Virus record (IMG/VR): IMGVR_UViG_3300028482_000001
Location: 16,556-80,555 of that record
Source: a virus
Lineage: Duplodnaviria > Caudoviricetes
DNA: 64,000 bases
Strand: one strand, 5' to 3'
Shown: positions 1-64,000 of the stretch, piece after piece
Position numbering within the stretch: the first letter of the stretch is position 1
Layout: each line of letters begins with the position of its first letter
Notes under the pieces: generated by a model
The model's database searches: none
The model's input: only the letters and a program-made list of their open reading frames with translations
What the model was told of the DNA's origin: nothing
Translations under genes and position numbers: made by a program

Positions 1-64
1 CTTGTTCGTGGGATACATGGCAAACAAGAAAGTTTTCTTTCATCTACTCATTTAAGGAGGATTT

Positions 65-952
65 ATGGCAAAACAAAAAAAACTAATAATTGAATCTGTT
101 GAAGATAGCACAGAGTTACCAATGGTTTCAGAAATTAAAACTGTTGAATTAATCACTGAAATTGCAGTCGGAAAATTAACATCAAACGCAAAAGAATATA
201 AGGCTGCAATTGAGAAAGAGTTAGAAACATTTTCTATTGAACGTTATTTAAATAATCCTGATGCAGCGAAATCTGACAAAGCATATCTTAATAAATTAAA
301 AGATGAAGTTGCTGAAAAACGAAAAACAGCAACGAAACTTTGGAATTCTCCGTTAGCAGAGTTTGAAAATGAAATGAAAACTCTAGAAAAAACAATAGAT
401 AATGCGTCAAAACAATTAAAAACAATTGTTGACGAAGCTGAAAATAAGGAAAGAGAAATTAAAAAGAAAGAAATTTATGATTATTGGAGTACTTTAGATT
501 TTAAAATTATTTCTCTTGATAAAATTTTTAACGATAAATGGCTAAATAAAACATATTCAATGAAACAAGTAATGTTGGATTGTGAAGCTGCTATAGAAAA
601 ATATACAACAGAGCTTGAAACAATTAAAAATTCTTGTGAAGAAGAAGATCGAGAAATTGGAATGTCATTTTATCTTGAAACATTAAATTTGAATGACACT
701 TTAATAAAATTAAATCAACTTAAAGCAAATAGAGCTGCTTTAAAAGCTGCAGAAGAACAAAAAAAAGAAACTGTAGAAATTAAAACAGAACCTGTTACAG
801 AACAAGTTACTAAAACAAATATTCCACAAAACTCACAACAAATTTCACAGCAAATTGAAGAATACACTTTAAGAATTAAAGGCCCAAGAGAAAAAATGTT
901 TGCTCTTCGTCAATTTATTATTAACTCTGGGTTAGAGTATACAAGATTATAA
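65..952 (+). CDS. DUF1351-like coiled-coil phage protein
   Basis: 295-aa helical/coiled-coil ORF with RBS aaggagg; profile resembles DUF1351 proteins found next to phage recombination genes. Confidence 0.65.
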   Translation: MAKQKKLIIESVEDSTELPMVSEIKTVELITEIAVGKLTSNAKEYKAAIEKELETFSIERYLNNPDAAKSDKAYLNKLKDEVAEKRKTATKLWNSPLAEFENEMKTLEKTIDNASKQLKTIVDEAENKEREIKKKEIYDYWSTLDFKIISLDKIFNDKWLNKTYSMKQVMLDCEAAIEKYTTELETIKNSCEEEDREIGMSFYLETLNLNDTLIKLNQLKANRAALKAAEEQKKETVEIKTEPVTEQVTKTNIPQNSQQISQQIEEYTLRIKGPREKMFALRQFIINSGLEYTRL

Positions 953-990
953 CCACCTATCAAATAGTGTGATAGGTGGTACTATATTAG

Positions 991-1320
991 ATGGTGCTTA
1001 TGGAAATACCTGAGTTTAAAATAATTTTACAAGAGTTAGAAAAAATAAAACAAAATCTCAAGGATTCTGAATATTCTACTGAATGGCAGGCAGAATGGTA
1101 CAACGATGAATCCTGTTGGCTAAAAAAAGGTGGAATGGCTTTATCCACCTATAGATCTAACAGATATTATCAGTGTAAAGGTGGAATCCCTGATGCCTAT
1201 GTAGGTGGTCGTAAAGTATGGAGTAGGGCATCTGTTCAGGAATGGGCGAAATTGACTGATGATAAATTAGAAGAATATCACAAAAAATATAAAACAGGGG
1301 CTAAAAAATGCAAGAATTAG
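991..1320 (+). CDS. Excisionase/AlpA-like DNA-binding protein
   Basis: Short ORF with 'ALSTYRSNRYYQCKGGIPDAYVGGRKVWSRASVQEW', a winged-HTH-like pattern. Confidence 0.45.
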   Translation: MVLMEIPEFKIILQELEKIKQNLKDSEYSTEWQAEWYNDESCWLKKGGMALSTYRSNRYYQCKGGIPDAYVGGRKVWSRASVQEWAKLTDDKLEEYHKKYKTGAKKCKN

Positions 1321-1508
1321 ATTTCCATTCAACACCTGCGATAAAAGTATCTGAAATTGTAATAAAAGGCTCATGTGAAAAATGTGTTTTTTTTGATCAC
1401 GAGAAAACGAAAATTTTCAATAATTATGCATCAAACAAACTTTTTTGGTGTAAAAGATATAAAATGTGGACATGGCCAGATTCAACTTGTAAGTCTTGGG
1501 TAAAATAA
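1308..1508 (+). CDS. Small Cys-containing hypothetical protein
   Basis: CxxC...C...C pattern; overlaps neighbours as in an operon. Confidence 0.5.
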   Translation: MQELDFHSTPAIKVSEIVIKGSCEKCVFFDHEKTKIFNNYASNKLFWCKRYKMWTWPDSTCKSWVK

Positions 1509-1756
1509 TGAATGTATATGAGTTAAAGAAAAAATATTACTTGAATATTCATTCATTATTAAAAAATATAAAAAAAATAAAAAAAAGATACCAAGTTATG
1601 CATTGGTTTTGTAAGCAGGAAAGAAATAATATTTTTTTCATTAAAATCGGCGATGAAATTGAAAAAGCATATTCGATTATAAAAAAGATAAATATAGAAA
1701 ATGAAAAAGACTTAAAAAAACTTAAAAAGCTGCGAAAAGTACAACATAAGTTGTAA
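1508..1756 (+). CDS. Basic hypothetical protein
   Basis: ATG overlaps the upstream stop; followed by a terminator. Confidence 0.5.
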   Translation: MNVYELKKKYYLNIHSLLKNIKKIKKRYQVMHWFCKQERNNIFFIKIGDEIEKAYSIIKKINIENEKDLKKLKKLRKVQHKL

Positions 1757-1780
1757 TATATTTTATATTCTTTCTCCTTG

Positions 1781-1812
1781 GGCAATCCCTGAAATAGGGA
1801 TTGCCTTTTTTT
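1781..1812 (+). terminator. Intrinsic terminator
   Basis: ggcaatccct-gaaat-agggattgcc followed by T7. Confidence 0.85.
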
Positions 1813-2051
1813 ACATTGATTTTCTTAATTTATCAAAAGAATTAACTACAGTTAATACAGAATTCTTAAATTCTTTAGGAAGAAAGAAAAATTTTACAAT
1901 TGTTGACATATAATTTAACATTTTTACACTCCTGTTATTTTATTATAGGATAGTAAAAAAATAAATAATAGATATAAAATTATAAAGGCAATTGTGATTT
2001 ATTGTGTGATTGAATCACAGTTCAAAATTTTCTTCTTCAATAATTTAACTC

Positions 2052-2714
2052 CTATAATTTTCGTTCTTGGATAAATTTTATTAATAATTCCTGTGTTGTT
2101 TCAATATTATTTCTTGTTCTAGCATTTAGTAATTTTTTAGTTACAGTATTGATCGAAAAACCGATGATTTCTTTTTGCTTTCTACCAGCTGCCATTTGTG
2201 ATAATATTTCTATTTCATCTGTAGTAAGGTTTAAAAGTTGTGGGGATATGGAATTTGAAAAAGATGTAAAAATAAAATAATTGAAAATGACATAGTAATA
2301 TGTGGCTCTCGCAATGTGAATTAAGTAATTGACTAGGTGTTGATCATTTACAATGAAAGCTAGTGTAGAAATTACAAAATATCCTGTTAGGATTTTAGTT
2401 TTCCATCGCGGGCGAATAATCGCGATGGCTAAAACAATAAAATAAGCGGTAAAATTATTGAAAAGTAGAGTTCTTTTTAAAATAATAGTTGCAACTAAGA
2501 TATAAGCGTACAAAACATGATATAGACAAAAATATTTTCTTTTCCAAATAAGAATTATCGGAAAGTAAATCGCGTTTACAATAATATACAAAACATTGCT
2601 CATGCTAAAGCCATATACAATATTTTTCCAGGCGTAAAGTACGATGAAAAGTAGGGTTAAAATGCCTGTGTCAAACAATAAAATATCTTTTTTTCGTATT
2701 TTTGAAATATCCAA
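2052..2714 (-). CDS. Membrane-anchored LuxR-family transcriptional regulator
   Basis: About five hydrophobic segments, then 'LTTDEIEILSQMAAGRKQKEI..SINTVTKKLLNARTR' LuxR-type HTH; TTG start. Confidence 0.75.
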   Translation of the reverse strand: MDISKIRKKDILLFDTGILTLLFIVLYAWKNIVYGFSMSNVLYIIVNAIYFPIILIWKRKYFCLYHVLYAYILVATIILKRTLLFNNFTAYFIVLAIAIIRPRWKTKILTGYFVISTLAFIVNDQHLVNYLIHIARATYYYVIFNYFIFTSFSNSISPQLLNLTTDEIEILSQMAAGRKQKEIIGFSINTVTKKLLNARTRNNIETTQELLIKFIQERKL

Positions 2715-2723
2715 TAAAATCTC

Positions 2724-3062
2724 CTATCTATCTATATTTTTCCAATAATTTACTTGCCCGTCAATAAGAACATTAATAGGTTCTCTTTGTTTTTCTGTAA
2801 GAGTAAGCATTTTTTGAACTGATTTTTGAATGTCTTCTGGAAATTCTGTGTTTGGGTTCTCACCAGTTAATAACCATTCCATTGTAACATTCAAATATTT
2901 TGCAATTCTGTATAAATCATCGGATTGAGGAAATACATTTCTTGTTTTCCATCCAGATATTGTACTTGTTGCAAAACCCAACTTATTCAATTCTTTAAGA
3001 GGAACGATAGTTTTAATCCTTTCTAATAAATCCGAAACAGAAATTTCCATAAAAAATACCAT
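2724..3062 (-). CDS. XRE/CI-like HTH repressor
   Basis: 'LGFATSTISGWKTRNVFPQSDDLYRIAKYLNVTMEWLLTG' XRE HTH. Confidence 0.85.
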   Translation of the reverse strand: MVFFMEISVSDLLERIKTIVPLKELNKLGFATSTISGWKTRNVFPQSDDLYRIAKYLNVTMEWLLTGENPNTEFPEDIQKSVQKMLTLTEKQREPINVLIDGQVNYWKNIDR

Positions 3063-3066
3063 GAAA

Positions 3067-3109
3067 TACTAAAAATAGTATTGACAATTACTAATTTTAG
3101 TATTATAAA
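3067..3109 (+). promoter_or_regulatory. Sigma70 promoter overlapped by two palindromic operators
   Basis: TTGACA (3081)-17-TATAAA; palindromes tactaaaaatagta (3067-3080) and tactaattttagta (3089-3102). Confidence 0.7.
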
Positions 3110-3196
3110 TATAACCATAAAGATTAATTTAAGTGTACCACAGGTGCATAAATTAATCAATTCTAAATAAAAGTGTTAAAAATAATACTTTTATAC

Positions 3197-3360
3197 TTGA
3201 CAAATTATTTATTAAGTATTATAAATAATACTCACAGAGTAATGAAGAACGCACACCGCAGTTCTTGATTGCTCTGTCAGGGCAATCACCGATAATGTTG
3301 TAGGTGAAAACCTCTGGCACAAGTCTTTCAGCGGTGAAAAGGCTTGTGCCTTTTTTATTT
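3197..3360 (+). promoter_or_regulatory. Promoter plus structured leader with attenuator
   Basis: TTGACA-17-TATAAA; hairpin 3235-3276; terminator ggcacaagtctttca/tgaaaaggcttgtgcc + T6. Confidence 0.7.
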
Positions 3361-3421
3361 TCCTAGTGAAGTTGCGTGTCGCCAAACTCTTAACTTCACT
3401 AGGACTTAAAGGAGGTGTCTT

Positions 3422-4177
3422 ATGACACCCACAACTACATTATCGGTAAATTTGGAAAATAGTTTACCACAAAATCAAAATCCTGTCCAACAAAATTGGT
3501 ATACAATCGAAGAATTGGCAAGTTTAAGTGGTTTTTCAGTTGAAACATTAAAACACGGAGAAAACAATCTTTCTAGTATTATGCGAATAATGAGTATTAA
3601 CTTTGAAGTTAATACTCGTTTAGGTGGTTATCACAACACAAAGAAATTCTATTCAGAAAATGTATTAAAAGCTCTTAAAGAATATCAGATTAAAAACTCT
3701 ACTCCAAATGCTGTAAAAGAAAAGTCAACTGTTATTGAAGGAAATGTTAATTTCATCCAAACAGACACTTTTAATAAAACAATACAAGGGCTTTTGGATA
3801 ATCCAGATGCTTTATTATGTCTTATAAATGAAAGTTCAAAAAGAATTCAAGCACTTAATACAAAACTCATTGAACAACAACCTAAAGCCGACTACTACGA
3901 CAAATTCATTGACAGCACAAATTTAATAGAAATCGGACATCTTGGAAAATCAACAGGAATTGGCGAACAAAAGATTTTCAAAAGATTAGTTGTAGAAGGA
4001 TATATCAAAGTTAGATATTCAACAGACGGAGTTAAATATTATGACCCTTGCTATGGGTATGAAAAATATTTCAAATCTGTATCTGTTCCTTTTTTACGAG
4101 GTGAAAAACAACTAAACAGAGAAAAGTTAATGCTTACATCAGTGGGAAACAATCAGGATGAACAGAAACAGGAATAG
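3422..4177 (+). CDS. Phage antirepressor (KilAC-like C-terminal domain)
   Basis: 'QQPKADYYDKFIDSTNLIEIGHLGK..GIGEQKIFKRL' antirepressor C-terminal pattern; RBS aaggagg. Confidence 0.75.
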   Translation: MTPTTTLSVNLENSLPQNQNPVQQNWYTIEELASLSGFSVETLKHGENNLSSIMRIMSINFEVNTRLGGYHNTKKFYSENVLKALKEYQIKNSTPNAVKEKSTVIEGNVNFIQTDTFNKTIQGLLDNPDALLCLINESSKRIQALNTKLIEQQPKADYYDKFIDSTNLIEIGHLGKSTGIGEQKIFKRLVVEGYIKVRYSTDGVKYYDPCYGYEKYFKSVSVPFLRGEKQLNREKLMLTSVGNNQDEQKQE

Positions 4178-4299
4178 GTTTTGAACATTCTTTGCAAAAA
4201 TGAATTACTTTTTGATAATTGTCAAAATATTCAAAACCTATTTCTAATTTTTTATTACAATACGGACATTTTAGGGGAGTTTTTAACATAATAAATTCC

Positions 4300-4548
4300 T
4301 TAACTTAGATTATTTTGGAGGTAATTAAGAACATCTTTTTTAGTGATTTCTGGTTCAATTCCTGTAACCAGGAATTCTACAGTAGTACCAAGTGATTGAG
4401 CTATTTTTACTGATGTAATTGCATCAGGGATTGTGTTTCTTCCAATCCAATTTTCAATAGTTCTTTCAGGTAAGTCTAACATAACAGAAAACTGTTTTTG
4501 AGTAATTTTTTTTTCTTTTAGAAGAAATTTAACATTATTCCAAAACAT
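4300..4548 (-). CDS. XRE HTH repressor
   Basis: 'ITQKQFSVMLDLPERTIENWIGRNTIPDA..IAQSLGTTVEFLVTG'. Confidence 0.85.
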   Translation of the reverse strand: MFWNNVKFLLKEKKITQKQFSVMLDLPERTIENWIGRNTIPDAITSVKIAQSLGTTVEFLVTGIEPEITKKDVLNYLQNNLS

Positions 4549-4554
4549 AAAATT

Positions 4555-4633
4555 TACTTAAAAATAAGTATTTTGTGTTGACAAAATACTTAAACAAGAG
4601 TATAAATATAATATAAATACTTAAAAATAAGTA
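4555..4633 (+). promoter_or_regulatory. Promoter with three operator palindromes
   Basis: TTGACA (4578)-17-TATAAA; tacttaaaaataagta at 4555-4570 and 4618-4633, imperfect copy at 4587-4602. Confidence 0.75.
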
Positions 4634-4689
4634 TTTGTAAAAACAGATTGTTAATCTGTAATAAAAAAGGATTGTTAATCCTTCATTAG

Positions 4690-4807
4690 AAAACTTATGC
4701 TAATCTGCACATACATAAGTTTTTTTAAACTTTTATGCCTTATAAGGTTTCCTTGTGCAGAAGCTACACTTGTTGTAGTTTGGAAAATCTTATAGGGCAT
4801 TTTTTTT
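4690..4807 (+). promoter_or_regulatory. Structured leader / attenuator
   Basis: Hairpin 4690-4723; terminator stem 4735-4752/4782-4800 + T-tract. Confidence 0.65.
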
Positions 4808-4868
4808 ACAAAAAAGTCAGAATGAGCCACTCGCCAAAGTTCTTCATTCTGACTTTTGGAGGTTCACC

Positions 4869-5336
4869 ATGCCTACAATTAAAGTATCGGTAAACTCAAA
4901 AAATAGTTTACTACAAATTTCAAATTTTGAAAACTATCAGTTTTCAGAAAAGGAACTTGATCTTTTATCTCCAAAAGAGATAAGTAAAATCTTTAGAAAA
5001 GTAAAAGATTCCCTTCATGATTTAAAACAGGAAAAGACTGAATTTATTGCAACAACAAGAATGATTCCTGGCTCAAACATCTACAACAGAGAAATGGCAG
5101 CATTGAATTTACGCCGCAATAAAATTATGAAAAATTACATGATGCTAGAAAGAAGATTGACTGATGCCACACAGGAATTTCGGGAAAGAATTAGAAATTC
5201 AGAAAACGAAGAATTTCAATTTCTTCTTAAATTTTGGAAAAACGCAAAGAAACTAAACATTGATTTCTTTAATTCAGTTACAGAAGAAACATTAAAAACA
5301 AACGCTTTGCCTGAATCATTAAAAGGAGGGAACTAA
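4869..5336 (+). CDS. Hypothetical coiled-coil protein
   Basis: 155-aa ORF with RBS ggagg; first gene of the operon. Confidence 0.7.
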   Translation: MPTIKVSVNSKNSLLQISNFENYQFSEKELDLLSPKEISKIFRKVKDSLHDLKQEKTEFIATTRMIPGSNIYNREMAALNLRRNKIMKNYMMLERRLTDATQEFRERIRNSENEEFQFLLKFWKNAKKLNIDFFNSVTEETLKTNALPESLKGGN

Positions 5337-5338
5337 CT

Positions 5339-6130
5339 ATGAACGAATTAAAACTAATCAAACAACAAGAAATCTTAGGAAAAGATTTTAAAGTATACGG
5401 AGATGTAGAAAATCCATTTTTCAAAGCATCTGACGTTGCAGAGTGGATTGATTACTCATGGAAAGACAGCAGACAAGTAAACAGAGATGTATCTAAAATG
5501 TTATCTCTTGTTGACGAAGATGAAAAAACAAAATGTACTTTAAGTCTTGGTGGGGAAAACTATTCCCATGGTGGTTTAAGAGAAAATACAGAAATTTGGT
5601 TTTTAACAGAAAACGGTTTATACGAAGTTCTTATGCTTTCAAGAAAACCAATCGCAAAAGCCTTTAAGAAAGAAGTTAAAAAGGTTCTTCATTCTCTTAG
5701 AGTAAATGGCGGCTATATTGCAGGACAAGAACAACTTTCAGAAGATGAAATTATTGCAAATGCTCTAGTAGTTGCTCATAAAATACTTGCTAAAAGAGAA
5801 GCTGCTATCGCAGAGATGAAACCAAAAGTAGACTTCTACAACAAAGTAACAGGTTCACCTGATACTTGCGATATAAAAGAAGTTGCAAAAATTCTTAATT
5901 ATAAGAATATCGGCAGAAACAAACTTTTTGAAATATTGCGAGATGAAAAAATCTTAGACAATCACAATCAACCATATCAGAAATATATTGACGCTGGATA
6001 TTTCAGAGTTATCGAAACAAAGTTTGAAGATAAAGACGGAGATACCCACATCAACCTTAAAACAGTTGTTTTTCAAAAGGGTGTTGATTTTATCAAAAAA
6101 ACATTAGACAAACTTCAAAAGAGAGGGTAA
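5339..6130 (+). CDS. BRO-N + KilAC antirepressor
   Basis: BRO-N 'YGDVENPFFKASDVA..LTENGLYEVLMLSRKPIAKAFKKEV' and KilAC 'PKVDFYNKV..IKEVAKIL..IGRNKLFEILR..TVVFQKG'. Confidence 0.9.
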   Translation: MNELKLIKQQEILGKDFKVYGDVENPFFKASDVAEWIDYSWKDSRQVNRDVSKMLSLVDEDEKTKCTLSLGGENYSHGGLRENTEIWFLTENGLYEVLMLSRKPIAKAFKKEVKKVLHSLRVNGGYIAGQEQLSEDEIIANALVVAHKILAKREAAIAEMKPKVDFYNKVTGSPDTCDIKEVAKILNYKNIGRNKLFEILRDEKILDNHNQPYQKYIDAGYFRVIETKFEDKDGDTHINLKTVVFQKGVDFIKKTLDKLQKRG

Positions 6131-6132
6131 CT

Positions 6133-6897
6133 ATGAACGAATTACAGATTATTGAAAAAGACGGAATTCAAGCAGTTTCTGCTCGTGAATTGTACAAAGG
6201 TTTAGAAATTTCAAAAAGATTTTCTGAATGGTGGAAAACAAATTCTAAAGAATTTGTTGAAAACGAAGATTTTTATGGGGTGTACCTAAAGGTACAGGGC
6301 AACCAATATGGTGGCGAACAAGAAATTCAAGACTATGCAATTTCTATTGATATGGCTAAATCAATCTGTTTAATGTCTAGAACAGAAATTGGTAAAACAT
6401 ATCGCAACTACTTAATCAAACTTGAAAAAGCCTGGAACACACCAGAAGCTGTAATGTCTAGAGCCTTGCAACTTGCAAACCAAACACTTGATAACATCAG
6501 ACATCAAGTAGCAATTATGCAGCCCAAAGCAGTTGTTTATGATGAATTAGTAGACCGTTCTAAGACAATGAACTTTAGAGATATGGCTGCAAAACTGGGT
6601 ATGAAACAAACTGAATTTATGACAATTTTGAAAGCAAAATATGTTTATAAAAATTCTATTGGAGAATACAGAGCAAAAGCAGAATATCAACAATACTTCA
6701 CTTTAAGAACTTTTAACAAATCAACAGACAAAACTGGTGAACAACTTCTATTCAATATGGAAGGGATTACATACTTTATTAACAAGTATAAGGTTGAAAA
6801 AGACACTTGTAAACATTGTGGTGAAAAAGTGCCTGCTGGCCATTACTGTTGTTTACAATGTTGGAACGAATACGAAGGAGGAAAGGAAATTGACTAA
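6133..6897 (+). CDS. AntA/AntB-type antirepressor with KilAC-like C-terminus
   Basis: 'AVSARELYKGLEISKRFSEW..DYAISIDMAKSICLMSRTEIGK' and 'QPKAVVYDEL'. Confidence 0.85.
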   Translation: MNELQIIEKDGIQAVSARELYKGLEISKRFSEWWKTNSKEFVENEDFYGVYLKVQGNQYGGEQEIQDYAISIDMAKSICLMSRTEIGKTYRNYLIKLEKAWNTPEAVMSRALQLANQTLDNIRHQVAIMQPKAVVYDELVDRSKTMNFRDMAAKLGMKQTEFMTILKAKYVYKNSIGEYRAKAEYQQYFTLRTFNKSTDKTGEQLLFNMEGITYFINKYKVEKDTCKHCGEKVPAGHYCCLQCWNEYEGGKEID

Positions 6898-7066
6898 ATA
6901 TGAATATTATATTGCAAAATCGAATGAGTGTAGAAACAAATCAGTTATTTTTACACAAAAAAACGAGCCAAAATTAGCAGAGTTTTATAAAAATGCATCA
7001 GTCGGATTTGAAAAAAAAGCTAAGAGTTTAACAATAAAAGAAGCTAGGAGTTTATATGAATGTTAA
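6890..7066 (+). CDS. Small hypothetical protein
   Basis: TTG start after RBS aagga, overlapping neighbours (3' part of ORF 6737-7066). Confidence 0.55.
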   Translation: MTKYEYYIAKSNECRNKSVIFTQKNEPKLAEFYKNASVGFEKKAKSLTIKEARSLYEC

Positions 7067-8036
7067 AATAACAAAAGTTGATCAAGAAAAAGAGCCTGAA
7101 AAATGGCTTAATTTAAGAAAAACAGGGATTGGGGGATCTGATGCAGGCGCATTAATGGGAATGAATGAATATTCATCTCCATTAACTGTTTATTTGCAAA
7201 AAAAAGGTTTGAATCAAGGAATTGATTCAGAAATTCTTAGATGGGGGCATCTTTTAGAAAATCCAATTAGGGAAGAAGTGGCTACTAAATTTGGTGTAAC
7301 TGTTACAATTCCAGAGGGAATGTATACAAGTGAAGAACATTCTTTCATGAATGCCAATTTAGATGGCTTAGTTGAAGGAACTGTTTCCGTGAAAAATAAA
7401 ACAGTTACAGGATTAGGGGGCTTAGAGATTAAGACCTCGAATGGGCAAGGATTTGGTGAATACGAAATTCCTGATAGTTACTATTGCCAGGTACAGCATT
7501 ATATGGCAGTTACAGGATTAAATTGGTTTTTACTTGCCGCCTTTATGAAAGCATCATGTACAATTCAATATTACATCATTGAAAAAGATGATGAGTTTAT
7601 TGAAAAATTAATAGAAGTTGAAAAAGACTTTTGGGAAAATTATGTACTAAAGGATGTTTTTCCTGCCCCATCTGGTGCTGACAATGAAAATCAATTAATA
7701 AAAAAATTGCCGATTTCTAACAACGTTGAGTTAGATGAATCGTTATTAGAAATAATTGAATATAAAAAAGAATTAGATGAGCAGATTAAAGAGCTCAAAA
7801 AAAATCAAGAAATTGCAAAAAATCAAATATTACTAGCAATGCATAAAGCGAGCAATAGTTCTAATTCTGATAGCAAAAGTGTTGTGGCCGAATTAGGTGA
7901 TTTTAAGATTACGTATTCTACGGTTATTAAAAAATCTGTAGATTCTGACCTTCTTAAAAAAGAAGGTATTTATGACATGTACACTAAAGAAACAAAAACA
8001 AAAACTTTGCTAATAACAAAAAAGAAGGACGTTTAG
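7056..8036 (+). CDS. yqaJ: YqaJ-like viral recombinase exonuclease
   Basis: 'WLNLRKTGIGGSDAG..ANLDG..LEIKT..YYCQVQHYMAVTG' lambda-exonuclease/YqaJ motifs. Confidence 0.92.
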   Translation: MNVKITKVDQEKEPEKWLNLRKTGIGGSDAGALMGMNEYSSPLTVYLQKKGLNQGIDSEILRWGHLLENPIREEVATKFGVTVTIPEGMYTSEEHSFMNANLDGLVEGTVSVKNKTVTGLGGLEIKTSNGQGFGEYEIPDSYYCQVQHYMAVTGLNWFLLAAFMKASCTIQYYIIEKDDEFIEKLIEVEKDFWENYVLKDVFPAPSGADNENQLIKKLPISNNVELDESLLEIIEYKKELDEQIKELKKNQEIAKNQILLAMHKASNSSNSDSKSVVAELGDFKITYSTVIKKSVDSDLLKKEGIYDMYTKETKTKTLLITKKKDV

Positions 8037-8355
8037 AAATAAACGAAGATTATTTTTTACTACTGTTCGTTGAACAGTTTAAAACTATATCGTCGATATG
8101 GTTTTATATCTTGTGGGCAACCGACAAAACAGGTTGCAAGAAAATATATTAATAACCTTGTCCGTATGGACTGGTATTATGTTGGCAACTTACATAAAGT
8201 TGCACGTTGACACTTATTTTATAAATTTGTTTAAATTACCTTTCCGGTGGGTGGGGCGACACATTTACCATAACACACGTGCGAAACGCAAAACCGGTAT
8301 TTTATATCAGGGTGATGAAACCCTGTATTACTTTTAATATGGGAGTAAAAATAAA

Positions 8356-8949
8356 ATGAAATTTCTTTGGTGTGATGTGGAAACAACAGGATTAAATATT
8401 GAAAACGCAGCTCCATTTCAGATAGCATTTATATTTGTATCTACTCAAAACATAGGAGGGAAAAACGTAAAAAGCGAATCTGAAAGAGTATTTTTATTAA
8501 ATTGTCTTGATATGGCACATGTTGAATTTAATGAAGAAGCTGCAAAAATTCATGGAATTTCAAAAGAAACTATACAAAATTATGAAAATTCACACGATGT
8601 TTGCACAAAAATAATGAATTTTCTATCAGATTGTGTAAATTTTAGAGAAGTTGAAAACATGTATTTCTGTGGTTATAACTGTGAATTTGACTGGAATCAT
8701 TTAATTAGTTTGTTTAATCATCATGGAATGGATTTTGGGCAATTTTTTGAAAAACGGTTAGATGTATTTAACCAGGTAAAAAAAGCAGGTGCAAATAAGA
8801 TTTTACCTTATTTGCCAAACAGAAAATTAACTACAATATGTGAGCATTTGAAAATTGATTTAAGCAATGCTCATGATGCATTAGCAGATATTAAGGCAAC
8901 TAGAGATGTTGCAAAAAGCCTTGCTACTTTGGGAGTTCCATTAGAATAA
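8356..8949 (+). CDS. DEDDh 3'-5' exonuclease (DnaQ-like)
   Basis: 'DVETTGL', 'GYNCEFD', 'AHDALADIKAT' Exo I-III motifs. Confidence 0.9.
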   Translation: MKFLWCDVETTGLNIENAAPFQIAFIFVSTQNIGGKNVKSESERVFLLNCLDMAHVEFNEEAAKIHGISKETIQNYENSHDVCTKIMNFLSDCVNFREVENMYFCGYNCEFDWNHLISLFNHHGMDFGQFFEKRLDVFNQVKKAGANKILPYLPNRKLTTICEHLKIDLSNAHDALADIKATRDVAKSLATLGVPLE

Positions 8950-9038
8950 TTTTTTTTATAAGAAAAAAAGTATTAATTTGAATTCCTACTATTGACAAAG
9001 GTATTAAATTGAATTTATAAATATATAAGGAGATTTTT

Positions 9039-9980
9039 ATGGATCTATCGAAAAAAAACGAAACAAAACAACTAAATCAACCAAAAGGGCAATCGTTAAG
9101 AAATTGGATTGCCAAAATGAGTGATCAAATTAAATGTGCATTGCCACAGAATATCACTCCGGAAAGAATGATGAGAATTGCATTAACAGCGATCTCAAAA
9201 GATGAAAAATTAGCATCATCTACACCAGAAAGTTTTCTTGGTGCATTGCTTACATCAGCTCAATTAGGGCTTGAATGTAATACTCCATTAGGTCAGTCTT
9301 ACTTAATTGCTTTTTATAACAATAAGAAAGATTGCCTTGAAACTCAATTTCAATTGGGGTATCAAGGCTTGATTGATCTTTGCTATAGAACAAATCAATA
9401 CCAAACAATACAGGCTAGAATTGTATATGATGGTGATATATTTGAATATGAATACGGGATGAACGAACAGCTTATTCATAAACCAATGGGGAAAACAGCA
9501 AAGCCTGTTGCTGTATACGCCTACTACAAATTGGTAAATGGAGCAAAGGCATTCGAAGTAATGACCTGGGAGCAAGTGGAACACCACGCAAAGAAATATT
9601 CGCAGGCAGTAAGCAAGGGATATTCTTCCCCTTGGTCTACTGACCCTGAAAGTATGGCAAAGAAAACAGTGCTTAAAAAAGTGTTGAAATATGCGCCAAA
9701 GACAGTTGAAGTTGCAGAAGCTGTAAACAGTGATTCAGCAATTATCACTGCAAATACTATTCAGGATGGCAATACAATTAGTGTTGTGAAAGACTTTAAC
9801 TTTGATATAGGTGAAGTTGAAACAGTAGAATCTAAGCCTGTTAATGCAGTTGAGCACGCAGAAATTAAAGGAATTGAACAAGCATTTGATAATCCTGCAA
9901 CAATTTCAGAAGAAGAAAATAAAATGATTGATAAAGCTTTTGAAGATTCTCAACTAAAGTTTGGCGGAGATGTTTTTTAA
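9039..9980 (+). CDS. recT: RecT single-strand annealing recombinase
   Basis: 'TPERMMRIALT..SFLGALLTSAQLGLE..LGQSYLIAF..GYQGLIDL..MAKKTVLK'. Confidence 0.93.
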   Translation: MDLSKKNETKQLNQPKGQSLRNWIAKMSDQIKCALPQNITPERMMRIALTAISKDEKLASSTPESFLGALLTSAQLGLECNTPLGQSYLIAFYNNKKDCLETQFQLGYQGLIDLCYRTNQYQTIQARIVYDGDIFEYEYGMNEQLIHKPMGKTAKPVAVYAYYKLVNGAKAFEVMTWEQVEHHAKKYSQAVSKGYSSPWSTDPESMAKKTVLKKVLKYAPKTVEVAEAVNSDSAIITANTIQDGNTISVVKDFNFDIGEVETVESKPVNAVEHAEIKGIEQAFDNPATISEEENKMIDKAFEDSQLKFGGDVF

Positions 9981-10784
9981 TTGAAAATTACGAGTTTTTT
10001 TCATGGGCAGTTAATACACAATAAAATTGTCTTAGTTCCAAATGATCCTCGTGATAATTTTTTAATTGAAAAACTATTCAATTCAAAATATCAACGAGAA
10101 TGTAGGACAGAAAAAGAAATTTTATTGAAATGTGAAATAGATGCGGCTTTTCAGCATAGAACTTTCAAACAATTAGCTGCTGTATGGAAACTTGTAGAAA
10201 TAATTTTCTACTCGGAAAACGGGAGAAAGCCTACGGAAAGCGAAAAATATGAGTTATATCTTGATTTATTGGAATTATACGCGGATAAAATTCCGAACAG
10301 ATACAACAATGAATTGAGAGTAATTCATATTTCCGAAGCCAACACAATGGCCGCGGCTCATTTTATTTCCGGATTACTTTATCATTTAAATACAATGTGT
10401 AATTTGACAAACGATCTTGAAGCATCTGTTAGAAAAATATTGTATGAGTGGGAAATTTGGCGTGGGAAACAAATAGTAGACTTCGCCGATGAAGTATCTG
10501 TAACGGAATTAAGAAATAGAATTAGAGTTTCAGAAGCCACAGGAAGGCAACCTGTAGAGTTTCATCACATTATATCAAGAGGTGCCTGTCCTTTAGCAAT
10601 TGATAAAGCATGGAATTTGATTGCCTTAACCGATGAAGAACACAGGTTTTTCCATTCTGCAGGAATTGGAAAGTTTTTAGAGCGTTATCCACATCTTAAA
10701 AACAGATTTGAAAGGGCAAAGATAAAGTGTGAAGAATTACAAAAAAGTAGTTCTGTATTAGCAAAGGAGGTTCTTTGTGAATAA
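9981..10784 (+). CDS. Hypothetical protein with C-terminal HNH-like (DUF968-like) motif
   Basis: 'EFHHIISRGA..NLIALTDEEHRFFH..G'; TTG start. Confidence 0.5.
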   Translation: MKITSFFHGQLIHNKIVLVPNDPRDNFLIEKLFNSKYQRECRTEKEILLKCEIDAAFQHRTFKQLAAVWKLVEIIFYSENGRKPTESEKYELYLDLLELYADKIPNRYNNELRVIHISEANTMAAAHFISGLLYHLNTMCNLTNDLEASVRKILYEWEIWRGKQIVDFADEVSVTELRNRIRVSEATGRQPVEFHHIISRGACPLAIDKAWNLIALTDEEHRFFHSAGIGKFLERYPHLKNRFERAKIKCEELQKSSSVLAKEVLCE

Positions 10785-11112
10785 AAATAAATCAAAATTT
10801 TCTCATAAAGATTGGTATGAGAAAAACAAAGAAATTATAAAAGAAAAACAACGTCAATATTATGAAAAGATTAAGGAAACAAAACAAAAAAAAGCCTGGC
10901 TAAAACGAAATGTCGGAAAAAATGAAAATGAATATGAATATAAAAAACGAGGGAAATATGATTTAAAAGAATATGTAGCTTTTAATAACGCTCAAAGAAT
11001 AATTGATAAAAAAACTGCAATTATGAAGCAATTAAAAATTACTTCGGAGTTATTTTATGAATTATTAGAAAATGGAACTTCACATAAAGGATGGTGTATC
11101 GATGAAGCTTAA
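10777..11112 (+). CDS. Basic hypothetical protein
   Basis: Operon-coupled ORF. Confidence 0.6.
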   Translation: MNKNKSKFSHKDWYEKNKEIIKEKQRQYYEKIKETKQKKAWLKRNVGKNENEYEYKKRGKYDLKEYVAFNNAQRIIDKKTAIMKQLKITSELFYELLENGTSHKGWCIDEA

Positions 11113-11368
11113 ATTTAATTTTTATTTAGTTTATCTTAACGACTTAAACAAATTGAATGCCTTTCAGTTTAAAAAAGTTGTAAATGCTTTAGTAAAATAC
11201 ATGGAAAAAAGAACAATTCCTCAAAATTTATCCAAAAAAGGCTTTGATGTGTTTGTCAAAATAATGCCTATATTGGATTTAGAATTGAAAGAGTATGTTT
11301 TAAGTATGGCAAGATCACTATCTGGAAAAAAAGGGGCAAAAAAAAGATGGAAAATGTCTAATAAATAG
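11102..11368 (+). CDS. DUF6291-like protein (short)
   Basis: 'LNKLNAFQFKKVVNALVKY..SLSGKKGAKKRW' resembles the N-terminal DUF6291 domain of phage initiators; stops at a repeat tract. Confidence 0.55.
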   Translation: MKLKFNFYLVYLNDLNKLNAFQFKKVVNALVKYMEKRTIPQNLSKKGFDVFVKIMPILDLELKEYVLSMARSLSGKKGAKKRWKMSNK

Positions 11369-11418
11369 CAAATATATAGCAAATATATAGCAAATTATAG
11401 CAAATTATAGCAAAAATA
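11364..11418 (+). repeat. Five tandem ATAGCAAAT(AT/T) repeats (iteron-like)
   Basis: atagcaaatat-atagcaaatat-atagcaaatt-atagcaaatt-atagcaaaa. Confidence 0.9.
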
Positions 11419-11429
11419 GGAGATATAAA

Positions 11430-12296
11430 ATGAGTACACAACGATATATAGACACTTCTTTTTGGGATGATACATGGGTTCAAGAACTCGATCCATCGGA
11501 AAAACTATTGTATATCTATTTACTGACAAATCCACTAACAAACATAGCAGGTGTAATGGAATTGACAATTAAAAGAATCTGTTTTGATACAGGATTTAAT
11601 TCTGATACCGTAACTCATATTTTGAGAAAGTTTGAAAATGCAAAAAAAGTTTACAGATATAATAATTATATTATTATAAGAAACTTCCCAAAACATCAAC
11701 AACTTAAAAGCGAGAATGTAATCAAAGGAATTGCCACTATTTTAAGTAAGTTATCTGACGATGTTTTAGCATATCTAGAAAAAATTGAATATCAATTTGA
11801 TATTAGGGGCGTTTTTGATACCCTATGTATACCCTATACATACCCTTCGAACTATTTAAATTTAGATTTAAATTTAGATTTAAATTTAGATTTAAATTCA
11901 AATTCGGACTCTGATTTATCACAAACAACAGAAAAATTAGATAATGAAACTGAATTAATTCAAAACAAAACAGAAATTATAACTAAAACAAAAAAAACAA
12001 AACCTATAAAACATAAACATGGGGAATTTCAAAATGTTTTACTTTCTGATGTTGAATTTAACAAATTAAAAACAGAATACGGTGAAGAAAAAGTACTAAA
12101 TATAATACAGCACTTTTCAGAACTAAAAGAAATGAAAGGATACAAATATAATTCTGATTATTTAGCATTAAAAAAATGGGGCATAGAATCCTATGAAAAA
12201 AGAACTTATTCCGCCAATTCATTAAAAGAACAGGGAAAAAAATGGCGGCCAGATAAAAAAGATTTAGATATATTAGACAAGATAACTGTGAGGTAA
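11430..12296 (+). CDS. Phage replication initiator (replisome organiser)
   Basis: 'DTSFWDDTWV..LSEKLLYIYLLTNP..' N-terminal wHTH pattern, central low-complexity linker, upstream of DnaC-like gene. Confidence 0.85.
   Translation: MSTQRYIDTSFWDDTWVQELDPSEKLLYIYLLTNPLTNIAGVMELTIKRICFDTGFNSDTVTHILRKFENAKKVYRYNNYIIIRNFPKHQQLKSENVIKGIATILSKLSDDVLAYLEKIEYQFDIRGVFDTLCIPYTYPSNYLNLDLNLDLNLDLNSNSDSDLSQTTEKLDNETELIQNKTEIITKTKKTKPIKHKHGEFQNVLLSDVEFNKLKTEYGEEKVLNIIQHFSELKEMKGYKYNSDYLALKKWGIESYEKRTYSANSLKEQGKKWRPDKKDLDILDKITVR
11817..11906 (+). repeat. Intragenic repeats: ATACCCT x3 and 12-bp ATTTAAATTTAG x3
   Basis: gataccctatgtataccctatacataccct; atttaaatttag repeats encoding LNLDLNLDLNLDLN. Confidence 0.85.
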
Positions 12297-12298
12297 AT

Positions 12299-12967
12299 AT
12301 GGACTCTGTCAAAACAATTTTAAACAATATCGTTGTTGATTCTCAAAAAGCAGACGAGTATGAAAAAATGATAAAGAATCAAACAATGAAAGAAGAAAAA
12401 GCTAGTTTAGAATATAATTTTAAGCATATATCAGGTGTGCCAAAAAGATATTTACAAGAATCATTGGGAACATGGGAATGCAGTTCCGAAGGAGATATAG
12501 TTAATTTACGAACAATTCAACGTTTCGTAGAAATAAAAAATCAAAACAAAATTTTGGCTTTATTAGGTAATTACGGTACAGGTAAAACTCATCTCGGATG
12601 TAGCATAATTAGAGAGATGGGAGGACTTTACGTTACAAGCCAGAAGTTATGTATTGAGTATGAAAGTGGATCAGATTTTAAAGCAGAAGCTAATAAAATG
12701 CAAATTTTGAGAAAATACTCAACTGCTCCAATGTTAATAATTGACGAAGTTGGTAGAGGATTTAAGCCAGATTTAGAAAAAGAAATTATATCTTTTATCA
12801 TTTCTGAACGATATGCGAATGATTTGCCAATGGGAATAATTTCAAATTTCAAAAAAGATGGGTTTGTGAGATTTATCGGCGATGCAATGTACGACAGATT
12901 TTCAGAGGTGGGAATCATCCTAGAATTTTTAGGACGTAGCAAGCGATTTGATAAACGAGTTTCTTAA
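12299..12967 (+). CDS. DnaC/IstB-like ATPase (helicase loader)
   Basis: Walker A 'GNYGTGKTHL', Walker B 'LIIDEVG', 'IISNF', 'DRF'. Confidence 0.9.
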   Translation: MDSVKTILNNIVVDSQKADEYEKMIKNQTMKEEKASLEYNFKHISGVPKRYLQESLGTWECSSEGDIVNLRTIQRFVEIKNQNKILALLGNYGTGKTHLGCSIIREMGGLYVTSQKLCIEYESGSDFKAEANKMQILRKYSTAPMLIIDEVGRGFKPDLEKEIISFIISERYANDLPMGIISNFKKDGFVRFIGDAMYDRFSEVGIILEFLGRSKRFDKRVS

Positions 12968-12986
12968 AACAGGAGGAATAAAAAAA

Positions 12987-13409
12987 ATGACAGACATTAA
13001 TCATGTTAATTTAATTGGGCGAATGACTAAAGATTTGGAAGAGGGAAGTTTTGGTTATACAAATACTGGAACAGCTAGAGCCAATATTAGTATTGCTGTA
13101 AACAGAAGTCGAAAAAATGGTGATCAGTGGGTTGATGAAGTTAGTTACTTTGAGGTAACTATTTGGGGAAAAACTGCGGAAAATTTAAAACCTTTTTTAA
13201 CTAAGGGTAAACAAATTGCAGTAGATGGTTATTTACGACAGGATCGTTGGGAAAAAGACGGTAAAAAGAATAGCAGAGTTGTAATTGTTGCAGAAACTGT
13301 TCAACTTCTTGGCGGTAACAAAACAGAGCAATCTACTTCTGTTTTGGAAACATACACAAACAAAGAAGCACATGATAATTTTCATGGCGATGATACAATT
13401 CCATTTTAA
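12987..13409 (+). CDS. ssb: Single-stranded DNA-binding protein
   Basis: 'NHVNLIGRMTKD..VTIWGKTAE..KGKQIAVDGYL..' and acidic C-terminal 'DDTIPF'. Confidence 0.95.
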   Translation: MTDINHVNLIGRMTKDLEEGSFGYTNTGTARANISIAVNRSRKNGDQWVDEVSYFEVTIWGKTAENLKPFLTKGKQIAVDGYLRQDRWEKDGKKNSRVVIVAETVQLLGGNKTEQSTSVLETYTNKEAHDNFHGDDTIPF

Positions 13410-13430
13410 TATTTCCTGAAGGAGGGGAAA

Positions 13431-13766
13431 ATGAAAAAACAAATAGTTTTATTTATTGGGGTAGGCTTACTAATTATTGGGTCTATTTTGGCATGTTCTA
13501 CAAACATTGTATCTGATATTCCAGCTTTGGCAATATCAGCATTTGGACTAGGAACTTTGATTGTTTCAATTTTTCAAAAAGCAGAAAAAAAAGATTGGGT
13601 AACAGTTTCATCAATCATTTTTGTTTCTATTGGGGCTTTTTGTTGTGCTGTCGCTAGTCTATCACAAGATACAATGACAAAGGTGATTGCGACAGTAATT
13701 GCGTTAATCACACTTTTACTTGGAATTTTTGTTCCTTCGATTGTGGCAAAAATTAAAAAATCTTAA
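13431..13766 (+). CDS. Four-TM membrane protein (possible holin-like)
   Basis: Four hydrophobic helices and a basic C-terminus. Confidence 0.5.
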   Translation: MKKQIVLFIGVGLLIIGSILACSTNIVSDIPALAISAFGLGTLIVSIFQKAEKKDWVTVSSIIFVSIGAFCCAVASLSQDTMTKVIATVIALITLLLGIFVPSIVAKIKKS

Positions 13767-13782
13767 TTCAAGGAGAGATACT

Positions 13783-13965
13783 TTGCAACTTGATAAGAGT
13801 AAAAAGTTTTTTGATGCAACTAAAATTCTTATTGAAAGCCTTGAGCTTAATAAAGATTTGAAAACTAACTCTGACAAGCTTGCAGAGTATCTTTTGAATA
13901 CTTTATATGCAATGGAAATTTTTATTAAAAATAATACAGGTAATTTTAATAATTTTGGCTATTAA
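13783..13965 (+). CDS. Small hypothetical protein
   Basis: TTG start with RBS aggag. Confidence 0.45.
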   Translation: MQLDKSKKFFDATKILIESLELNKDLKTNSDKLAEYLLNTLYAMEIFIKNNTGNFNNFGY

Positions 13966-14079
13966 TATTTTCGCACTTGTTTTAATTTGTTTGTTTTTGA
14001 GATATACAAATACATTAATGATTGCAATATTTAATTTTTTTATCGCTAGTTCTTTAATTTATATTTTAGGAAGTTTATC

Positions 14080-14433
14080 ATGAAAAAAATTTATGTATCA
14101 GGTAAAATAGGGAATTTGCCTAGAAGTGTTTGGGAAATGAAGTTTCTTAGAATTAAAAACTTATTGGCAAATAAATATGATGAAGTTGTTACACCTAGCG
14201 AAATTTGCAAAAAAGTTGAAAAAGAATTTGGAGTGGTAGATTATGCAACATATTTAGCCGCCGATATTGTTACAATTTCGGATTGTAGTCATATTTTTAT
14301 GATGAAAGACTGGAGAAAATCCCCAGGCGCAAAAGTAGAAAGAGCATATGCAAAAGCGTGTGGAATTAAAGTAGTCTATGAAAGGTGGGAGAATTTAAAA
14401 ACAAAATGGGAATGTATTTTCAAAAAAAATTAA
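14080..14433 (+). CDS. DUF4406-family protein (deoxyribosyltransferase-like fold)
   Basis: 'KIYVSGKI..DCSHIFMMKDWRKSPGAKVERAYAKACGIKV'. Confidence 0.85.
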   Translation: MKKIYVSGKIGNLPRSVWEMKFLRIKNLLANKYDEVVTPSEICKKVEKEFGVVDYATYLAADIVTISDCSHIFMMKDWRKSPGAKVERAYAKACGIKVVYERWENLKTKWECIFKKN

Positions 14434-14753
14434 AATATAAAAATATAAAAGTTGAAATTGATGGTATCAAGTTTGATTCAAAAAAAGAAGCAAATAAATA
14501 TCAAGAATTAATGATGTTGCAAAAAGCAGGTGTTATTAGCAATTTGCAAAGGCAAGTAAAATTCGAAGTTTGCCCTAAATCGGCGACAGAGAGAGCATCA
14601 TTTTACGTCGCGGACTTCGTTTATACGCAAGCAGACGGAAAAAAAATTATTATGGACGTAAAGTCTGAAATTACAAGAAAATTGGCAGTGTATATTTTAA
14701 AAAGAAAGTTGGTTAAAAATCTGTATAAAGATTATATTTTTTTGGAAAGTTAA
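14385..14753 (+). CDS. DUF1064-family PD-(D/E)XK nuclease
   Basis: 'KYKNIKVEIDGIKFDSKKEA..LQRQVKF..YVADFVY..DVKS'. Confidence 0.88.
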   Translation: MGEFKNKMGMYFQKKLKYKNIKVEIDGIKFDSKKEANKYQELMMLQKAGVISNLQRQVKFEVCPKSATERASFYVADFVYTQADGKKIIMDVKSEITRKLAVYILKRKLVKNLYKDYIFLES

Positions 14754-14822
14754 TATTATTTTTAATACTTAATATATCAAAAAAGTATTGAAATTAATCA
14801 TACATTGTATTAAAATTAAAAT

Positions 14823-15116
14823 ATGAATACAAAAAATTTTATTAGAAATGAACTATTAGCCAAACAAAAAGAAAAGTTTATTGGAACTTTAAAGTTCGGC
14901 ATAGAACATGGAGTAATTGTTTCAGAAGTGTTGAACAACAAACCTGTGGATGAAAAAGAAAGTTTTGATTTTGATCTTAACTTTCTTGATTCTGATTTTT
15001 TTGGCAATGTAGAATTTAAAATATGGCAAGGAATTGTTACTTCTTGTACATTTCAACAAACTTTTCAGGGAAACAGCCTGCAAAGGAGAATAAATGCAAA
15101 TTTGTCAAGAATGTAA
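14823..15116 (+). CDS. Hypothetical protein
   Basis: 97-aa ORF after a promoter-like AT tract. Confidence 0.55.
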   Translation: MNTKNFIRNELLAKQKEKFIGTLKFGIEHGVIVSEVLNNKPVDEKESFDFDLNFLDSDFFGNVEFKIWQGIVTSCTFQQTFQGNSLQRRINANLSRM

Positions 15117-15264
15117 ACAGCCAGTAATTTACATCGCTGTAAAAAATGACAGAGTTGTTAAATGTGATGCAGAACCATTAGAGGTATATACACAATTAGG
15201 ACGAAAATTTTGGGCGTATACAAAACATCGGTGTGAGGGAAAAAATGAAAATAGAAATGCTTAA
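15094..15264 (+). CDS. Small Zn-ribbon-like protein
   Basis: MQICQECKQPVIY...KHRC, 56 aa, RBS aaggag; below the ORF-track cutoff. Confidence 0.55.
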   Translation: MQICQECKQPVIYIAVKNDRVVKCDAEPLEVYTQLGRKFWAYTKHRCEGKNENRNA

Positions 15265-15511
15265 TAATAAAGTTTTAGTTAGCATAAAACAAAAACAAAC
15301 AAAAACTAAATCAGGGATTATTTTGCCCGAAGAAAAGAACGAAAGAATTGTTATGTGTAAAGTTGAGGCTGTTCCTGTAAATATTGATGTGCCAATAACT
15401 AAAGGCGATTTTATTTATGCTGATAAATATAAACTTACAGAATGTGAAATTGATGGCAAAGGATTTATAGTTGATGCAGATGATATTCTAGCAGTTGTAG
15501 ATATGGCATAG
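15245..15511 (+). CDS. groES: GroES-like co-chaperonin
   Basis: 'LNNKVLV..KTKSGIILP..KGDFIYADKY..IDGKGFIVDADDILAVV' matches the GroES mobile loop and C-terminus. Confidence 0.88.
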   Translation: MKIEMLNNKVLVSIKQKQTKTKSGIILPEEKNERIVMCKVEAVPVNIDVPITKGDFIYADKYKLTECEIDGKGFIVDADDILAVVDMA

Positions 15512-15527
15512 CCTAGAGGTGAAAAAA

Positions 15528-16238
15528 ATGGCGAAGGAAAAGTATACAGATACATTGCCAGATGGCTCAATCATTGACTTAGATGCCTACGATTGGGGTG
15601 GTGTAAAACTTCTTAAAAGACAAAAGCTATTAATTATTTGGTATACAACTCCAGGACAAAATGGATATAAAAATCCTACAGTTGCAGCTCAAAAAGCTGG
15701 GTATTCTACAAAAACTTCGTATGTTGCTAAACACAAACTTATTCGGGAATGTCCTGCTGTGGTTAATTTAATTAAGAAATTTACAGATGAACAAATTAAA
15801 GTGTCTGTAAAAGATGCTGTTGATAAATTAATCACGCAAAAAATTTCGAGGGCCACATATAATATTAAGGATTTTTACACAAATACAGAAATAGAAAACC
15901 CTGAAACAGGAGTAACTAGACAGATTACATCTGTTATCCCTTTAGAAGAACTTGACAGAGAAAAAGCGGCGATAATTGATAACATCGAGATTAACAATGT
16001 CGGTATTACGACATATAAATTACCAAACAGAGAAAAAGAAACAAACGATTTGATTAAATTAAACGAACAACTTAATGGCAATGCAAATAGCAATGAATAT
16101 GACGTTGAAACTACTCTGGACGTAATCAAAGAAAACTTCGCATCAGTTAAAACAACAATTAAACTTAGAAATCAAGAAATTAGAGAAGCTGCTGGCGAAT
16201 ACATCGAAACTAACGAGAATCAGCCTGATTATGATTAA
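15528..16238 (+). CDS. terS: Terminase small subunit
   Basis: 'NPTVAAQKAGYSTKTSY' HTH motif; directly upstream of TerL. Confidence 0.75.
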   Translation: MAKEKYTDTLPDGSIIDLDAYDWGGVKLLKRQKLLIIWYTTPGQNGYKNPTVAAQKAGYSTKTSYVAKHKLIRECPAVVNLIKKFTDEQIKVSVKDAVDKLITQKISRATYNIKDFYTNTEIENPETGVTRQITSVIPLEELDREKAAIIDNIEINNVGITTYKLPNREKETNDLIKLNEQLNGNANSNEYDVETTLDVIKENFASVKTTIKLRNQEIREAAGEYIETNENQPDYD

Positions 16239-16346
16239 AATTAATAAGAAAATATTCAAAATTTATCACTTTTTTGAAGTTTTTTTATCAAAAAAGTAGA
16301 GTTTTTATATTTTATTTTATCATTTTTTATAAAATAGGGGTTCTTT

Positions 16347-17969
16347 GTGGAAAAATTAACACCAGATGAAAGATTAGATTATCTTTATGCTTATTGTAAA
16401 TTTGATGATAAGCAACTTGTACTAGACCCTTGGCAAGAAGATTTTATTTTATCAACTAAACAATTTATTTCAATTCTTAAATCAAGACGTACTGGGTTTT
16501 CTTTTGCAACAGGTTTAAAAGGTTTGTCAAAAGCCTTAGATCCTGGTAGACAAAAGTATGTTAAACAATTTGTATCTTACAACGAATCCGACGCACAAGA
16601 AAAAATTAGGTACATACGCGAGTTTTATGATTCTATTCCGAATTTTGCAAAGAAAAAAATTATCACAGAAAATAAATCAGAAATTGAATTATTGGACGCA
16701 AATGGGAAAACTACATCTCGTTTAATTTCAATGCCTTGTAGACCACCTCGTGGAAAAGGTGGAGATATTTCTCTTGATGAATACGGTATATTTCTTCCTA
16801 ATATGTCTAAATTAGTATACACTGCTGCTTTGTATGTTATTTCTCGTGGTGGAACAATTGAAGTAGGTTCAACACCTTTAGGATGTATTGGTCGCTTTTA
16901 TGAAATCTGCACAGACAAGAAAAAATATCCTGCTTATCAAAGGTTTAATGTTCCTTGGTGGTTTTCTACTGCTCTGTGTATTGATGTAGGAACAGCTGTA
17001 CGTGAAGCACCTAATATGAACACAGAAGAAAGAGTCGAGAAATTTGCAACAGAAACACTTAAAGAAATATTTAGAAACGATGTTTTAGAAGATTTTCAGC
17101 AAGAGTGTGAATGTCTGTTCATTGATAGTGCCGAAAGTTATATCACTTTAGAAGAAATTTATTCCTGTACTCCTGGAATGAATGAAGATTATTCCAATGA
17201 AGATTTAGAAAAAGATTTAGAATTTGGTGAGGCAGACAGTTTCTTTGGTAAAGAATTACAAATTTGCAAGACTGTAGATGATATGTGTACTACAGAATAC
17301 AATCCGGAAAAACATGGAGTATTGTATTTAGGGTATGATATTGCAAAAAAAAGAGATGCTGCAAGTATTTTTGTTTTGGGGCTTTTACCAAATGGCAAAA
17401 AGAAAGTTTTTGGGTATGAAGAATTAAGGGGTAAAGATTTTGAATATCAAATTGCAGCAATAAAAAGATTAAATCAGGCATTGCCTATTAGAAGAATGTG
17501 TATTGACTGTACGGGAATGGGGTTGCCTATTCTGGAAAGACTTGAAAAAGATATTGGAAAAGCAAAAGTTGAGGGAATATATTTTACTGCACAGGCAAAA
17601 GAAGAAATGGCACAAGGAATAAAATTAGGTTTGCAACACAGAGAGTTTATTTTGCCTAATGATAAAAACTTGCATCATCAAATACACAGTATCAGAAGAA
17701 TTGCAACTAGTGGAAATAATTTTAGGTATGATGCAGATAGAGATGAGAACGGACATGCAGATACATTTTGGAGTTTTGCACTTGCAAATTTAGCTTGTGG
17801 AGATTCAAGAACTAATGGCTTTTATGAACAACGAGCAGAGAAAAAAATTAAAGAAAAACTGGCTCAAAAATCAATAAAACAAACAAATGATCAGAATGGA
17901 GAAAAAGATAGTGTAATTCAAAAGGGGAAAAGTTTAAGACAAATTAATAAAATGTTTGGGTATAGATAA
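16347..17969 (+). CDS. terL: Terminase large subunit (Mu gp28-like)
   Basis: 'LKSRRTGFS', 'DISLDE', 'FQQECECLF', 'GYDIAKKRD', 'HADTFWSFALA'. Confidence 0.92.
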   Translation: MEKLTPDERLDYLYAYCKFDDKQLVLDPWQEDFILSTKQFISILKSRRTGFSFATGLKGLSKALDPGRQKYVKQFVSYNESDAQEKIRYIREFYDSIPNFAKKKIITENKSEIELLDANGKTTSRLISMPCRPPRGKGGDISLDEYGIFLPNMSKLVYTAALYVISRGGTIEVGSTPLGCIGRFYEICTDKKKYPAYQRFNVPWWFSTALCIDVGTAVREAPNMNTEERVEKFATETLKEIFRNDVLEDFQQECECLFIDSAESYITLEEIYSCTPGMNEDYSNEDLEKDLEFGEADSFFGKELQICKTVDDMCTTEYNPEKHGVLYLGYDIAKKRDAASIFVLGLLPNGKKKVFGYEELRGKDFEYQIAAIKRLNQALPIRRMCIDCTGMGLPILERLEKDIGKAKVEGIYFTAQAKEEMAQGIKLGLQHREFILPNDKNLHHQIHSIRRIATSGNNFRYDADRDENGHADTFWSFALANLACGDSRTNGFYEQRAEKKIKEKLAQKSIKQTNDQNGEKDSVIQKGKSLRQINKMFGYR

Positions 17970-18001
17970 AATGGGAGAAAAAAAAGGAGCTTAGAAAAAA
18001 A

Positions 18002-18631
18002 ATGGTAAAATTGGTTATCAAGAAATCTGCTTATGTAGAGCTTTTAAAATCTTTTGGAGTGAAATACAAATATAAAAAACTCATAAATGGAAAATGGAGA
18101 TATTACTATGCGGATGATAGGGAAATATCTGTTAGATGGCATGAACACAATGCAACAAAACAAGAATTAAGAACTTTTATACACGATACAATAACTAATC
18201 CAAATTATGATGAAAATATTAAATTGTGTGATATACCTAGTCATTTTTCAAACAAACTTAAACTAAAATTAGGGATAAATATAGACAGTTTAACAATGGG
18301 AAGTTCTGAATTAAGACATTCGTTAAATCTAAGAAAACATAATATATCATCGGAAGATATTTTATTATTCAGACGAACAATACAAAATAAACATACAATT
18401 ATTCGTTATGAAGGTACTTCAAGAAGAAGAAAAACTAATTTGATAAAATTTAAAGGATATTCAAGAGGTACTATTTATTTTATAGCTAGTTATAATAAAT
18501 ACGGAGAATTAAAACTGTTTGATTGTTATAGGGAAGGCAAAATAGAAAAATCTGTGAGACTTCCATGTACATGCCCGGAAGCTAACGCCCTTGACGATTC
18601 ACAGCCTATACTTATAGTAACGCTTTTATAA
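18002..18631 (+). CDS. Putative head-cargo protein with PBECR3-like RNase domain
   Basis: N-terminal 'KLVIKKS..LLKS..KYKYKK.NGKWRYYY'; core 'LGINIDSLTMGSSELRHSLNLRKHNISSEDILL' resembles BECR-fold phage nucleases. Confidence 0.55.
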   Translation: MVKLVIKKSAYVELLKSFGVKYKYKKLINGKWRYYYADDREISVRWHEHNATKQELRTFIHDTITNPNYDENIKLCDIPSHFSNKLKLKLGINIDSLTMGSSELRHSLNLRKHNISSEDILLFRRTIQNKHTIIRYEGTSRRRKTNLIKFKGYSRGTIYFIASYNKYGELKLFDCYREGKIEKSVRLPCTCPEANALDDSQPILIVTLL

Positions 18632-18642
18632 AAAATTGTCAA
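18545..18642 (-). ncRNA. Antisense promoter plus ~62-nt hairpin sRNA (copy 1)
   Basis: Minus-strand TTGACA(18642-18637)-17-TACTAT; CUGUGA/UCACAG closing stem, internal CUUCC/GGAAG stem, U5. Confidence 0.55.
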
Positions 18643-18836
18643 ATAAAATGTTTTATAAATACGAAGACGTATTTATGAGAGAGTAAAGGTATAGGAATTT
18701 CCTACACCTTTGATGGGGTCTCTATTATCCACCCCATAATTATAGACAATTATTGTGGTTGACGGTATCGGAATTTGCGAGGTCGTGATTATTGATACAA
18801 AGGGGGTATCTGTTCGTTACCTCCTGTTATACGATT

Positions 18837-19160
18837 TTAGTTATTTTTCCAAAATTCAACTTGATTGTGAATAAGCGAAATAATGGAATCTCTTTTTTTA
18901 CCTTCTACTGTTAATAATTCATGTGCTACTTTTTGAATATCTAGGGGTAAATTGGTTGTAGGGTTTTCTCCAGTCAGTAACCATTCCATAGATACGTTTA
19001 ATAATTTGCTACACTGATATACAAATTCTGCATCAGGACTGTTTTGTCTTAAAAATCTTTGTTCTAAAGTTGATTTTTGAATATTTATCTTACTTGCCAA
19101 TTCTTTATGGGTAATACAGTTGTACTCTAATTCTCCTCTTAGTCTATCCCAAAAATTCAT
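18837..19160 (-). CDS. XRE HTH repressor, paralogue of 2724-3062
   Basis: Shared 'LNV(S/T)MEWLLTGENP..DIQK..QV.(F/Y)WKN'. Confidence 0.85.
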   Translation of the reverse strand: MNFWDRLRGELEYNCITHKELASKINIQKSTLEQRFLRQNSPDAEFVYQCSKLLNVSMEWLLTGENPTTNLPLDIQKVAHELLTVEGKKRDSIISLIHNQVEFWKNN

Positions 19161-19208
19161 ATTTTTTTATCCTTGTTTAATCACATTCCTTTTTATGTAT
19201 CGGAATAA

Positions 19209-19277
19209 TACTACATTTTATTAAATAAAAGTTGACAAGGTCAACAATTTGTAGTATAAATATTTTATGATACTACA
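19209..19277 (+). promoter_or_regulatory. Promoter with TACTACA operator half-sites
   Basis: TTGACA(19232)-17-TATAAA; tactaca at 19209 and 19271, inverted tgtagta at 19250. Confidence 0.6.
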
Positions 19278-19283
19278 AATTGT

Positions 19284-20003
19284 ATGATAAAAGGGGTGAA
19301 AATGCTAACAAATGTAATAATGAAATCGGAAAAGGATAGAGAGTTGTTTGGTGTTGTTATAAGACAAAACACCAAAGATTCAATGTTATCTTTAACTGAT
19401 TTGCAAGAGGCTTTTACTAGAGCAAGAATAATGAATGGTTGGAAATCAAAGGGTGAGATTCAGCATATTATCAATGGACAAGAAAATGCAGAACGTATTT
19501 ATTATGTCCTTTTAGAACAGAAGCTCATAAATTGTGATTATTCTCAATTTATGGAAATGGTACACGAAAAAGGGATGGTAAAAGTTTTGAAAGAATTAAG
19601 TGTTTACCGAACGACAGGCAGAGGGGAAAACAAACAATCTGTTTGCAATCCTTATATTTGGGTGTTAGTTGCAATGGAACTTAATCCTCAGTTATATGCC
19701 AAAGTTGTTACATGGTTGACAGACAAACTTATCCTTAATCGTATAGAAGCAGGGAATTTTTATAAATCTTTGTCAAGTGCATTGTATAAAATTCCTCAAC
19801 CGAATTATCCAGAAATTGCAAAAGCATTAAATACAAAAGTTTTTGGGAAACATGAAACAAGTATTAGAAACAAAGGGTCTCAAAAACAATTATCCGAACT
19901 TACAAGAATTGAAGATAATATTGCCTATTGTATTAACAAGGGTTTTTTCAAAACAAACGAAGATGTTTTAAACGCAATAAATGAATTTGAGGTTCAAAAA
20001 TGA
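19284..20003 (+). CDS. KilA-N-like DNA-binding protein
   Basis: 'ELFGVVIRQNTKDSMLSLTDL..TTGRG..PYIWVLVAMELNPQLYAKVVTW'. Confidence 0.7.
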   Translation: MIKGVKMLTNVIMKSEKDRELFGVVIRQNTKDSMLSLTDLQEAFTRARIMNGWKSKGEIQHIINGQENAERIYYVLLEQKLINCDYSQFMEMVHEKGMVKVLKELSVYRTTGRGENKQSVCNPYIWVLVAMELNPQLYAKVVTWLTDKLILNRIEAGNFYKSLSSALYKIPQPNYPEIAKALNTKVFGKHETSIRNKGSQKQLSELTRIEDNIAYCINKGFFKTNEDVLNAINEFEVQK

Positions 20004-20755
20004 AAAAAATAAAAACAATGAAGAAGTGTCAAAACCTACCACAGCTTACACTTCTTCAAAAGGAGCTACTAATGAATAACTCACTTATTTTATCGGATGT
20101 TAAGACTGAAAACTTAACTACAATGTCTACAAAAGAACTTGCAAATTTTCTAAAAACAAGTCCAAAAGTTATTTTAGAAAATGCAAAAAAATGTTTGCCT
20201 AATAAAAAAATTGAAAATGGTAAACCAACTTATTGGGATAAAGCAGAAGTAACTGTTTTAATTTATTTTATGCAAAATAATAAAACGACAATGTTTAATT
20301 CTCAAGCAAGTCAAGCTTTTACCGACGGGTTAAGGTCTGTTTCTACCGACCTAACACCAGCATTAAAATTAAAAAAGGCACTAGATTTAGCACAAGAAGC
20401 ATACGAAGAAGAACTACAAATAATTAGAGCAAGAGCAGAACTTGCAGAAAGTGTAGTAAATCGTATTGCAGATGGTAAAGGTTGTTACACAATGAACCAA
20501 ACAGCAAAAGCTCTAAAATTGCCTTACGGAAATATTAAATTGTTTGAAAAATTAAGAGCTATGCAGATTCTTAATCTTGATAACTCACCAAAACAAGAAC
20601 AAATTAACAATGGAAATTTTAAGGTAGTTGTAAAGTTTATTAACGAAAAAATCGGAAACAAACCTGTAACACTTACAACTAGTAAAGGACTTGTTTATTT
20701 AGCAAAAAAATTAAATACAGAAATTGATGAAAGTGTTTTACCCGATTACGAGTAG
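20000..20755 (+). CDS. Antirepressor with KilAC C-terminus
   Basis: 'YTMNQTAKALKLPYGNIKLFEKLR..TLTTSKGLVYL'. Confidence 0.8.
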   Translation: MKKIKTMKKCQNLPQLTLLQKELLMNNSLILSDVKTENLTTMSTKELANFLKTSPKVILENAKKCLPNKKIENGKPTYWDKAEVTVLIYFMQNNKTTMFNSQASQAFTDGLRSVSTDLTPALKLKKALDLAQEAYEEELQIIRARAELAESVVNRIADGKGCYTMNQTAKALKLPYGNIKLFEKLRAMQILNLDNSPKQEQINNGNFKVVVKFINEKIGNKPVTLTTSKGLVYLAKKLNTEIDESVLPDYE

Positions 20756-20893
20756 AAACTAACTTAAAGGAAGGTAAATATGGAAACAATTAAAAGCTTT
20801 ATTAAGTACTTGAAATTGTCAAAAAAGTATAAGGATGCAATAAGAAAAGTGATAGATAGTTTTTATGATGAATACAAATTGAAAAACTAACAC

Positions 20894-20992
20894 TTGAAAC
20901 AATTATAAACATGTAATAAAATTAATATGAACGATGTGTCAAAAAGACAGTCATTTATCTTTCATGGGATAAGTGGCTGTCTTTTTTTTTTG
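20894..20992 (+). promoter_or_regulatory. Late leader motif copy A (promoter + GATGTG + terminator hairpin)
   Basis: TTGAAA-17-TAAAAT; gatgtgtc; aagacagtca...tggctgtctt + T-tract. Confidence 0.8.
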
Positions 20993-21008
20993 TTTAGGAG
21001 TAATAAAA

Positions 21009-22631
21009 ATGGGCGGTTTTAAAGAAATTGATATAAAAAAAGAATTAAGAAAAAGGGTTGCATATAACCAAAAAGAAAATGGAAACGGTATTTTCAATAA
21101 AGATTTTTTCCTGGGGCAAGGAACGCTTGATAATGCAGATTCTATTTTTTATGATCCTTATTTTGTGTCTGAAAATGCTTTCCATGGAATTAGAACTATA
21201 TCACGTGTACAATTCGGGGGAATCCCATGTGCAACTTTAAGGAAAGTAGCTCAAAAAGCATGGATTATTAATACTTGTATTAATCACATCCAAAAGAAAA
21301 TCAAACCATTCTTAAAACCTGTAACAGATAGAAATTCTAGGGGCTTTTTGATTTATAAAAAGGGTGAAGATTTAACAAAGACACAAAAAGCCGATAAAAC
21401 GAGAGATGAAATTAGAGATTTTATTATTAACTGTGGGAACTTTGAAGATGCAGATAGAGATGATTTTGTTAAATATTGTATAAAAATTGTGCGTGATAAT
21501 TTAACTATTGATCAAGTTGCAACAGAATTACAGTACACAAAAGATAAAAAGTTATGTGCTTTTTATGCTGTAGATGCTGCAACAGTTGAAAAAGTAATCC
21601 CAAATAAAAATGTAAAAACAGATTGGAAATATATTCAAGTTGTAGATGGAATTCCTGCGGCCGGATATACAACTGATACAATGCTTTTTGATTTTGAAAA
21701 TCCAAGAACAGATATTTACCATTCTCAATATGGGTATTCATATGTAGAACAAGCAGTAGACTTAATAACATCATTTATTAATACTTTTGTATATAATGCC
21801 GGAAACTTTACAGAAAACAAACTTCCTAAAGGTATGCTTTTAATTAGCGGAGATGCAACTTCTGAACGAATTGAAGAAATGGAAGATTATATTGCTGAAA
21901 TTATGAGTGGTGGGCCACTTAATCAGTGGAGAATCCCAATAATTCCAGCAGGAGATAAAGAAGCAAGTATTGAATGGAAACAACTAAACGGAAACAACAG
22001 AGAAATGGAATTCCAACAATGGAATGACTATTTAACTAGTGCTGTAGTTGCTATGTTTGGTTGTTCAATGGATGAACTAGGAATTCAAAGCCAAAAATCA
22101 CAAACAATGTTTGAAAACTCTGGAGCAGACAGAATGTCGGCTAGTAAATCTTTGTTGTTAGGTGATTTATTAACATTTCTTGAATCTTACATAAATAAAA
22201 TCGTTAAAAAAATAAATCCTGATTATGTATTAGAATTTGTAGGATATGAAAAAGACAATCCAAACACTGTAGCAGATTTAGACGAAAAAGAAGTTAGAAC
22301 CTGGAAAAGTATTAACGAAAAAAGAGCAGAAAAAGGATTAGACCCTATAGACTTGTCAAAGATTGAAAACGGGGCAGACTTACCAATGAATGGTCAACTT
22401 GTACAAATGTTCCAGGCTGCACAAGCTCAAACAGGTATGGGCGATATGGGGGGAATGGGTGAAGAAGGAACAGAGGATAATGATGATTGGCAGAATTATG
22501 GAGATGAAGAAGGCACTAACGAAGAATCTAACAATGATTACAGTGGTTTAGAAGATTCCAAAAATACTAATGCTTATAGTGGACTTGAAGAAAGTTCAGA
22601 AGATATAAACAAATCATTATTAAGGATTTAG
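21009..22631 (+). CDS. Portal protein (SPO1/Twort-like)
   Basis: 'IDQVATE..AVDAATV..NFTENKLPKGML..QWRIPI..MEFQQW..AMFG..DELG..FVG'; follows TerL; acidic tail. Confidence 0.88.
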   Translation: MGGFKEIDIKKELRKRVAYNQKENGNGIFNKDFFLGQGTLDNADSIFYDPYFVSENAFHGIRTISRVQFGGIPCATLRKVAQKAWIINTCINHIQKKIKPFLKPVTDRNSRGFLIYKKGEDLTKTQKADKTRDEIRDFIINCGNFEDADRDDFVKYCIKIVRDNLTIDQVATELQYTKDKKLCAFYAVDAATVEKVIPNKNVKTDWKYIQVVDGIPAAGYTTDTMLFDFENPRTDIYHSQYGYSYVEQAVDLITSFINTFVYNAGNFTENKLPKGMLLISGDATSERIEEMEDYIAEIMSGGPLNQWRIPIIPAGDKEASIEWKQLNGNNREMEFQQWNDYLTSAVVAMFGCSMDELGIQSQKSQTMFENSGADRMSASKSLLLGDLLTFLESYINKIVKKINPDYVLEFVGYEKDNPNTVADLDEKEVRTWKSINEKRAEKGLDPIDLSKIENGADLPMNGQLVQMFQAAQAQTGMGDMGGMGEEGTEDNDDWQNYGDEEGTNEESNNDYSGLEDSKNTNAYSGLEESSEDINKSLLRI

Positions 22632-22635
22632 GGCG

Positions 22636-22809
22636 ATGAATGAAATTTGTAAAAATTGTACTTGGTGGGTAGAAGAAACTGACAAAATCGGAGAGTACGA
22701 ACATAAGGAAGCTCTAAAACAAAATAAAGGTTTTTGTTTGTGCCAAGATTTGTTTACAAATAAAGAACCTGATGATGAATGTGATTGTGGAGAATTTAAT
22801 CATGAGTAG
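22636..22809 (+). CDS. Small Cys-rich hypothetical protein
   Basis: 57 aa MNEICKNCTWW...CLC...CDC; below the ORF-track cutoff. Confidence 0.5.
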   Translation: MNEICKNCTWWVEETDKIGEYEHKEALKQNKGFCLCQDLFTNKEPDDECDCGEFNHE

Positions 22810-23002
22810 AAGTTATCGAAAAACACCAATAGTAAAAGATAATGGCAAACACAAACAATACTGGAAAAGACAAGCAAATAAAAGATGTCGCAAAGAAAGA
22901 GTTGGTAGTGGTGGGGAATATAAAAAGCATTATGATCAATACTCTATTTGTGATTGGAAGTTTAGATTAAAGAATTTGTGTAAAAAGAAAATGTCAAAAT
23001 AA
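22802..23002 (+). CDS. Small basic phage protein
   Basis: 'MSRSYRKTPI..KRQANKRCRK' type seen in many phages. Confidence 0.6.
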   Translation: MSRSYRKTPIVKDNGKHKQYWKRQANKRCRKERVGSGGEYKKHYDQYSICDWKFRLKNLCKKKMSK

Positions 23003-23058
23003 GGGAAATTAATGGAAAATTAAGGGAAATTTCCCTTGTTTATTTAAAAGGAGATAAA

Positions 23059-26000
23059 ATGGGAAAACTAGTAATTAAAAAATCTGTTGCAAATCAAATA
23101 ACAAGCAAATTAAAAACTCATAAAAATGATGATATAACGCCCGAATTTGCAGAAAATCTGCAAAAATCGGACTTATTTTCTGAAAATAAGCAAGTTTCAG
23201 TCAAATTACAGTCAAATAAAAATATAGGTGTAACTCCTGATGATTGTTATTATGATTTAGATAATCCCACAGAGAAATTTTATTATGATTTGAAAATGAA
23301 ATTTGCTCAGAGTGATAAAGCAGATGATATTGAGAAATCACATAAATATATAAGACGATGGAAAATGAATAATGGTGAATGGAGATATGAATATCCAAAA
23401 GGGGTTGATAAAAAAATACATTCATTTAGAGATGTAACAACAGCTCTAACAAATAAGACAACAGAAATAAAAGATATTCAACCATTAACAACAGAAAAAC
23501 AGATTGATGCAGAGCTTGAAAGATTAACAAAACTTTCAGAAGAAGGAAAACTTACTTGTCCGGCTTTAGGAAATGCAAATATTTACATTGAAGATATGAC
23601 TACAGAACATGCAGAAAAAACAAACGGTGTATTTAGAACAAAGGAAGCTAAAATTCATAAGTTACAATATCTTTCTTTTGTTGAAGATGTTCTTAAAAAT
23701 GGTATTCTATTTATGAAATCACGTAAATACAATCATGCTTGGTCATTAGATAAGATTTCAGAAAGAGAAAGAACTACTTATGGAATTATTAACAAGGTTA
23801 CATATTTTGACAAAAAGAAAAATAAAAACATAACATGTGGAATGGAAATTGTTGTTGCGTGGGATAATGAAAGAAAAAGGTTTGTGTTTTCATTTATTGA
23901 TAGACAAATAAAAAAATCCTTGTTATTTAACAAGGATTTTCAAACGACCACTTTCGAGGCGGGTCAGGTAGGTGCTTGTAAAACAGAGGCTTTTTCTACC
24001 ACCGACTCTATAATACCACATTTGATAAATTTGTCAAGTAGAAATGTAAATAAATCCCTTACTTATTCTGGTTATAAATTACAAGGTAGAACTAGACTTT
24101 ATGGCATGGATATTTCCATTGAAAATAAAAAAGGAAGTTATAGATGTGGTGTAGATTCAGATGGTCATAAGTGGGAAATTTTAATGCACTATGATTATGG
24201 ATATATTAGGGGAACTGTAGGAGTAGACAAAGATCACTTAGATTGTGTAAGCCCAGAAACAAAAATCTTAATGGCTGATTATACTGAAAAAAGTGCTGCA
24301 GATATAAAAGAAGGCGACGAACTTATTGGAATTAAATTAGAAACACAACAGCATAAGCAGCGAAAACAGATTAAAACTAAAGTTATTCATGTCAAAAAAG
24401 GTATGGATGATATGCTAGATATTACTCTTGAAAATGGTGTAAAACTGAGAACTACTAAAGGTCATTTACATTATTATTTTCAAGGTAAGACAAGAGATAA
24501 GTATTGGAAGCGTGCTGATGAATTAAAAATTGGTGATAAACTTGTAATGATTTACAATCATCATAATTTTGAAGAAACAGAAGATTATAAAAAGGGTTAT
24601 CTCTTTGGAGCTTATATCGGCGATGGATGTTATAATTTTGATGAATCAAAACAGGTTTATTGTGATATTAGAAAAGGCGTTGCTTTTATTGATGTTATAC
24701 ATAGAGTAAAACAATATTGGAATGATTTAGGTTTAGAAACATCTAAGATAAGAATAGACAAACCTAGACAGACAAATTCTTTATTAGCAGATGGTAGAAA
24801 AGTTATATCTAAAATGGATTTAGCTATATTATCTATTAGAGGTATAAACAAAATAAGATATATTAAATCAATTCTTGTAAAAAATCCTAAATCTTTTGAA
24901 TGGTGTCGTGGTTATATCGCTGGTTTATTTGATACAGATGGATGCTTGAATTGTAGACATGAATTCCTGATAACTCAAACCAAAAATCAAGATGAATTTA
25001 TGAAATTTACAATTGAATGTATTAATAAATTGGGTTATCAAGCAGTAAAAAGATACAATGAAATTAAATTACATACAGATTATATGGCTGATAATATAAC
25101 AATGGAGTTTACTCAAATTATTAAGCCAGCTCTTGAAAAGAAAAGAAACTTTTTAGGCCAAACTTATAGATATGAGCCATTGGAAATTGTGGATATAAAG
25201 CCATATACCGGGGAGTTTGTTGCTATTCAGACTGATGAACAGACATATATTGCAAATGGACTTGTAACACATAATTGCTATGTTGGACCAGATAAAAACA
25301 CAAAAAAAGTTTATGTAATTCATCAAAACAATCCTATTACTCATAAATACGATGAAGATAAATGTATGTTGTGTTTTGAAAGTGCAGATGCAGCCAAAAA
25401 AGCATATATGAAACAATATGATAGACCAGGATTTTTTGGAAGTATGGAAACATTAACTGTAGAACAATTCAAAACTTTTGTATTTTCAAAACAAGGTAGT
25501 AGAATACACAAATCCTTTGATATTGAAATAACTGATATTACTGAAAATAATAAGCAAAGAAAAGTTGAGCAAGTAGAAAAGGCATTAAACGCTATTTATA
25601 ATAACAAACCTTTTGTAATTGAGCATATTTCAAAAAAATTAGATTTCTCAAGAAAATATAATGATATTTTAATGAGAATTACTGATTTTGATAAAAACAA
25701 AATTGAAAAAGCTGTACATTCATTGGCATTTACATTAGATACTAAAGTTAAGGCAAGTAAAGGAGAGGCCTTTGTATATGCCAGTCAGGAAGATTTAACA
25801 AATCAGATTGTTAATGAAATTACTGAAAAAACAAAAAAGATTTATAATTTCGTAATTTCATTTTTTGACTTACCTGAAATTACTATCGTAAGAAAAGCAA
25901 ATTTAATTCATAAAGGGAAAATAATATACAATCCTGAAACAGGAGAACCTGTGAAAAAAGCAGAGTGGGATAAATTTGTAGAAGAATTAGAAAAAATGCT

Positions 26001-26706
26001 TAATAAAAATTATATGGGGTATGGTGAAAAAATAGTTTTAAAAGGTGAAACGTTAGGACTGATTTTAGATCGTCTTGCAAAAACTAATTCTTTTGAAGCA
26101 ATTCAGAAGAAAAAACTTTCGGACATTGTATATAAACGAAAACATTTTGATTGGATTTCGGATGATATAAAAAATTTAAAAACTATTATTGGTGAACCTA
26201 TATCAAGGGAACGGGCAGCAAGAATTGAAGTTGCGATGCAGAGTGTAGGGCAAAGAATATCAAGGGTAAAAGATTCTCTTAAAAATGAAATCCAGCAAGT
26301 TATTATTGACGGAATTAAAAACAAAGAATCGAAGAGAGTTGTTTCTCAAAATTTGTTTGATAAGTGTGTAGGACTTAATCGAGATTTTCAAAAAATTGCA
26401 GATAGTGAAATCCAAAATACAGTTAATAATGCATATATCAAAGAAGAAGTTTTTAATTCAGACGAAAATGAAAAAATCTATTTTAAAAGGTTTGAAGTGA
26501 TAGATGATAACACTTGTTCAAAATGTAAAAAAATAAAAGGGAAACTTGCACTTTATAGCAAAGTTCCTTTGGATGATGAACATATCAAGGATGAGTATGC
26601 TGATTATGCAATATGGGAAGGTAAAGTAGATGGAGATTTGCCTATGGGGATATTGCATCCTTATTGTCGTGGATCGTGGGTTAGGTATTATCCGGAGGTT
26701 GATTGA
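23059..26706 (+). CDS. Polyvalent protein: BECR/LPD3-like nuclease + InPase-like domain (intein-split) + MuF-like head morphogenesis domain
   Basis: InPase motifs 'ISIENKKGSYRCGVDSDGHKW..YGYIRGTVGVDKDHLD|CYVGP..YDEDKCMLCF'; C-terminal 'C..C...LHPYCR' MuF motif. Confidence 0.75.
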   Translation: MGKLVIKKSVANQITSKLKTHKNDDITPEFAENLQKSDLFSENKQVSVKLQSNKNIGVTPDDCYYDLDNPTEKFYYDLKMKFAQSDKADDIEKSHKYIRRWKMNNGEWRYEYPKGVDKKIHSFRDVTTALTNKTTEIKDIQPLTTEKQIDAELERLTKLSEEGKLTCPALGNANIYIEDMTTEHAEKTNGVFRTKEAKIHKLQYLSFVEDVLKNGILFMKSRKYNHAWSLDKISERERTTYGIINKVTYFDKKKNKNITCGMEIVVAWDNERKRFVFSFIDRQIKKSLLFNKDFQTTTFEAGQVGACKTEAFSTTDSIIPHLINLSSRNVNKSLTYSGYKLQGRTRLYGMDISIENKKGSYRCGVDSDGHKWEILMHYDYGYIRGTVGVDKDHLDCVSPETKILMADYTEKSAADIKEGDELIGIKLETQQHKQRKQIKTKVIHVKKGMDDMLDITLENGVKLRTTKGHLHYYFQGKTRDKYWKRADELKIGDKLVMIYNHHNFEETEDYKKGYLFGAYIGDGCYNFDESKQVYCDIRKGVAFIDVIHRVKQYWNDLGLETSKIRIDKPRQTNSLLADGRKVISKMDLAILSIRGINKIRYIKSILVKNPKSFEWCRGYIAGLFDTDGCLNCRHEFLITQTKNQDEFMKFTIECINKLGYQAVKRYNEIKLHTDYMADNITMEFTQIIKPALEKKRNFLGQTYRYEPLEIVDIKPYTGEFVAIQTDEQTYIANGLVTHNCYVGPDKNTKKVYVIHQNNPITHKYDEDKCMLCFESADAAKKAYMKQYDRPGFFGSMETLTVEQFKTFVFSKQGSRIHKSFDIEITDITENNKQRKVEQVEKALNAIYNNKPFVIEHISKKLDFSRKYNDILMRITDFDKNKIEKAVHSLAFTLDTKVKASKGEAFVYASQEDLTNQIVNEITEKTKKIYNFVISFFDLPEITIVRKANLIHKGKIIYNPETGEPVKKAEWDKFVEELEKMLNKNYMGYGEKIVLKGETLGLILDRLAKTNSFEAIQKKKLSDIVYKRKHFDWISDDIKNLKTIIGEPISRERAARIEVAMQSVGQRISRVKDSLKNEIQQVIIDGIKNKESKRVVSQNLFDKCVGLNRDFQKIADSEIQNTVNNAYIKEEVFNSDENEKIYFKRFEVIDDNTCSKCKKIKGKLALYSKVPLDDEHIKDEYADYAIWEGKVDGDLPMGILHPYCRGSWVRYYPEVD
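23910..24037 (-). ncRNA. Antisense promoter plus ~94-nt sRNA with terminator (copy 2)
   Basis: Minus-strand TTGACA(24037-24032)-16-TGnTATTAT; terminator aaaatccttgtt/aacaaggatttt + U7. Confidence 0.6.
24244..25275 (+). mobile_element. 344-aa intein with LAGLIDADG homing endonuclease
   Basis: Starts 'CVSPETKILMAD', ends 'YIANGLVTHN' followed by +1 Cys; endonuclease blocks 'YLFGAYIGDG' and 'YIAGLFDTDG'. Confidence 0.95.
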
Positions 26707-26730
26707 GTATTAAATTTAAAACTTTATCTA

Positions 26731-26895
26731 TTGACAAGTCGTAAATTTTATATTATAGTTTGATTATTAGTATTAATTTTAATACTAGTTGTTTTAAATA
26801 AAGAGTTGCGTATTTGTTTAAGACTATTACTAACCTATTATCTTTTTTCAACGCAACCCTAGATGACTAGGTGAAAAAAGGTGATAGGTTTTTTA
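26731..26895 (+). promoter_or_regulatory. Promoter, operator palindrome and structured attenuator leader
   Basis: TTGACA-17-TATAGT; tagtattaattttaatacta; terminator 26832-26850/26872-26890 + T-tract. Confidence 0.7.
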
Positions 26896-26917
26896 TTTTA
26901 AAGGAGTAAGGTAAGGT

Positions 26918-27412
26918 ATGATAGGATACAAAGCATTTGACAAAAATTTATGTTGTCGAGGATTCCGGTTTGAAGTTGGAAAAACTTACACAAAAGACAC
27001 TAAAAAAGAAGATTTAGAATGTTGTACTGACAAAGTATTTCATTTTTGTCGAGAACTTTTTGCTATAGAAAAAGAAAGTAATTACAAACTTTCAGAATCA
27101 AGAATTTGCGAAATTATCGCAGGTGAATATATAAAACAAGACGACAAGTACGGAACGAATTCAATTACAATCCTTCGTGAGATTATAGGAGATGAAAAAA
27201 AAGAACATAAACAAGAGATAAAAACCTGTGGTGGCTTTTTAAAATCTCTTGAATACAAAGAAGCGTTTAGATTGGCTTGGGATAAAGCAAGTAAAGAAGA
27301 ACATAAAAAACTTCTTAAACTTCCTAACTGGAATAATGAAATTTTTAAAGAAATTTCTGGAATCGACGCAGAAGCAGAAATAAAAAAAGAAAATAAGGAA
27401 TTAGAAAAATGA
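26918..27412 (+). CDS. Phage protein of the 'GYKAFDKNL.CRGF' family, lacking the usual central repeat region
   Basis: N-terminal 'GYKAFDKNLCCRGFRFEVGKTY' and C-terminal 'GGFLKSLEYKEAF..LPNWNNEIFKEISGID'. Confidence 0.65.
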   Translation: MIGYKAFDKNLCCRGFRFEVGKTYTKDTKKEDLECCTDKVFHFCRELFAIEKESNYKLSESRICEIIAGEYIKQDDKYGTNSITILREIIGDEKKEHKQEIKTCGGFLKSLEYKEAFRLAWDKASKEEHKKLLKLPNWNNEIFKEISGIDAEAEIKKENKELEK

Positions 27413-27735
27413 GTTTTAGTCCAGAAACAGAAAAATTAGTAAATGACTTAATCCAAGCAGAATACAAAAATGCTTGTGAAAAGTTTGGCGAAAAATATCA
27501 CTCACTTCACGAGGGGTGTGCAGTTCTTTTGGAAGAAGTAGAAGATGTTGAAGATTGTATAAAACGATTAAAGAATGAAATAGATTATATTTGGACTTAT
27601 ATCAAAAAAGATAAAACAAAAATTATAAAATATTCTGTTGATGATAGTTTCAATATATTTACAATTAATTCAATAAAAGAACTTGCACAAGTTGGAGCAG
27701 TTTTAATGAAGATTCAAAATACTTTGATGAGGTGA
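27409..27735 (+). CDS. MazG-like nucleotide pyrophosphatase
   Basis: 'HEGCAVLLEEVEDV...KELAQVGAV' all-alpha NTP-PPase pattern. Confidence 0.6.
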   Translation: MSFSPETEKLVNDLIQAEYKNACEKFGEKYHSLHEGCAVLLEEVEDVEDCIKRLKNEIDYIWTYIKKDKTKIIKYSVDDSFNIFTINSIKELAQVGAVLMKIQNTLMR

Positions 27736-27739
27736 AAGA

Positions 27740-27994
27740 ATGATTTGCGAAAAATGTCGTTATTGTTACGAGTTAGACCAGTCTAATGAAAGTAATGGGA
27801 AAGATATAATCCAATATTGCAAACACGGATTAGGCAATGCTTATGTTAACGGATATTGCGATTATCCTTTTGTTTTTATTCCAATAGTAATTTTATATTC
27901 TAAAATACGCAGATTTTTTTATAATAAAAGCATAAAAAAACATTTAGAGTATTATAAATTATTTGAGTCCATTATAAAGGATGTAGCAGAATGA
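27740..27994 (+). CDS. Hypothetical protein (CxxC, one hydrophobic segment)
   Basis: Operon-coupled ORF. Confidence 0.55.
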   Translation: MICEKCRYCYELDQSNESNGKDIIQYCKHGLGNAYVNGYCDYPFVFIPIVILYSKIRRFFYNKSIKKHLEYYKLFESIIKDVAE

Positions 27995-28350
27995 AAACTT
28001 GTAAAGTTTGTGGTGCTATTTTTTCTCCAAGAGATTACAGGCAAACAATCTGTTCTGATGAATGCAGAAAAGTTGCCAACAAAAAAAGATGTGCTTTATA
28101 TCGACAAACTCATACACCAATTAAAAATAAATGTGTTTTGTGTGGAGCAGTAACAAAAGGATTTATTTGTATGGGGTCGGAATGTAGAAAAATTTACCAT
28201 CAAGTTTATTCGTGGACGCAAAACAGAATGAAATATGATATTAGAGCAAGTGGAAAAAAATATATAAATCCACTTGAAAAAATCCAAGCGATAAAAGAAA
28301 AGTATAAAAACGGAGTTTCTGTTGAGATAATTAAACAAATGATGGAGTAA
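27991..28350 (+). CDS. Cys-rich Zn-finger protein
   Basis: 'CKVCG..F..ICSDECR..CVLCG..C..ECR'. Confidence 0.6.
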   Translation: MKTCKVCGAIFSPRDYRQTICSDECRKVANKKRCALYRQTHTPIKNKCVLCGAVTKGFICMGSECRKIYHQVYSWTQNRMKYDIRASGKKYINPLEKIQAIKEKYKNGVSVEIIKQMME

Positions 28351-28453
28351 AAAAAATGACAAAAGAAGAAAACGAAAAACTTATTGAAAGTGATTGTTAC
28401 AAATTGATTAAGGCTTTAGTTGATTTGTTGATTGCGTTGAAAAGATTTGATAA

Positions 28454-28843
28454 ATGGGAGAAAACAAAATGAAATACGTACAAGACACAAAAGAAAAATC
28501 AATTTTTATAAAGTTTTATGAAAATGACCCACTTGGATTCTGCAATCATAGAACCATAGATACAGAAGAAGCAAAAGAAAAATTACGTAAATTAAAACGA
28601 AAAATAGATTGCATTGAACGAGCGATAAATCTAGTAGAAATAAATAATACAAATGATTTGTGGAGCAGATACAAAAGAGGTGAACTTCCTGCAATTCATG
28701 ATTCTGGAGATATTGTAAAAGACGCTTTTCAAGACGCTTTGAATATTCAAGCTAATAGAATTCTTGGTAATTTGCAAAAACATTTTACAAATATGACAGA
28801 AGAAGAAATTGAAAATATAATTTTTCCTGATAATCGAGAATAA
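28454..28843 (+). CDS. Hypothetical protein
   Basis: 129-aa ORF in the accessory operon. Confidence 0.6.
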   Translation: MGENKMKYVQDTKEKSIFIKFYENDPLGFCNHRTIDTEEAKEKLRKLKRKIDCIERAINLVEINNTNDLWSRYKRGELPAIHDSGDIVKDAFQDALNIQANRILGNLQKHFTNMTEEEIENIIFPDNRE

Positions 28844-28862
28844 TTAAAAAGGAGGTAAAAGA

Positions 28863-29300
28863 ATGACAGATAAAGAATTAGAAAAGAAAGCAAAAGAATA
28901 TGCAAATAAAACACAGTTCACAGAATATGATAATCCGTCTTTGTCCGAAAGTTTAGATATTTCCGAAGATATAAAACAAGCATATATCGATGGTGGAAAA
29001 GAAAATCAACCTACTGTAGAAGAAATGCTCAAACGATTGATAAAAGGTGGATATGTTAAATCGGGTATTTATGAGAAAAAAGAACACTCTCAACAATGGC
29101 ACATCGTTACTAACGGAGATTTGCCGAAAGAGAAAAAAGAATATTGGTGTAAAGTATTTTATTATGAATCAGAAGAAACATTTAATGCTTTCTTATGGTT
29201 TGACCCTAGCACGAAAGAGTTTAAGTTTTTGGAAAATATAGGGGAAGATGAAGTGAGCGGATTTAAAGTTAAAGAATGGCGTGAGATACCAGAGGAGTAA
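28863..29300 (+). CDS. DUF551-like phage protein
   Basis: 'QWHIVTNGDLPKEKKEYW..VKEWREIPE'; RBS ggagg. Confidence 0.55.
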   Translation: MTDKELEKKAKEYANKTQFTEYDNPSLSESLDISEDIKQAYIDGGKENQPTVEEMLKRLIKGGYVKSGIYEKKEHSQQWHIVTNGDLPKEKKEYWCKVFYYESEETFNAFLWFDPSTKEFKFLENIGEDEVSGFKVKEWREIPEE

Positions 29301-29303
29301 ATT

Positions 29304-29777
29304 ATGAATATCACAACCTTAACAGAAAAATATTTTGAAAAAGTTAAATCAGATGATAAATCAACAACTCTATTTAAGGATTTATTCAAATCTGGAGCTT
29401 ATGCAGTTTTGAAAGAAATTAATAGACTTAACTTTCCAGCATTTACTTTGATTGATGATAATGATTTGTCTAAGCAAGGTTTTGTCAATATGCTTTTGAA
29501 TAAAATGGTTGGTGAAGATGACTCTGATTTTGTTGATAGCTGTTTGCACTTCATAGAATATAAGGCATATCATGAAGGTGAGCCCTCTATAAAAAGATTA
29601 TATGAAAATGATGATAAAAATTGGTTATTAGTTCAATTAGATGATGGAAGATTCGATATTGCCAAAAATGTTTGGGTCGATGATAAGAAAGAATCTTCGG
29701 TTTGGAAAAATCAAGATGGAAAAGTTTTGGATAATGTATTAAACTGGAGACCAATTTATCCAAATGGTGAAGTGTAA
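29304..29777 (+). CDS. Hypothetical protein (DUF551-like C-terminus)
   Basis: Ends 'VLNWRPI'. Confidence 0.5.
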   Translation: MNITTLTEKYFEKVKSDDKSTTLFKDLFKSGAYAVLKEINRLNFPAFTLIDDNDLSKQGFVNMLLNKMVGEDDSDFVDSCLHFIEYKAYHEGEPSIKRLYENDDKNWLLVQLDDGRFDIAKNVWVDDKKESSVWKNQDGKVLDNVLNWRPIYPNGEV

Positions 29778-29858
29778 AATAGGAGTAAACTATGTTTTTG
29801 ATACTTAAAACGATTGACTGAAAAGACGAAGATTACATCAAGGGTAATATAATCCCTT

Positions 29859-30119
29859 TTGGTTGGTGCGGAGTTCGGCTATAACAAGGCTAATGAATGG
29901 CATTATGTAAAAGATGGATGTTTACCGAAAGAAACAGATTTTCTTATGAGTAAAACACTTCTTTTAGTAACAAAAATGAAAGGCTCTGATTGCTTATTTC
30001 TTGTACTTGGGCAATACAATTTTTCGACACAAGAGTTTAGTTATCAACACATGGTTGGACTGACAGATGTTATCGCTTGGAAAGCGATTGTATCACCAAA
30101 GGAGACTGAACGAAAATGA
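29859..30119 (+). CDS. DUF551-like small protein or fragment
   Basis: 'EWHYVKDGCLPKE..VIAWKAI'; start uncertain. Confidence 0.45.
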   Translation: MVGAEFGYNKANEWHYVKDGCLPKETDFLMSKTLLLVTKMKGSDCLFLVLGQYNFSTQEFSYQHMVGLTDVIAWKAIVSPKETERK

Positions 30120-30443
30120 CTCAGAAAGTTAAATCGGCTTTAATTAAAGCAAATAAGGCAGAAGAACGACTTTTCAAAGCAGAAAGTGAATTATTTCTAG
30201 AGTGTCAAGAACTTTGTAACTACCCTTTAGAATTCTGTCAGTATCAACCTAGCGATGGGTTTTGTAAGGAATACGCATCGAATTAAATTGTGCACACTTT
30301 TCTCCAAATAAAGATGCTTTCAAAATGCTAATAAAAGAAAACGGGGATGTTGAAATTTTAGGATTGAATGAGGAGAGTAATTATGACAAAAAAAAGAAAA
30401 AATAATAGAAATAGTTTACATTATAACAACTTTATGGTATAAG

Positions 30444-30644
30444 TTGTTACGCAAAAAAGAAGGATTTTTTATGAAGAAATTTATGTTTTTTTTAAGTTGT
30501 ATTATTGGAATTGTTTGCGTTATTGGGGCATCAGTTGTTAAATTTGGGCTGAATTATAATATCAGTGATGTGTTTTTAATAATAAGTTATTTTTTGTGTC
30601 TTTTACCGATAGGAATATATGTTTTTGTTATTGAAAACAAATGA
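30444..30644 (+). CDS. Small two-TM membrane protein
   Basis: Two hydrophobic helices; preceded by a TATAAG -10-like site. Confidence 0.5.
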   Translation: MLRKKEGFFMKKFMFFLSCIIGIVCVIGASVVKFGLNYNISDVFLIISYFLCLLPIGIYVFVIENK

Positions 30645-30667
30645 AAAAAAATGTAATATATTATTAG

Positions 30668-30720
30668 GATGTGTCTTAAAGGCAGTCATGATGTTTAGTC
30701 GTGGCTGCCTTTTTTGTTTT
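30668..30720 (+). promoter_or_regulatory. Late leader motif copy B
   Basis: gatgtgtc-aaggcagtcatga..tcgtggctgcc + T6. Confidence 0.8.
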
Positions 30721-30736
30721 AAGCTTAGAATAAAGG

Positions 30737-33700
30737 ATGGGAAAAATGGCAAAGATTATTGTTAATTTGAATGAATTAAAAGGATTTTCTTTTTATCGTA
30801 ATTACATAGAAAAGGCGAAAAAGGGTGAAATGGTTGGTGGTAAATACATGTATAGGGAAGAAGTTCCTGAAAAAGTAAAAACAAGTAAAGGGAAAACTAC
30901 CGTAATTAGATATAAATATTATTATTTGACAGATATGCTTAAAGATAGTGCAGAAAAACTTCTTGAAAATATCGGTAAATTCTTTTTCAAGGGAAATGAA
31001 AAGGAAGTAAAAAAAATTGAAAATTCCTATAAAACTCAAAACATAGAAAAAGATTATGGAGCAGATAAAAAGACGTGGTATCAGCATTGTATGGAATATT
31101 TGAGCCACAAAGCAAAATGGGATAAAAGATTTTCAAATAAAGATAATGCTGAAAAGTTTAAAACACCTATCAAACAAAAAGTCGTAGAAAAAGTTGATAT
31201 TCCCGGAATGGAAACAGCAGCAGTAGAAACTCCAGAAATTAAAACATCAATTGAAACAGAGAAAAAAGAGGCAACCTGGAAACCCAACCCATCTTTAATG
31301 CGTAAAGTTTGGAGTTTATACAATGGTGTAGAATCTGTTAATAGCGGAGTTAGCGTTGGTGATACTGTAAATTTTAATGGGCGAAAAGGAACTGTAACAA
31401 AAAAAGTAAATGACAATATGGTTATGGTAAGTTTTGAAGATGGAGGTTTAGGCAGATTCTTTGCAAAAGACTTAAACAAAGTTGAAATTTCAAATGAAAG
31501 TGTAACAAATGAAGCTGATGTAAATGGTAAAATACAAGAAGTTGTAACAGGGCTAAATACTTCTAATGATACAGTTGAAGAAACAACGGATGGACAAGGT
31601 AATAAAATTGCAATGTTAGGTAACCAGAATGCAAAAAAGAATTTCGTTGACTTTATTGATAAGTTTATTACAAATGGTTATAAATCTGATAAGGTTGTAA
31701 ATCTTTTAGATACAACACCTTTAATTTTGCAAGAACATGGTATTCCAAATAATCCTATAAGTATAACACCTTCTGTTTTGAAAAAGATTTTAGAAAATGA
31801 TTTAAATGTTTATCATGGTCATAATATTTCTGTTGATATTTTAAAGGATCTACCTAATCAACTTGAAAATCCTGTTTATATACTGAAAGGTAAGGATGGG
31901 AAAAAGATTATTGTTACAGAATACTATGTAGAAAATAGACCTATAATTACAATTCTTGAAATAGATAGAAAAGAAGGTCGTACAAATGTAAATTCTGTAA
32001 GAAGTTTATATGATAAACAGAATACTGTATTTATGGAATGGATAAAAGATGATTCCATAGTTGAATATGAAAATAAAGAAAAAAGTAAGGTGCTATTACA
32101 GTCCATAGGTAACCAATATACCAAGGAGGTAACAACACCTTACATAAATAATAATACCACAAATATAGAAAATGTCAATAGTGAACATGGGAATTCTATA
32201 GCCATGCTTGGTAATGATAATGCTAAGAAAGATTTTGTTGATGTAAAACAAGGTTTTTCTGAAATGGATAAAAAACTTCTTGCTTTAGCATTGTACAAAG
32301 AAAAAGAATTTAATCCAACAATGAATGATTATTATTATTATGAAAAATTAAGATATAAATATCCTAATTTAGCTTCTAAAGGTAGTATTTATTCAATTAT
32401 GGAAGAATTAAAAGGAATAGATGTTAAAAATATAAACCTTGATGAAGTAAAAGAGTATGTAGAAAAGATTAAAGGTGGGGGTGATGAACCGCCAAAGAAT
32501 GATGCAAAAAAGAATTTCGTTGACGGATTGTCGCTTGATACAGAGTTAATTGCAAATGCAAATAATTCTTCATATATGTATGAAGCTGGAGATGCTATTA
32601 ATCGTGAATATCTTGGCGGAATTGAGGCTATCAATTCATGGGATTTGACAGATGAAGAAAAACAGAAAGCTAAACAAAAACTTTTTGAACTTACAACGGA
32701 ACAGTTAAAAGCCCAGGCAAAGGCTATATCTGTAACAGTCGCAGGACCAGCTAGGAAAGTAAGTGGAAGTGATACAGCATTTGATAAAGTTCAGAAAATC
32801 CGTGGGAAAATTAAAGAACTTCTTGATACAATAAGAGCTAAAAATAATACAAATGTTCAGAAACAGGAAATGAAAGATTTTACAACAGCAGCAACAGAGG
32901 CCATGAATAATAATAAACTTGCTTTTGTGTATGATGGTAAAGTTTATTATCGTGGTAATATAAAATCAAGCTCTTGGAGTGAAATAAATCATATTCCAGA
33001 AGTTGATGAAACAAAGACTGTTGATGAAAAGAAAAAAGAGTTGAAGAAACTCAAAGAAGAAAGTAAGAATCTCGGTTTTGCTAATCCAGAGAACACAAAA
33101 ACCCTTGATAGAATTGAAAAACTTAAAAATGAAATTGCATATATGAATACTGATGAATGGCAGAATCGACATAATGCCATGCTCGGTAATCAAAACGCAG
33201 CAAAACCATTTTCAGAAGAAGAAACAAAAAAAGAACAAAAGAAAGTAAAGGAAACAAGAGAAAAAGCAGGACTACCTAAAATAGGAATAAATTATGGGGA
33301 GAGAGTTTCTGCTATGGAAGATTCAGTTTCTCTTAATCCTAATGCGGAAAACTATGCTTATAAAGATACAGGTTATATTGCAGGTTCTCAAAAAGAAAAG
33401 ATTCAAGACTTTTGGAAAATAAAAAAGGAAAGTGGTGAAGGAACAAGTATAGAAGAAATAGATTGGAATACACTTGAAGAAAATCCTAGATATGCAGAAC
33501 AACAAATTACAAAATCAAATATTCTTGGAAATATTGATTATAATTCATTCAAAGAAAAAGGAATGGATTCTAGGGCAGCGTATTTAGCAAGTAGAGTATT
33601 TGCCGCAATTCCAAAAGAACCTACAGGTCATGATGTTACTGCTCGTAAGAATTATGTAATTGCTATAAACACAGTAAAGGAAAGACTTTCTGAATGTAAA

Positions 33701-35671
33701 ACTTTACAAGATGTAAAAGAGTTTGTTGATGATGTTTATGGTGAATATAATCAGACATTTGATTCTCAGATTTTAAGAGTTCCAGAAGTTAATAAACTAA
33801 CACAAGAAAGAGATGGTATTATTAAAGAGAAGAAAAAAATTAGAGAATCTGTTATGGAATGGTGTAGGAATGAACTTGTTCCAAAATATAAGAATCTCGG
33901 TAAAAAAGAAAGAAAGGCTTTTTGGAGATATAGGGAAGAATTAAAGAAAGAAATTAGTGAGAAAATTCGTGAATTTGATCCTAATTATAATAATCCTAAT
34001 ATAGATATTGAAATTGATACAAGTAATATGTGGTGGCCTATAAATATTTCCTCAGAAGGTATTTTACAAGAGAAAATAGATAAAGCTAATAATAAATTAA
34101 AAACAGCAAGAGAAAACGCAAAAAATATCATTATGAATAATAATGTTACTTATCAAGTTTGGAAAGAACTAGGGGATTTTGCAGATTTGCGTTATTCAAA
34201 AACATTCCAAAAACATTATAACAATCTGACAGTTTATGATGAAAAACAAGCAACAAAACCTAATGGCGAAATTTACGAAACTTATGCTTATAAATATAGA
34301 GATAAAGAATATGATAAATATGAAAATTGGGATTGGATTGATAAAAAAACTAATAAAAAAGCAAAACCGGAATCTGAGATAATCGAGGGGAAAGTAAAGA
34401 GAACTTTTGAAATGATTGTGCCATCTACCATAGAAAGGATTGGAGGTAGAAATGTTTCTGTTAAATCTACAGAAGAATTAAAAAAAGCATTTAATTTCAG
34501 GGATATTCAAACAGGGTCTTATGTACAATCAGATCCCGTTAGTGCTAAATGGCATATAGACAATTTAGCGAATGGTTTCGCTGATTTATGTGATGTTTTG
34601 GGGATACGAGATGATCAAGTATCTCTTAATGGAAGGTTGGCTCTTGCTGTTGGTGCTAGAGGACATGGTAGAGCCTTAGCACATTATGAACCTGTTGAAC
34701 GAGTAATTAATATTACAAAATTCAAAGGTGGTGGTTCTCTAGGGCATGAATGGTTTCATGGTTTTGATAATATGATTGCCGAAGCAATTACAGGTGGAAA
34801 TGTCAGTGTATATATGTCAGATCCAAGAGCAGCAAGTAAAAAATATAGGTTGCATGATGATATTCCAGATAATGAACTTGCTCATAATGTAAGAAATAAA
34901 TTTATTAATCTTGTAGATGCAATGATGACAGGTGATACTCCTGAAACAGAAGTAATTACATATAAATCTATAGATGTAGAAACAGCAAAAAAATTCTTTG
35001 AAAAAGATTTGCCATTCCAGGCTGCATATTATAGTTATGGTAATGATTTTTATAAGAAATTAGCTAATGCAAAAACTCTTGATGATGCAATATCAGTAAT
35101 TAATGAAAGGTATAAAGATACAATAAATCTTATTCATAACAATTCAGAAAAAATTAGTCGCATGGGTAAATACGAACAAAAACGCATGAAAGATACAGTT
35201 AAAAATTATGAAAAGTATCGAACTATGGCAGTTGCATACTTTGATACAAAGGCTGATAAATCTAATGGTGGAGAAGTTTCTGTAAAGACAGGAAGAATTG
35301 TTTCAAGATTTTATGAAGATTCAAAAAAATTAGATATTGGGAGATCTAAAAAATATTGGTCTGAACCTGTAGAAATGGCTGCAAGAGCATTTGAAGCTTA
35401 TTTAGTTGATAAATTAAAGGAAAAAGGTCAGAAAAATGATTATCTTTCAGGTCATGCTGATAATACAGTTTATTTAGGGGAATGGTTTCCATATCCAACT
35501 GAAAAAGACAGAGTAAAAATAAATAAAGCCTTTGATGAATTATTTGAAGTAATCAGAAATGAAAATGCAATTAGAAAATCTTTAGATATATTAAAGAATC
35601 GTGAAGAAATAAAAAAATCACTTCCTTTATTCTTTATTAAAAATGGCAGATTCTATATTAGAAAATCATAA
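30737..35671 (+). CDS. Large polyvalent protein (MuF-C/BECR-like nuclease, LPD1-like domain with HExxH)
   Basis: 'TPLILQEHGIPNNPI..HGHNIS..LPNQLENPVYIL..NSVRSLY' nuclease-like region; 'LALAVGARG..AHYEP..GSLGHEWFH..YWSEPVEMAARAFEAY' LPD1-like. Confidence 0.7.
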   Translation: MGKMAKIIVNLNELKGFSFYRNYIEKAKKGEMVGGKYMYREEVPEKVKTSKGKTTVIRYKYYYLTDMLKDSAEKLLENIGKFFFKGNEKEVKKIENSYKTQNIEKDYGADKKTWYQHCMEYLSHKAKWDKRFSNKDNAEKFKTPIKQKVVEKVDIPGMETAAVETPEIKTSIETEKKEATWKPNPSLMRKVWSLYNGVESVNSGVSVGDTVNFNGRKGTVTKKVNDNMVMVSFEDGGLGRFFAKDLNKVEISNESVTNEADVNGKIQEVVTGLNTSNDTVEETTDGQGNKIAMLGNQNAKKNFVDFIDKFITNGYKSDKVVNLLDTTPLILQEHGIPNNPISITPSVLKKILENDLNVYHGHNISVDILKDLPNQLENPVYILKGKDGKKIIVTEYYVENRPIITILEIDRKEGRTNVNSVRSLYDKQNTVFMEWIKDDSIVEYENKEKSKVLLQSIGNQYTKEVTTPYINNNTTNIENVNSEHGNSIAMLGNDNAKKDFVDVKQGFSEMDKKLLALALYKEKEFNPTMNDYYYYEKLRYKYPNLASKGSIYSIMEELKGIDVKNINLDEVKEYVEKIKGGGDEPPKNDAKKNFVDGLSLDTELIANANNSSYMYEAGDAINREYLGGIEAINSWDLTDEEKQKAKQKLFELTTEQLKAQAKAISVTVAGPARKVSGSDTAFDKVQKIRGKIKELLDTIRAKNNTNVQKQEMKDFTTAATEAMNNNKLAFVYDGKVYYRGNIKSSSWSEINHIPEVDETKTVDEKKKELKKLKEESKNLGFANPENTKTLDRIEKLKNEIAYMNTDEWQNRHNAMLGNQNAAKPFSEEETKKEQKKVKETREKAGLPKIGINYGERVSAMEDSVSLNPNAENYAYKDTGYIAGSQKEKIQDFWKIKKESGEGTSIEEIDWNTLEENPRYAEQQITKSNILGNIDYNSFKEKGMDSRAAYLASRVFAAIPKEPTGHDVTARKNYVIAINTVKERLSECKTLQDVKEFVDDVYGEYNQTFDSQILRVPEVNKLTQERDGIIKEKKKIRESVMEWCRNELVPKYKNLGKKERKAFWRYREELKKEISEKIREFDPNYNNPNIDIEIDTSNMWWPINISSEGILQEKIDKANNKLKTARENAKNIIMNNNVTYQVWKELGDFADLRYSKTFQKHYNNLTVYDEKQATKPNGEIYETYAYKYRDKEYDKYENWDWIDKKTNKKAKPESEIIEGKVKRTFEMIVPSTIERIGGRNVSVKSTEELKKAFNFRDIQTGSYVQSDPVSAKWHIDNLANGFADLCDVLGIRDDQVSLNGRLALAVGARGHGRALAHYEPVERVINITKFKGGGSLGHEWFHGFDNMIAEAITGGNVSVYMSDPRAASKKYRLHDDIPDNELAHNVRNKFINLVDAMMTGDTPETEVITYKSIDVETAKKFFEKDLPFQAAYYSYGNDFYKKLANAKTLDDAISVINERYKDTINLIHNNSEKISRMGKYEQKRMKDTVKNYEKYRTMAVAYFDTKADKSNGGEVSVKTGRIVSRFYEDSKKLDIGRSKKYWSEPVEMAARAFEAYLVDKLKEKGQKNDYLSGHADNTVYLGEWFPYPTEKDRVKINKAFDELFEVIRNENAIRKSLDILKNREEIKKSLPLFFIKNGRFYIRKS
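32078..32178 (-). ncRNA. Antisense promoter plus ~65-nt hairpin sRNA (copy 3)
   Basis: Minus-strand TTGACA(32178-32173)-16-TGnTATTAT; 15-bp closing stem (32085-32099/32129-32143) + U6. Confidence 0.6.
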
Positions 35672-35729
35672 TGTCTAAATTAATGTCTAAGATGTCTAAA
35701 TTAATTACAAGTTAGACATTTTTAGACAT
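35671..35729. repeat. ATGTCTAA x3 plus inverted TTAGACAT x2
   Basis: Copies at 35671, 35683, 35692 (direct) and 35712, 35722 (inverted). Confidence 0.85.
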
Positions 35730-35879
35730 TGATTTTTGACCAGAAGCTCCAACTGAGCATATTGATCCTTATTGGGGAGGTTGTACAGGGGAATATGCAA
35801 AAAAAAGAATGAAAGAACTTGAAAATGGTGTAAATGTTTTATAATAAAATCTGCAACTAGTTTTAAAAGAGTGATATAT

Positions 35880-35910
35880 AAGACCTTGTTAAACGCAAGG
35901 TCTTTTTTTT
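35880..35910 (+). terminator. Intrinsic terminator
   Basis: aagaccttg/caaggtctt + T8. Confidence 0.75.
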
Positions 35911-36118
35911 ATAATTCTTTCCCATCTTTAAGAAACTTTATTTCAATTCCTAACTGATCACAAATTTCAATTATATCACTTAGTTTTAAATCATTTCTAT
36001 ATAATTTGTTAAACAGATTTTGTTTAGAAGTATTTAACTTTTTAGCTAGATCTGTAATCCTGATATTATTTTTTATGCAGCCAATTTCTATAATTTCTTT
36101 AATATTAATTTCATTCAT
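35909..36118 (-). CDS. Small XRE HTH protein
   Basis: 'IRITDLAKKLNTSKQNLFNKLYRNDLKLSDIIEICDQLG'. Confidence 0.8.
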   Translation of the reverse strand: MNEINIKEIIEIGCIKNNIRITDLAKKLNTSKQNLFNKLYRNDLKLSDIIEICDQLGIEIKFLKDGKEL

Positions 36119-36316
36119 ATCTTGATAATAAACTAATAAGTGGAAATAATCAACAAAAAAATATAAAATTACAATAAAAAAGTTTATTTGTTTCTTGACA
36201 TAGTAAACTAAATAGTGTATATTATAAGTGTAGTGCGACCTGCAAGGAGATTAAATTATGAAAATAATTTTTTTTGAAAATAGGATAAATAGAACATTAA
36301 AACGAATTGTGATAAA

Positions 36317-36643
36317 ATGAAGCTGCTTTTTGGAGGAAGAATGATGACAGAAAAACAAAGTAAAGGATTAGACCTTTTGACAGAAATTATTGTTTTAGAA
36401 GCTAAAAGAGTAAAAGCTCTAAATGAAGAAGGTGCAGATTTTGAAGAATACGACAATACAGAAATTGAAAAAAGCCTAGATAAAGCAAGTGAATATAAAG
36501 GAATATTTGATGAAATTACTCCAAAGATTGTTTCTGATATTATTAAAAGAGCTTTAGACATCAACTTTTTTACATTTAATGACAAAAGATGTATGAGGTA
36601 TCTTAAAGATGTTATTTTAGAAGATTTAAGATATTTTTCTTAG
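36317..36643 (+). CDS. Hypothetical protein
   Basis: Downstream of TTGACA(36195)-17-TATATT promoter. Confidence 0.55.
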   Translation: MKLLFGGRMMTEKQSKGLDLLTEIIVLEAKRVKALNEEGADFEEYDNTEIEKSLDKASEYKGIFDEITPKIVSDIIKRALDINFFTFNDKRCMRYLKDVILEDLRYFS

Positions 36644-36660
36644 ATTCAACTACAAGTTGA

Positions 36661-36873
36661 GTGATTTTAAAAAAAATATTAGATAATGGTTTTCTAGGAG
36701 ATATTATGAATAAAAAAATATTAAAATTAATTACAGATGTTATTGCAACAAGGTTCGCAGAAGTCTTGGATTTAATTGATCCAGAATGGGATAAAAAAGC
36801 AAGGCAATTTGAAGGTGAATGGAAAGATTTTGGTTTTAATTTGATTTATGAAAAACTGACAGAAGAAAAGTAG
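36661..36873 (+). CDS. Small hypothetical protein
   Basis: Likely start at ATG ~36706 after RBS aggag. Confidence 0.5.
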   Translation: MILKKILDNGFLGDIMNKKILKLITDVIATRFAEVLDLIDPEWDKKARQFEGEWKDFGFNLIYEKLTEEK

Positions 36874-36962
36874 ACATAAATAGTTTTATTAAGTATAATA
36901 TTTATAATGATGTGCGAGAAGGCAGTCATAACCTAAGAGGTTGTGGCTGCCTTTTTTGTTTT
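36871..36962 (+). promoter_or_regulatory. Late leader motif copy C
   Basis: TAGACA-17-TATAAT; gatgtgcg-aaggcagtca..tggctgcc + T6. Confidence 0.8.
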
Positions 36963-36981
36963 AAATTAAATTTTAAGAGGT

Positions 36982-39375
36982 TTGAAAATGGTATTCTTAA
37001 TTAAAAAATCAGTAGCAAAAGAAATTTTAAAATCGTTAGGTAAAAACAAGTTAGAAGAATTAAAACGAGAAGTAATTGAAATATTGAAAAAACAAGACGA
37101 GAAAGAATATAAGAAAGCATTAAGTCATTTTGAAAATGAAGAAAAGAATATGTCTTATTTAGAAAAATCAATTTCTGGTGAATGGATTGAAAAAGCAGGT
37201 TATGGAATTGGTACAGTTCGTGTTTGGAAGGGTAAAAAATACAAAAAGATTGCTCCTGGAAAATGGGCTAGAATGTATGAAAAAGAAGGCAGAGGAACAA
37301 ACATTGCTGTTGGTAAATTAATTGCAAAAGTAAAAAAGATTGATGATGTAGAAGAATTGATGAGATTTGTATTGGAACACAAACAAAGATTTGAAGATAC
37401 AAATGTATTAGATAAGATTAGAGCAGCTGTAGATGAACAGAATGAAAAATTAAGTAGTGGACCTGTTGAAAGTAAGGGTAAACCAAATAAATACGACAAA
37501 GCTACAATTCAGAAAATGGGTAGCAAATACTATGTTTATACAGAAGAAGGTGGTCGTGAAGTAGAAAAATTTAATACAAAAAAGGAAGTTGAGGATTATA
37601 TAAAAAGGCAAAGACTAATTCAGAACGAAAAAAATTTAAAAGGTGAAGATGGCTATTCAAAATTACTAGATAAATTAAATGAATCAACTGAAAAGAAAGA
37701 ATATGAATATTATAAACACAATCTTTCTGAAAAAGATAATCCGTATGAAATGACAGAAACAGAAAAAAAAGATGCAATGAAAAATCCAAAAACAAAACTT
37801 TTACAATTAGCTGATGTTGTAAGAAATACAGAAGAAGGAACTGATGAATATTACACTGCATTAAGTGTTTTTCAAAATGCTAGAGAAGAATTTATAGAAA
37901 ATCAGGGAATGGCTAAATATAAAGAAATTATGCCTGATTATCCAAAAGGAAAAAGTAAAAAGCAAGATGAAAAATATACAGATAATGCTAAATTTGTAAA
38001 AGAAGTAAAAGGTGATGTATGGGAAGAATGGAACACAGATCCAAATAAATTCGCTGTAATTTATGATAAAAATACAGGTAAACCGAAAGGTTTGAGAATG
38101 ACACAAGACATTGTTGATATTATAAATTCTGTTGTAGAGCCAAGTGTTTTAGATTGGCAAGACAATGTTGCGGAAAAAGTTCATGAAAAATATCCTGAAA
38201 TAAAAGAAAGTTATATAAAAGAAAATATTAAACAAATAAGAATGGGATATAGAAATGGATCACAAGAAAAAATACAAATCCTAAATAAAGAATCCGAAAC
38301 AGAAAAACAAAAAAATAATTTTTCACTAGATGATATAAAATCAAAGAAAACAATTAAAACAGTGGAAGAATTCGAAGATGTAATAAGACAGTTAGCCGCA
38401 GAGAAAAATCAAGATAACGCAGAAAGTAAATTTATAGATTTTTTGGCATATAACTTAGAAGGTGGAATGGCAGGCAGTTTGTACGATAAGATTTTTGAAA
38501 AATACGGAGATACTGGTTATTCTACACTGAAAAAACAAGTTAAAGGTCAAAAAATTTCTGAAAGAGAAAAAAACATTGGATATGCTGATGAATATGCAAA
38601 TAAAGAAGAAGAAAGTAAAAATAAAGAAAATAGTAAAAACATACAGAATCAAATGACACCTAAACAACAAAAGACTTTTGATGATTTTGAAAAGAAAGCA
38701 ATAAAGAATGCTGGTACTACAGAAAGAGGAAAACTTTTTGCAAAACATAACTATAACATAGATGGAGAAGATTGGACTATTACAACAGATGGAAGGGTGA
38801 TGTTGTGTAGTAGAGAAAAATTTGAAGAACCTACTAAAACAGATAAAATCACTAATATGGATAAAGTATTTGTAATAAACGGTCAGAAAGAAAGTGATAT
38901 ACCAGATGGTATTGATGCAATTATTAAAGCAGCTCCTAAAAAGGTCGTAGTTGGAAAAGATTATAAGGGTAAAGATGAAAAGAAAAATGCTATTGTGAAA
39001 ATTGGGGATAGATATTTTTCTGTAGAACACCTAAAAACAATACAAAATTTTTTAGGTCCATTAAGTAATGTAAAGATGCAAGTTATTCCTGGAGATAACG
39101 AAAGCAGAGTGAAATTTGAAAGTGATAATAAAGCTGTTATCTTACTACCAATAAAAGATGGTGCTGAATTAGAAAATCGTATTATCAATACAAAAGATAT
39201 AAAAAAATCTTTAGAAGATATTATTATGTTCTGTAATGATTTTGAAGATGAAGATGAAGTTATTGAAGAAATCAATAACGAATCATTATTTTCAGATTAT
39301 TCAGCAGAAAACCCATCTGAATTTAATTCGATTAAATACAAAGTGGCTAATGCTTTTGAAGAGTGTGGGTATTAA
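36982..39375 (+). CDS. Putative head-cargo polyvalent protein
   Basis: 'FLIKKS..ILKS..IEKAG..KKYKKIAPGKW' N-terminus; C-terminal 'IKKSL' plus acidic tail. Confidence 0.6.
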   Translation: MKMVFLIKKSVAKEILKSLGKNKLEELKREVIEILKKQDEKEYKKALSHFENEEKNMSYLEKSISGEWIEKAGYGIGTVRVWKGKKYKKIAPGKWARMYEKEGRGTNIAVGKLIAKVKKIDDVEELMRFVLEHKQRFEDTNVLDKIRAAVDEQNEKLSSGPVESKGKPNKYDKATIQKMGSKYYVYTEEGGREVEKFNTKKEVEDYIKRQRLIQNEKNLKGEDGYSKLLDKLNESTEKKEYEYYKHNLSEKDNPYEMTETEKKDAMKNPKTKLLQLADVVRNTEEGTDEYYTALSVFQNAREEFIENQGMAKYKEIMPDYPKGKSKKQDEKYTDNAKFVKEVKGDVWEEWNTDPNKFAVIYDKNTGKPKGLRMTQDIVDIINSVVEPSVLDWQDNVAEKVHEKYPEIKESYIKENIKQIRMGYRNGSQEKIQILNKESETEKQKNNFSLDDIKSKKTIKTVEEFEDVIRQLAAEKNQDNAESKFIDFLAYNLEGGMAGSLYDKIFEKYGDTGYSTLKKQVKGQKISEREKNIGYADEYANKEEESKNKENSKNIQNQMTPKQQKTFDDFEKKAIKNAGTTERGKLFAKHNYNIDGEDWTITTDGRVMLCSREKFEEPTKTDKITNMDKVFVINGQKESDIPDGIDAIIKAAPKKVVVGKDYKGKDEKKNAIVKIGDRYFSVEHLKTIQNFLGPLSNVKMQVIPGDNESRVKFESDNKAVILLPIKDGAELENRIINTKDIKKSLEDIIMFCNDFEDEDEVIEEINNESLFSDYSAENPSEFNSIKYKVANAFEECGY

Positions 39376-39386
39376 TCAGAGGGAAT

Positions 39387-40838
39387 ATGATGAAATTTAT
39401 TATTTATAAAGGGAAATTATATTGCACTAAAGATGTCTTTGATTTTGTAAAAAGCATCAATGTGGATAATAAAAAACTAGAATATTTCAAAAAAGAACTT
39501 TTGAAAATATTAGACAAACAAGAAAGTGTTTCAAAATCATTTTCAGATATGTTTGATTTTATTGAAAAGGGAAGATTAGCAAATATAGGTGAAGTTAGAA
39601 CTTGGAATGGTGTAAAATATAAAAAGATTGCTCCAGGAAAATGGAGAAGAATATATGAAACTGATTCAAGAGGTGCAAAACAATCTATAGCAATTATTAA
39701 GAAAAAAATCTTAAATGTAAAAAGCACTGATGAATTGTTAGAGTTAATAATGCAAAATATGAATAGATTTACAGGCACAGATGGAAAGTTATTACCGATT
39801 GTTGAAGAATTAAAAAATGCTGTGAATGAAAGCAAATCTAAACTTAATACAAGCAAAACTACTTTTAATAATATTTCTGATATTTCTAAAGAGAGAGAAA
39901 ATCTTATTACAAGTATTATAAAGTTCCCAAACCAAGGTGTACTAAAAGGAAACAATAAATCTATACAAAATTATTTTAAATTATTTATTGGAGATAAACT
40001 AGTTCAAAAAGAATATAAAACTGTATTACGAAAAATACTAAACAAAGATGTTACGACAGAAAATGTTATTGAAAGGGTTTCAGAATTTTTAATATCAAAA
40101 GGGATTCCTAATAAAAAGGTAGTAAATGCGGCAAACTATATTGAAAAAAGGATTGATTTATTTAAAAATTATCACAAAGAATATAATAAAAGAGATACTT
40201 CTAAAAACATATTAAATAAAGCAAGAAACTTTGATGATTATGAAAATATAGTTAATAAATATGGTATTGAAGTTTCTGACGACTTAAAAAAAAGAGCAAT
40301 GTTTGAAGATACGAAAAAATGTTCTATTGGGTTACTTGAATTTCTCGATGAGTTTCCTTTAGTTCAAAAATTAATCCCAAGAATTGGGATTACGAGAGAT
40401 AACTGTATAATGTGTGTTCAATTTATTAATGAAAAACCAATAGAAATCAGTTTTGGATCTAAGTTTATAAGTGAAGACGGAACAAAAAAAGAGGAAGATA
40501 AGAATATATATTTTCATGCAGGGGATGAACAATTAAATGCAGAATCATTTGGGTATCATGAAGGTGCTCATGTTTTAGCAGCATTATTAAAAAATAATGG
40601 AATGTATTCTGATGTAGAAATTTGTAAAAAAGCATACGAACAAATACGACAAACTCAATTAAATGGTATATCTTATGAAGATGCAAAACTTACTATTTCT
40701 GATTATGCAGAAGAAACTGATAATGAACTATTTGCAGAAGCCTTTGCTGATGTATATCAATATGGAGAAAACGCAAGCCCATTTAGTAAAAAGATTGTAC
40801 AACTTGCAAAAATGGAATATAATGCAATTAAGAGGTAA
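39387..40838 (+). CDS. Putative head-cargo protein with C-terminal zincin metallopeptidase
   Basis: N-terminus paralogous to 36982 ('KYKKIAPGKW'); 'YHEGAH..ISDYA..NELFAEAF'. Confidence 0.7.
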   Translation: MMKFIIYKGKLYCTKDVFDFVKSINVDNKKLEYFKKELLKILDKQESVSKSFSDMFDFIEKGRLANIGEVRTWNGVKYKKIAPGKWRRIYETDSRGAKQSIAIIKKKILNVKSTDELLELIMQNMNRFTGTDGKLLPIVEELKNAVNESKSKLNTSKTTFNNISDISKERENLITSIIKFPNQGVLKGNNKSIQNYFKLFIGDKLVQKEYKTVLRKILNKDVTTENVIERVSEFLISKGIPNKKVVNAANYIEKRIDLFKNYHKEYNKRDTSKNILNKARNFDDYENIVNKYGIEVSDDLKKRAMFEDTKKCSIGLLEFLDEFPLVQKLIPRIGITRDNCIMCVQFINEKPIEISFGSKFISEDGTKKEEDKNIYFHAGDEQLNAESFGYHEGAHVLAALLKNNGMYSDVEICKKAYEQIRQTQLNGISYEDAKLTISDYAEETDNELFAEAFADVYQYGENASPFSKKIVQLAKMEYNAIKR

Positions 40839-40842
40839 AAGA

Positions 40843-41013
40843 ATGATAACAAGAAATCCAGGCGATTATGAAATAATGTTTCCTTGGCGAAAATATTTAA
40901 TTGATCCAAGTAAAGATGAAACATTAGAAAATTTAAAAGAAAATACACCTAAAGAGGTTGTTAAAGCGTTAAAAGCATATCTAAAAAAATATGGGGATAT
41001 AAGAATAAGATAG
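40843..41013 (+). CDS. Small protein downstream of peptidase (possible immunity factor)
   Basis: 56 aa, RBS gagg, 'LKENTPKEVVKALKAY'. Confidence 0.55.
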   Translation: MITRNPGDYEIMFPWRKYLIDPSKDETLENLKENTPKEVVKALKAYLKKYGDIRIR

Positions 41014-41067
41014 AATTTTTTATAAGAAGCGAGAAATTAATAGATATGTGATAGTTTTTTATTAAAT

Positions 41068-41134
41068 AATGTGTCTAGTGAAGGCAGTTATCAACATCAT
41101 AAAAGCAAACGATTGTTGATAATTGCCTTTTTTT
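41068..41134 (+). promoter_or_regulatory. Late leader motif copy D
   Basis: aatgtgtc-aaggcagttatcaaca..tgttgataattgcc + T7. Confidence 0.7.
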
Positions 41135-41153
41135 ATGTTTAGGAGGTATAATT

Positions 41154-41699
41154 ATGGTCAAGTTTTTAATCAGGAAAGATGTATATGACGAATTGATTGA
41201 AAAAGGTTATGGGAAAAAGGATTATGGAAAGTTGCAAAAAGTTCAAAGACCTGATAAAAATGGGGTAATGAGAACTATTTATGTTAATCCTAGTGAAGAA
41301 ATTGAAAATGAAAAACAAAAGGGTAAACAAGAAGTAGAAGTAAAAGAAAAAACAAGTAAATTGAAAGTTCCTGATGAAACTTCGTCTTTTGCAACTGATG
41401 TTAATAGAATGGTGAAATTGAAAAAAGAAAATTATAGAGAATTTACTATACAACTAGAGAAACTTCATTCTAAATATACAATATCAAAATGGAAAGATTT
41501 GTATAATAAAATTCAAGAGAAGGAATATGCCAAAAATACAAAAAGTAAAGATTTTAATGTTGGACAAGAGATAAACTTTTCAAGTCAAGGTAGAGAAGGT
41601 TTGAATGGAAAAATAACAGCTATAGGAGTGCTAGGGGTTACAGTTAAAGGTGCAAATGGGAAAATATATACAGTAAATTACGATGAAATAAAGAAATAA
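41154..41699 (+). CDS. Putative head-cargo protein with C-terminal KOW/SH3-like domain
   Basis: 'KFLIRK..LIEKG' N-terminus; 'FNVGQEINF..LNGKITAIG..VTVK'. Confidence 0.55.
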   Translation: MVKFLIRKDVYDELIEKGYGKKDYGKLQKVQRPDKNGVMRTIYVNPSEEIENEKQKGKQEVEVKEKTSKLKVPDETSSFATDVNRMVKLKKENYREFTIQLEKLHSKYTISKWKDLYNKIQEKEYAKNTKSKDFNVGQEINFSSQGREGLNGKITAIGVLGVTVKGANGKIYTVNYDEIKK

Positions 41700-41716
41700 A
41701 ATTACAATAATTATTG

Positions 41717-41810
41717 TTGACAAAAAAAATATTATGTAATAAAATTAGTTTATAGTGTTGATGTGCTAAAAGGCAGTCATGACATTTAGTCGTGGCTGCC
41801 TTTTTTGTTT
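41717..41810 (+). promoter_or_regulatory. Late leader motif copy E
   Basis: TTGACA-17-TAAAAT; gatgtgct-aaggcagtcatga..tcgtggctgcc + T6 (near-identical to copy B). Confidence 0.85.
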
Positions 41811-41836
41811 TTTAAATCTTTTTTTGGTGCTAAAAA

Positions 41837-43279
41837 ATGGAAGAAGAAATTTTAATTTGTGAAAATATTTGTAAATCTATTAAAGGCGAAGAAGATAGTA
41901 ATGGTAATTATATTTTTGAGGTAGAGGCTAGTAACGAAAACCTGGATTTACAAAATCAAATTACATTACAAAGTGCCTTACTAAAATCGAAAGAGTATTT
42001 TTTAAGTAATGGTGTGATTTCTGATGACCACTTGCATAAAACAAGGAATCCAGATGGTTCTGTAGAAACACATAAAGATAAAATTATAGGCGAACCTATT
42101 TCAATTCGTACAGATGGGAAGTCAACTTTTGTAAAAGGAATTTTGTATAAAGGTGTAGAAGCTGCAAAAGATTATATTAAACTCCTTAAAAATAAATCTA
42201 CAAGAGTTAAAGCTTCTATTGGTGGAATAATGCCAAAAATCAGAAAAAATGCAGATGGAAGTGAAACTGTAACAGAATTTATGTGGAATGACCTAGCATT
42301 AACTTGTAGTCCTGTTAATTGGACTGTAGGAAGTGCTAAATTCGCTAAAAGTATTGGACTGGTTGATTTTTGTAAATCTCTAAATGCAGGAAGTGGAACA
42401 GATTCACTAACAATGGAAAGTGGCAGAACTTTGCAGAATGAAGATTTAGAAGATGAAACCGTAAAACTTCTTGATATTTCTGATGGGAACTTTGCAGATA
42501 TTGATGAAGAAGATGAACTAAAAAAGAAAAACGAAGAAATATCAATAAAAGAATGTGTAAAAGCCTTTATGGATGGAGAAATTAAAAAAACTGACATTCC
42601 GGTTTTTTTAATAAATAGAGGGATTAAAAAATCTGACGCAGAATATATTTCTGCTGAAATAATTAAACAGGGAGGGATAAAAATGGCTAAAAGTCAGTTT
42701 AAATCCGAATTGGATGAATTACTAAAATCTTTTGGAAAAGATGAAAACAAAAACCCAAAAGAAAAGGATGATGATATGGGGAAGGATGATGATTTAAACC
42801 TTGATAACATATCAGACAATGATAATGACGATAATGACGATGATAACGATGTTAAAAAGTGTGGCGTAAAAAAATCATCTGATTATCTTGATGCAACAGA
42901 AATTATGAAGTCTGTATGTGTTACAACAGATGAATTAAAAGAAGAAAATGCAATGTTGAAATCAGAATTAAGAGAAACAAAAGAGGCTTTGTTAGAAGTA
43001 ACAAAATCTTTAAAAGAATTTCTTAATTTGCCTGAAAAGAGAAACACTGTAACAACTATGAACAAGTCTATTTCAGAAAATAATACAGTTTCTCAAATGC
43101 CAACTATGGCAGATTTTGAAGTGTTAAAATCTGCTCTTGTAAAAGCTGCAAAATCAGGTGAAATTGGAATTAATGAAGTTCAATTTTATAATTCAGAATT
43201 CCAAAAGTCAATGAAAGGTAAAAAACTAGATCCAAAAGTTTGGAACAAAATTTGCACAATTGTAAAAAACAATAGATAG
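41837..43279 (+). CDS. Prohead protease with C-terminal scaffold region
   Basis: 'IFEVEASNENLDLQNQ..DDH..IIGEP..SIGG..LALT..PVN'; acidic/coiled-coil C-terminus; directly upstream of capsid. Confidence 0.85.
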   Translation: MEEEILICENICKSIKGEEDSNGNYIFEVEASNENLDLQNQITLQSALLKSKEYFLSNGVISDDHLHKTRNPDGSVETHKDKIIGEPISIRTDGKSTFVKGILYKGVEAAKDYIKLLKNKSTRVKASIGGIMPKIRKNADGSETVTEFMWNDLALTCSPVNWTVGSAKFAKSIGLVDFCKSLNAGSGTDSLTMESGRTLQNEDLEDETVKLLDISDGNFADIDEEDELKKKNEEISIKECVKAFMDGEIKKTDIPVFLINRGIKKSDAEYISAEIIKQGGIKMAKSQFKSELDELLKSFGKDENKNPKEKDDDMGKDDDLNLDNISDNDNDDNDDDNDVKKCGVKKSSDYLDATEIMKSVCVTTDELKEENAMLKSELRETKEALLEVTKSLKEFLNLPEKRNTVTTMNKSISENNTVSQMPTMADFEVLKSALVKAAKSGEIGINEVQFYNSEFQKSMKGKKLDPKVWNKICTIVKNNR

Positions 43280-43289
43280 GAGGAAAAAA

Positions 43290-44726
43290 ATGGATATTTT
43301 TGATAATGAATATTCTGTAGATTCACAAAATCTTGAATTAGAAAAAGCATTAGAAGCTGGATATGGAACGGATGCTGCAACTTTTGAACAAGGCCGAGCA
43401 CTTCAAAGAGAAGATCTTGAAGCTACATTGGTATCTGTATTAGATGTTCAGCAAGAAGATTGTAAAGTATTTCACAAATTACATAAACAGCCTGTAAGTT
43501 CAACAGTTCATCAGGTAAATCAACAAACTGGTGTAGGTGATGATGAATTTTTGTTTATTGGAGAAGGTGAGCAAGCTTCTGAAGGCGATCCAAATTTTGT
43601 TCGTAAGACTTATGAAACAAAATACACATCAAGTAAATGGCAAGTTTCACATCCTTTAAGCCTTACAAACAATGCAGAAAATCCAATCAACGCATCGAAA
43701 GTTGCAGCAGTTCTTCGTGTAACAAAAGGAACTGAAAGAGCTATTTTCCATGGGGATAGTTCGGTTAATCCAAAACAATACGATGGTTTCTTAAAAATTA
43801 TTGAAGATTCTGCAAAAACTGTTGTAGATGCAGATAAGAAACATTTGTGTGCTACTGTTACTGATATTCGTGGATTAGAAATTGGTGAAAAAAATAATAC
43901 AATTAATGCAGGGGAAGATCTTTTCGATAACTTGGCAGAAACAGTCGCATCTAAAGGCGGAGCTTTGAAAGAAGCTTATTTCCCATTAATTCTTTCTAGT
44001 CAATTTAAGAAATTGTACTCTGACAGATTACGTTTCACAACAAAAGATACTCAATTTGCAATGGACAAACTTCCTGACATTATAACTGCAACTAATGATA
44101 CAATTAAAATTACTGATGATTGTGGTGCAGATAAAATGTTTAAGGTGAAAGGTGAAATTGTGGCTTGTGGTGATTCTGCTAAACGACCTAATACTCCAAC
44201 AGAAGTTACTGCAACTCCGTCAGAATCATCTGATTCACAGTTCACTGATGGATTTGATGGAAATTACACATATGCAGTTCACGCTATTAACTCTTATGGA
44301 ATTTCAGCAGGCAAGGTTATTTCATCACCTGTTGCTGTTGCAAAGGGTGAAAAAGTAACTTTAACAATTACAGCTGATACAAATGGTGCTGCGGCAACAG
44401 GTTATATTATTACTCGTTCTAATGCAAACGGAACAAAATTAATGGAAATGAAACGAATTGCGAAAACCGGTGCACAAACAACATTCGTTGATAACAACGA
44501 AGATTTGCCAGGTACTGCATCAGTAGTTTTGGTTACACCAACAACAGAAACACTTGCTCCAAATGTTAGTTTCGGACAGTTGATGGGAATTTCTAACTTT
44601 GATCTTCCTACAGATTCAAGTTTAGCTCATCGTGGTGTAGTTGCATTGTATGGTATGCTTGAAGTTCGTGCTCCAAATCAATGTGCATTAATTAAAAATG
44701 TAGGTTACAGAGGCGGCCTTTACTAA
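43290..44726 (+). CDS. Major capsid protein (SPO1/Twort-like)
   Basis: 'LEKALEAGYG..GRALQREDLE' resembles the Herelleviridae 'KSF.TGYG..GALRRE.L'; C-terminal 'ALYG.LEVRAP'. Confidence 0.9.
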   Translation: MDIFDNEYSVDSQNLELEKALEAGYGTDAATFEQGRALQREDLEATLVSVLDVQQEDCKVFHKLHKQPVSSTVHQVNQQTGVGDDEFLFIGEGEQASEGDPNFVRKTYETKYTSSKWQVSHPLSLTNNAENPINASKVAAVLRVTKGTERAIFHGDSSVNPKQYDGFLKIIEDSAKTVVDADKKHLCATVTDIRGLEIGEKNNTINAGEDLFDNLAETVASKGGALKEAYFPLILSSQFKKLYSDRLRFTTKDTQFAMDKLPDIITATNDTIKITDDCGADKMFKVKGEIVACGDSAKRPNTPTEVTATPSESSDSQFTDGFDGNYTYAVHAINSYGISAGKVISSPVAVAKGEKVTLTITADTNGAAATGYIITRSNANGTKLMEMKRIAKTGAQTTFVDNNEDLPGTASVVLVTPTTETLAPNVSFGQLMGISNFDLPTDSSLAHRGVVALYGMLEVRAPNQCALIKNVGYRGGLY

Positions 44727-44750
44727 CTTAAAAATAGGAGATGTAGATAG

Positions 44751-45038
44751 ATGGCTAGAGTAATTGATTCTGCACCTCCTACTAGTGATGTAGGGGATGT
44801 AAACAATGAAACAAAAGATGTTAAATTGGATATAAAAACAGATACAAAGGTTGAAGAAAAAAATGAAAAAAACTTTTCTACAGGGAAAGTAAAAATAAAA
44901 TGCGAAACTTTGATTAATAAATCTGTTGTTTCAACTGTTGGCACTATCACTTTTAATGAAAAGGGGATTGCAGAAGTTGATGAAAATATTGCAAAAAAAC
45001 TTTTGTCTATTTCAGGCTATGAACTAGTTAAAAAATGA
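44751..45038 (+). CDS. Hypothetical virion protein
   Basis: Position after capsid; 'GTITFNEKGIAEV'. Confidence 0.6.
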   Translation: MARVIDSAPPTSDVGDVNNETKDVKLDIKTDTKVEEKNEKNFSTGKVKIKCETLINKSVVSTVGTITFNEKGIAEVDENIAKKLLSISGYELVKK

Positions 45039-45048
45039 TGAGGTAAAA

Positions 45049-46182
45049 ATGTCAATTTCCGTTGAAAGTACAAAAAGCAAAATTTTAGTTACTATAAAAG
45101 GGGAAGGGTCTTACATGTTACAAAGAGCATTGTATGATAAAGGGGCTAAGTGGCTTTCTTTGACTTCCAACGGATTTGTAGACACAACAGAACAATTAGC
45201 AGAATTTCTTTTTTTACAAGAAGGCGATTTTGTTGATTCTTTTGATTTAAAGGATGGAATTTACGAGTACAGAATTGTTTCATCTTTAATACAAAATCCT
45301 ACTGATACAGATTATGAATATTCAGAATATGTAAAATTTGGTACTCCATCAGCTATAGGGTATACTTTTGGGAATTATTCTGTTCCAGAAGGAAGTTGGG
45401 GCAGTGTTGTTACTCCTGATGATTGTCGATTTACTTATTTGTGGGGTACAGACTTTAAAGCAACTAATGGACAATTTTTCGATGATGCTCAAATACAGTT
45501 TTTTATCAATGAAGCAACAAGATATATGGAAAGAATGTTAAATATTTCCATTATAAAAACAAGAATAAAAAGTCAAGCAGAAGATAGAAATTTAGTGAAA
45601 GGTGTTGATTATGATGAAGAAGAATCTCTTTATGATTTTTCACCTAGAAAAATTCAACGTTATGGAATGATTCAGACAAAACATAGACCTATTATTAATG
45701 TTGAAAAATTAGAATTAATTAACAGGACAGGTGATAAACAAGATTTATTAACTTCAACTGTAATTGACAGAAAAAAGGGAGTTTTAAAGTTTTTAAGTCG
45801 ACCATATAAACAGTCTGATACAACAATAGGAATTAATACAGCGTTAGGACGATATGGTAATGAAACTTTAAGAAATCATCTTTTTTATGCAATTGATTAT
45901 TCGGCAGGGTACGAAAACTCCGACAGTGTGCCATCTGATTTAAGGCAAATAATAGCTAAGGTTGCGGCAATTTCTTTATTAAATATTATTGGTGATGGTT
46001 TGATGAGTGGTTTTTCGAGTTCAAGTTTATCAATGGATGGAATTTCAGAATCCTTTAGTTCAACACAGTCGGCTACATCGGCATACTTTGGTGCAAGAAT
46101 TGCGGTATATCAAAAAGAAGTAGAAACTTATATAAAAGACAATAAATATCGGTTTGGGTTTTTGCCGATTGGGGCATTATAG
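45049..46182 (+). CDS. Head-tail adaptor/neck protein
   Basis: 'Y.AG..VPSDLRQII..SSSSLSMDGISES..YFGARI' adaptor pattern. Confidence 0.7.
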   Translation: MSISVESTKSKILVTIKGEGSYMLQRALYDKGAKWLSLTSNGFVDTTEQLAEFLFLQEGDFVDSFDLKDGIYEYRIVSSLIQNPTDTDYEYSEYVKFGTPSAIGYTFGNYSVPEGSWGSVVTPDDCRFTYLWGTDFKATNGQFFDDAQIQFFINEATRYMERMLNISIIKTRIKSQAEDRNLVKGVDYDEEESLYDFSPRKIQRYGMIQTKHRPIINVEKLELINRTGDKQDLLTSTVIDRKKGVLKFLSRPYKQSDTTIGINTALGRYGNETLRNHLFYAIDYSAGYENSDSVPSDLRQIIAKVAAISLLNIIGDGLMSGFSSSSLSMDGISESFSSTQSATSAYFGARIAVYQKEVETYIKDNKYRFGFLPIGAL

Positions 46183-46270
46183 AATGGTTTTTCCTAGTTT
46201 TTTGCCATTCGCATACAGTTTTCGGTCTGTTCAAAACCGATTTTTTTTATAACAAGGGAGGAGTAAAAAA

Positions 46271-46888
46271 ATGAAACCATATGATTTATTTAATAAGATA
46301 ATAAATTTCAAGTATAGAAAAACAGGAAAAGATTTAGATTGGGGAATCGAAGTTGATGATATTGAACAAAAGATAAGAGTTTTATTTAAAGGAAGTTGTT
46401 CAAAATTAGATTGGTTTTTTAATTTTCTTTTTATGATATTTCCTACTGTAATAGGCGGTTGTCCATATTGGTTTTCTGTTGGGTGGTGGGCTGCCTGGGA
46501 AAGTAGCAAAAAATTAATATTGCATTCGATTTTAAATTGTATGTATTATTGCCCTGATTATAAAGTCGAAGTTTGTGGTTATAGTTTTGGTGGAGCAATT
46601 GCTCAAATATGTGGAATTGAGATTTTTGAAGCAACAGGAATTAAACCTAATTTAGTTACATTTGGCAGTCCAAAACCATTATTTAGTTTTTTTACTAAAT
46701 TAAAAGCCAAAAGATGTTTTAACAATATTGAACAATATTCACATTGGAATGATATTGTAACTTGGTGCCCTCCTTTAATTGGGTATCATAATATTAAAAA
46801 TATTAGGATAGGAAAATTTGATTTAAAAGGTTTATTTAATCCTAAAAAATATCATCAAATTTATTCTAATGAATCTCTTTATAAGTAG
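46271..46888 (+). CDS. Class-3 lipase (alpha/beta hydrolase)
   Basis: 'VCGYSFGGAIA', 'VTFGSPK', 'NDIVTWCPP', 'YH'. Confidence 0.85.
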   Translation: MKPYDLFNKIINFKYRKTGKDLDWGIEVDDIEQKIRVLFKGSCSKLDWFFNFLFMIFPTVIGGCPYWFSVGWWAAWESSKKLILHSILNCMYYCPDYKVEVCGYSFGGAIAQICGIEIFEATGIKPNLVTFGSPKPLFSFFTKLKAKRCFNNIEQYSHWNDIVTWCPPLIGYHNIKNIRIGKFDLKGLFNPKKYHQIYSNESLYK

Positions 46889-46897
46889 AGGTAAAAA

Positions 46898-48133
46898 ATG
46901 GGTCAAGGATTAGGCAGAAATTCACCGGTTAAACTTACTTTAGGGAAAGATAATTATTGTGCTTTGATTGAACGCCATGGCCAATGGGTGAGATGGAGAA
47001 TTGCAAATAAATGCTCGTGTGTAAATAAAAATTCAATGCAACCAGATATTCATTGTAAAATTTGTAAAGGAAGAGGTTATACATATACTTTTCAAAAAAG
47101 TCAAATTGGATTTTCAACTGCAATGAATGATGGCTCAAATATTTTTGAAGTTGAAGAACGATTCAAAGATAGTGATTTAATTGAAGTATATGATTTAACA
47201 GGTGAGAGATATGATGCAGAAAAATGGGGGAATTATATAAAAATATTTCCAACTAAACCAATCACAAAAGGAAGTTATGTTACTTTTGTTTTTAGGCAAT
47301 CTATTATAAAAGTTTTAGACAAAATCCAAGTTAATACATTTAAAAATGGGTATTACGAAATTCCTAATTTAGTAAATTTACAACCAACAGTTGATGGCGT
47401 TTATTACAATGCTAAAAGTGATATTGTTTCAATTGAAAAAATTACTGATGCAAACGGTGTGAGTTATCAACCTTTAGAATTTCGATTAAACATGTTTAGA
47501 ATTGAAAATCAAAAACAAATTGTAACAGATCCTGTTACAGGAAACGAAAAAGAAGAAATTTTGCCTATTGAATTGCCATTAACTTTAGAGAAAGTTGAAT
47601 TTATACAACCTTTTATTTTTGCATTATTAAATCAAAATTTAAGCAAATCTGATTTACAACAAGTTATTGATTATCAAGGAGATGCAATTCTTACCTATCC
47701 GTATGAATGTGATGTATCTAACGATGATATTTTAACAGTTTTGGCTGGTTCATACACTAATAAAGAAGTTTTGGTTAGGCAAGATTATGAAACTGATACA
47801 ATAGGGGTTTTCTTTGTATCTGATATAATAAGTTGTTCAATGATAGTTAATGACAAAGAAGTGTTTTTTACAGAAGGTAAAGATTTCATTTTAACAGGAA
47901 CGAATAAAATTAAATGGATTGGCGAGAATTCCCCATCAGAAGGTGATGTATATTCTATTATTTATCGAGTTTTACCAACTTATAAAGTTGTAAAAGATAT
48001 TCCTCAAATTCGAACATCCGAAAATCAAAGATTTCCAAAAAAAGCAGTTGTAAAATTACAAACTACATATAGCGAAAGTGTAGGAATAAATAGACAAGAA
48101 ATTTATTCAAAAGGTTTTGATGGAGCAATGTAA
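46898..48133 (+). CDS. Neck/head-closure protein
   Basis: 'CSC..CKICKGRGY' N-terminus; position in the neck module. Confidence 0.55.
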   Translation: MGQGLGRNSPVKLTLGKDNYCALIERHGQWVRWRIANKCSCVNKNSMQPDIHCKICKGRGYTYTFQKSQIGFSTAMNDGSNIFEVEERFKDSDLIEVYDLTGERYDAEKWGNYIKIFPTKPITKGSYVTFVFRQSIIKVLDKIQVNTFKNGYYEIPNLVNLQPTVDGVYYNAKSDIVSIEKITDANGVSYQPLEFRLNMFRIENQKQIVTDPVTGNEKEEILPIELPLTLEKVEFIQPFIFALLNQNLSKSDLQQVIDYQGDAILTYPYECDVSNDDILTVLAGSYTNKEVLVRQDYETDTIGVFFVSDIISCSMIVNDKEVFFTEGKDFILTGTNKIKWIGENSPSEGDVYSIIYRVLPTYKVVKDIPQIRTSENQRFPKKAVVKLQTTYSESVGINRQEIYSKGFDGAM

Positions 48134-48954
48134 TGCAGTTATTTGAAATTAATTTTTCACAAGATGATATTGATAAACTTGCAGAAGAATTTCCTACAGG
48201 ATTTACAGAGGCCGCATTACCAGGGTTGGCACAACATGTAAAAGGAACTGCGTATAAAATTAAAAACACATGGATTAATTATTTGTTAAAAGAAGAATCT
48301 TTGCCGGGAGTAGAGTTTCTGGAAAAAACAAACAAGAATATGATTGAATCTGTTAAAATTATAAAAAACAGAGATTTTAATTACACTGTTTATTCTGATA
48401 GTGTTGAAATGGAAAAGGCTACAAAAGGAACTGACCCAGTTTATTATGATATGAAAAAAACTCACCCATATGGAAAAAAAAGTAGAGTAAGTAAAAAAGG
48501 TGTTCCTTATTTAATTATACCATTCAGATGGGGCACTCCAAATGGAAAAGATACTAAAAGAAGATGGAATAGTTATATTCCTATGGCAGAATATAATACT
48601 AGCGTAAAAAAACTTGAAAAAAGTATGCGTGCTCCTGATGGCAATGGAAATTATACTCATATAGAAAAAAATTATAAAGGGGAAGATATTGAAAGAAGTA
48701 ATTATTCTTGGGGAGATCGTTTAACGGGGTGGAATGATAGAAGTGCAGGAATGGTACGAATGAAAGATAGCGGGAAAAGTACTTATTGGACTTTCAGAAT
48801 CATTTCTGCAAATTCAAAACAAGGTACTTGGCTATATTGGAAAGACGGACAAAAAGGTGTTAATTTTATTTCCGCATTACGAGAAGTTTATGCAAAAAAA
48901 TATAAAGAAAATTTTGTTACAGCAATGGAAAACGATTTATCTAAATTAGAATAA
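48133..48954 (+). CDS. Neck/tail completion protein
   Basis: Position; 'YDMK..YLIIPFRW..FRIIS' pattern seen in myovirus neck proteins. Confidence 0.5.
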   Translation: MQLFEINFSQDDIDKLAEEFPTGFTEAALPGLAQHVKGTAYKIKNTWINYLLKEESLPGVEFLEKTNKNMIESVKIIKNRDFNYTVYSDSVEMEKATKGTDPVYYDMKKTHPYGKKSRVSKKGVPYLIIPFRWGTPNGKDTKRRWNSYIPMAEYNTSVKKLEKSMRAPDGNGNYTHIEKNYKGEDIERSNYSWGDRLTGWNDRSAGMVRMKDSGKSTYWTFRIISANSKQGTWLYWKDGQKGVNFISALREVYAKKYKENFVTAMENDLSKLE

Positions 48955-49056
48955 TTGACAATTTATGCATAATAAATTAAAATTATTGTATATAGTGTGC
49001 TACAGAAGGCAGCTAGAAATTCAATTTTATTTGAGTTTCTAGCTGCCTTTTTTTTT
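48955..49056 (+). promoter_or_regulatory. Late leader motif copy F
   Basis: TTGACA-17-TAAAAT; agtgtgct-aaggcagctagaaa..tttctagctgcc + T9. Confidence 0.8.
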
Positions 49057-49066
49057 GAGGTTTTAA

Positions 49067-49891
49067 ATGATTTATTATTTAAATATGGGATTTATTATAG
49101 AACAGGCTCTCGTTGATATTGTTAAGAAATATTTAGATCAACAACAATTAGACAAAGTTTATAATAATTTTCATATATCAGTAACAAATGAACATCCTTT
49201 CGCGCATATGATTGTAGATGATCATGCAAGAGCTAGTGATAATTTTCCATCAATTGTAATTTCATCTCAAAGGGATCAAAAACCTTCTGATTTAGCAAAT
49301 ATGCCTGCTCAAGCACAAGGTATTTTTTTAACAGCAAAGGATATTGATTTTATTATTAACAGTACACAAAGAAATAAGATGAAAATTAATTCTAATGGAG
49401 AAAAAGAACTTGTTAAAAAAAATGGAGAAATTGTAAAAGAAAAAATTCCTGGATTCGTACTTGTATATGACGAAAAAACTATTTCTAAATTAAAAGAAAT
49501 AGCAAATTCTAGAACAATAGGCGAAAAAGATGGTGGAATTTGTGGAATTAAAATAGATACAAGAAGGCGTGATAATATATCAATTGAGATTTGGGCTGAA
49601 AATAATCAGTTAAAAAACGAATTGTATGAACATCTTAGATTGTTTATCGCTTCTTCTTTGGAAGAAATTTTGTATAAAACATATGAATTTTTTCATCCAT
49701 CTATTTTTGAAAATAGTGTAATAGGTGAACGAGGTCAGAATTATAATTTTGATTTTGATTGTGTTTTATATGGCAGTCATATTTCTTTTGATGTAGATTA
49801 TGACGTTTCACAAATAATTTTAGATACTGATATTAAAGAAATAAATTATGAAATAATAGGAGAGGTTATAAATCATGTCAAGGAAAATTAA
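49067..49891 (+). CDS. Tail terminator/completion-like protein
   Basis: Position before sheath. Confidence 0.5.
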   Translation: MIYYLNMGFIIEQALVDIVKKYLDQQQLDKVYNNFHISVTNEHPFAHMIVDDHARASDNFPSIVISSQRDQKPSDLANMPAQAQGIFLTAKDIDFIINSTQRNKMKINSNGEKELVKKNGEIVKEKIPGFVLVYDEKTISKLKEIANSRTIGEKDGGICGIKIDTRRRDNISIEIWAENNQLKNELYEHLRLFIASSLEEILYKTYEFFHPSIFENSVIGERGQNYNFDFDCVLYGSHISFDVDYDVSQIILDTDIKEINYEIIGEVINHVKEN

Positions 49892-50168
49892 TACGGAAGA
49901 ATTAAATCAAGAAGTAATTGATCAACAGCTATCTGATATTAAGGCAGATGAAACTGAAAAGAAACTAGGGATAAATAACGCGATAGGAGGAACTTCTGTA
50001 ATGGCAATTTCAGAAAAAACAAAAATCGGAGTTACTAGGTTTTTACAAATTCATCCGCAAGATAAACAGATTGCAAATTTAATGAAGAAAAAATACGCAA
50101 TGAAAGTTTACACTGTTTCACAGTGGGATGAAATTGTACAAGATTTGTTAAACAAAAAAACAAATTAA
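49875..50168 (+). CDS. Hypothetical protein
   Basis: Operon-coupled ORF before sheath. Confidence 0.55.
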   Translation: MSRKINTEELNQEVIDQQLSDIKADETEKKLGINNAIGGTSVMAISEKTKIGVTRFLQIHPQDKQIANLMKKKYAMKVYTVSQWDEIVQDLLNKKTN

Positions 50169-50185
50169 TAATTAAGGAGGGAAAA

Positions 50186-51898
50186 ATGGGTGTAGGTCCA
50201 GCTATTTTTGAAAGTGCAGGGAAAAGAACTGAACATTTTGTTCCAGGTTCTTACTCACGATCTAATAATGTAACTTCTCCATCAGGTGTTTCAGCAGGTA
50301 ACTTATGTATTATCGGTACTGCGAGTAGTGGAAAGCCAAAAAATGTATATGAGTTTGCTACAATTGGTGATGCACAAACAGTTTTAGGGAGTGGAGAATT
50401 GCTTGAAGGTGTTGCATTTGCTTTTTCTGGCTCAAATGAATATGTGCCACAAAAAGTAATGGCAATTCGAGTAAACAAAGGAACACAAGGTAAAGCTACT
50501 TTAAAAAGTGGAGATGTTGATGTATTAACATTGACTGCTTGGGATTATTCGGCGCAAACAAATCAGCTTAAAATTAAAGTAGAAGATGGTTCTATCGAAA
50601 AATCAAAAAAAGTTACTGTAGTGTTCAAAGATTCTGTAATTGAACATGATAATATTATCAAACCGTCTTTACAAGTAATTGGAACTTGTGAGCAACCAAC
50701 AGTAACAATTAATAACGATTCAATGATTTTGAGTGGTACTGATGAAGAAGGCGGTGCAATAACAGAAATAATCAAGTTTGACGATTTTCCAACTATTACA
50801 GATATTGTAACAAAAATCAATGATACTGATTATTTCACAGCAATTTCACAAGATACAGATGAAAAATCATTGTCAAAGGAATTAGATACTGTTTCAAGTA
50901 TTGATATTTCAGAACCTGTAATTTTATATTCAAATTTCAAAGTTTTTAAGGACGTGCTTTCATCAATTGAATATATTGCAGCAGTTGAAGATAATGGACA
51001 AACAAGAACTGTTCCAGATAATAGCTCGTTTGTTTATTTTACTGGAGGCTCTAGTACACCTGCTACAATTGAAGATTGGAGTGATGCCTTAGCCGAACTT
51101 GAAGCACATGACATTCAAATTATTGCAACTCCATCAACTGATGAAGATGTACAAGTTTTAATTGCTAACCATTGTACTACAATGTCGTCAACAATTAATC
51201 GAAAAGAAAGAACTTGTTGGCTTGGTGGTCCAATCAATCAAACAGATGAAGAAGCATTAACTAAAGCGCGAGAATTTAATAATAAACTAGTATCATATGC
51301 TGCAGACACTGTTATTGTTGCAAATCCAATTACTGGCGCAACACAGACAGCACCAGGTGCAAAGTTAGCTTGTATGTTGGCAGGAATTGAAAGTTCAATC
51401 TCAATTAATATGCCTTTGACAAACAAAACTCTTAAAGTACTTGGTTTTGCAAAAACTCGCCAACTTCCAAATATGGAAAAACTTATCAAAGGTGGTGTAG
51501 TTGTGTGTAATCCATCGCCTGATGATGTTTCTAATTTTGTTGTCATACGATCATTAACAACTTATCAGTCAGAAGATTTAATTTCAAATGAACGCTCAAT
51601 GACACGAGAAGATTTGTATATGAATCGAGATTTGCGAAAAAGATTTGCAAGACCTGTAGGCTCGCCAAATGTATTAAGTACTGCATCTATATTAGCAACT
51701 TTGAATGATGCTGCTAAAGATTGGGCAAGTGCAGGACTTATTATTCCATCGGATAGCAATGAAAATGTTTGGAATAAATCAGTTAAAATTGACGGGGATA
51801 AAATTTATATTACCTTCGCAAGATATTTAACTGCGCCACTCAATTTTGCTTTTATTACAGCTACTAATCACGTTTATAAATCAACAGTTGAAGTATAG
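50186..51898 (+). CDS. Contractile tail sheath protein
   Basis: 'PGSYS..IIG.A.SG.P..' N-terminus and 'IVRSLTTY..ERS' C-terminus; 570 aa. Confidence 0.9.
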   Translation: MGVGPAIFESAGKRTEHFVPGSYSRSNNVTSPSGVSAGNLCIIGTASSGKPKNVYEFATIGDAQTVLGSGELLEGVAFAFSGSNEYVPQKVMAIRVNKGTQGKATLKSGDVDVLTLTAWDYSAQTNQLKIKVEDGSIEKSKKVTVVFKDSVIEHDNIIKPSLQVIGTCEQPTVTINNDSMILSGTDEEGGAITEIIKFDDFPTITDIVTKINDTDYFTAISQDTDEKSLSKELDTVSSIDISEPVILYSNFKVFKDVLSSIEYIAAVEDNGQTRTVPDNSSFVYFTGGSSTPATIEDWSDALAELEAHDIQIIATPSTDEDVQVLIANHCTTMSSTINRKERTCWLGGPINQTDEEALTKAREFNNKLVSYAADTVIVANPITGATQTAPGAKLACMLAGIESSISINMPLTNKTLKVLGFAKTRQLPNMEKLIKGGVVVCNPSPDDVSNFVVIRSLTTYQSEDLISNERSMTREDLYMNRDLRKRFARPVGSPNVLSTASILATLNDAAKDWASAGLIIPSDSNENVWNKSVKIDGDKIYITFARYLTAPLNFAFITATNHVYKSTVEV

Positions 51899-51908
51899 GA
51901 GATGAAAA

Positions 51909-52442
51909 ATGCCAGGAAATAGTAACGCAGCATCTAAATTAATGTATGGTGTAGGACAGCATGCTGTTGCCATTGGTACATCGTGTTGGGTTAGAGTTGG
52001 TTCAACTGCGGCAGATGCTAAAGAAGTTGGTATGGTTGATTCCATGAGAGCAACAAAAAATATTCAACTTCAAAGGGCTCAAGTATGTGGTGCAATTATG
52101 CCCGCATCAATTGATCCACAATCAATTTCAGTGTCATTAAACCTTTCAGGATTTCTAGCAGTTCCTGCTATGTATAATGAAGGTATTACAATTAATGGTG
52201 CAGGAACTTATTCATTAGAATCATTTAATCCAGATTCAGAAGATTTTATCAATGGGGAAATCCCAACAAAATTTGATTATATGGATTTTTATGACAAAAA
52301 GACAGGTTTGATTTTAGCGTCATTTAAAGATGTAATTCCATCTAGTTTTGGAATTACTGTTAATGCAGGCTCATATGTGAAGGCAGATATTTCAGCAGAA
52401 GGACTATATATGTCTAGCGGTGCTGCATATCTTGAACAATAA
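51909..52442 (+). CDS. Tail tube protein
   Basis: 177 aa directly after sheath; beta-rich. Confidence 0.75.
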   Translation: MPGNSNAASKLMYGVGQHAVAIGTSCWVRVGSTAADAKEVGMVDSMRATKNIQLQRAQVCGAIMPASIDPQSISVSLNLSGFLAVPAMYNEGITINGAGTYSLESFNPDSEDFINGEIPTKFDYMDFYDKKTGLILASFKDVIPSSFGITVNAGSYVKADISAEGLYMSSGAAYLEQ

Positions 52443-52494
52443 CTTAATGGGGCGTTTTTACGCCCTATCATTATAAAAAAAACAAGGTGAAAAT

Positions 52495-53004
52495 ATGGAA
52501 ATTAAAGAATTACCAAAAATTAATGATGTTGAATTAACAGAAAATGAAAAAGAAAATCTTTTCAATAATATTATTAGAGGGAAAGATGTTACTGAAAAAA
52601 TTGAAACAAGTCGAGGAGTTTTTGAAGTAAAATATCCTCGCGTAGATGATTTAGAAAAGATTGGAAGAATTCTAGCATATAAGTTAGGAAATGCAACAAT
52701 TGATACAATGGATAAAGGGATTTATGCTTTAATGTCGCAAACGGCAACATTAGATGTTATCGTTCTTTCAGGTCCGGCTTGGTTTGAAAACGCAAAAAAA
52801 GAAACTAATTTTACATGGAGCGACATCCCATTAGAAAGTTTCATTTCGGAGGTGTACGCAAAAGCGTACAAATTTCGGATTGAAGTACAAAACATACTTG
52901 AAGGGAATACGCAAGAAGGAAATAAAGGAATGGCTGCCAATAACAACAATGTTAATGTTGATAAGCCAAGCCTCTTTGAAGGGTTGGCAGATTCCACCGA
53001 ATAA
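52495..53004 (+). CDS. Tail assembly chaperone
   Basis: Between tube and tape measure. Confidence 0.7.
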   Translation: MEIKELPKINDVELTENEKENLFNNIIRGKDVTEKIETSRGVFEVKYPRVDDLEKIGRILAYKLGNATIDTMDKGIYALMSQTATLDVIVLSGPAWFENAKKETNFTWSDIPLESFISEVYAKAYKFRIEVQNILEGNTQEGNKGMAANNNNVNVDKPSLFEGLADSTE

Positions 53005-53179
53005 AATAGACGATGATTATGCATATATATGTGGTGAATTTGCATTAAACTATTCTGTAGATGCAATGCGATACACATATTTAGAAGCAAAAGAAAAAGC
53101 AAAAAATGAAGTTGATGCTGATAAATTACGCGAATTAGGTTATACAGAGGAACAAATTGCGAAAACGAAAATAAAATAA
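52880..53179 (+). CDS. Overlapping second chaperone ORF
   Basis: Overlaps the chaperone 3' end in the +1 frame and ends just before the tape measure. Confidence 0.45.
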   Translation: MKYKTYLKGIRKKEIKEWLPITTMLMLISQASLKGWQIPPNKIDDDYAYICGEFALNYSVDAMRYTYLEAKEKAKNEVDADKLRELGYTEEQIAKTKIK

Positions 53180-53193
53180 TGGGGTGAGAATAA

Positions 53194-55245
53194 ATGGCGT
53201 TGTCGATTGATGTTGGATTAAATATTGCAGGTGTAAGACAAGGGATTGAAGAAATAAAATCGTTAGTAAATGGAATAAATAATTTACCACTTACTTCTAA
53301 TGATAATAAAAACCCCATTGTGATGCCTAAAATTACAATTAAACCAACGCCTTTACTCGAACCAGAATTTGGACCTGTCGACAGACCTATGACATATTTA
53401 GGCAAAAGAGAACAAAGTAAATATCTTATTGATGGGATTACATCTTTAACCAAAGCAATAGAAGATAATACAGCAGGACTTAACAATAATAGACCTGAAA
53501 AAAAAGAACAAGACAGGAAATTGTTTTCCGGTGAAAATTTAAAAAATATTGCACAACTTGTGAATATAGGCACAGGAATTTATACTGCGATGGCTCAATA
53601 CGAAACATCTCAAACACGAAAAAGGATAAGACAAATGAATGCAGATCCTTATGGTGCAATGATTGAAGATGTTAGTGGAAGAGGGCAACGTGGGAATACT
53701 ATAGCTCAAACTATTGGAAATGTGATTGGAATTGGAGCAAGTTTTTCGCCATTAGGACCATTGGGTGGAATGTTAATTTCACAAATAATCAATAATATTT
53801 CCGGTTCAATAATCAATGCCAATACTCAAAAAGAGATTGCTGCAATTCAAGAACGACAAACAAAAGTAGATAAATATGTTAGTAGATTAGGAGTAATGGA
53901 TGAATCTTACATGAGATACGGTTTAACGTCTAATATGTGGGATGTGCAAAAATCATTACTTAAAAGTTCAAAAGGCACAGGACTAGATATTGATGAATTT
54001 ATGAACTATGCTAATATGTTTGGTCAATATGGAATTTCATCTGTTGGGGAAGCTGGAAAATTAACAAATGCCGCCATACTTGCAAGTAGATATACAGGTG
54101 CAGATAGAACGTCATTAATTAATTATTTAGGTACTCAAAGCCGATATGGGCAGGGAAATGCTATTAGTAATATGAATTACGCCTATAGTGCGGCTGTAGC
54201 AAGTGGATTACAACGAAATCAATACGGAGAATTTTTAGATGGTTTACAATCTGTAATCGAAAATGGCATCTCAAAGGGTTACATAAAATCAACTAAAGAA
54301 GTTTCTGATACAATGGTTATGTTTAATAAACTTTCTGATAATAGCCCATTTTGGCAAGGACAACAAGGTTTTCAACGGTTAAATTCTATTAATAATGGAT
54401 TAGCAAATGCTACTAATTTATCAAGTAATTCACAAGTTTTAGTTTTTAGAGCTTTACAGGGATTAAGTGGTGGGGATGCAATAAACACTTTCAAACTAAT
54501 GGAAGAAGGTTTAACTCCAGAAACATTTAAGGCTCTGTCTAACACGATGCAAAACATGTATGGCTATAGCAGAGAAGAACAAATAGCCGCTTGGAAACAA
54601 ATTTCAGGATTAAACTATACAAGTGCAGAACAACTTTATAAAATGAGTATTAGTGGGAAAGATTATACAGCTCAAGAATTTAAACAACTTACCGCTAATC
54701 AAAATATTAAAACAGAACAAACTGCTGTAAAAGATTCTTTAAATAATATAGCAGTTCAAGTTTCTGAATGGGGTTCAAAATATTTCCCTGAATATATTTC
54801 ATTGCTTGGTCAAATAGTAGAAAACACAGGTGGAGAAAAGCCTGTTGTTAATTACGATGGGAAAGATTTAAAATTAGCTAATAACAAAAAACTAAAAGGA
54901 ACACTAAATGGTAAAGATGTAATTTCTCGTGGTGATATGGATGAATTTCTTTCTGCTTATTTTAATGCATCTTATAGTGAAGAACAACGGAAATATTTAA
55001 ATTCAAGAGAAGATTTTAATACTAATTTTGGCAATTTACTCGCAGAAGCAAATAATTTAGGATCATCAAAGGCTTACAATGAATATTCAACAGCTAGCGA
55101 AAAGGATAAAGGGCGTTTGCGTCCAATGGCCATTGAAGAAAACGAAAGAAACCATGAAATTTTAGCAATGTTAGTAGAACAGCTTAAAATACTTGTTGAA
55201 AACGAAGGGAAAAAACCTGCTGTTATTACAATGCCTAAAAGATAG
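53194..55245 (+). CDS. Tape measure protein
   Basis: Helical Ala/Gly/Asn-rich 683-aa ORF after the chaperones. Confidence 0.8.
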   Translation: MALSIDVGLNIAGVRQGIEEIKSLVNGINNLPLTSNDNKNPIVMPKITIKPTPLLEPEFGPVDRPMTYLGKREQSKYLIDGITSLTKAIEDNTAGLNNNRPEKKEQDRKLFSGENLKNIAQLVNIGTGIYTAMAQYETSQTRKRIRQMNADPYGAMIEDVSGRGQRGNTIAQTIGNVIGIGASFSPLGPLGGMLISQIINNISGSIINANTQKEIAAIQERQTKVDKYVSRLGVMDESYMRYGLTSNMWDVQKSLLKSSKGTGLDIDEFMNYANMFGQYGISSVGEAGKLTNAAILASRYTGADRTSLINYLGTQSRYGQGNAISNMNYAYSAAVASGLQRNQYGEFLDGLQSVIENGISKGYIKSTKEVSDTMVMFNKLSDNSPFWQGQQGFQRLNSINNGLANATNLSSNSQVLVFRALQGLSGGDAINTFKLMEEGLTPETFKALSNTMQNMYGYSREEQIAAWKQISGLNYTSAEQLYKMSISGKDYTAQEFKQLTANQNIKTEQTAVKDSLNNIAVQVSEWGSKYFPEYISLLGQIVENTGGEKPVVNYDGKDLKLANNKKLKGTLNGKDVISRGDMDEFLSAYFNASYSEEQRKYLNSREDFNTNFGNLLAEANNLGSSKAYNEYSTASEKDKGRLRPMAIEENERNHEILAMLVEQLKILVENEGKKPAVITMPKR

Positions 55246-55328
55246 ATAATTGACAAAGATTTTAAACTAATATAAAATTTTACTAAGTAGTGTGTTTTGA
55301 AAAAACAGCTATCACAAAGAGGGTATTG

Positions 55329-56882
55329 ATGTTCAGTGATAGTATGCAAGTTAAGATAAACACACCAGATTTTAAAATTAGTATTGGTGATTACCTTGCT
55401 AATTTTGACGATACAAATAAAGAATCATACGAACAAACAACAGGCGATAGAGATCCTACTGCTCTAGGATTAAAGCCTTATTATGAATTTTCTCCAATAT
55501 CCACATATTTTAGTGGAACAAATGTTTTATCTTATTCTTTTTCTAACACAGTTTCAGATATTGAATCTCAATTTTCAATAACAATAAAAGAAGATACAAA
55601 AACAAACAGTGGTGAATATTTTTTAGATAAAGTAAAAGAACTTGATGTGGTTCAAATTACTGAAAATGGGGAAAGTGTTTTTTGGGGAGTTATTAGAACA
55701 ATTTCTTTTGGAGCAACTGCAGGAGCTTTTAACAAAGTTATAACAATTTCAGGTGTTTCTGCAAGTTCACTTCTCAAAATGTTTAAAATTCACACAGATT
55801 TATCAATCATACAGTCTTTTGTTTCCGATACTTCAAATTCTGAATTAACAAGAAGAATAACAAATTTATTTTTAAATAAAAATAACACTGATGGCGTTGA
55901 TGTGATGGAAATTTTTAGATTAGTTTATCTTAATTTCTATTATGTATCAAATGGGTTTGTTTATAAAAATAAAAAATGGAAGAAAAATAACAATAGAAAA
56001 GTAGTTGCAAGTACAAAAATTCAGCGTTTGTTTAATTTTATTTTTGGTGTTGTTCATGATGACAATGATGGAGAAAGCTACAACTTAGCGAAAGGCAAGA
56101 AATTAGGCCATAAAAAGCCTGTAGAGTTTTTAGACTGTGATTTAAAAATGAAATATCAAATTGCAAGAAACTTATATAACGAAACTGAATGTAGTGTTTA
56201 TTCTTATTTTGATGAAATGTTTCCTAGAGAGTTATATGAATTTTATTGTGATTTAAAAACGAACACATTTTACATCCGGGAAAAACCATATGCAAAGGAT
56301 AAATGGGAGGGGCTCACAAAAACTATTATTAATCCTGCGTTGATTACAGATTATACGCTGACAAAAACAGATACAAATATTTATACTGCATTTTTTTCTT
56401 ATCCGCAAGGTTCAACTTTAGATAGCTCAACATTTAAAGTTATCAACTCGACAGGAAAGAACGGTAATAGTGTTGTACAAGTTGTAGAGGAATTAGTTGA
56501 GTTATATGGATTCATCCCATTTGATTGTTCGATAACAGGGTATATCCCATCAAAAAATAAAAGTGTTAAAACAGTTGATATTTCTAAAGAGTACTCAACT
56601 AAATTAAAAGAAGCATACGAAAATTTACGTGATATGTATTCAGGTGATGTAACATTTATTAATTTAAATGATGGAACTAAAAAGCCAACTATTGGGGAAA
56701 AAGTTGAACTTTGTAATAACGAATTTTATGTTACGGAAGAACAACATTCTTGGAGTTATAACGGACCATGTAAAATTAATTTAAAACTTGAACGTGGTGG
56801 AAAATATAAAGATGGAGAATTTTGCAAAAATGAAAAACAAAATTTATCAAAAACTTGGGCGGAATTATTGGAGAAAGAATAA
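55329..56882 (+). CDS. Baseplate hub/tail protein
   Basis: 'VFWGVIRTIS..ITISG', C-terminal 'FYVTEEQHSWS..LKLERG'. Confidence 0.7.
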   Translation: MFSDSMQVKINTPDFKISIGDYLANFDDTNKESYEQTTGDRDPTALGLKPYYEFSPISTYFSGTNVLSYSFSNTVSDIESQFSITIKEDTKTNSGEYFLDKVKELDVVQITENGESVFWGVIRTISFGATAGAFNKVITISGVSASSLLKMFKIHTDLSIIQSFVSDTSNSELTRRITNLFLNKNNTDGVDVMEIFRLVYLNFYYVSNGFVYKNKKWKKNNNRKVVASTKIQRLFNFIFGVVHDDNDGESYNLAKGKKLGHKKPVEFLDCDLKMKYQIARNLYNETECSVYSYFDEMFPRELYEFYCDLKTNTFYIREKPYAKDKWEGLTKTIINPALITDYTLTKTDTNIYTAFFSYPQGSTLDSSTFKVINSTGKNGNSVVQVVEELVELYGFIPFDCSITGYIPSKNKSVKTVDISKEYSTKLKEAYENLRDMYSGDVTFINLNDGTKKPTIGEKVELCNNEFYVTEEQHSWSYNGPCKINLKLERGGKYKDGEFCKNEKQNLSKTWAELLEKE

Positions 56883-57620
56883 ATGGAAATAAATTATCAT
56901 TACGAACATGCAATGCCAACTCAACTACAATCTCACCAACGATATAACAATAGGATTGGCTTTTGGGGAGATGTTAGTGAAGTTAATTCTAGCACTAATA
57001 CATGTACAGTTATTAGCGACCAGGGATTAGAATTTCAAGGAATTCAAATTGCTACTCGTGAATGGATAAATGCTGATAAAAATAAAGATTATGTCTGTTG
57101 TGAGAAAAATTTACCTACAATTGGATCGCGTGTTTTTGTTTTAGTTCCTAATAATAATATCACATCAGCATTCGTATTGTGCTCTGGTTATCCAATAAAT
57201 GAAAACGACACACAAGTTTTATTTACTAAAGTTGATGAAAATAAAACAGATGAGGAAAATCAAAAAGAAATCGAGAAAAAAAATATAATCAGAGAAAAAA
57301 TAACACAGAGTGGATGGTATATTTCAGAAAATTATGAAACAGGAAATTTGCTTTTTGAAAGTAATGATAAAACGATTCTATTAGAAATAAATATAAATAA
57401 GGATGATGAAAATTCAAAAGAAAAAGAGATTTTGGTAAAAGTTTGGGATAATGAAATTAAAATCATTCCTGATGATAAAGAAATAAAATTAAATATCTTA
57501 GAAAATCATTTTTCCATAAAGGAAAACGAGTTTGAAATAGAAAATAAAGATAATTTAATTCAAGTTAATTCAAAAGGCGTGAATATTAATAATTATCTGT
57601 CAATAAGTGCAAAGGAGTAG
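56883..57620 (+). CDS. Baseplate spike (gpV-like)
   Basis: OB-fold-like N-terminus 'FWGDVSEVN..LPTIGSRVFVL' plus beta-repeat C-terminus. Confidence 0.65.
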   Translation: MEINYHYEHAMPTQLQSHQRYNNRIGFWGDVSEVNSSTNTCTVISDQGLEFQGIQIATREWINADKNKDYVCCEKNLPTIGSRVFVLVPNNNITSAFVLCSGYPINENDTQVLFTKVDENKTDEENQKEIEKKNIIREKITQSGWYISENYETGNLLFESNDKTILLEININKDDENSKEKEILVKVWDNEIKIIPDDKEIKLNILENHFSIKENEFEIENKDNLIQVNSKGVNINNYLSISAKE

Positions 57621-57623
57621 TTT

Positions 57624-58046
57624 ATGTTATTTTGCGCAACATCTAAATATAAACTTAAATGTGTAGATTCTCTTAATGTACCTGTTGATATAGAAAATTG
57701 TGCAATAATTACTCCTGAATTATCTTCTAATATAAAGGTTGATTCAAACCCTGTTTTATTGAGTTTATCCATTCAAATTACAGGTGCTCAAACATCTTTA
57801 ATTACAGATAAAAATGGCACATCACAAACTGTTTCTACATTAGTAGGAACAAGTAAAAGGGTAAATAATCAGAATAAAAAAATATGTTTAGCTGATAAAA
57901 ATGTGATGGGCTTAACAAATATAAGGACAAGTAACGTGTCTATGTGTGAAGTTGTAATTTCGGGTACAAGTGGTTCAAATCCTGCAACAGATACATTGAC
58001 AATTTGGGTAAGTGATGCTGGGCAAGATAAAGTAGAGGTAGAATAA
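57624..58046 (+). CDS. Possible spike-tip protein
   Basis: Small beta-rich ORF after the spike. Confidence 0.4.
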   Translation: MLFCATSKYKLKCVDSLNVPVDIENCAIITPELSSNIKVDSNPVLLSLSIQITGAQTSLITDKNGTSQTVSTLVGTSKRVNNQNKKICLADKNVMGLTNIRTSNVSMCEVVISGTSGSNPATDTLTIWVSDAGQDKVEVE

Positions 58047-59737
58047 TGCAATATTTAAATGAAAAATTATGGAAATCGGCATATTTAATAGAATTTCACA
58101 AAAACGGGAATTTGCAAGATGCTTTTGCGTTTTCAGTTCCTCCTCAAAGTGAAGAATTTGTATTTTCTCAACGAATCAACGAAACTAAAACATTTGGTGG
58201 CTCTGTAATTGACGATTATGGGAATGATACAGTTAAAATTTCGTTGGCAGGAACTACAATTAATCAAAGTTTGAAAATAATCTACCAAGGAAACAAAGGG
58301 CAGAAATTTTTATCTGGCCAAGATGAAATTTTCTATTTGCGAGATTTATTAAAAAAATATGGGGATTTTTCAAACTTGCAAGGGAAGGAAGTTTTCTTAT
58401 ACTCTTTAGACAATGGGAAAAAAGGAAGTGGGGCAAAAAATCCTAAAGCATGGCAAATATTCGTAACAGATTTTACTGTGCGCAGAAGTAAAGATATGCC
58501 ATTTACTTATTTTTATACCTTAAACGCAATCGGCTGCCCAATGGAAATAAGTAGTAAAAATAAAATATTGGAATTACTTAAAAAGAATAAAAAATTAAAT
58601 AATTTAGTAGAAAAGTTTAATTCATTTAACGAGTTTTTAAAAGAAAAACTTTCCATTTTACAAAGTTACTTGGGGTATATTGAAGAGTTTTCTGAATTGG
58701 TAAGTATTGTATCTACAAATGTCGAAGATGTTTCTACAAATTTATCTAATTATATGAATTTATTAACTGGCAGTATTGAATCTATTAGTAATGTTGTTTC
58801 AGAAGTAGTTGCATTACATGATACAGTGTTAGAAAGTACATTAAAATTATGGCCTACAAATTTATGCACACAATTATTTAATTCAACAAGTAAATTGGTT
58901 CAGTCGTGCATAGATATGCGAGATTGGTGGGATAATTTTGTTCATAACAATGTAGAATATGAAAAAATATGTAGCAATTTCAAGATTGCACAACAAGATT
59001 TATACGATAAAGGTAAAAAACTTTTTAACGGAATAAATAAACATAGTAATGCCCTTGCAAAGGCTGTTAATATTAATATTAATGGTAATTCAGTTGATGG
59101 AATTGTAAAACCTGGAACAGAAAATGAGGATGATAGTTTAATTATTATAAATGGGTATAAAGAATATTCTTTTAAAAGTAGTGATACGTGGGCATCAATT
59201 TCACAAAAATATTATGGAACGCCAGATTATGCATCAATAATTCAGTTATACAATGATCATATTAGTTTAGAAAATTTAGAGGTAGGAGCTGTTGTTTATA
59301 TTCCCAACATAAACTCATCTTCAAATTATATGTTAGAAGCTAATGAAGTTTATCACGAGCCAGGAATAAAAGATATTTATGGGCAAGATTTTAAAATCGT
59401 TAATGGAGATTTTAATTTTAAAAATGGCGATTTAGAAAAAATCAGTGGTGTAAATAATCTAAATCAAGCAATTTTAAATAGATTAACGACAACTATAAAT
59501 TCTCGTGTTCGCAATGTTGTATATGGAATTAGAAATGAAGTTGGTGTTCCCTCGATTAGTGCATCTGCTATTAGTTCGTATATTACAAGTTCGATAGAAC
59601 AAACAATATTGGCAGATCCTCGTGTAGATAGCATTGAAAGTTTAACATGGGAAAGTAAAAACGGAGAACAACTACAAGTCAATGTAGTGTACAATACAGT
59701 TGTAGGTGGTGTAAAAAACTTATCTGCATTAATTTAA
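58046..59737 (+). CDS. Tube-initiator/LysM/gp25-like baseplate fusion protein
   Basis: LysM 'KSSDTWASISQKYYG'; C-terminal 'GDLEKISGVNNLNQAI..DPRV'. Confidence 0.7.
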   Translation: MQYLNEKLWKSAYLIEFHKNGNLQDAFAFSVPPQSEEFVFSQRINETKTFGGSVIDDYGNDTVKISLAGTTINQSLKIIYQGNKGQKFLSGQDEIFYLRDLLKKYGDFSNLQGKEVFLYSLDNGKKGSGAKNPKAWQIFVTDFTVRRSKDMPFTYFYTLNAIGCPMEISSKNKILELLKKNKKLNNLVEKFNSFNEFLKEKLSILQSYLGYIEEFSELVSIVSTNVEDVSTNLSNYMNLLTGSIESISNVVSEVVALHDTVLESTLKLWPTNLCTQLFNSTSKLVQSCIDMRDWWDNFVHNNVEYEKICSNFKIAQQDLYDKGKKLFNGINKHSNALAKAVNININGNSVDGIVKPGTENEDDSLIIINGYKEYSFKSSDTWASISQKYYGTPDYASIIQLYNDHISLENLEVGAVVYIPNINSSSNYMLEANEVYHEPGIKDIYGQDFKIVNGDFNFKNGDLEKISGVNNLNQAILNRLTTTINSRVRNVVYGIRNEVGVPSISASAISSYITSSIEQTILADPRVDSIESLTWESKNGEQLQVNVVYNTVVGGVKNLSALI

Positions 59738-59746
59738 GGAGAATAC

Positions 59747-60835
59747 ATGGAAACAAACGATTATAATACACTTGTAGAAAATATGAAAAACAATTTTATT
59801 GTAAATTCTAAAGTGTCAGACTTGAACGAAGGTTCAATGGTAAAAACAACTTTTGAATCTGTTGCAAATGTTTTAGAAGAAGCTTATATAGATACTCGAC
59901 TTGGATTTCAACAGAATTTAACACAAATTGCAACGAGTATTTTTAATTTCAAGAAAAAAAACGGAAAAGCTGCAAATGTTGAAGTATATTTTTCACGAGC
60001 AACGCCTTCTAGTGATGAAGTAATAATTCCATCTAATACAATTATTTCTGATGGAACATTTAGATTTTTTACTTCGGAAGTAGCAAGAATACAACCTAAT
60101 GAAATTAATTCAAATACTGTTTTTGCTCAAGCAGAAGATATAGGAACAGAGTACAATGTTTCTTCTGGAACAATTAATACTATTGAATCTTCTATTCCTT
60201 CATCTGTAGTTGCAGTAACAAATTCAAAAAAAGCAATAGGTGGGGCAGATGAAGAAAGCGATACAGAAATGCAGGCAAGATTTAAGAATTATATCAATGG
60301 GTTACAGGGAACAAATAAATATGGAATTATGGCAGGACTATTAGCAAATCCTAAAGTTAGATCTATTAGCGTTGTAGAAGATGCAGTAGAGGAAACAGGG
60401 GCAGATGCAATTATTTATATTGACGATGGTACTGGAAATTTATCCGAAGATTTGAAATCAGAATTATTAGACATTGTTAATGGTACAGAAGATAGTACTA
60501 ATCCAGGTTTAAGAGCTGGCGGCGTTTTAATCGACTTAGAACCTTGTACTCAAGTTGCAATTGATGTAGAAGCAAAAATAACTCTTTATAGAGCAGAAGA
60601 AAACTTTGCAGATGCCGCATTGAAAGAAACTGTAGAAAAAACTATCAATAGTCTTTTAATTAACGAAGATGTTATATATGCAGATATAATTACAGCACTT
60701 AAAAATACAGGAAGTTATGTAAAAAACATCAAAAATTTAACGTTGAACTCAATCACAAATACAGATGTTACAATTAACGAGCATCAAATTGCAAGATTAG
60801 GAAACGTGAATTTTACATATGATTATTGGGAGTAA
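59747..60835 (+). CDS. Baseplate J-like protein
   Basis: 'AEDIGTEYNV..GGADEESD..RF' J motifs. Confidence 0.9.
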   Translation: METNDYNTLVENMKNNFIVNSKVSDLNEGSMVKTTFESVANVLEEAYIDTRLGFQQNLTQIATSIFNFKKKNGKAANVEVYFSRATPSSDEVIIPSNTIISDGTFRFFTSEVARIQPNEINSNTVFAQAEDIGTEYNVSSGTINTIESSIPSSVVAVTNSKKAIGGADEESDTEMQARFKNYINGLQGTNKYGIMAGLLANPKVRSISVVEDAVEETGADAIIYIDDGTGNLSEDLKSELLDIVNGTEDSTNPGLRAGGVLIDLEPCTQVAIDVEAKITLYRAEENFADAALKETVEKTINSLLINEDVIYADIITALKNTGSYVKNIKNLTLNSITNTDVTINEHQIARLGNVNFTYDYWE

Positions 60836-60838
60836 AAA

Positions 60839-61873
60839 ATGACAATTTCAGAAAAGTTAAAAAACAACTTTCCTTCAACTTTAAGTAAAAGTGGAAAGTT
60901 TTTTTCAGCGTTTATCGCAAATGATCAAAAAACAGGAGCAATAGAAAAAGAATTATACAATATTGTTAATTATATGAAAGAATGGAAAAATATAAACAAT
61001 GTGTATGATTCAAAAGGAACTGCTCTTGAATATATCTCTAGTTTTTTTACTTATTTGGAACGATTTACAGATGAAAAAGAAAAAAGTTACCTGGATAGAA
61101 TTAAGGCAATTTTTGTTCGCGGTGGTGATGTAACATGGGGAACTGCTCCTAACATTTTGCATACATTTAAAAACTATTTTAACGTAGATACGATTTATTT
61201 ATTAGAAAAAACTAACGATAAAAGTGAAAATAAATTTCAAAATTATGTTTTTGATGATTTAGAAGGATGGGTTTCTGAAAACGCCGAATTATCAAAAGAA
61301 GCTAGATTTTCAAAAACAAATGGGATTTTATTTCATGATGGAACAATTTCCCAAACTGTAAATACAAATGTAGATAAAGGTTATTACATTCATTTTTTTT
61401 ACAAAGGGCAAGTGTCGATAGAAGTTGAAAATGGGAAAATTTATAAGTGGGATCACAAAGCAGAAATCTATAGAGAAAGTGATGCAAGAAAAGATTTTAC
61501 TTCTGATAAATGGAGTGGTGCGAGTTTTTATTTTAAGGCAAAAAGTGATTCTGTAAATGTTAAATTTTCTGGTACTGAAAACACTTATTTTGATTATCCA
61601 ATGTTTTTTGAAAAAAAGAGAAAAAAATCTTTTACATTGTTTGTTCAGTTTACGGGAGCAACAGCAAAAAACGCCTTAGCCTTATCTCCTGGGAGTGAAG
61701 ATCCAAATGAAGAAATTAAAAATTACGAGCTAGCTGGATATTACGATGATACATATTTAACAGGTGCTAACAGTGGTTTTGCAATAGATTTGTATGCAGA
61801 TTTATTAGAATATGTGAAAGCTGTAGGAGTAAAAGCTTATTTAGAAATCGTAAATCGAGATCAAGATAGTTGA
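60839..61873 (+). CDS. Baseplate wedge (gpI-like) protein
   Basis: Follows J; 'LEYI..ESY..RI' and C-terminal 'VKAVGV'. Confidence 0.6.
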   Translation: MTISEKLKNNFPSTLSKSGKFFSAFIANDQKTGAIEKELYNIVNYMKEWKNINNVYDSKGTALEYISSFFTYLERFTDEKEKSYLDRIKAIFVRGGDVTWGTAPNILHTFKNYFNVDTIYLLEKTNDKSENKFQNYVFDDLEGWVSENAELSKEARFSKTNGILFHDGTISQTVNTNVDKGYYIHFFYKGQVSIEVENGKIYKWDHKAEIYRESDARKDFTSDKWSGASFYFKAKSDSVNVKFSGTENTYFDYPMFFEKKRKKSFTLFVQFTGATAKNALALSPGSEDPNEEIKNYELAGYYDDTYLTGANSGFAIDLYADLLEYVKAVGVKAYLEIVNRDQDS

Positions 61874-61976
61874 AAAAGAAAGAAAAGTAATATATAATTA
61901 ATTATAACATATAAAGTATAAAAAACGATGTGTATATAAAAGACAGTCGGCTCTAACAGCCTACTGTCTTTTTTTT
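61870..61976 (+). promoter_or_regulatory. Late leader motif copy G
   Basis: TTGAAA-17-TATAAT; gatgtgta-aagacagtcggct..agcctactgtctt + T-tract. Confidence 0.8.
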
Positions 61977-62006
61977 GTTTTGTTCGAGCCGACATCGGAG
62001 GGTATT

Positions 62007-64000
62007 ATGTCAACTGTTAGTATTGAACAAAACGAAAATTCTTTTTTCACAACTGGAATTGTGCAAGGAAATGAAATTGTCAAAGCTGATGATTTTAATT
62101 TTTCTTTTTCTTCTATAATAAATAATTTATCTAAATTTTCTAAAATGATTTTTGAGGCCGATAAAAACTTTGTTATCGGGGGTGAGGTTTCTGTTTACAA
62201 TGGCCTTAATCTAAAAATTGCTCCCCTTTTTGGAGTTTGCCACGCAACAGGTATGCCATTCGGAATCGCTGATGAATTAACAAATATCTCAATTCCTATT
62301 TCTGCGGGAGAAAATGATAGAATCGACATTATCGAAGTAAAAGGTGTAATGGAAGAATATGAATTACAACAAAGAGCTTTTAATGATTTGGATAATGACA
62401 CGATTACATATCAAAAAGTAAACACAAAAACAGGATTAACGTTAGATATTGTTGTAAAAAAAGGAACTGCAGGGCAAGCCCCAACAGTAGATGATGGGTA
62501 TGTAAAATTGTGCGAGGTTCATTATATAGCAAATTCAGAAGAATTATATGATGAAGATATTTATAATATTACTGCCGATGTTAAAGATATGGGAAATACA
62601 GAATGGACAAATGATAAAGATTCTGTATATAACATTAAATATATATCTGACGTTAATGAACGATTTAGAACAGATCATAATGAAGATGGTACACATAAAA
62701 CTAATATAATTGGTAAAAGAGAAATAAACTTAACTGAACAAAATGGCAATCAACTTACAGGAAATGAAATTCTTACTGCAAGTGAGATTTCTATTAATAA
62801 TGATAAAATTTTAGGAACAACTAGTATTTCTGCAAGCTTGCGAATTTGTGCAGAAAAAATAACAGAACTGTTTAATGAATATTTAAAATACGGAAAGTTT
62901 AATTTTAAAGGCGAACTTTCTCTGTCGGATATATTAAATTCAGAAGGAAGTACTCTTAGTAACGCTTTAAGAATTGGAGTAAAAACAACTGATGATGTAA
63001 GTTTTGCTTATTTAAATTTCTATGGGGTAGATGTATTAAAAATATCTCAAGATGGCACAGTTTCATTATCAACAGGTTATATTGCAAAAGCAAACAATGA
63101 TGTAGTTGTGAAATCTGTTACAGATGCCCTTTCTAATTCATTAAATTTGTTGACAACCAGAGTAAAATATTTAGAGGAAAACCTTGATCCAACAGCTGCG
63201 ACTAATAGAGTTTTATCTAAGTTTACTGTAAGTCCTGTAGTTGTTAAATCTGCAACAACTTCAAATATTGAATTGTCAAATGAACAAATTATAGATAGTG
63301 TACAAGTAACAAGTGGTGAGTTTGTTCTTGTTAAAGATCAAACAAATCAAAAAGAAAATGGATTATACCAAGTTACAAGTAGTTCATGGGTAAGGTTTAA
63401 TCAAGAAATAACAAAACAACTTTTTATTATTTCTGATGGAAAAACAAACAAAGGAAAATCTTTTTATACTTTAACTGATAATATTATAATCAATGAAACT
63501 GATATAATTTGGCTAGAAGCTATTTATTCTAGTTATCCTAATCCTAATACTGTTGCATTAAGAAATAGTGATGGTGTAATTTTAGGTGCGAAGCCTGTGA
63601 ATAAACCTTCAAGTCCATCAGACGAAATCCCTAATATGAAATTTCTAGCCGATGTTTTATATCCGGTTGGGTTTGTTTATACCCAATATCCATTGTGTCC
63701 ATCTCCAGTAGACATGAAGTTGTATGGAACATGGGAAGACGTATCGCATAAATATGCGGGAATGTTTGCTCGTGTTGATGGCGGCGATGCAGTTGAGTTT
63801 GAAAAAAAAGTATCAATTTCAAACATGTCTGGTACTACACTAACATTGATTGATGGACATGGAGTAACAACGGGGTGTATATTAGTTGATAGCGAAGGCG
63901 ATGAGCCAACATATGAACAAAGAAGTGTTACAAATGTTAATGGAAACACAATTACAATTGATTCAGCGTTTAGTAAAAATTTAACGACCGTTTTAATTTT
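62007..64000 (+). CDS. Tail fibre protein (3' end beyond the window)
   Basis: ATG after RBS ggagg, read by eye as open to the window end; 'VLVKDQTNQKENGLY' and 'LYPVGFVYTQYP..GTWEDVS..YAGMFARVDGG' fibre motifs. Confidence 0.8.
   Translation, partial: MSTVSIEQNENSFFTTGIVQGNEIVKADDFNFSFSSIINNLSKFSKMIFEADKNFVIGGEVSVYNGLNLKIAPLFGVCHATGMPFGIADELTNISIPISAGENDRIDIIEVKGVMEEYELQQRAFNDLDNDTITYQKVNTKTGLTLDIVVKKGTAGQAPTVDDGYVKLCEVHYIANSEELYDEDIYNITADVKDMGNTEWTNDKDSVYNIKYISDVNERFRTDHNEDGTHKTNIIGKREINLTEQNGNQLTGNEILTASEISINNDKILGTTSISASLRICAEKITELFNEYLKYGKFNFKGELSLSDILNSEGSTLSNALRIGVKTTDDVSFAYLNFYGVDVLKISQDGTVSLSTGYIAKANNDVVVKSVTDALSNSLNLLTTRVKYLEENLDPTAATNRVLSKFTVSPVVVKSATTSNIELSNEQIIDSVQVTSGEFVLVKDQTNQKENGLYQVTSSSWVRFNQEITKQLFIISDGKTNKGKSFYTLTDNIIINETDIIWLEAIYSSYPNPNTVALRNSDGVILGAKPVNKPSSPSDEIPNMKFLADVLYPVGFVYTQYPLCPSPVDMKLYGTWEDVSHKYAGMFARVDGGDAVEFEKKVSISNMSGTTLTLIDGHGVTTGCILVDSEGDEPTYEQRSVTNVNGNTITIDSAFSKNLTTVLI

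Follow-up and report, generated by a model that had tools for sequence, protein, structure and literature searches.

The minus strand at 24037-23910 of the 64,000-nt stretch of phage DNA analysed here (the window) carries what sequence comparison indicates is a selected small-RNA gene and not a chance motif, because (i) its promoter-RNA-terminator layout recurs, (ii) the RNA core is kept in any sense frame, (iii) its stems show compensatory changes, and (iv) codon-position-3 bias is absent. Comparison of related loci establishes the anatomy of this putative transcription unit, its frame-independent conservation and its recurrent position after effectors. The best overall explanation of its function is a cis-antisense brake on the neighbouring effector, resembling the type I toxin-antitoxin (TA) systems; this functional reading is tentative, and we place it slightly short of an even chance.

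Anatomy of the antisense transcription unit

The initial annotation had proposed a discrete antisense RNA at 23910-24037, and every element of it was found in place (Table 1). The minus-strand TTGACA-16-TGnTATTAT promoter occupies 24037-24010, the GGUAG/CUACC and GACC/GGUC stems of the ~94-nt RNA are present and backed by compensatory pairs, and the 12-bp terminator stem with U7 is perfect (23940-23929 / 23924-23913, -11.9 kcal/mol). The unit lies inside the long ORF between the IKKS (aa 284-287) and VNKS (aa 330-333) motifs of the encoded protein. Its proposed status as a discrete small-RNA unit is supported by nucleotide conservation independent of frame, by compensatory pairs and by promoter geometry in related sequences.

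Table 1. Predicted features of the antisense unit and of the gene opposite to it (window coordinates)
Feature	Position	Strand	Remarks
Host ORF	23059-26706	+	open across the whole antisense RNA region
LPD3-like effector domain	23320-23916	+	aa 88-286; upstream of the linker
Linker (sense reading of the RNA gene)	23917-24054	+	46 codons, aa 287-332
InPase domain, then MuF-like head-morphogenesis region	24055-26706	+	downstream of the linker
-35 hexamer TTGACA	24032-24037	-	sense strand: codons Leu-Ser of peptide NLSS
Extended -10, TGn + TATTAT	24010-24018	-	hexamer 24015-24010; 16-nt spacer ending TGG
Predicted small RNA, ~92-95 nt	23910-24003	-	start inferred ~7 nt past the -10; end in the U-tract
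Stem P1, GGUAG/CUACC	24000-23996 / 23971-23967	-	predicted fold; 24-nt loop
Stem P2, GACC/GGUC	23965-23962 / 23949-23946	-	predicted fold; 12-nt loop beginning CGCC
Intrinsic terminator, 12-13 bp hairpin + U7	23910-23941	-	sense codons KKSLLFNKDF

The predicted promoter has the sequence of the sigma-70/sigma-A extended -10 class (TTGACA, a spacer of 16-18 nt and a TGnTATAAT-like element), matches the consensus at 11 of 12 positions in addition to the TG, and was the top-scoring site in the 18-31 kb scan. The terminator hairpin at 23941-23912 (13 pairs, a 4-nt loop and T7) contains G+C pairs and is followed immediately by the U-tract, as in intrinsic terminators. The fold of the 95-nt RNA beats 200 of 200 shuffles (z = -3.0), and the comparative evidence supports the P1 and P2 fold over the minimum free energy alternative. 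Inspection by eye found no conserved loop-loop pseudoknot. Rfam 15 gave no match at gathering thresholds in the whole window, and a permissive Rfam search of 23850-24100 returned nothing credible, the best sub-threshold match being PyrR (27 bits against a threshold of 54). The only minus-strand peptide frame is a 12-codon GTG frame that lacks a Shine-Dalgarno sequence and is not kept in the type-2 relatives described below.

Similar units in the same genome

The promoter-RNA-terminator layout occurs four times in the genome, the other units being at window positions 18642 and 32178 and at genome position 11035. An analogous unit, D, has an 11-nt extended -10 box in common with the unit at 24037-23910. 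The designation of the latter as a second copy thus holds for architecture and fails for sequence: a blastn comparison with the window and the whole genome yielded no similar copy, only the self-match of the hairpin and short matches to the promoter box.

These counts bear on the simplest alternative, a chance match in AT-rich coding DNA. Promoter-like hexamers are common in a genome of 30% G+C, and the scan contained fewer of them overall than the shuffles. Promoters paired with a terminator, in contrast, greatly exceed what shuffling yields: a terminator lies 40-190 nt downstream of 7 of the 13 strong promoters in the 80.5-kb genome, against a mean of 0.53 and a maximum of 2 in 60 dinucleotide shuffles. 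The unit is also kept in relatives whatever the sense frame. A chance origin, already disfavoured, is therefore extremely improbable.

Host gene and its protein

The ORF opposite the RNA directly follows the portal gene and encodes an LPD3-like domain, followed by the segment of 46 aa, then an InPase domain split by an intein, and last a MuF-like domain. Several unrelated domains are thus combined in one polypeptide among virion genes, as in polyvalent proteins. The InPase assignment of the initial annotation is secure (Pfam PF18823, E = 8e-37); this domain is interrupted by a 344-aa LAGLIDADG intein (24244-25275), and the MuF-like region matches PF04233. The label of nuclease for the upstream domain (aa 88-286) fared less well. 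The domain has no Pfam match of its own, and its relatives match LPD3 weakly. Searches of PDB were empty both with Foldseek (E <= 1e-3) and with a sequence profile; a wide structural search gave only matches with Z <= 3.4, several BECR-type RNase toxins among them.

The LPD3-like domain also occurs as stand-alone genes that end at this junction, and the 46-aa segment is found in the protein homologs P0003-P0037. AAATCC direct repeats, encoding Lys-Ser and spaced by 138 nt, border the linker. These junctions are sites of cassette shuffling in homologs, some of which have additional domains between the LSSKNV box and the KSL motif. One could read the conserved nucleotides as module-boundary recombination sequences for in-frame cassette shuffling, with the Lys-Ser AAATC(C/T) repeats and the LSSKNV box as joints, an incidental resemblance to promoter and terminator, and no functional RNA. 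The clear shuffling of cassettes, the insertions, the flanking repeats and the occurrence of the LSSKNV box in otherwise different modules agree with such joints. They leave unexplained, however, the compensatory changes in three stems, the TAnnnT hexamer maintained at a distance of 16-17 nt where the sequence itself has turned over, the U-tract that always follows the hairpin, and the fourfold promoter-plus-terminator excess in one genome. Recombination sequences without an RNA are accordingly an improbable account of the conservation.

Conservation in related phages

No close relatives, by DNA or by single protein, were found in the INPHARED GenBank phage records or in IMG/VR. The comparisons rest on a diverged RNA core, here called type-2, and on analogous units; the RNA of the present phage is called type-1. 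The TTGACA box is kept in L005, L007, L008, L087, L095, L096, L097, L098 and L102, and in the last four of these relatives it lies outside any long sense frame. The -10 element is a TAnnnT-type hexamer at 16-17 nt despite sequence turnover, a geometry kept in more than eight relatives. The layout follows different effector domains, namely MuF_C in L007, LPD3 in L008, and unassigned domains in L005 and L087.

The type-2 core of ~52 nt is nearly invariant across its contexts. It serves as an in-frame linker in L095 and L139; in L096 it is out of frame, with the stop codon of the sense ORF falling in the hairpin loop; the sense ORF of L098 finishes before the -35 box; and in L102 the core lies in non-coding DNA after an unrelated gene. 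It is also present in a Treponema-MAG prophage (L208/L224), and it is stacked in tandem in L224 and P0122. In L097, a stand-alone effector gene has its stop codon just before the hairpin and is followed by a fully non-coding, convergent RNA gene whose promoter box is identical to that of the window unit. Stand-alone relatives of this kind suggest that a convergent pair of effector gene and small-RNA gene is the likely original form.

Among type-2 relatives, the conserved stretch sets in where transcription is predicted to start, the promoter spacer being variable, and loops vary while stems are kept. Identity is 79-93% in the module versus 68-78% in the upstream coding sequence, and codon position 3 accounts for 24% of substitutions in the module versus 52% upstream (Fisher p = 5e-4). 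P1 pairs in 6 of 6 sequences, with one G-C to A-U compensatory change relative to the type-2 relatives. P2 takes the form GACA/UGUC in these relatives, a C-G to A-U compensatory change that was read directly from the sequences, because the 5' arm of P2 was shifted by a single column in the MAFFT alignment; the alignment-based P2 helix count was invalid for this reason and was discarded. The terminator stem also covaries in relatives. The comparison covers few independent DNA sequences, and its covariation statistics are weak: three pairs changed on both sides, and the same was seen in 5 of 500 shuffles.

A covariance model built from the RNA family recovers the L008 and L097 units. A 17-mer scan of genome contigs produced ~120 loci, nearly all by chance, with only L139 and L208 being real. 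An RNA-model search of 151 genomes from the family of the L139 host MAG added two weak matches, L229 and L230; both have the look of a promoter-RNA-terminator unit.

The stops near the hairpin raise the possibility of a sense-strand element, in which the A-AAA-AAA run and the hairpin cause ribosomal -1 frameshifting or transcriptional slippage and so yield a stand-alone LPD3-like domain, terminated in the hairpin loop, beside the full fusion. The shifted frame does stop inside the loop in the window, L008, L095 and L098, and L096, which has A8, likewise stops there. Such stop codons are, however, expected by chance in AU-rich loops, and the hairpin begins within the slippery run, with no spacer between them. 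A sense-strand signal would also leave unexplained the conserved promoter 95 nt away and why the element is kept in L097 and L102, where its surroundings are non-coding. We consider this possibility very improbable.

Proposed origin and function

The antisense-brake explanation can be outlined as follows. The starting point would have been a stand-alone LPD3-like effector gene with the RNA gene converging on its 3' end. The present phage lacks the effector stop codon, so that the sense frame runs through the whole RNA gene, reading it as a 46-residue linker that joins the effector to InPase-MuF in a single virion polyvalent protein; the conserved Lys-Ser sites around the linker may allow its excision. 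The sigma-A/sigma-70-type extended -10 promoter would yield an RNA of ~92-95 nt with two stem-loops, ending near 23912, and host RNA polymerase would presumably transcribe it whenever phage DNA is present. Its opposite-strand origin would make this RNA perfectly complementary to the effector/polyprotein mRNA over ~95 nt. Through base pairing it would reduce the level of that mRNA or lead to its cleavage outside the late-transcription burst, and would thereby restrain potentially harmful cargo. The phage encodes a CI-type repressor, which makes plausible a lysogenic state where such a brake would matter.

An RNA of this kind may also be real and act otherwise than by antisense pairing. It could bind the effector protein and so neutralise it as a type III-like antitoxin, immunity factor or decoy, or it could act in trans on superinfecting relatives with the same module or on host defence, in which case adjacency to the effector would reflect co-inheritance only. 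In the stand-alone forms L097 and L096, the RNA gene is located past the stop codon of the effector. RNA and effector gene have only the hairpin in common in such cassettes, unless the mRNA continues through it, so that the mechanism need not be purely antisense. The presence of the type-2 core after unrelated genes, as in L102, and in tandem stacks, as in L224 and P0122, fits an autonomous, possibly trans-acting RNA equally well, and different phages have cores with strong structure and very high conservation, in which stems are kept while loops vary. On the other hand, a cognate partner of an effector should not follow a non-homologous gene, yet the type-2 core does so in L102, and no trans target was detected by similarity within the genome. 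The lack of repeats and of a ToxN/AbiQ-like protein, detailed below, also weighs against a type III-like antitoxin. An RNA working in one of these ways is unlikely as the explanation, with an appreciable chance nevertheless.

Comparison with known systems

The antisense-brake explanation has its closest parallels in type I TA systems with a convergent, 3'-overlapping antisense RNA, such as txpA/RatA and bsrG/SR4 of Bacillus subtilis prophage regions. As in these often prophage-borne systems, a small RNA gene, predicted to be constitutive, faces a gene whose protein may be harmful, and overlaps or shares the 3' end and terminator of that gene. Convergent overlap is seen both at the present unit (promoter at 24037 and terminator at 23912, opposite the ORF) and in the stand-alone L096, L097 and L098. 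Type I toxins are small, usually hydrophobic membrane peptides that kill or arrest the cell when overproduced, and pairing of the two RNAs reduces the stability or translation of the toxin mRNA. Here the partner is a soluble LPD3-like domain of ~200 aa, a virion effector domain replaced elsewhere by MuF_C, and the opposite strand of the RNA gene encodes a linker between domains. In the par system of pAD1, RNA I and RNA II have a common bidirectional terminator. The present unit differs in that a comparison of each small RNA with the 5' region of its effector gene revealed no such complementarity (z from -0.1 to -1.1).

In type III systems (ToxIN, AbiQ/antiQ, CptIN), the antitoxin is a series of tandem direct repeats that precedes the toxin gene in the same orientation and is processed by the toxin, an endoribonuclease of the ToxN/AbiQ family. 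The genetic link between a structured RNA and what may be an RNase-like protein, in a context of phage conflict, recalls these systems, whereas the RNA described here is single-copy, convergent, downstream of the domain and equipped with its own predicted promoter. TRF found no tandem repeats in 23900-24040. Pfam and PADLOC revealed no ToxN/AbiQ-like protein, and the fold search gave only the weak BECR-type toxin matches noted above. With gene order and strand differing as well, the suggested kinship with ToxI/AbiQ is not borne out.

The phage antisense RNAs lambda OOP, the paQ antisense RNA and P22 sar damp phage gene expression. Like them, the predicted transcript is short and antisense, with a strong host-type promoter inside or beside a coding gene; unlike the present unit, they are single lysis-lysogeny loci and neither portable effector-cassette units nor opposite-strand linkers. 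Rickettsia palindromic elements are in-frame selfish hairpin insertions, dispersed as repeats without their own promoter or terminator. They share with the present unit a hairpin element tolerated in frame within a coding gene, and differ from it in that the unit has full transcription-unit anatomy and no sequence-similar copies in the genome.

The encoded protein is a textbook case of the polyvalent proteins, with InPase, MuF-like, LPD3 and MuF_C modules located among head genes and shuffled as cassettes; MuF_C is a PBECR RNase-fold domain (Iyer, Burroughs, Anand, de Souza, Aravind 2017, PMC5512222). The words "antisense" and "noncoding" are absent from the text of that paper, and RNA genes embedded at domain junctions set the present case apart from the proteins described there. 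EcOnc36 is listed as an Hfq-CRAC candidate sRNA of the Stx2 prophage Sp5 (1301433-1301515, minus strand; Tree et al. 2014, PMC4104026). If the 2014 numbering fits the current record, these coordinates fall antisense within the giant gene ECs_1242, in the part that codes for MuF_C. So placed, EcOnc36 would be an experimentally detected RNA antisense to a polyvalent effector domain, like the present unit. It differs in lying within the domain and not in a linker, and no consensus promoter or terminator was seen at its locus.

Implications

If the predicted RNA is made, polyvalent-protein linkers can be complete RNA genes on the opposite strand, an unusually tight form of dual-strand coding. A regulator open to testing would be at hand for the effector domains LPD3 and MuF_C, and the carriage of potentially self-harming cargo without a protein immunity gene would be explained. 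A broader proposal is that effector cassettes carry a portable, stackable small-RNA partner that neutralises or times an LPD3/PBECR-type effector in the manner of an RNA antitoxin or immunity factor, and that fused cassettes read the RNA gene as a protease-excisable linker. We regard this proposal as rather doubtful; were it true, one stretch of DNA would be RNA gene, protein spacer and recombination joint at once, and the cassettes would represent a new class of toxin-RNA pairs and a new way to build multidomain proteins. The stand-alone, frame-shifted and fused forms document a route of cassette joining, by loss of the stop codon across a convergent small-RNA gene.

Organization of the RNA gene

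Analysis of the minus strand within ORF 23059-26706 revealed a real and unusual small-RNA gene, the DNA of which also codes for a protein linker at the junction of an effector domain, and the function of which we infer. All elements listed in the initial annotation (promoter, stems, hairpin, T-run and flanking Lys-Ser motifs) were found at the locus (Table), and the promoter ranks best among the promoter matches in a scan of 18-31 kb. Folding of the predicted RNA (~92-95 nt) beats 200 of 200 shuffled sequences (z = -3.0). An alternative helix of the minimum free energy fold, GGUG/CACC, is not conserved in relatives, and thus the P1/P2 pairing originally proposed is the supported one. The sense frame is open throughout the unit and encodes the linker (aa 287-332), which is flanked by two Lys-Ser motifs with AAATCC codons 138 nt apart.

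Table. Features of the RNA gene, similar minus-strand units and the intein (window coordinates unless marked)
Feature	Position	Strand	Sense reading or context
-35 box TTGACA	24037-24032	minus	Leu-Ser
-10 box TATTAT, preceded by a 16-nt spacer ending TGG	24015-24010	minus	Ile-Ile
P1 stem GGUAG/CUACC	24000-23996/23971-23967	minus	
P2 stem GACC/GGUC	23965-23962/23949-23946	minus	
Terminator hairpin (13 pairs), then T-run	23941-23912	minus	KKSLLFNKDF
Unit	18540-18642	minus	3' end of 209-aa gene
Unit	32085-32178	minus	after MuF_C domain (PF18819)
Unit	genome 10840-11035	minus	3' end of 171-aa gene
LAGLIDADG intein, 344 aa	24244-25275 (aa 396-739)		splits InPase active-site region at DKDHLD|C...HN|CYVGPD

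Promoter-terminator units in the phage genome

The window corresponds to positions 16556-80555 of the phage record, which is complete (80.5 kb, with terminal repeats). It has a G+C content of 30%, and among its genes are those for a CI-type repressor, an antirepressor, a large terminase and a portal protein. Thirteen strong promoters (perfect -35 and good -10 boxes) were found genome-wide, 7 of them with a terminator-like structure 40-190 nt downstream, whereas 60 dinucleotide shuffles averaged 0.53 such pairs and never exceeded 2. Four units lie on the minus strand (promoters at genome 11035 and window 18642, 24037 and 32178), and each reads into the 3' end of a gene or domain encoded on the plus strand. 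The focal unit is one of four of its type in the phage, and related phages carry such units as well. Its description as 'copy 2' holds for the architecture, but no sequence-similar copy exists elsewhere in the window or genome; an 11-nt extended -10 box is common to this unit and the one at 32178, which follows a domain classified as a PBECR predicted RNase by Iyer et al. 2017 (PMC5512222). The plus-strand strong promoters at 26731, 41717 and 48955 have terminators within 55-130 nt, in leader-terminator arrangements ahead of late operons.

Conservation of the unit in relatives

A word-indexed protein search yielded homologs at 65-84% identity. Across the alignment of these homologs, IKKSLL..KD...II.H..NLSSKNV.KSL is retained even with an unrelated upstream domain substituted, and in some homologs additional domains sit between the box and KSL; protein P0122 contains two translated modules in tandem. 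An exhaustive representative search also revealed stand-alone proteins of ~200-215 aa, whose alignment to the query ends at residue 285, just ahead of the linker segment.

Comparison of DNA loci from IMG/VR, JGI metagenomes and GTDB genomes revealed the same minus-strand layout (perfect -35 box, TAnnnT hexamer at 16-17 nt, structured RNA, and hairpin with T-run) after differing effector domains: MuF_C in L007, LPD3 in L008, and domains of unassigned type in L005 and L087. The hairpin sequences of these four loci diverge, and their pairing is retained. A family covariance model recovers the units of L008 (E = 2.6e-4) and of L097 (E = 0.013).

Diverged relatives of the upstream domain carry a type-2 RNA with a nearly invariant core of ~52 nt, which is an in-frame linker in L095 and L139. 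In L096 (2511-2545), the terminator A-run is A8, compared with A7 in the window, L095 and L098; because of this extra base, the sense ORF stops inside the hairpin loop and the core is out of frame, so that the number of A residues switches the gene between its stand-alone and fused forms. The A8 run may reflect true variation, slippage or an error in sequencing. In L098, the ORF ends ahead of the -35 box, which is still conserved. In L102, the core follows an unrelated 215-aa gene, itself homologous to the gene at the first unit of this phage, and sits in non-coding DNA. The RNA at the 171-aa gene shares its 3' domain with L102 and has a swapped 5' domain. In a Treponema-MAG prophage (L224, 1501-1710), two promoter-RNA-terminator units lie in tandem on one strand, convergent on a 254-aa leader-bearing gene, and one of them contains the core. 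Occurrence in in-frame, out-of-frame and non-coding contexts shows that the nucleotide sequence and transcription-unit geometry are conserved, rather than the peptide.

Among type-2 sequences, the promoter spacer is variable and near-complete identity starts exactly at the predicted transcription start. Between the window and type-2, P1 changes from GGUAG/CUACC to GAUAG/CUAUC, P2 from GACC/GGUC to GACA/UGUC, and several pairs of the terminator stem differ; the set of sequences compared is small, and shuffle controls of this covariation were no more than suggestive. Identity is higher in the module (79-93%) than in the upstream coding region (68-78%), and third codon positions account for 24% of substitutions in the module versus 52% upstream (Fisher p = 5e-4). 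Two other explanations account for parts of these data: the conserved nucleotides may be a recombination joint, or the A7 run and hairpin may promote sense-strand slippage into a frame that contains a stop. However, both leave the promoter geometry and covariation unaccounted for.

Proposed origin and function

In the simplest history, the ancestral form would be an effector gene and, behind it, a convergent small-RNA gene, with one hairpin common to both (L097, L096, L098). In L097, the stop codon of the stand-alone effector gene directly precedes the hairpin, and the RNA gene is fully non-coding, with the promoter box of the focal unit and a different core. Read-through fusion would later have turned the RNA gene into a linker (the window, L095, L139, L008, L007 and others).

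We favour a cis-antisense brake on the effector or polyprotein. The strong host-type promoter would yield RNA whenever phage DNA is in the cell, lysogens included, and the predicted RNA has perfect complementarity to 95 nt of the effector/polyprotein mRNA. Three findings speak against an exclusively antisense role: (i) stand-alone forms show minimal overlap with the RNA gene, (ii) the type-2 core also lies behind genes that are not homologous and is found stacked in tandem, and (iii) there is no par-like complementarity of the small RNA to the 5' region of the effector gene. The main rival is an RNA with a protein-binding or trans-acting role.

Comparison with known systems

The type I toxin-antitoxin pairs txpA/RatA, bsrG/SR4 and par are convergent with 3' overlap. 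The focal unit is alike in this layout; however, it is not a member of type I, since the nature of the toxin differs. The suggested kinship with ToxI/AbiQ (type III) was not borne out with respect to repeats, strand or toxin family. The unit matched no Rfam family, neither antisense nor non-coding RNAs are mentioned in the text of Iyer et al. 2017 (PMC5512222), and a literature search for the combination of a small-RNA gene and a polyvalent protein found nothing. In the supplement of Tree et al. 2014 (PMC4104026), EcOnc36 is an Hfq-CRAC candidate sRNA of Stx2 phage Sp5. The coordinates given there (L231; E. coli O157 Sakai NC_002695.2 1301433-1301515) would place it antisense in the MuF_C part of the 2793-aa ECs_1242; at that site neither a consensus promoter nor a terminator was found.

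The polyvalent protein and its effector domain

ORF 23059-26706 (1215 aa, P0001), with the portal gene immediately 5', encodes what Iyer et al. 2017 (PMC5512222) describe as a phage 'polyvalent protein'. Pfam and PHROGs confirmed the previously annotated InPase domain (PF18823, E = 8e-37) and placed a MuF-like region in the C-terminal part. The 870-aa homolog P0004 precisely lacks the intein.

The upstream domain has no match of its own in Pfam or PHROG. LPD3, listed with domains of unknown function by Iyer et al. 2017 (PMC5512222), is weakly matched by 5 of 14 family members (best E = 9e-4) and forms the nearest language-model clusters. An AlphaFold model (pLDDT 81.5) had no match by Foldseek, and a wide structural search gave Z of at most 3.4; CdiA-CT, BrnT, RelE, ParE, MqsR and colicin-type RNase toxins recur among these weak matches to the C-terminal half. 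The 'nuclease' label given earlier is thus a lead rather than a result.

x-Lys-Ser motifs occur at every module boundary (aa 8, 36, 93, 286, 332 and 818) and are conserved at aa 93, 286, 332 and 818. The stand-alone effector genes (L096, L097, L098, L224) open with the short N-terminal leader of the polyprotein, ending IEK(S/A). These may represent a capsid-targeting leader plus prohead-protease sites, and from sequence they suggest that the polyprotein would be proteolytically processed and the linker peptide discarded. A second polyvalent protein (30737-35671, 1644 aa) contains MuF_C and LPD1 domains, with cassettes bordered by repeated AMLGN.NAKK.FVD junction peptides.
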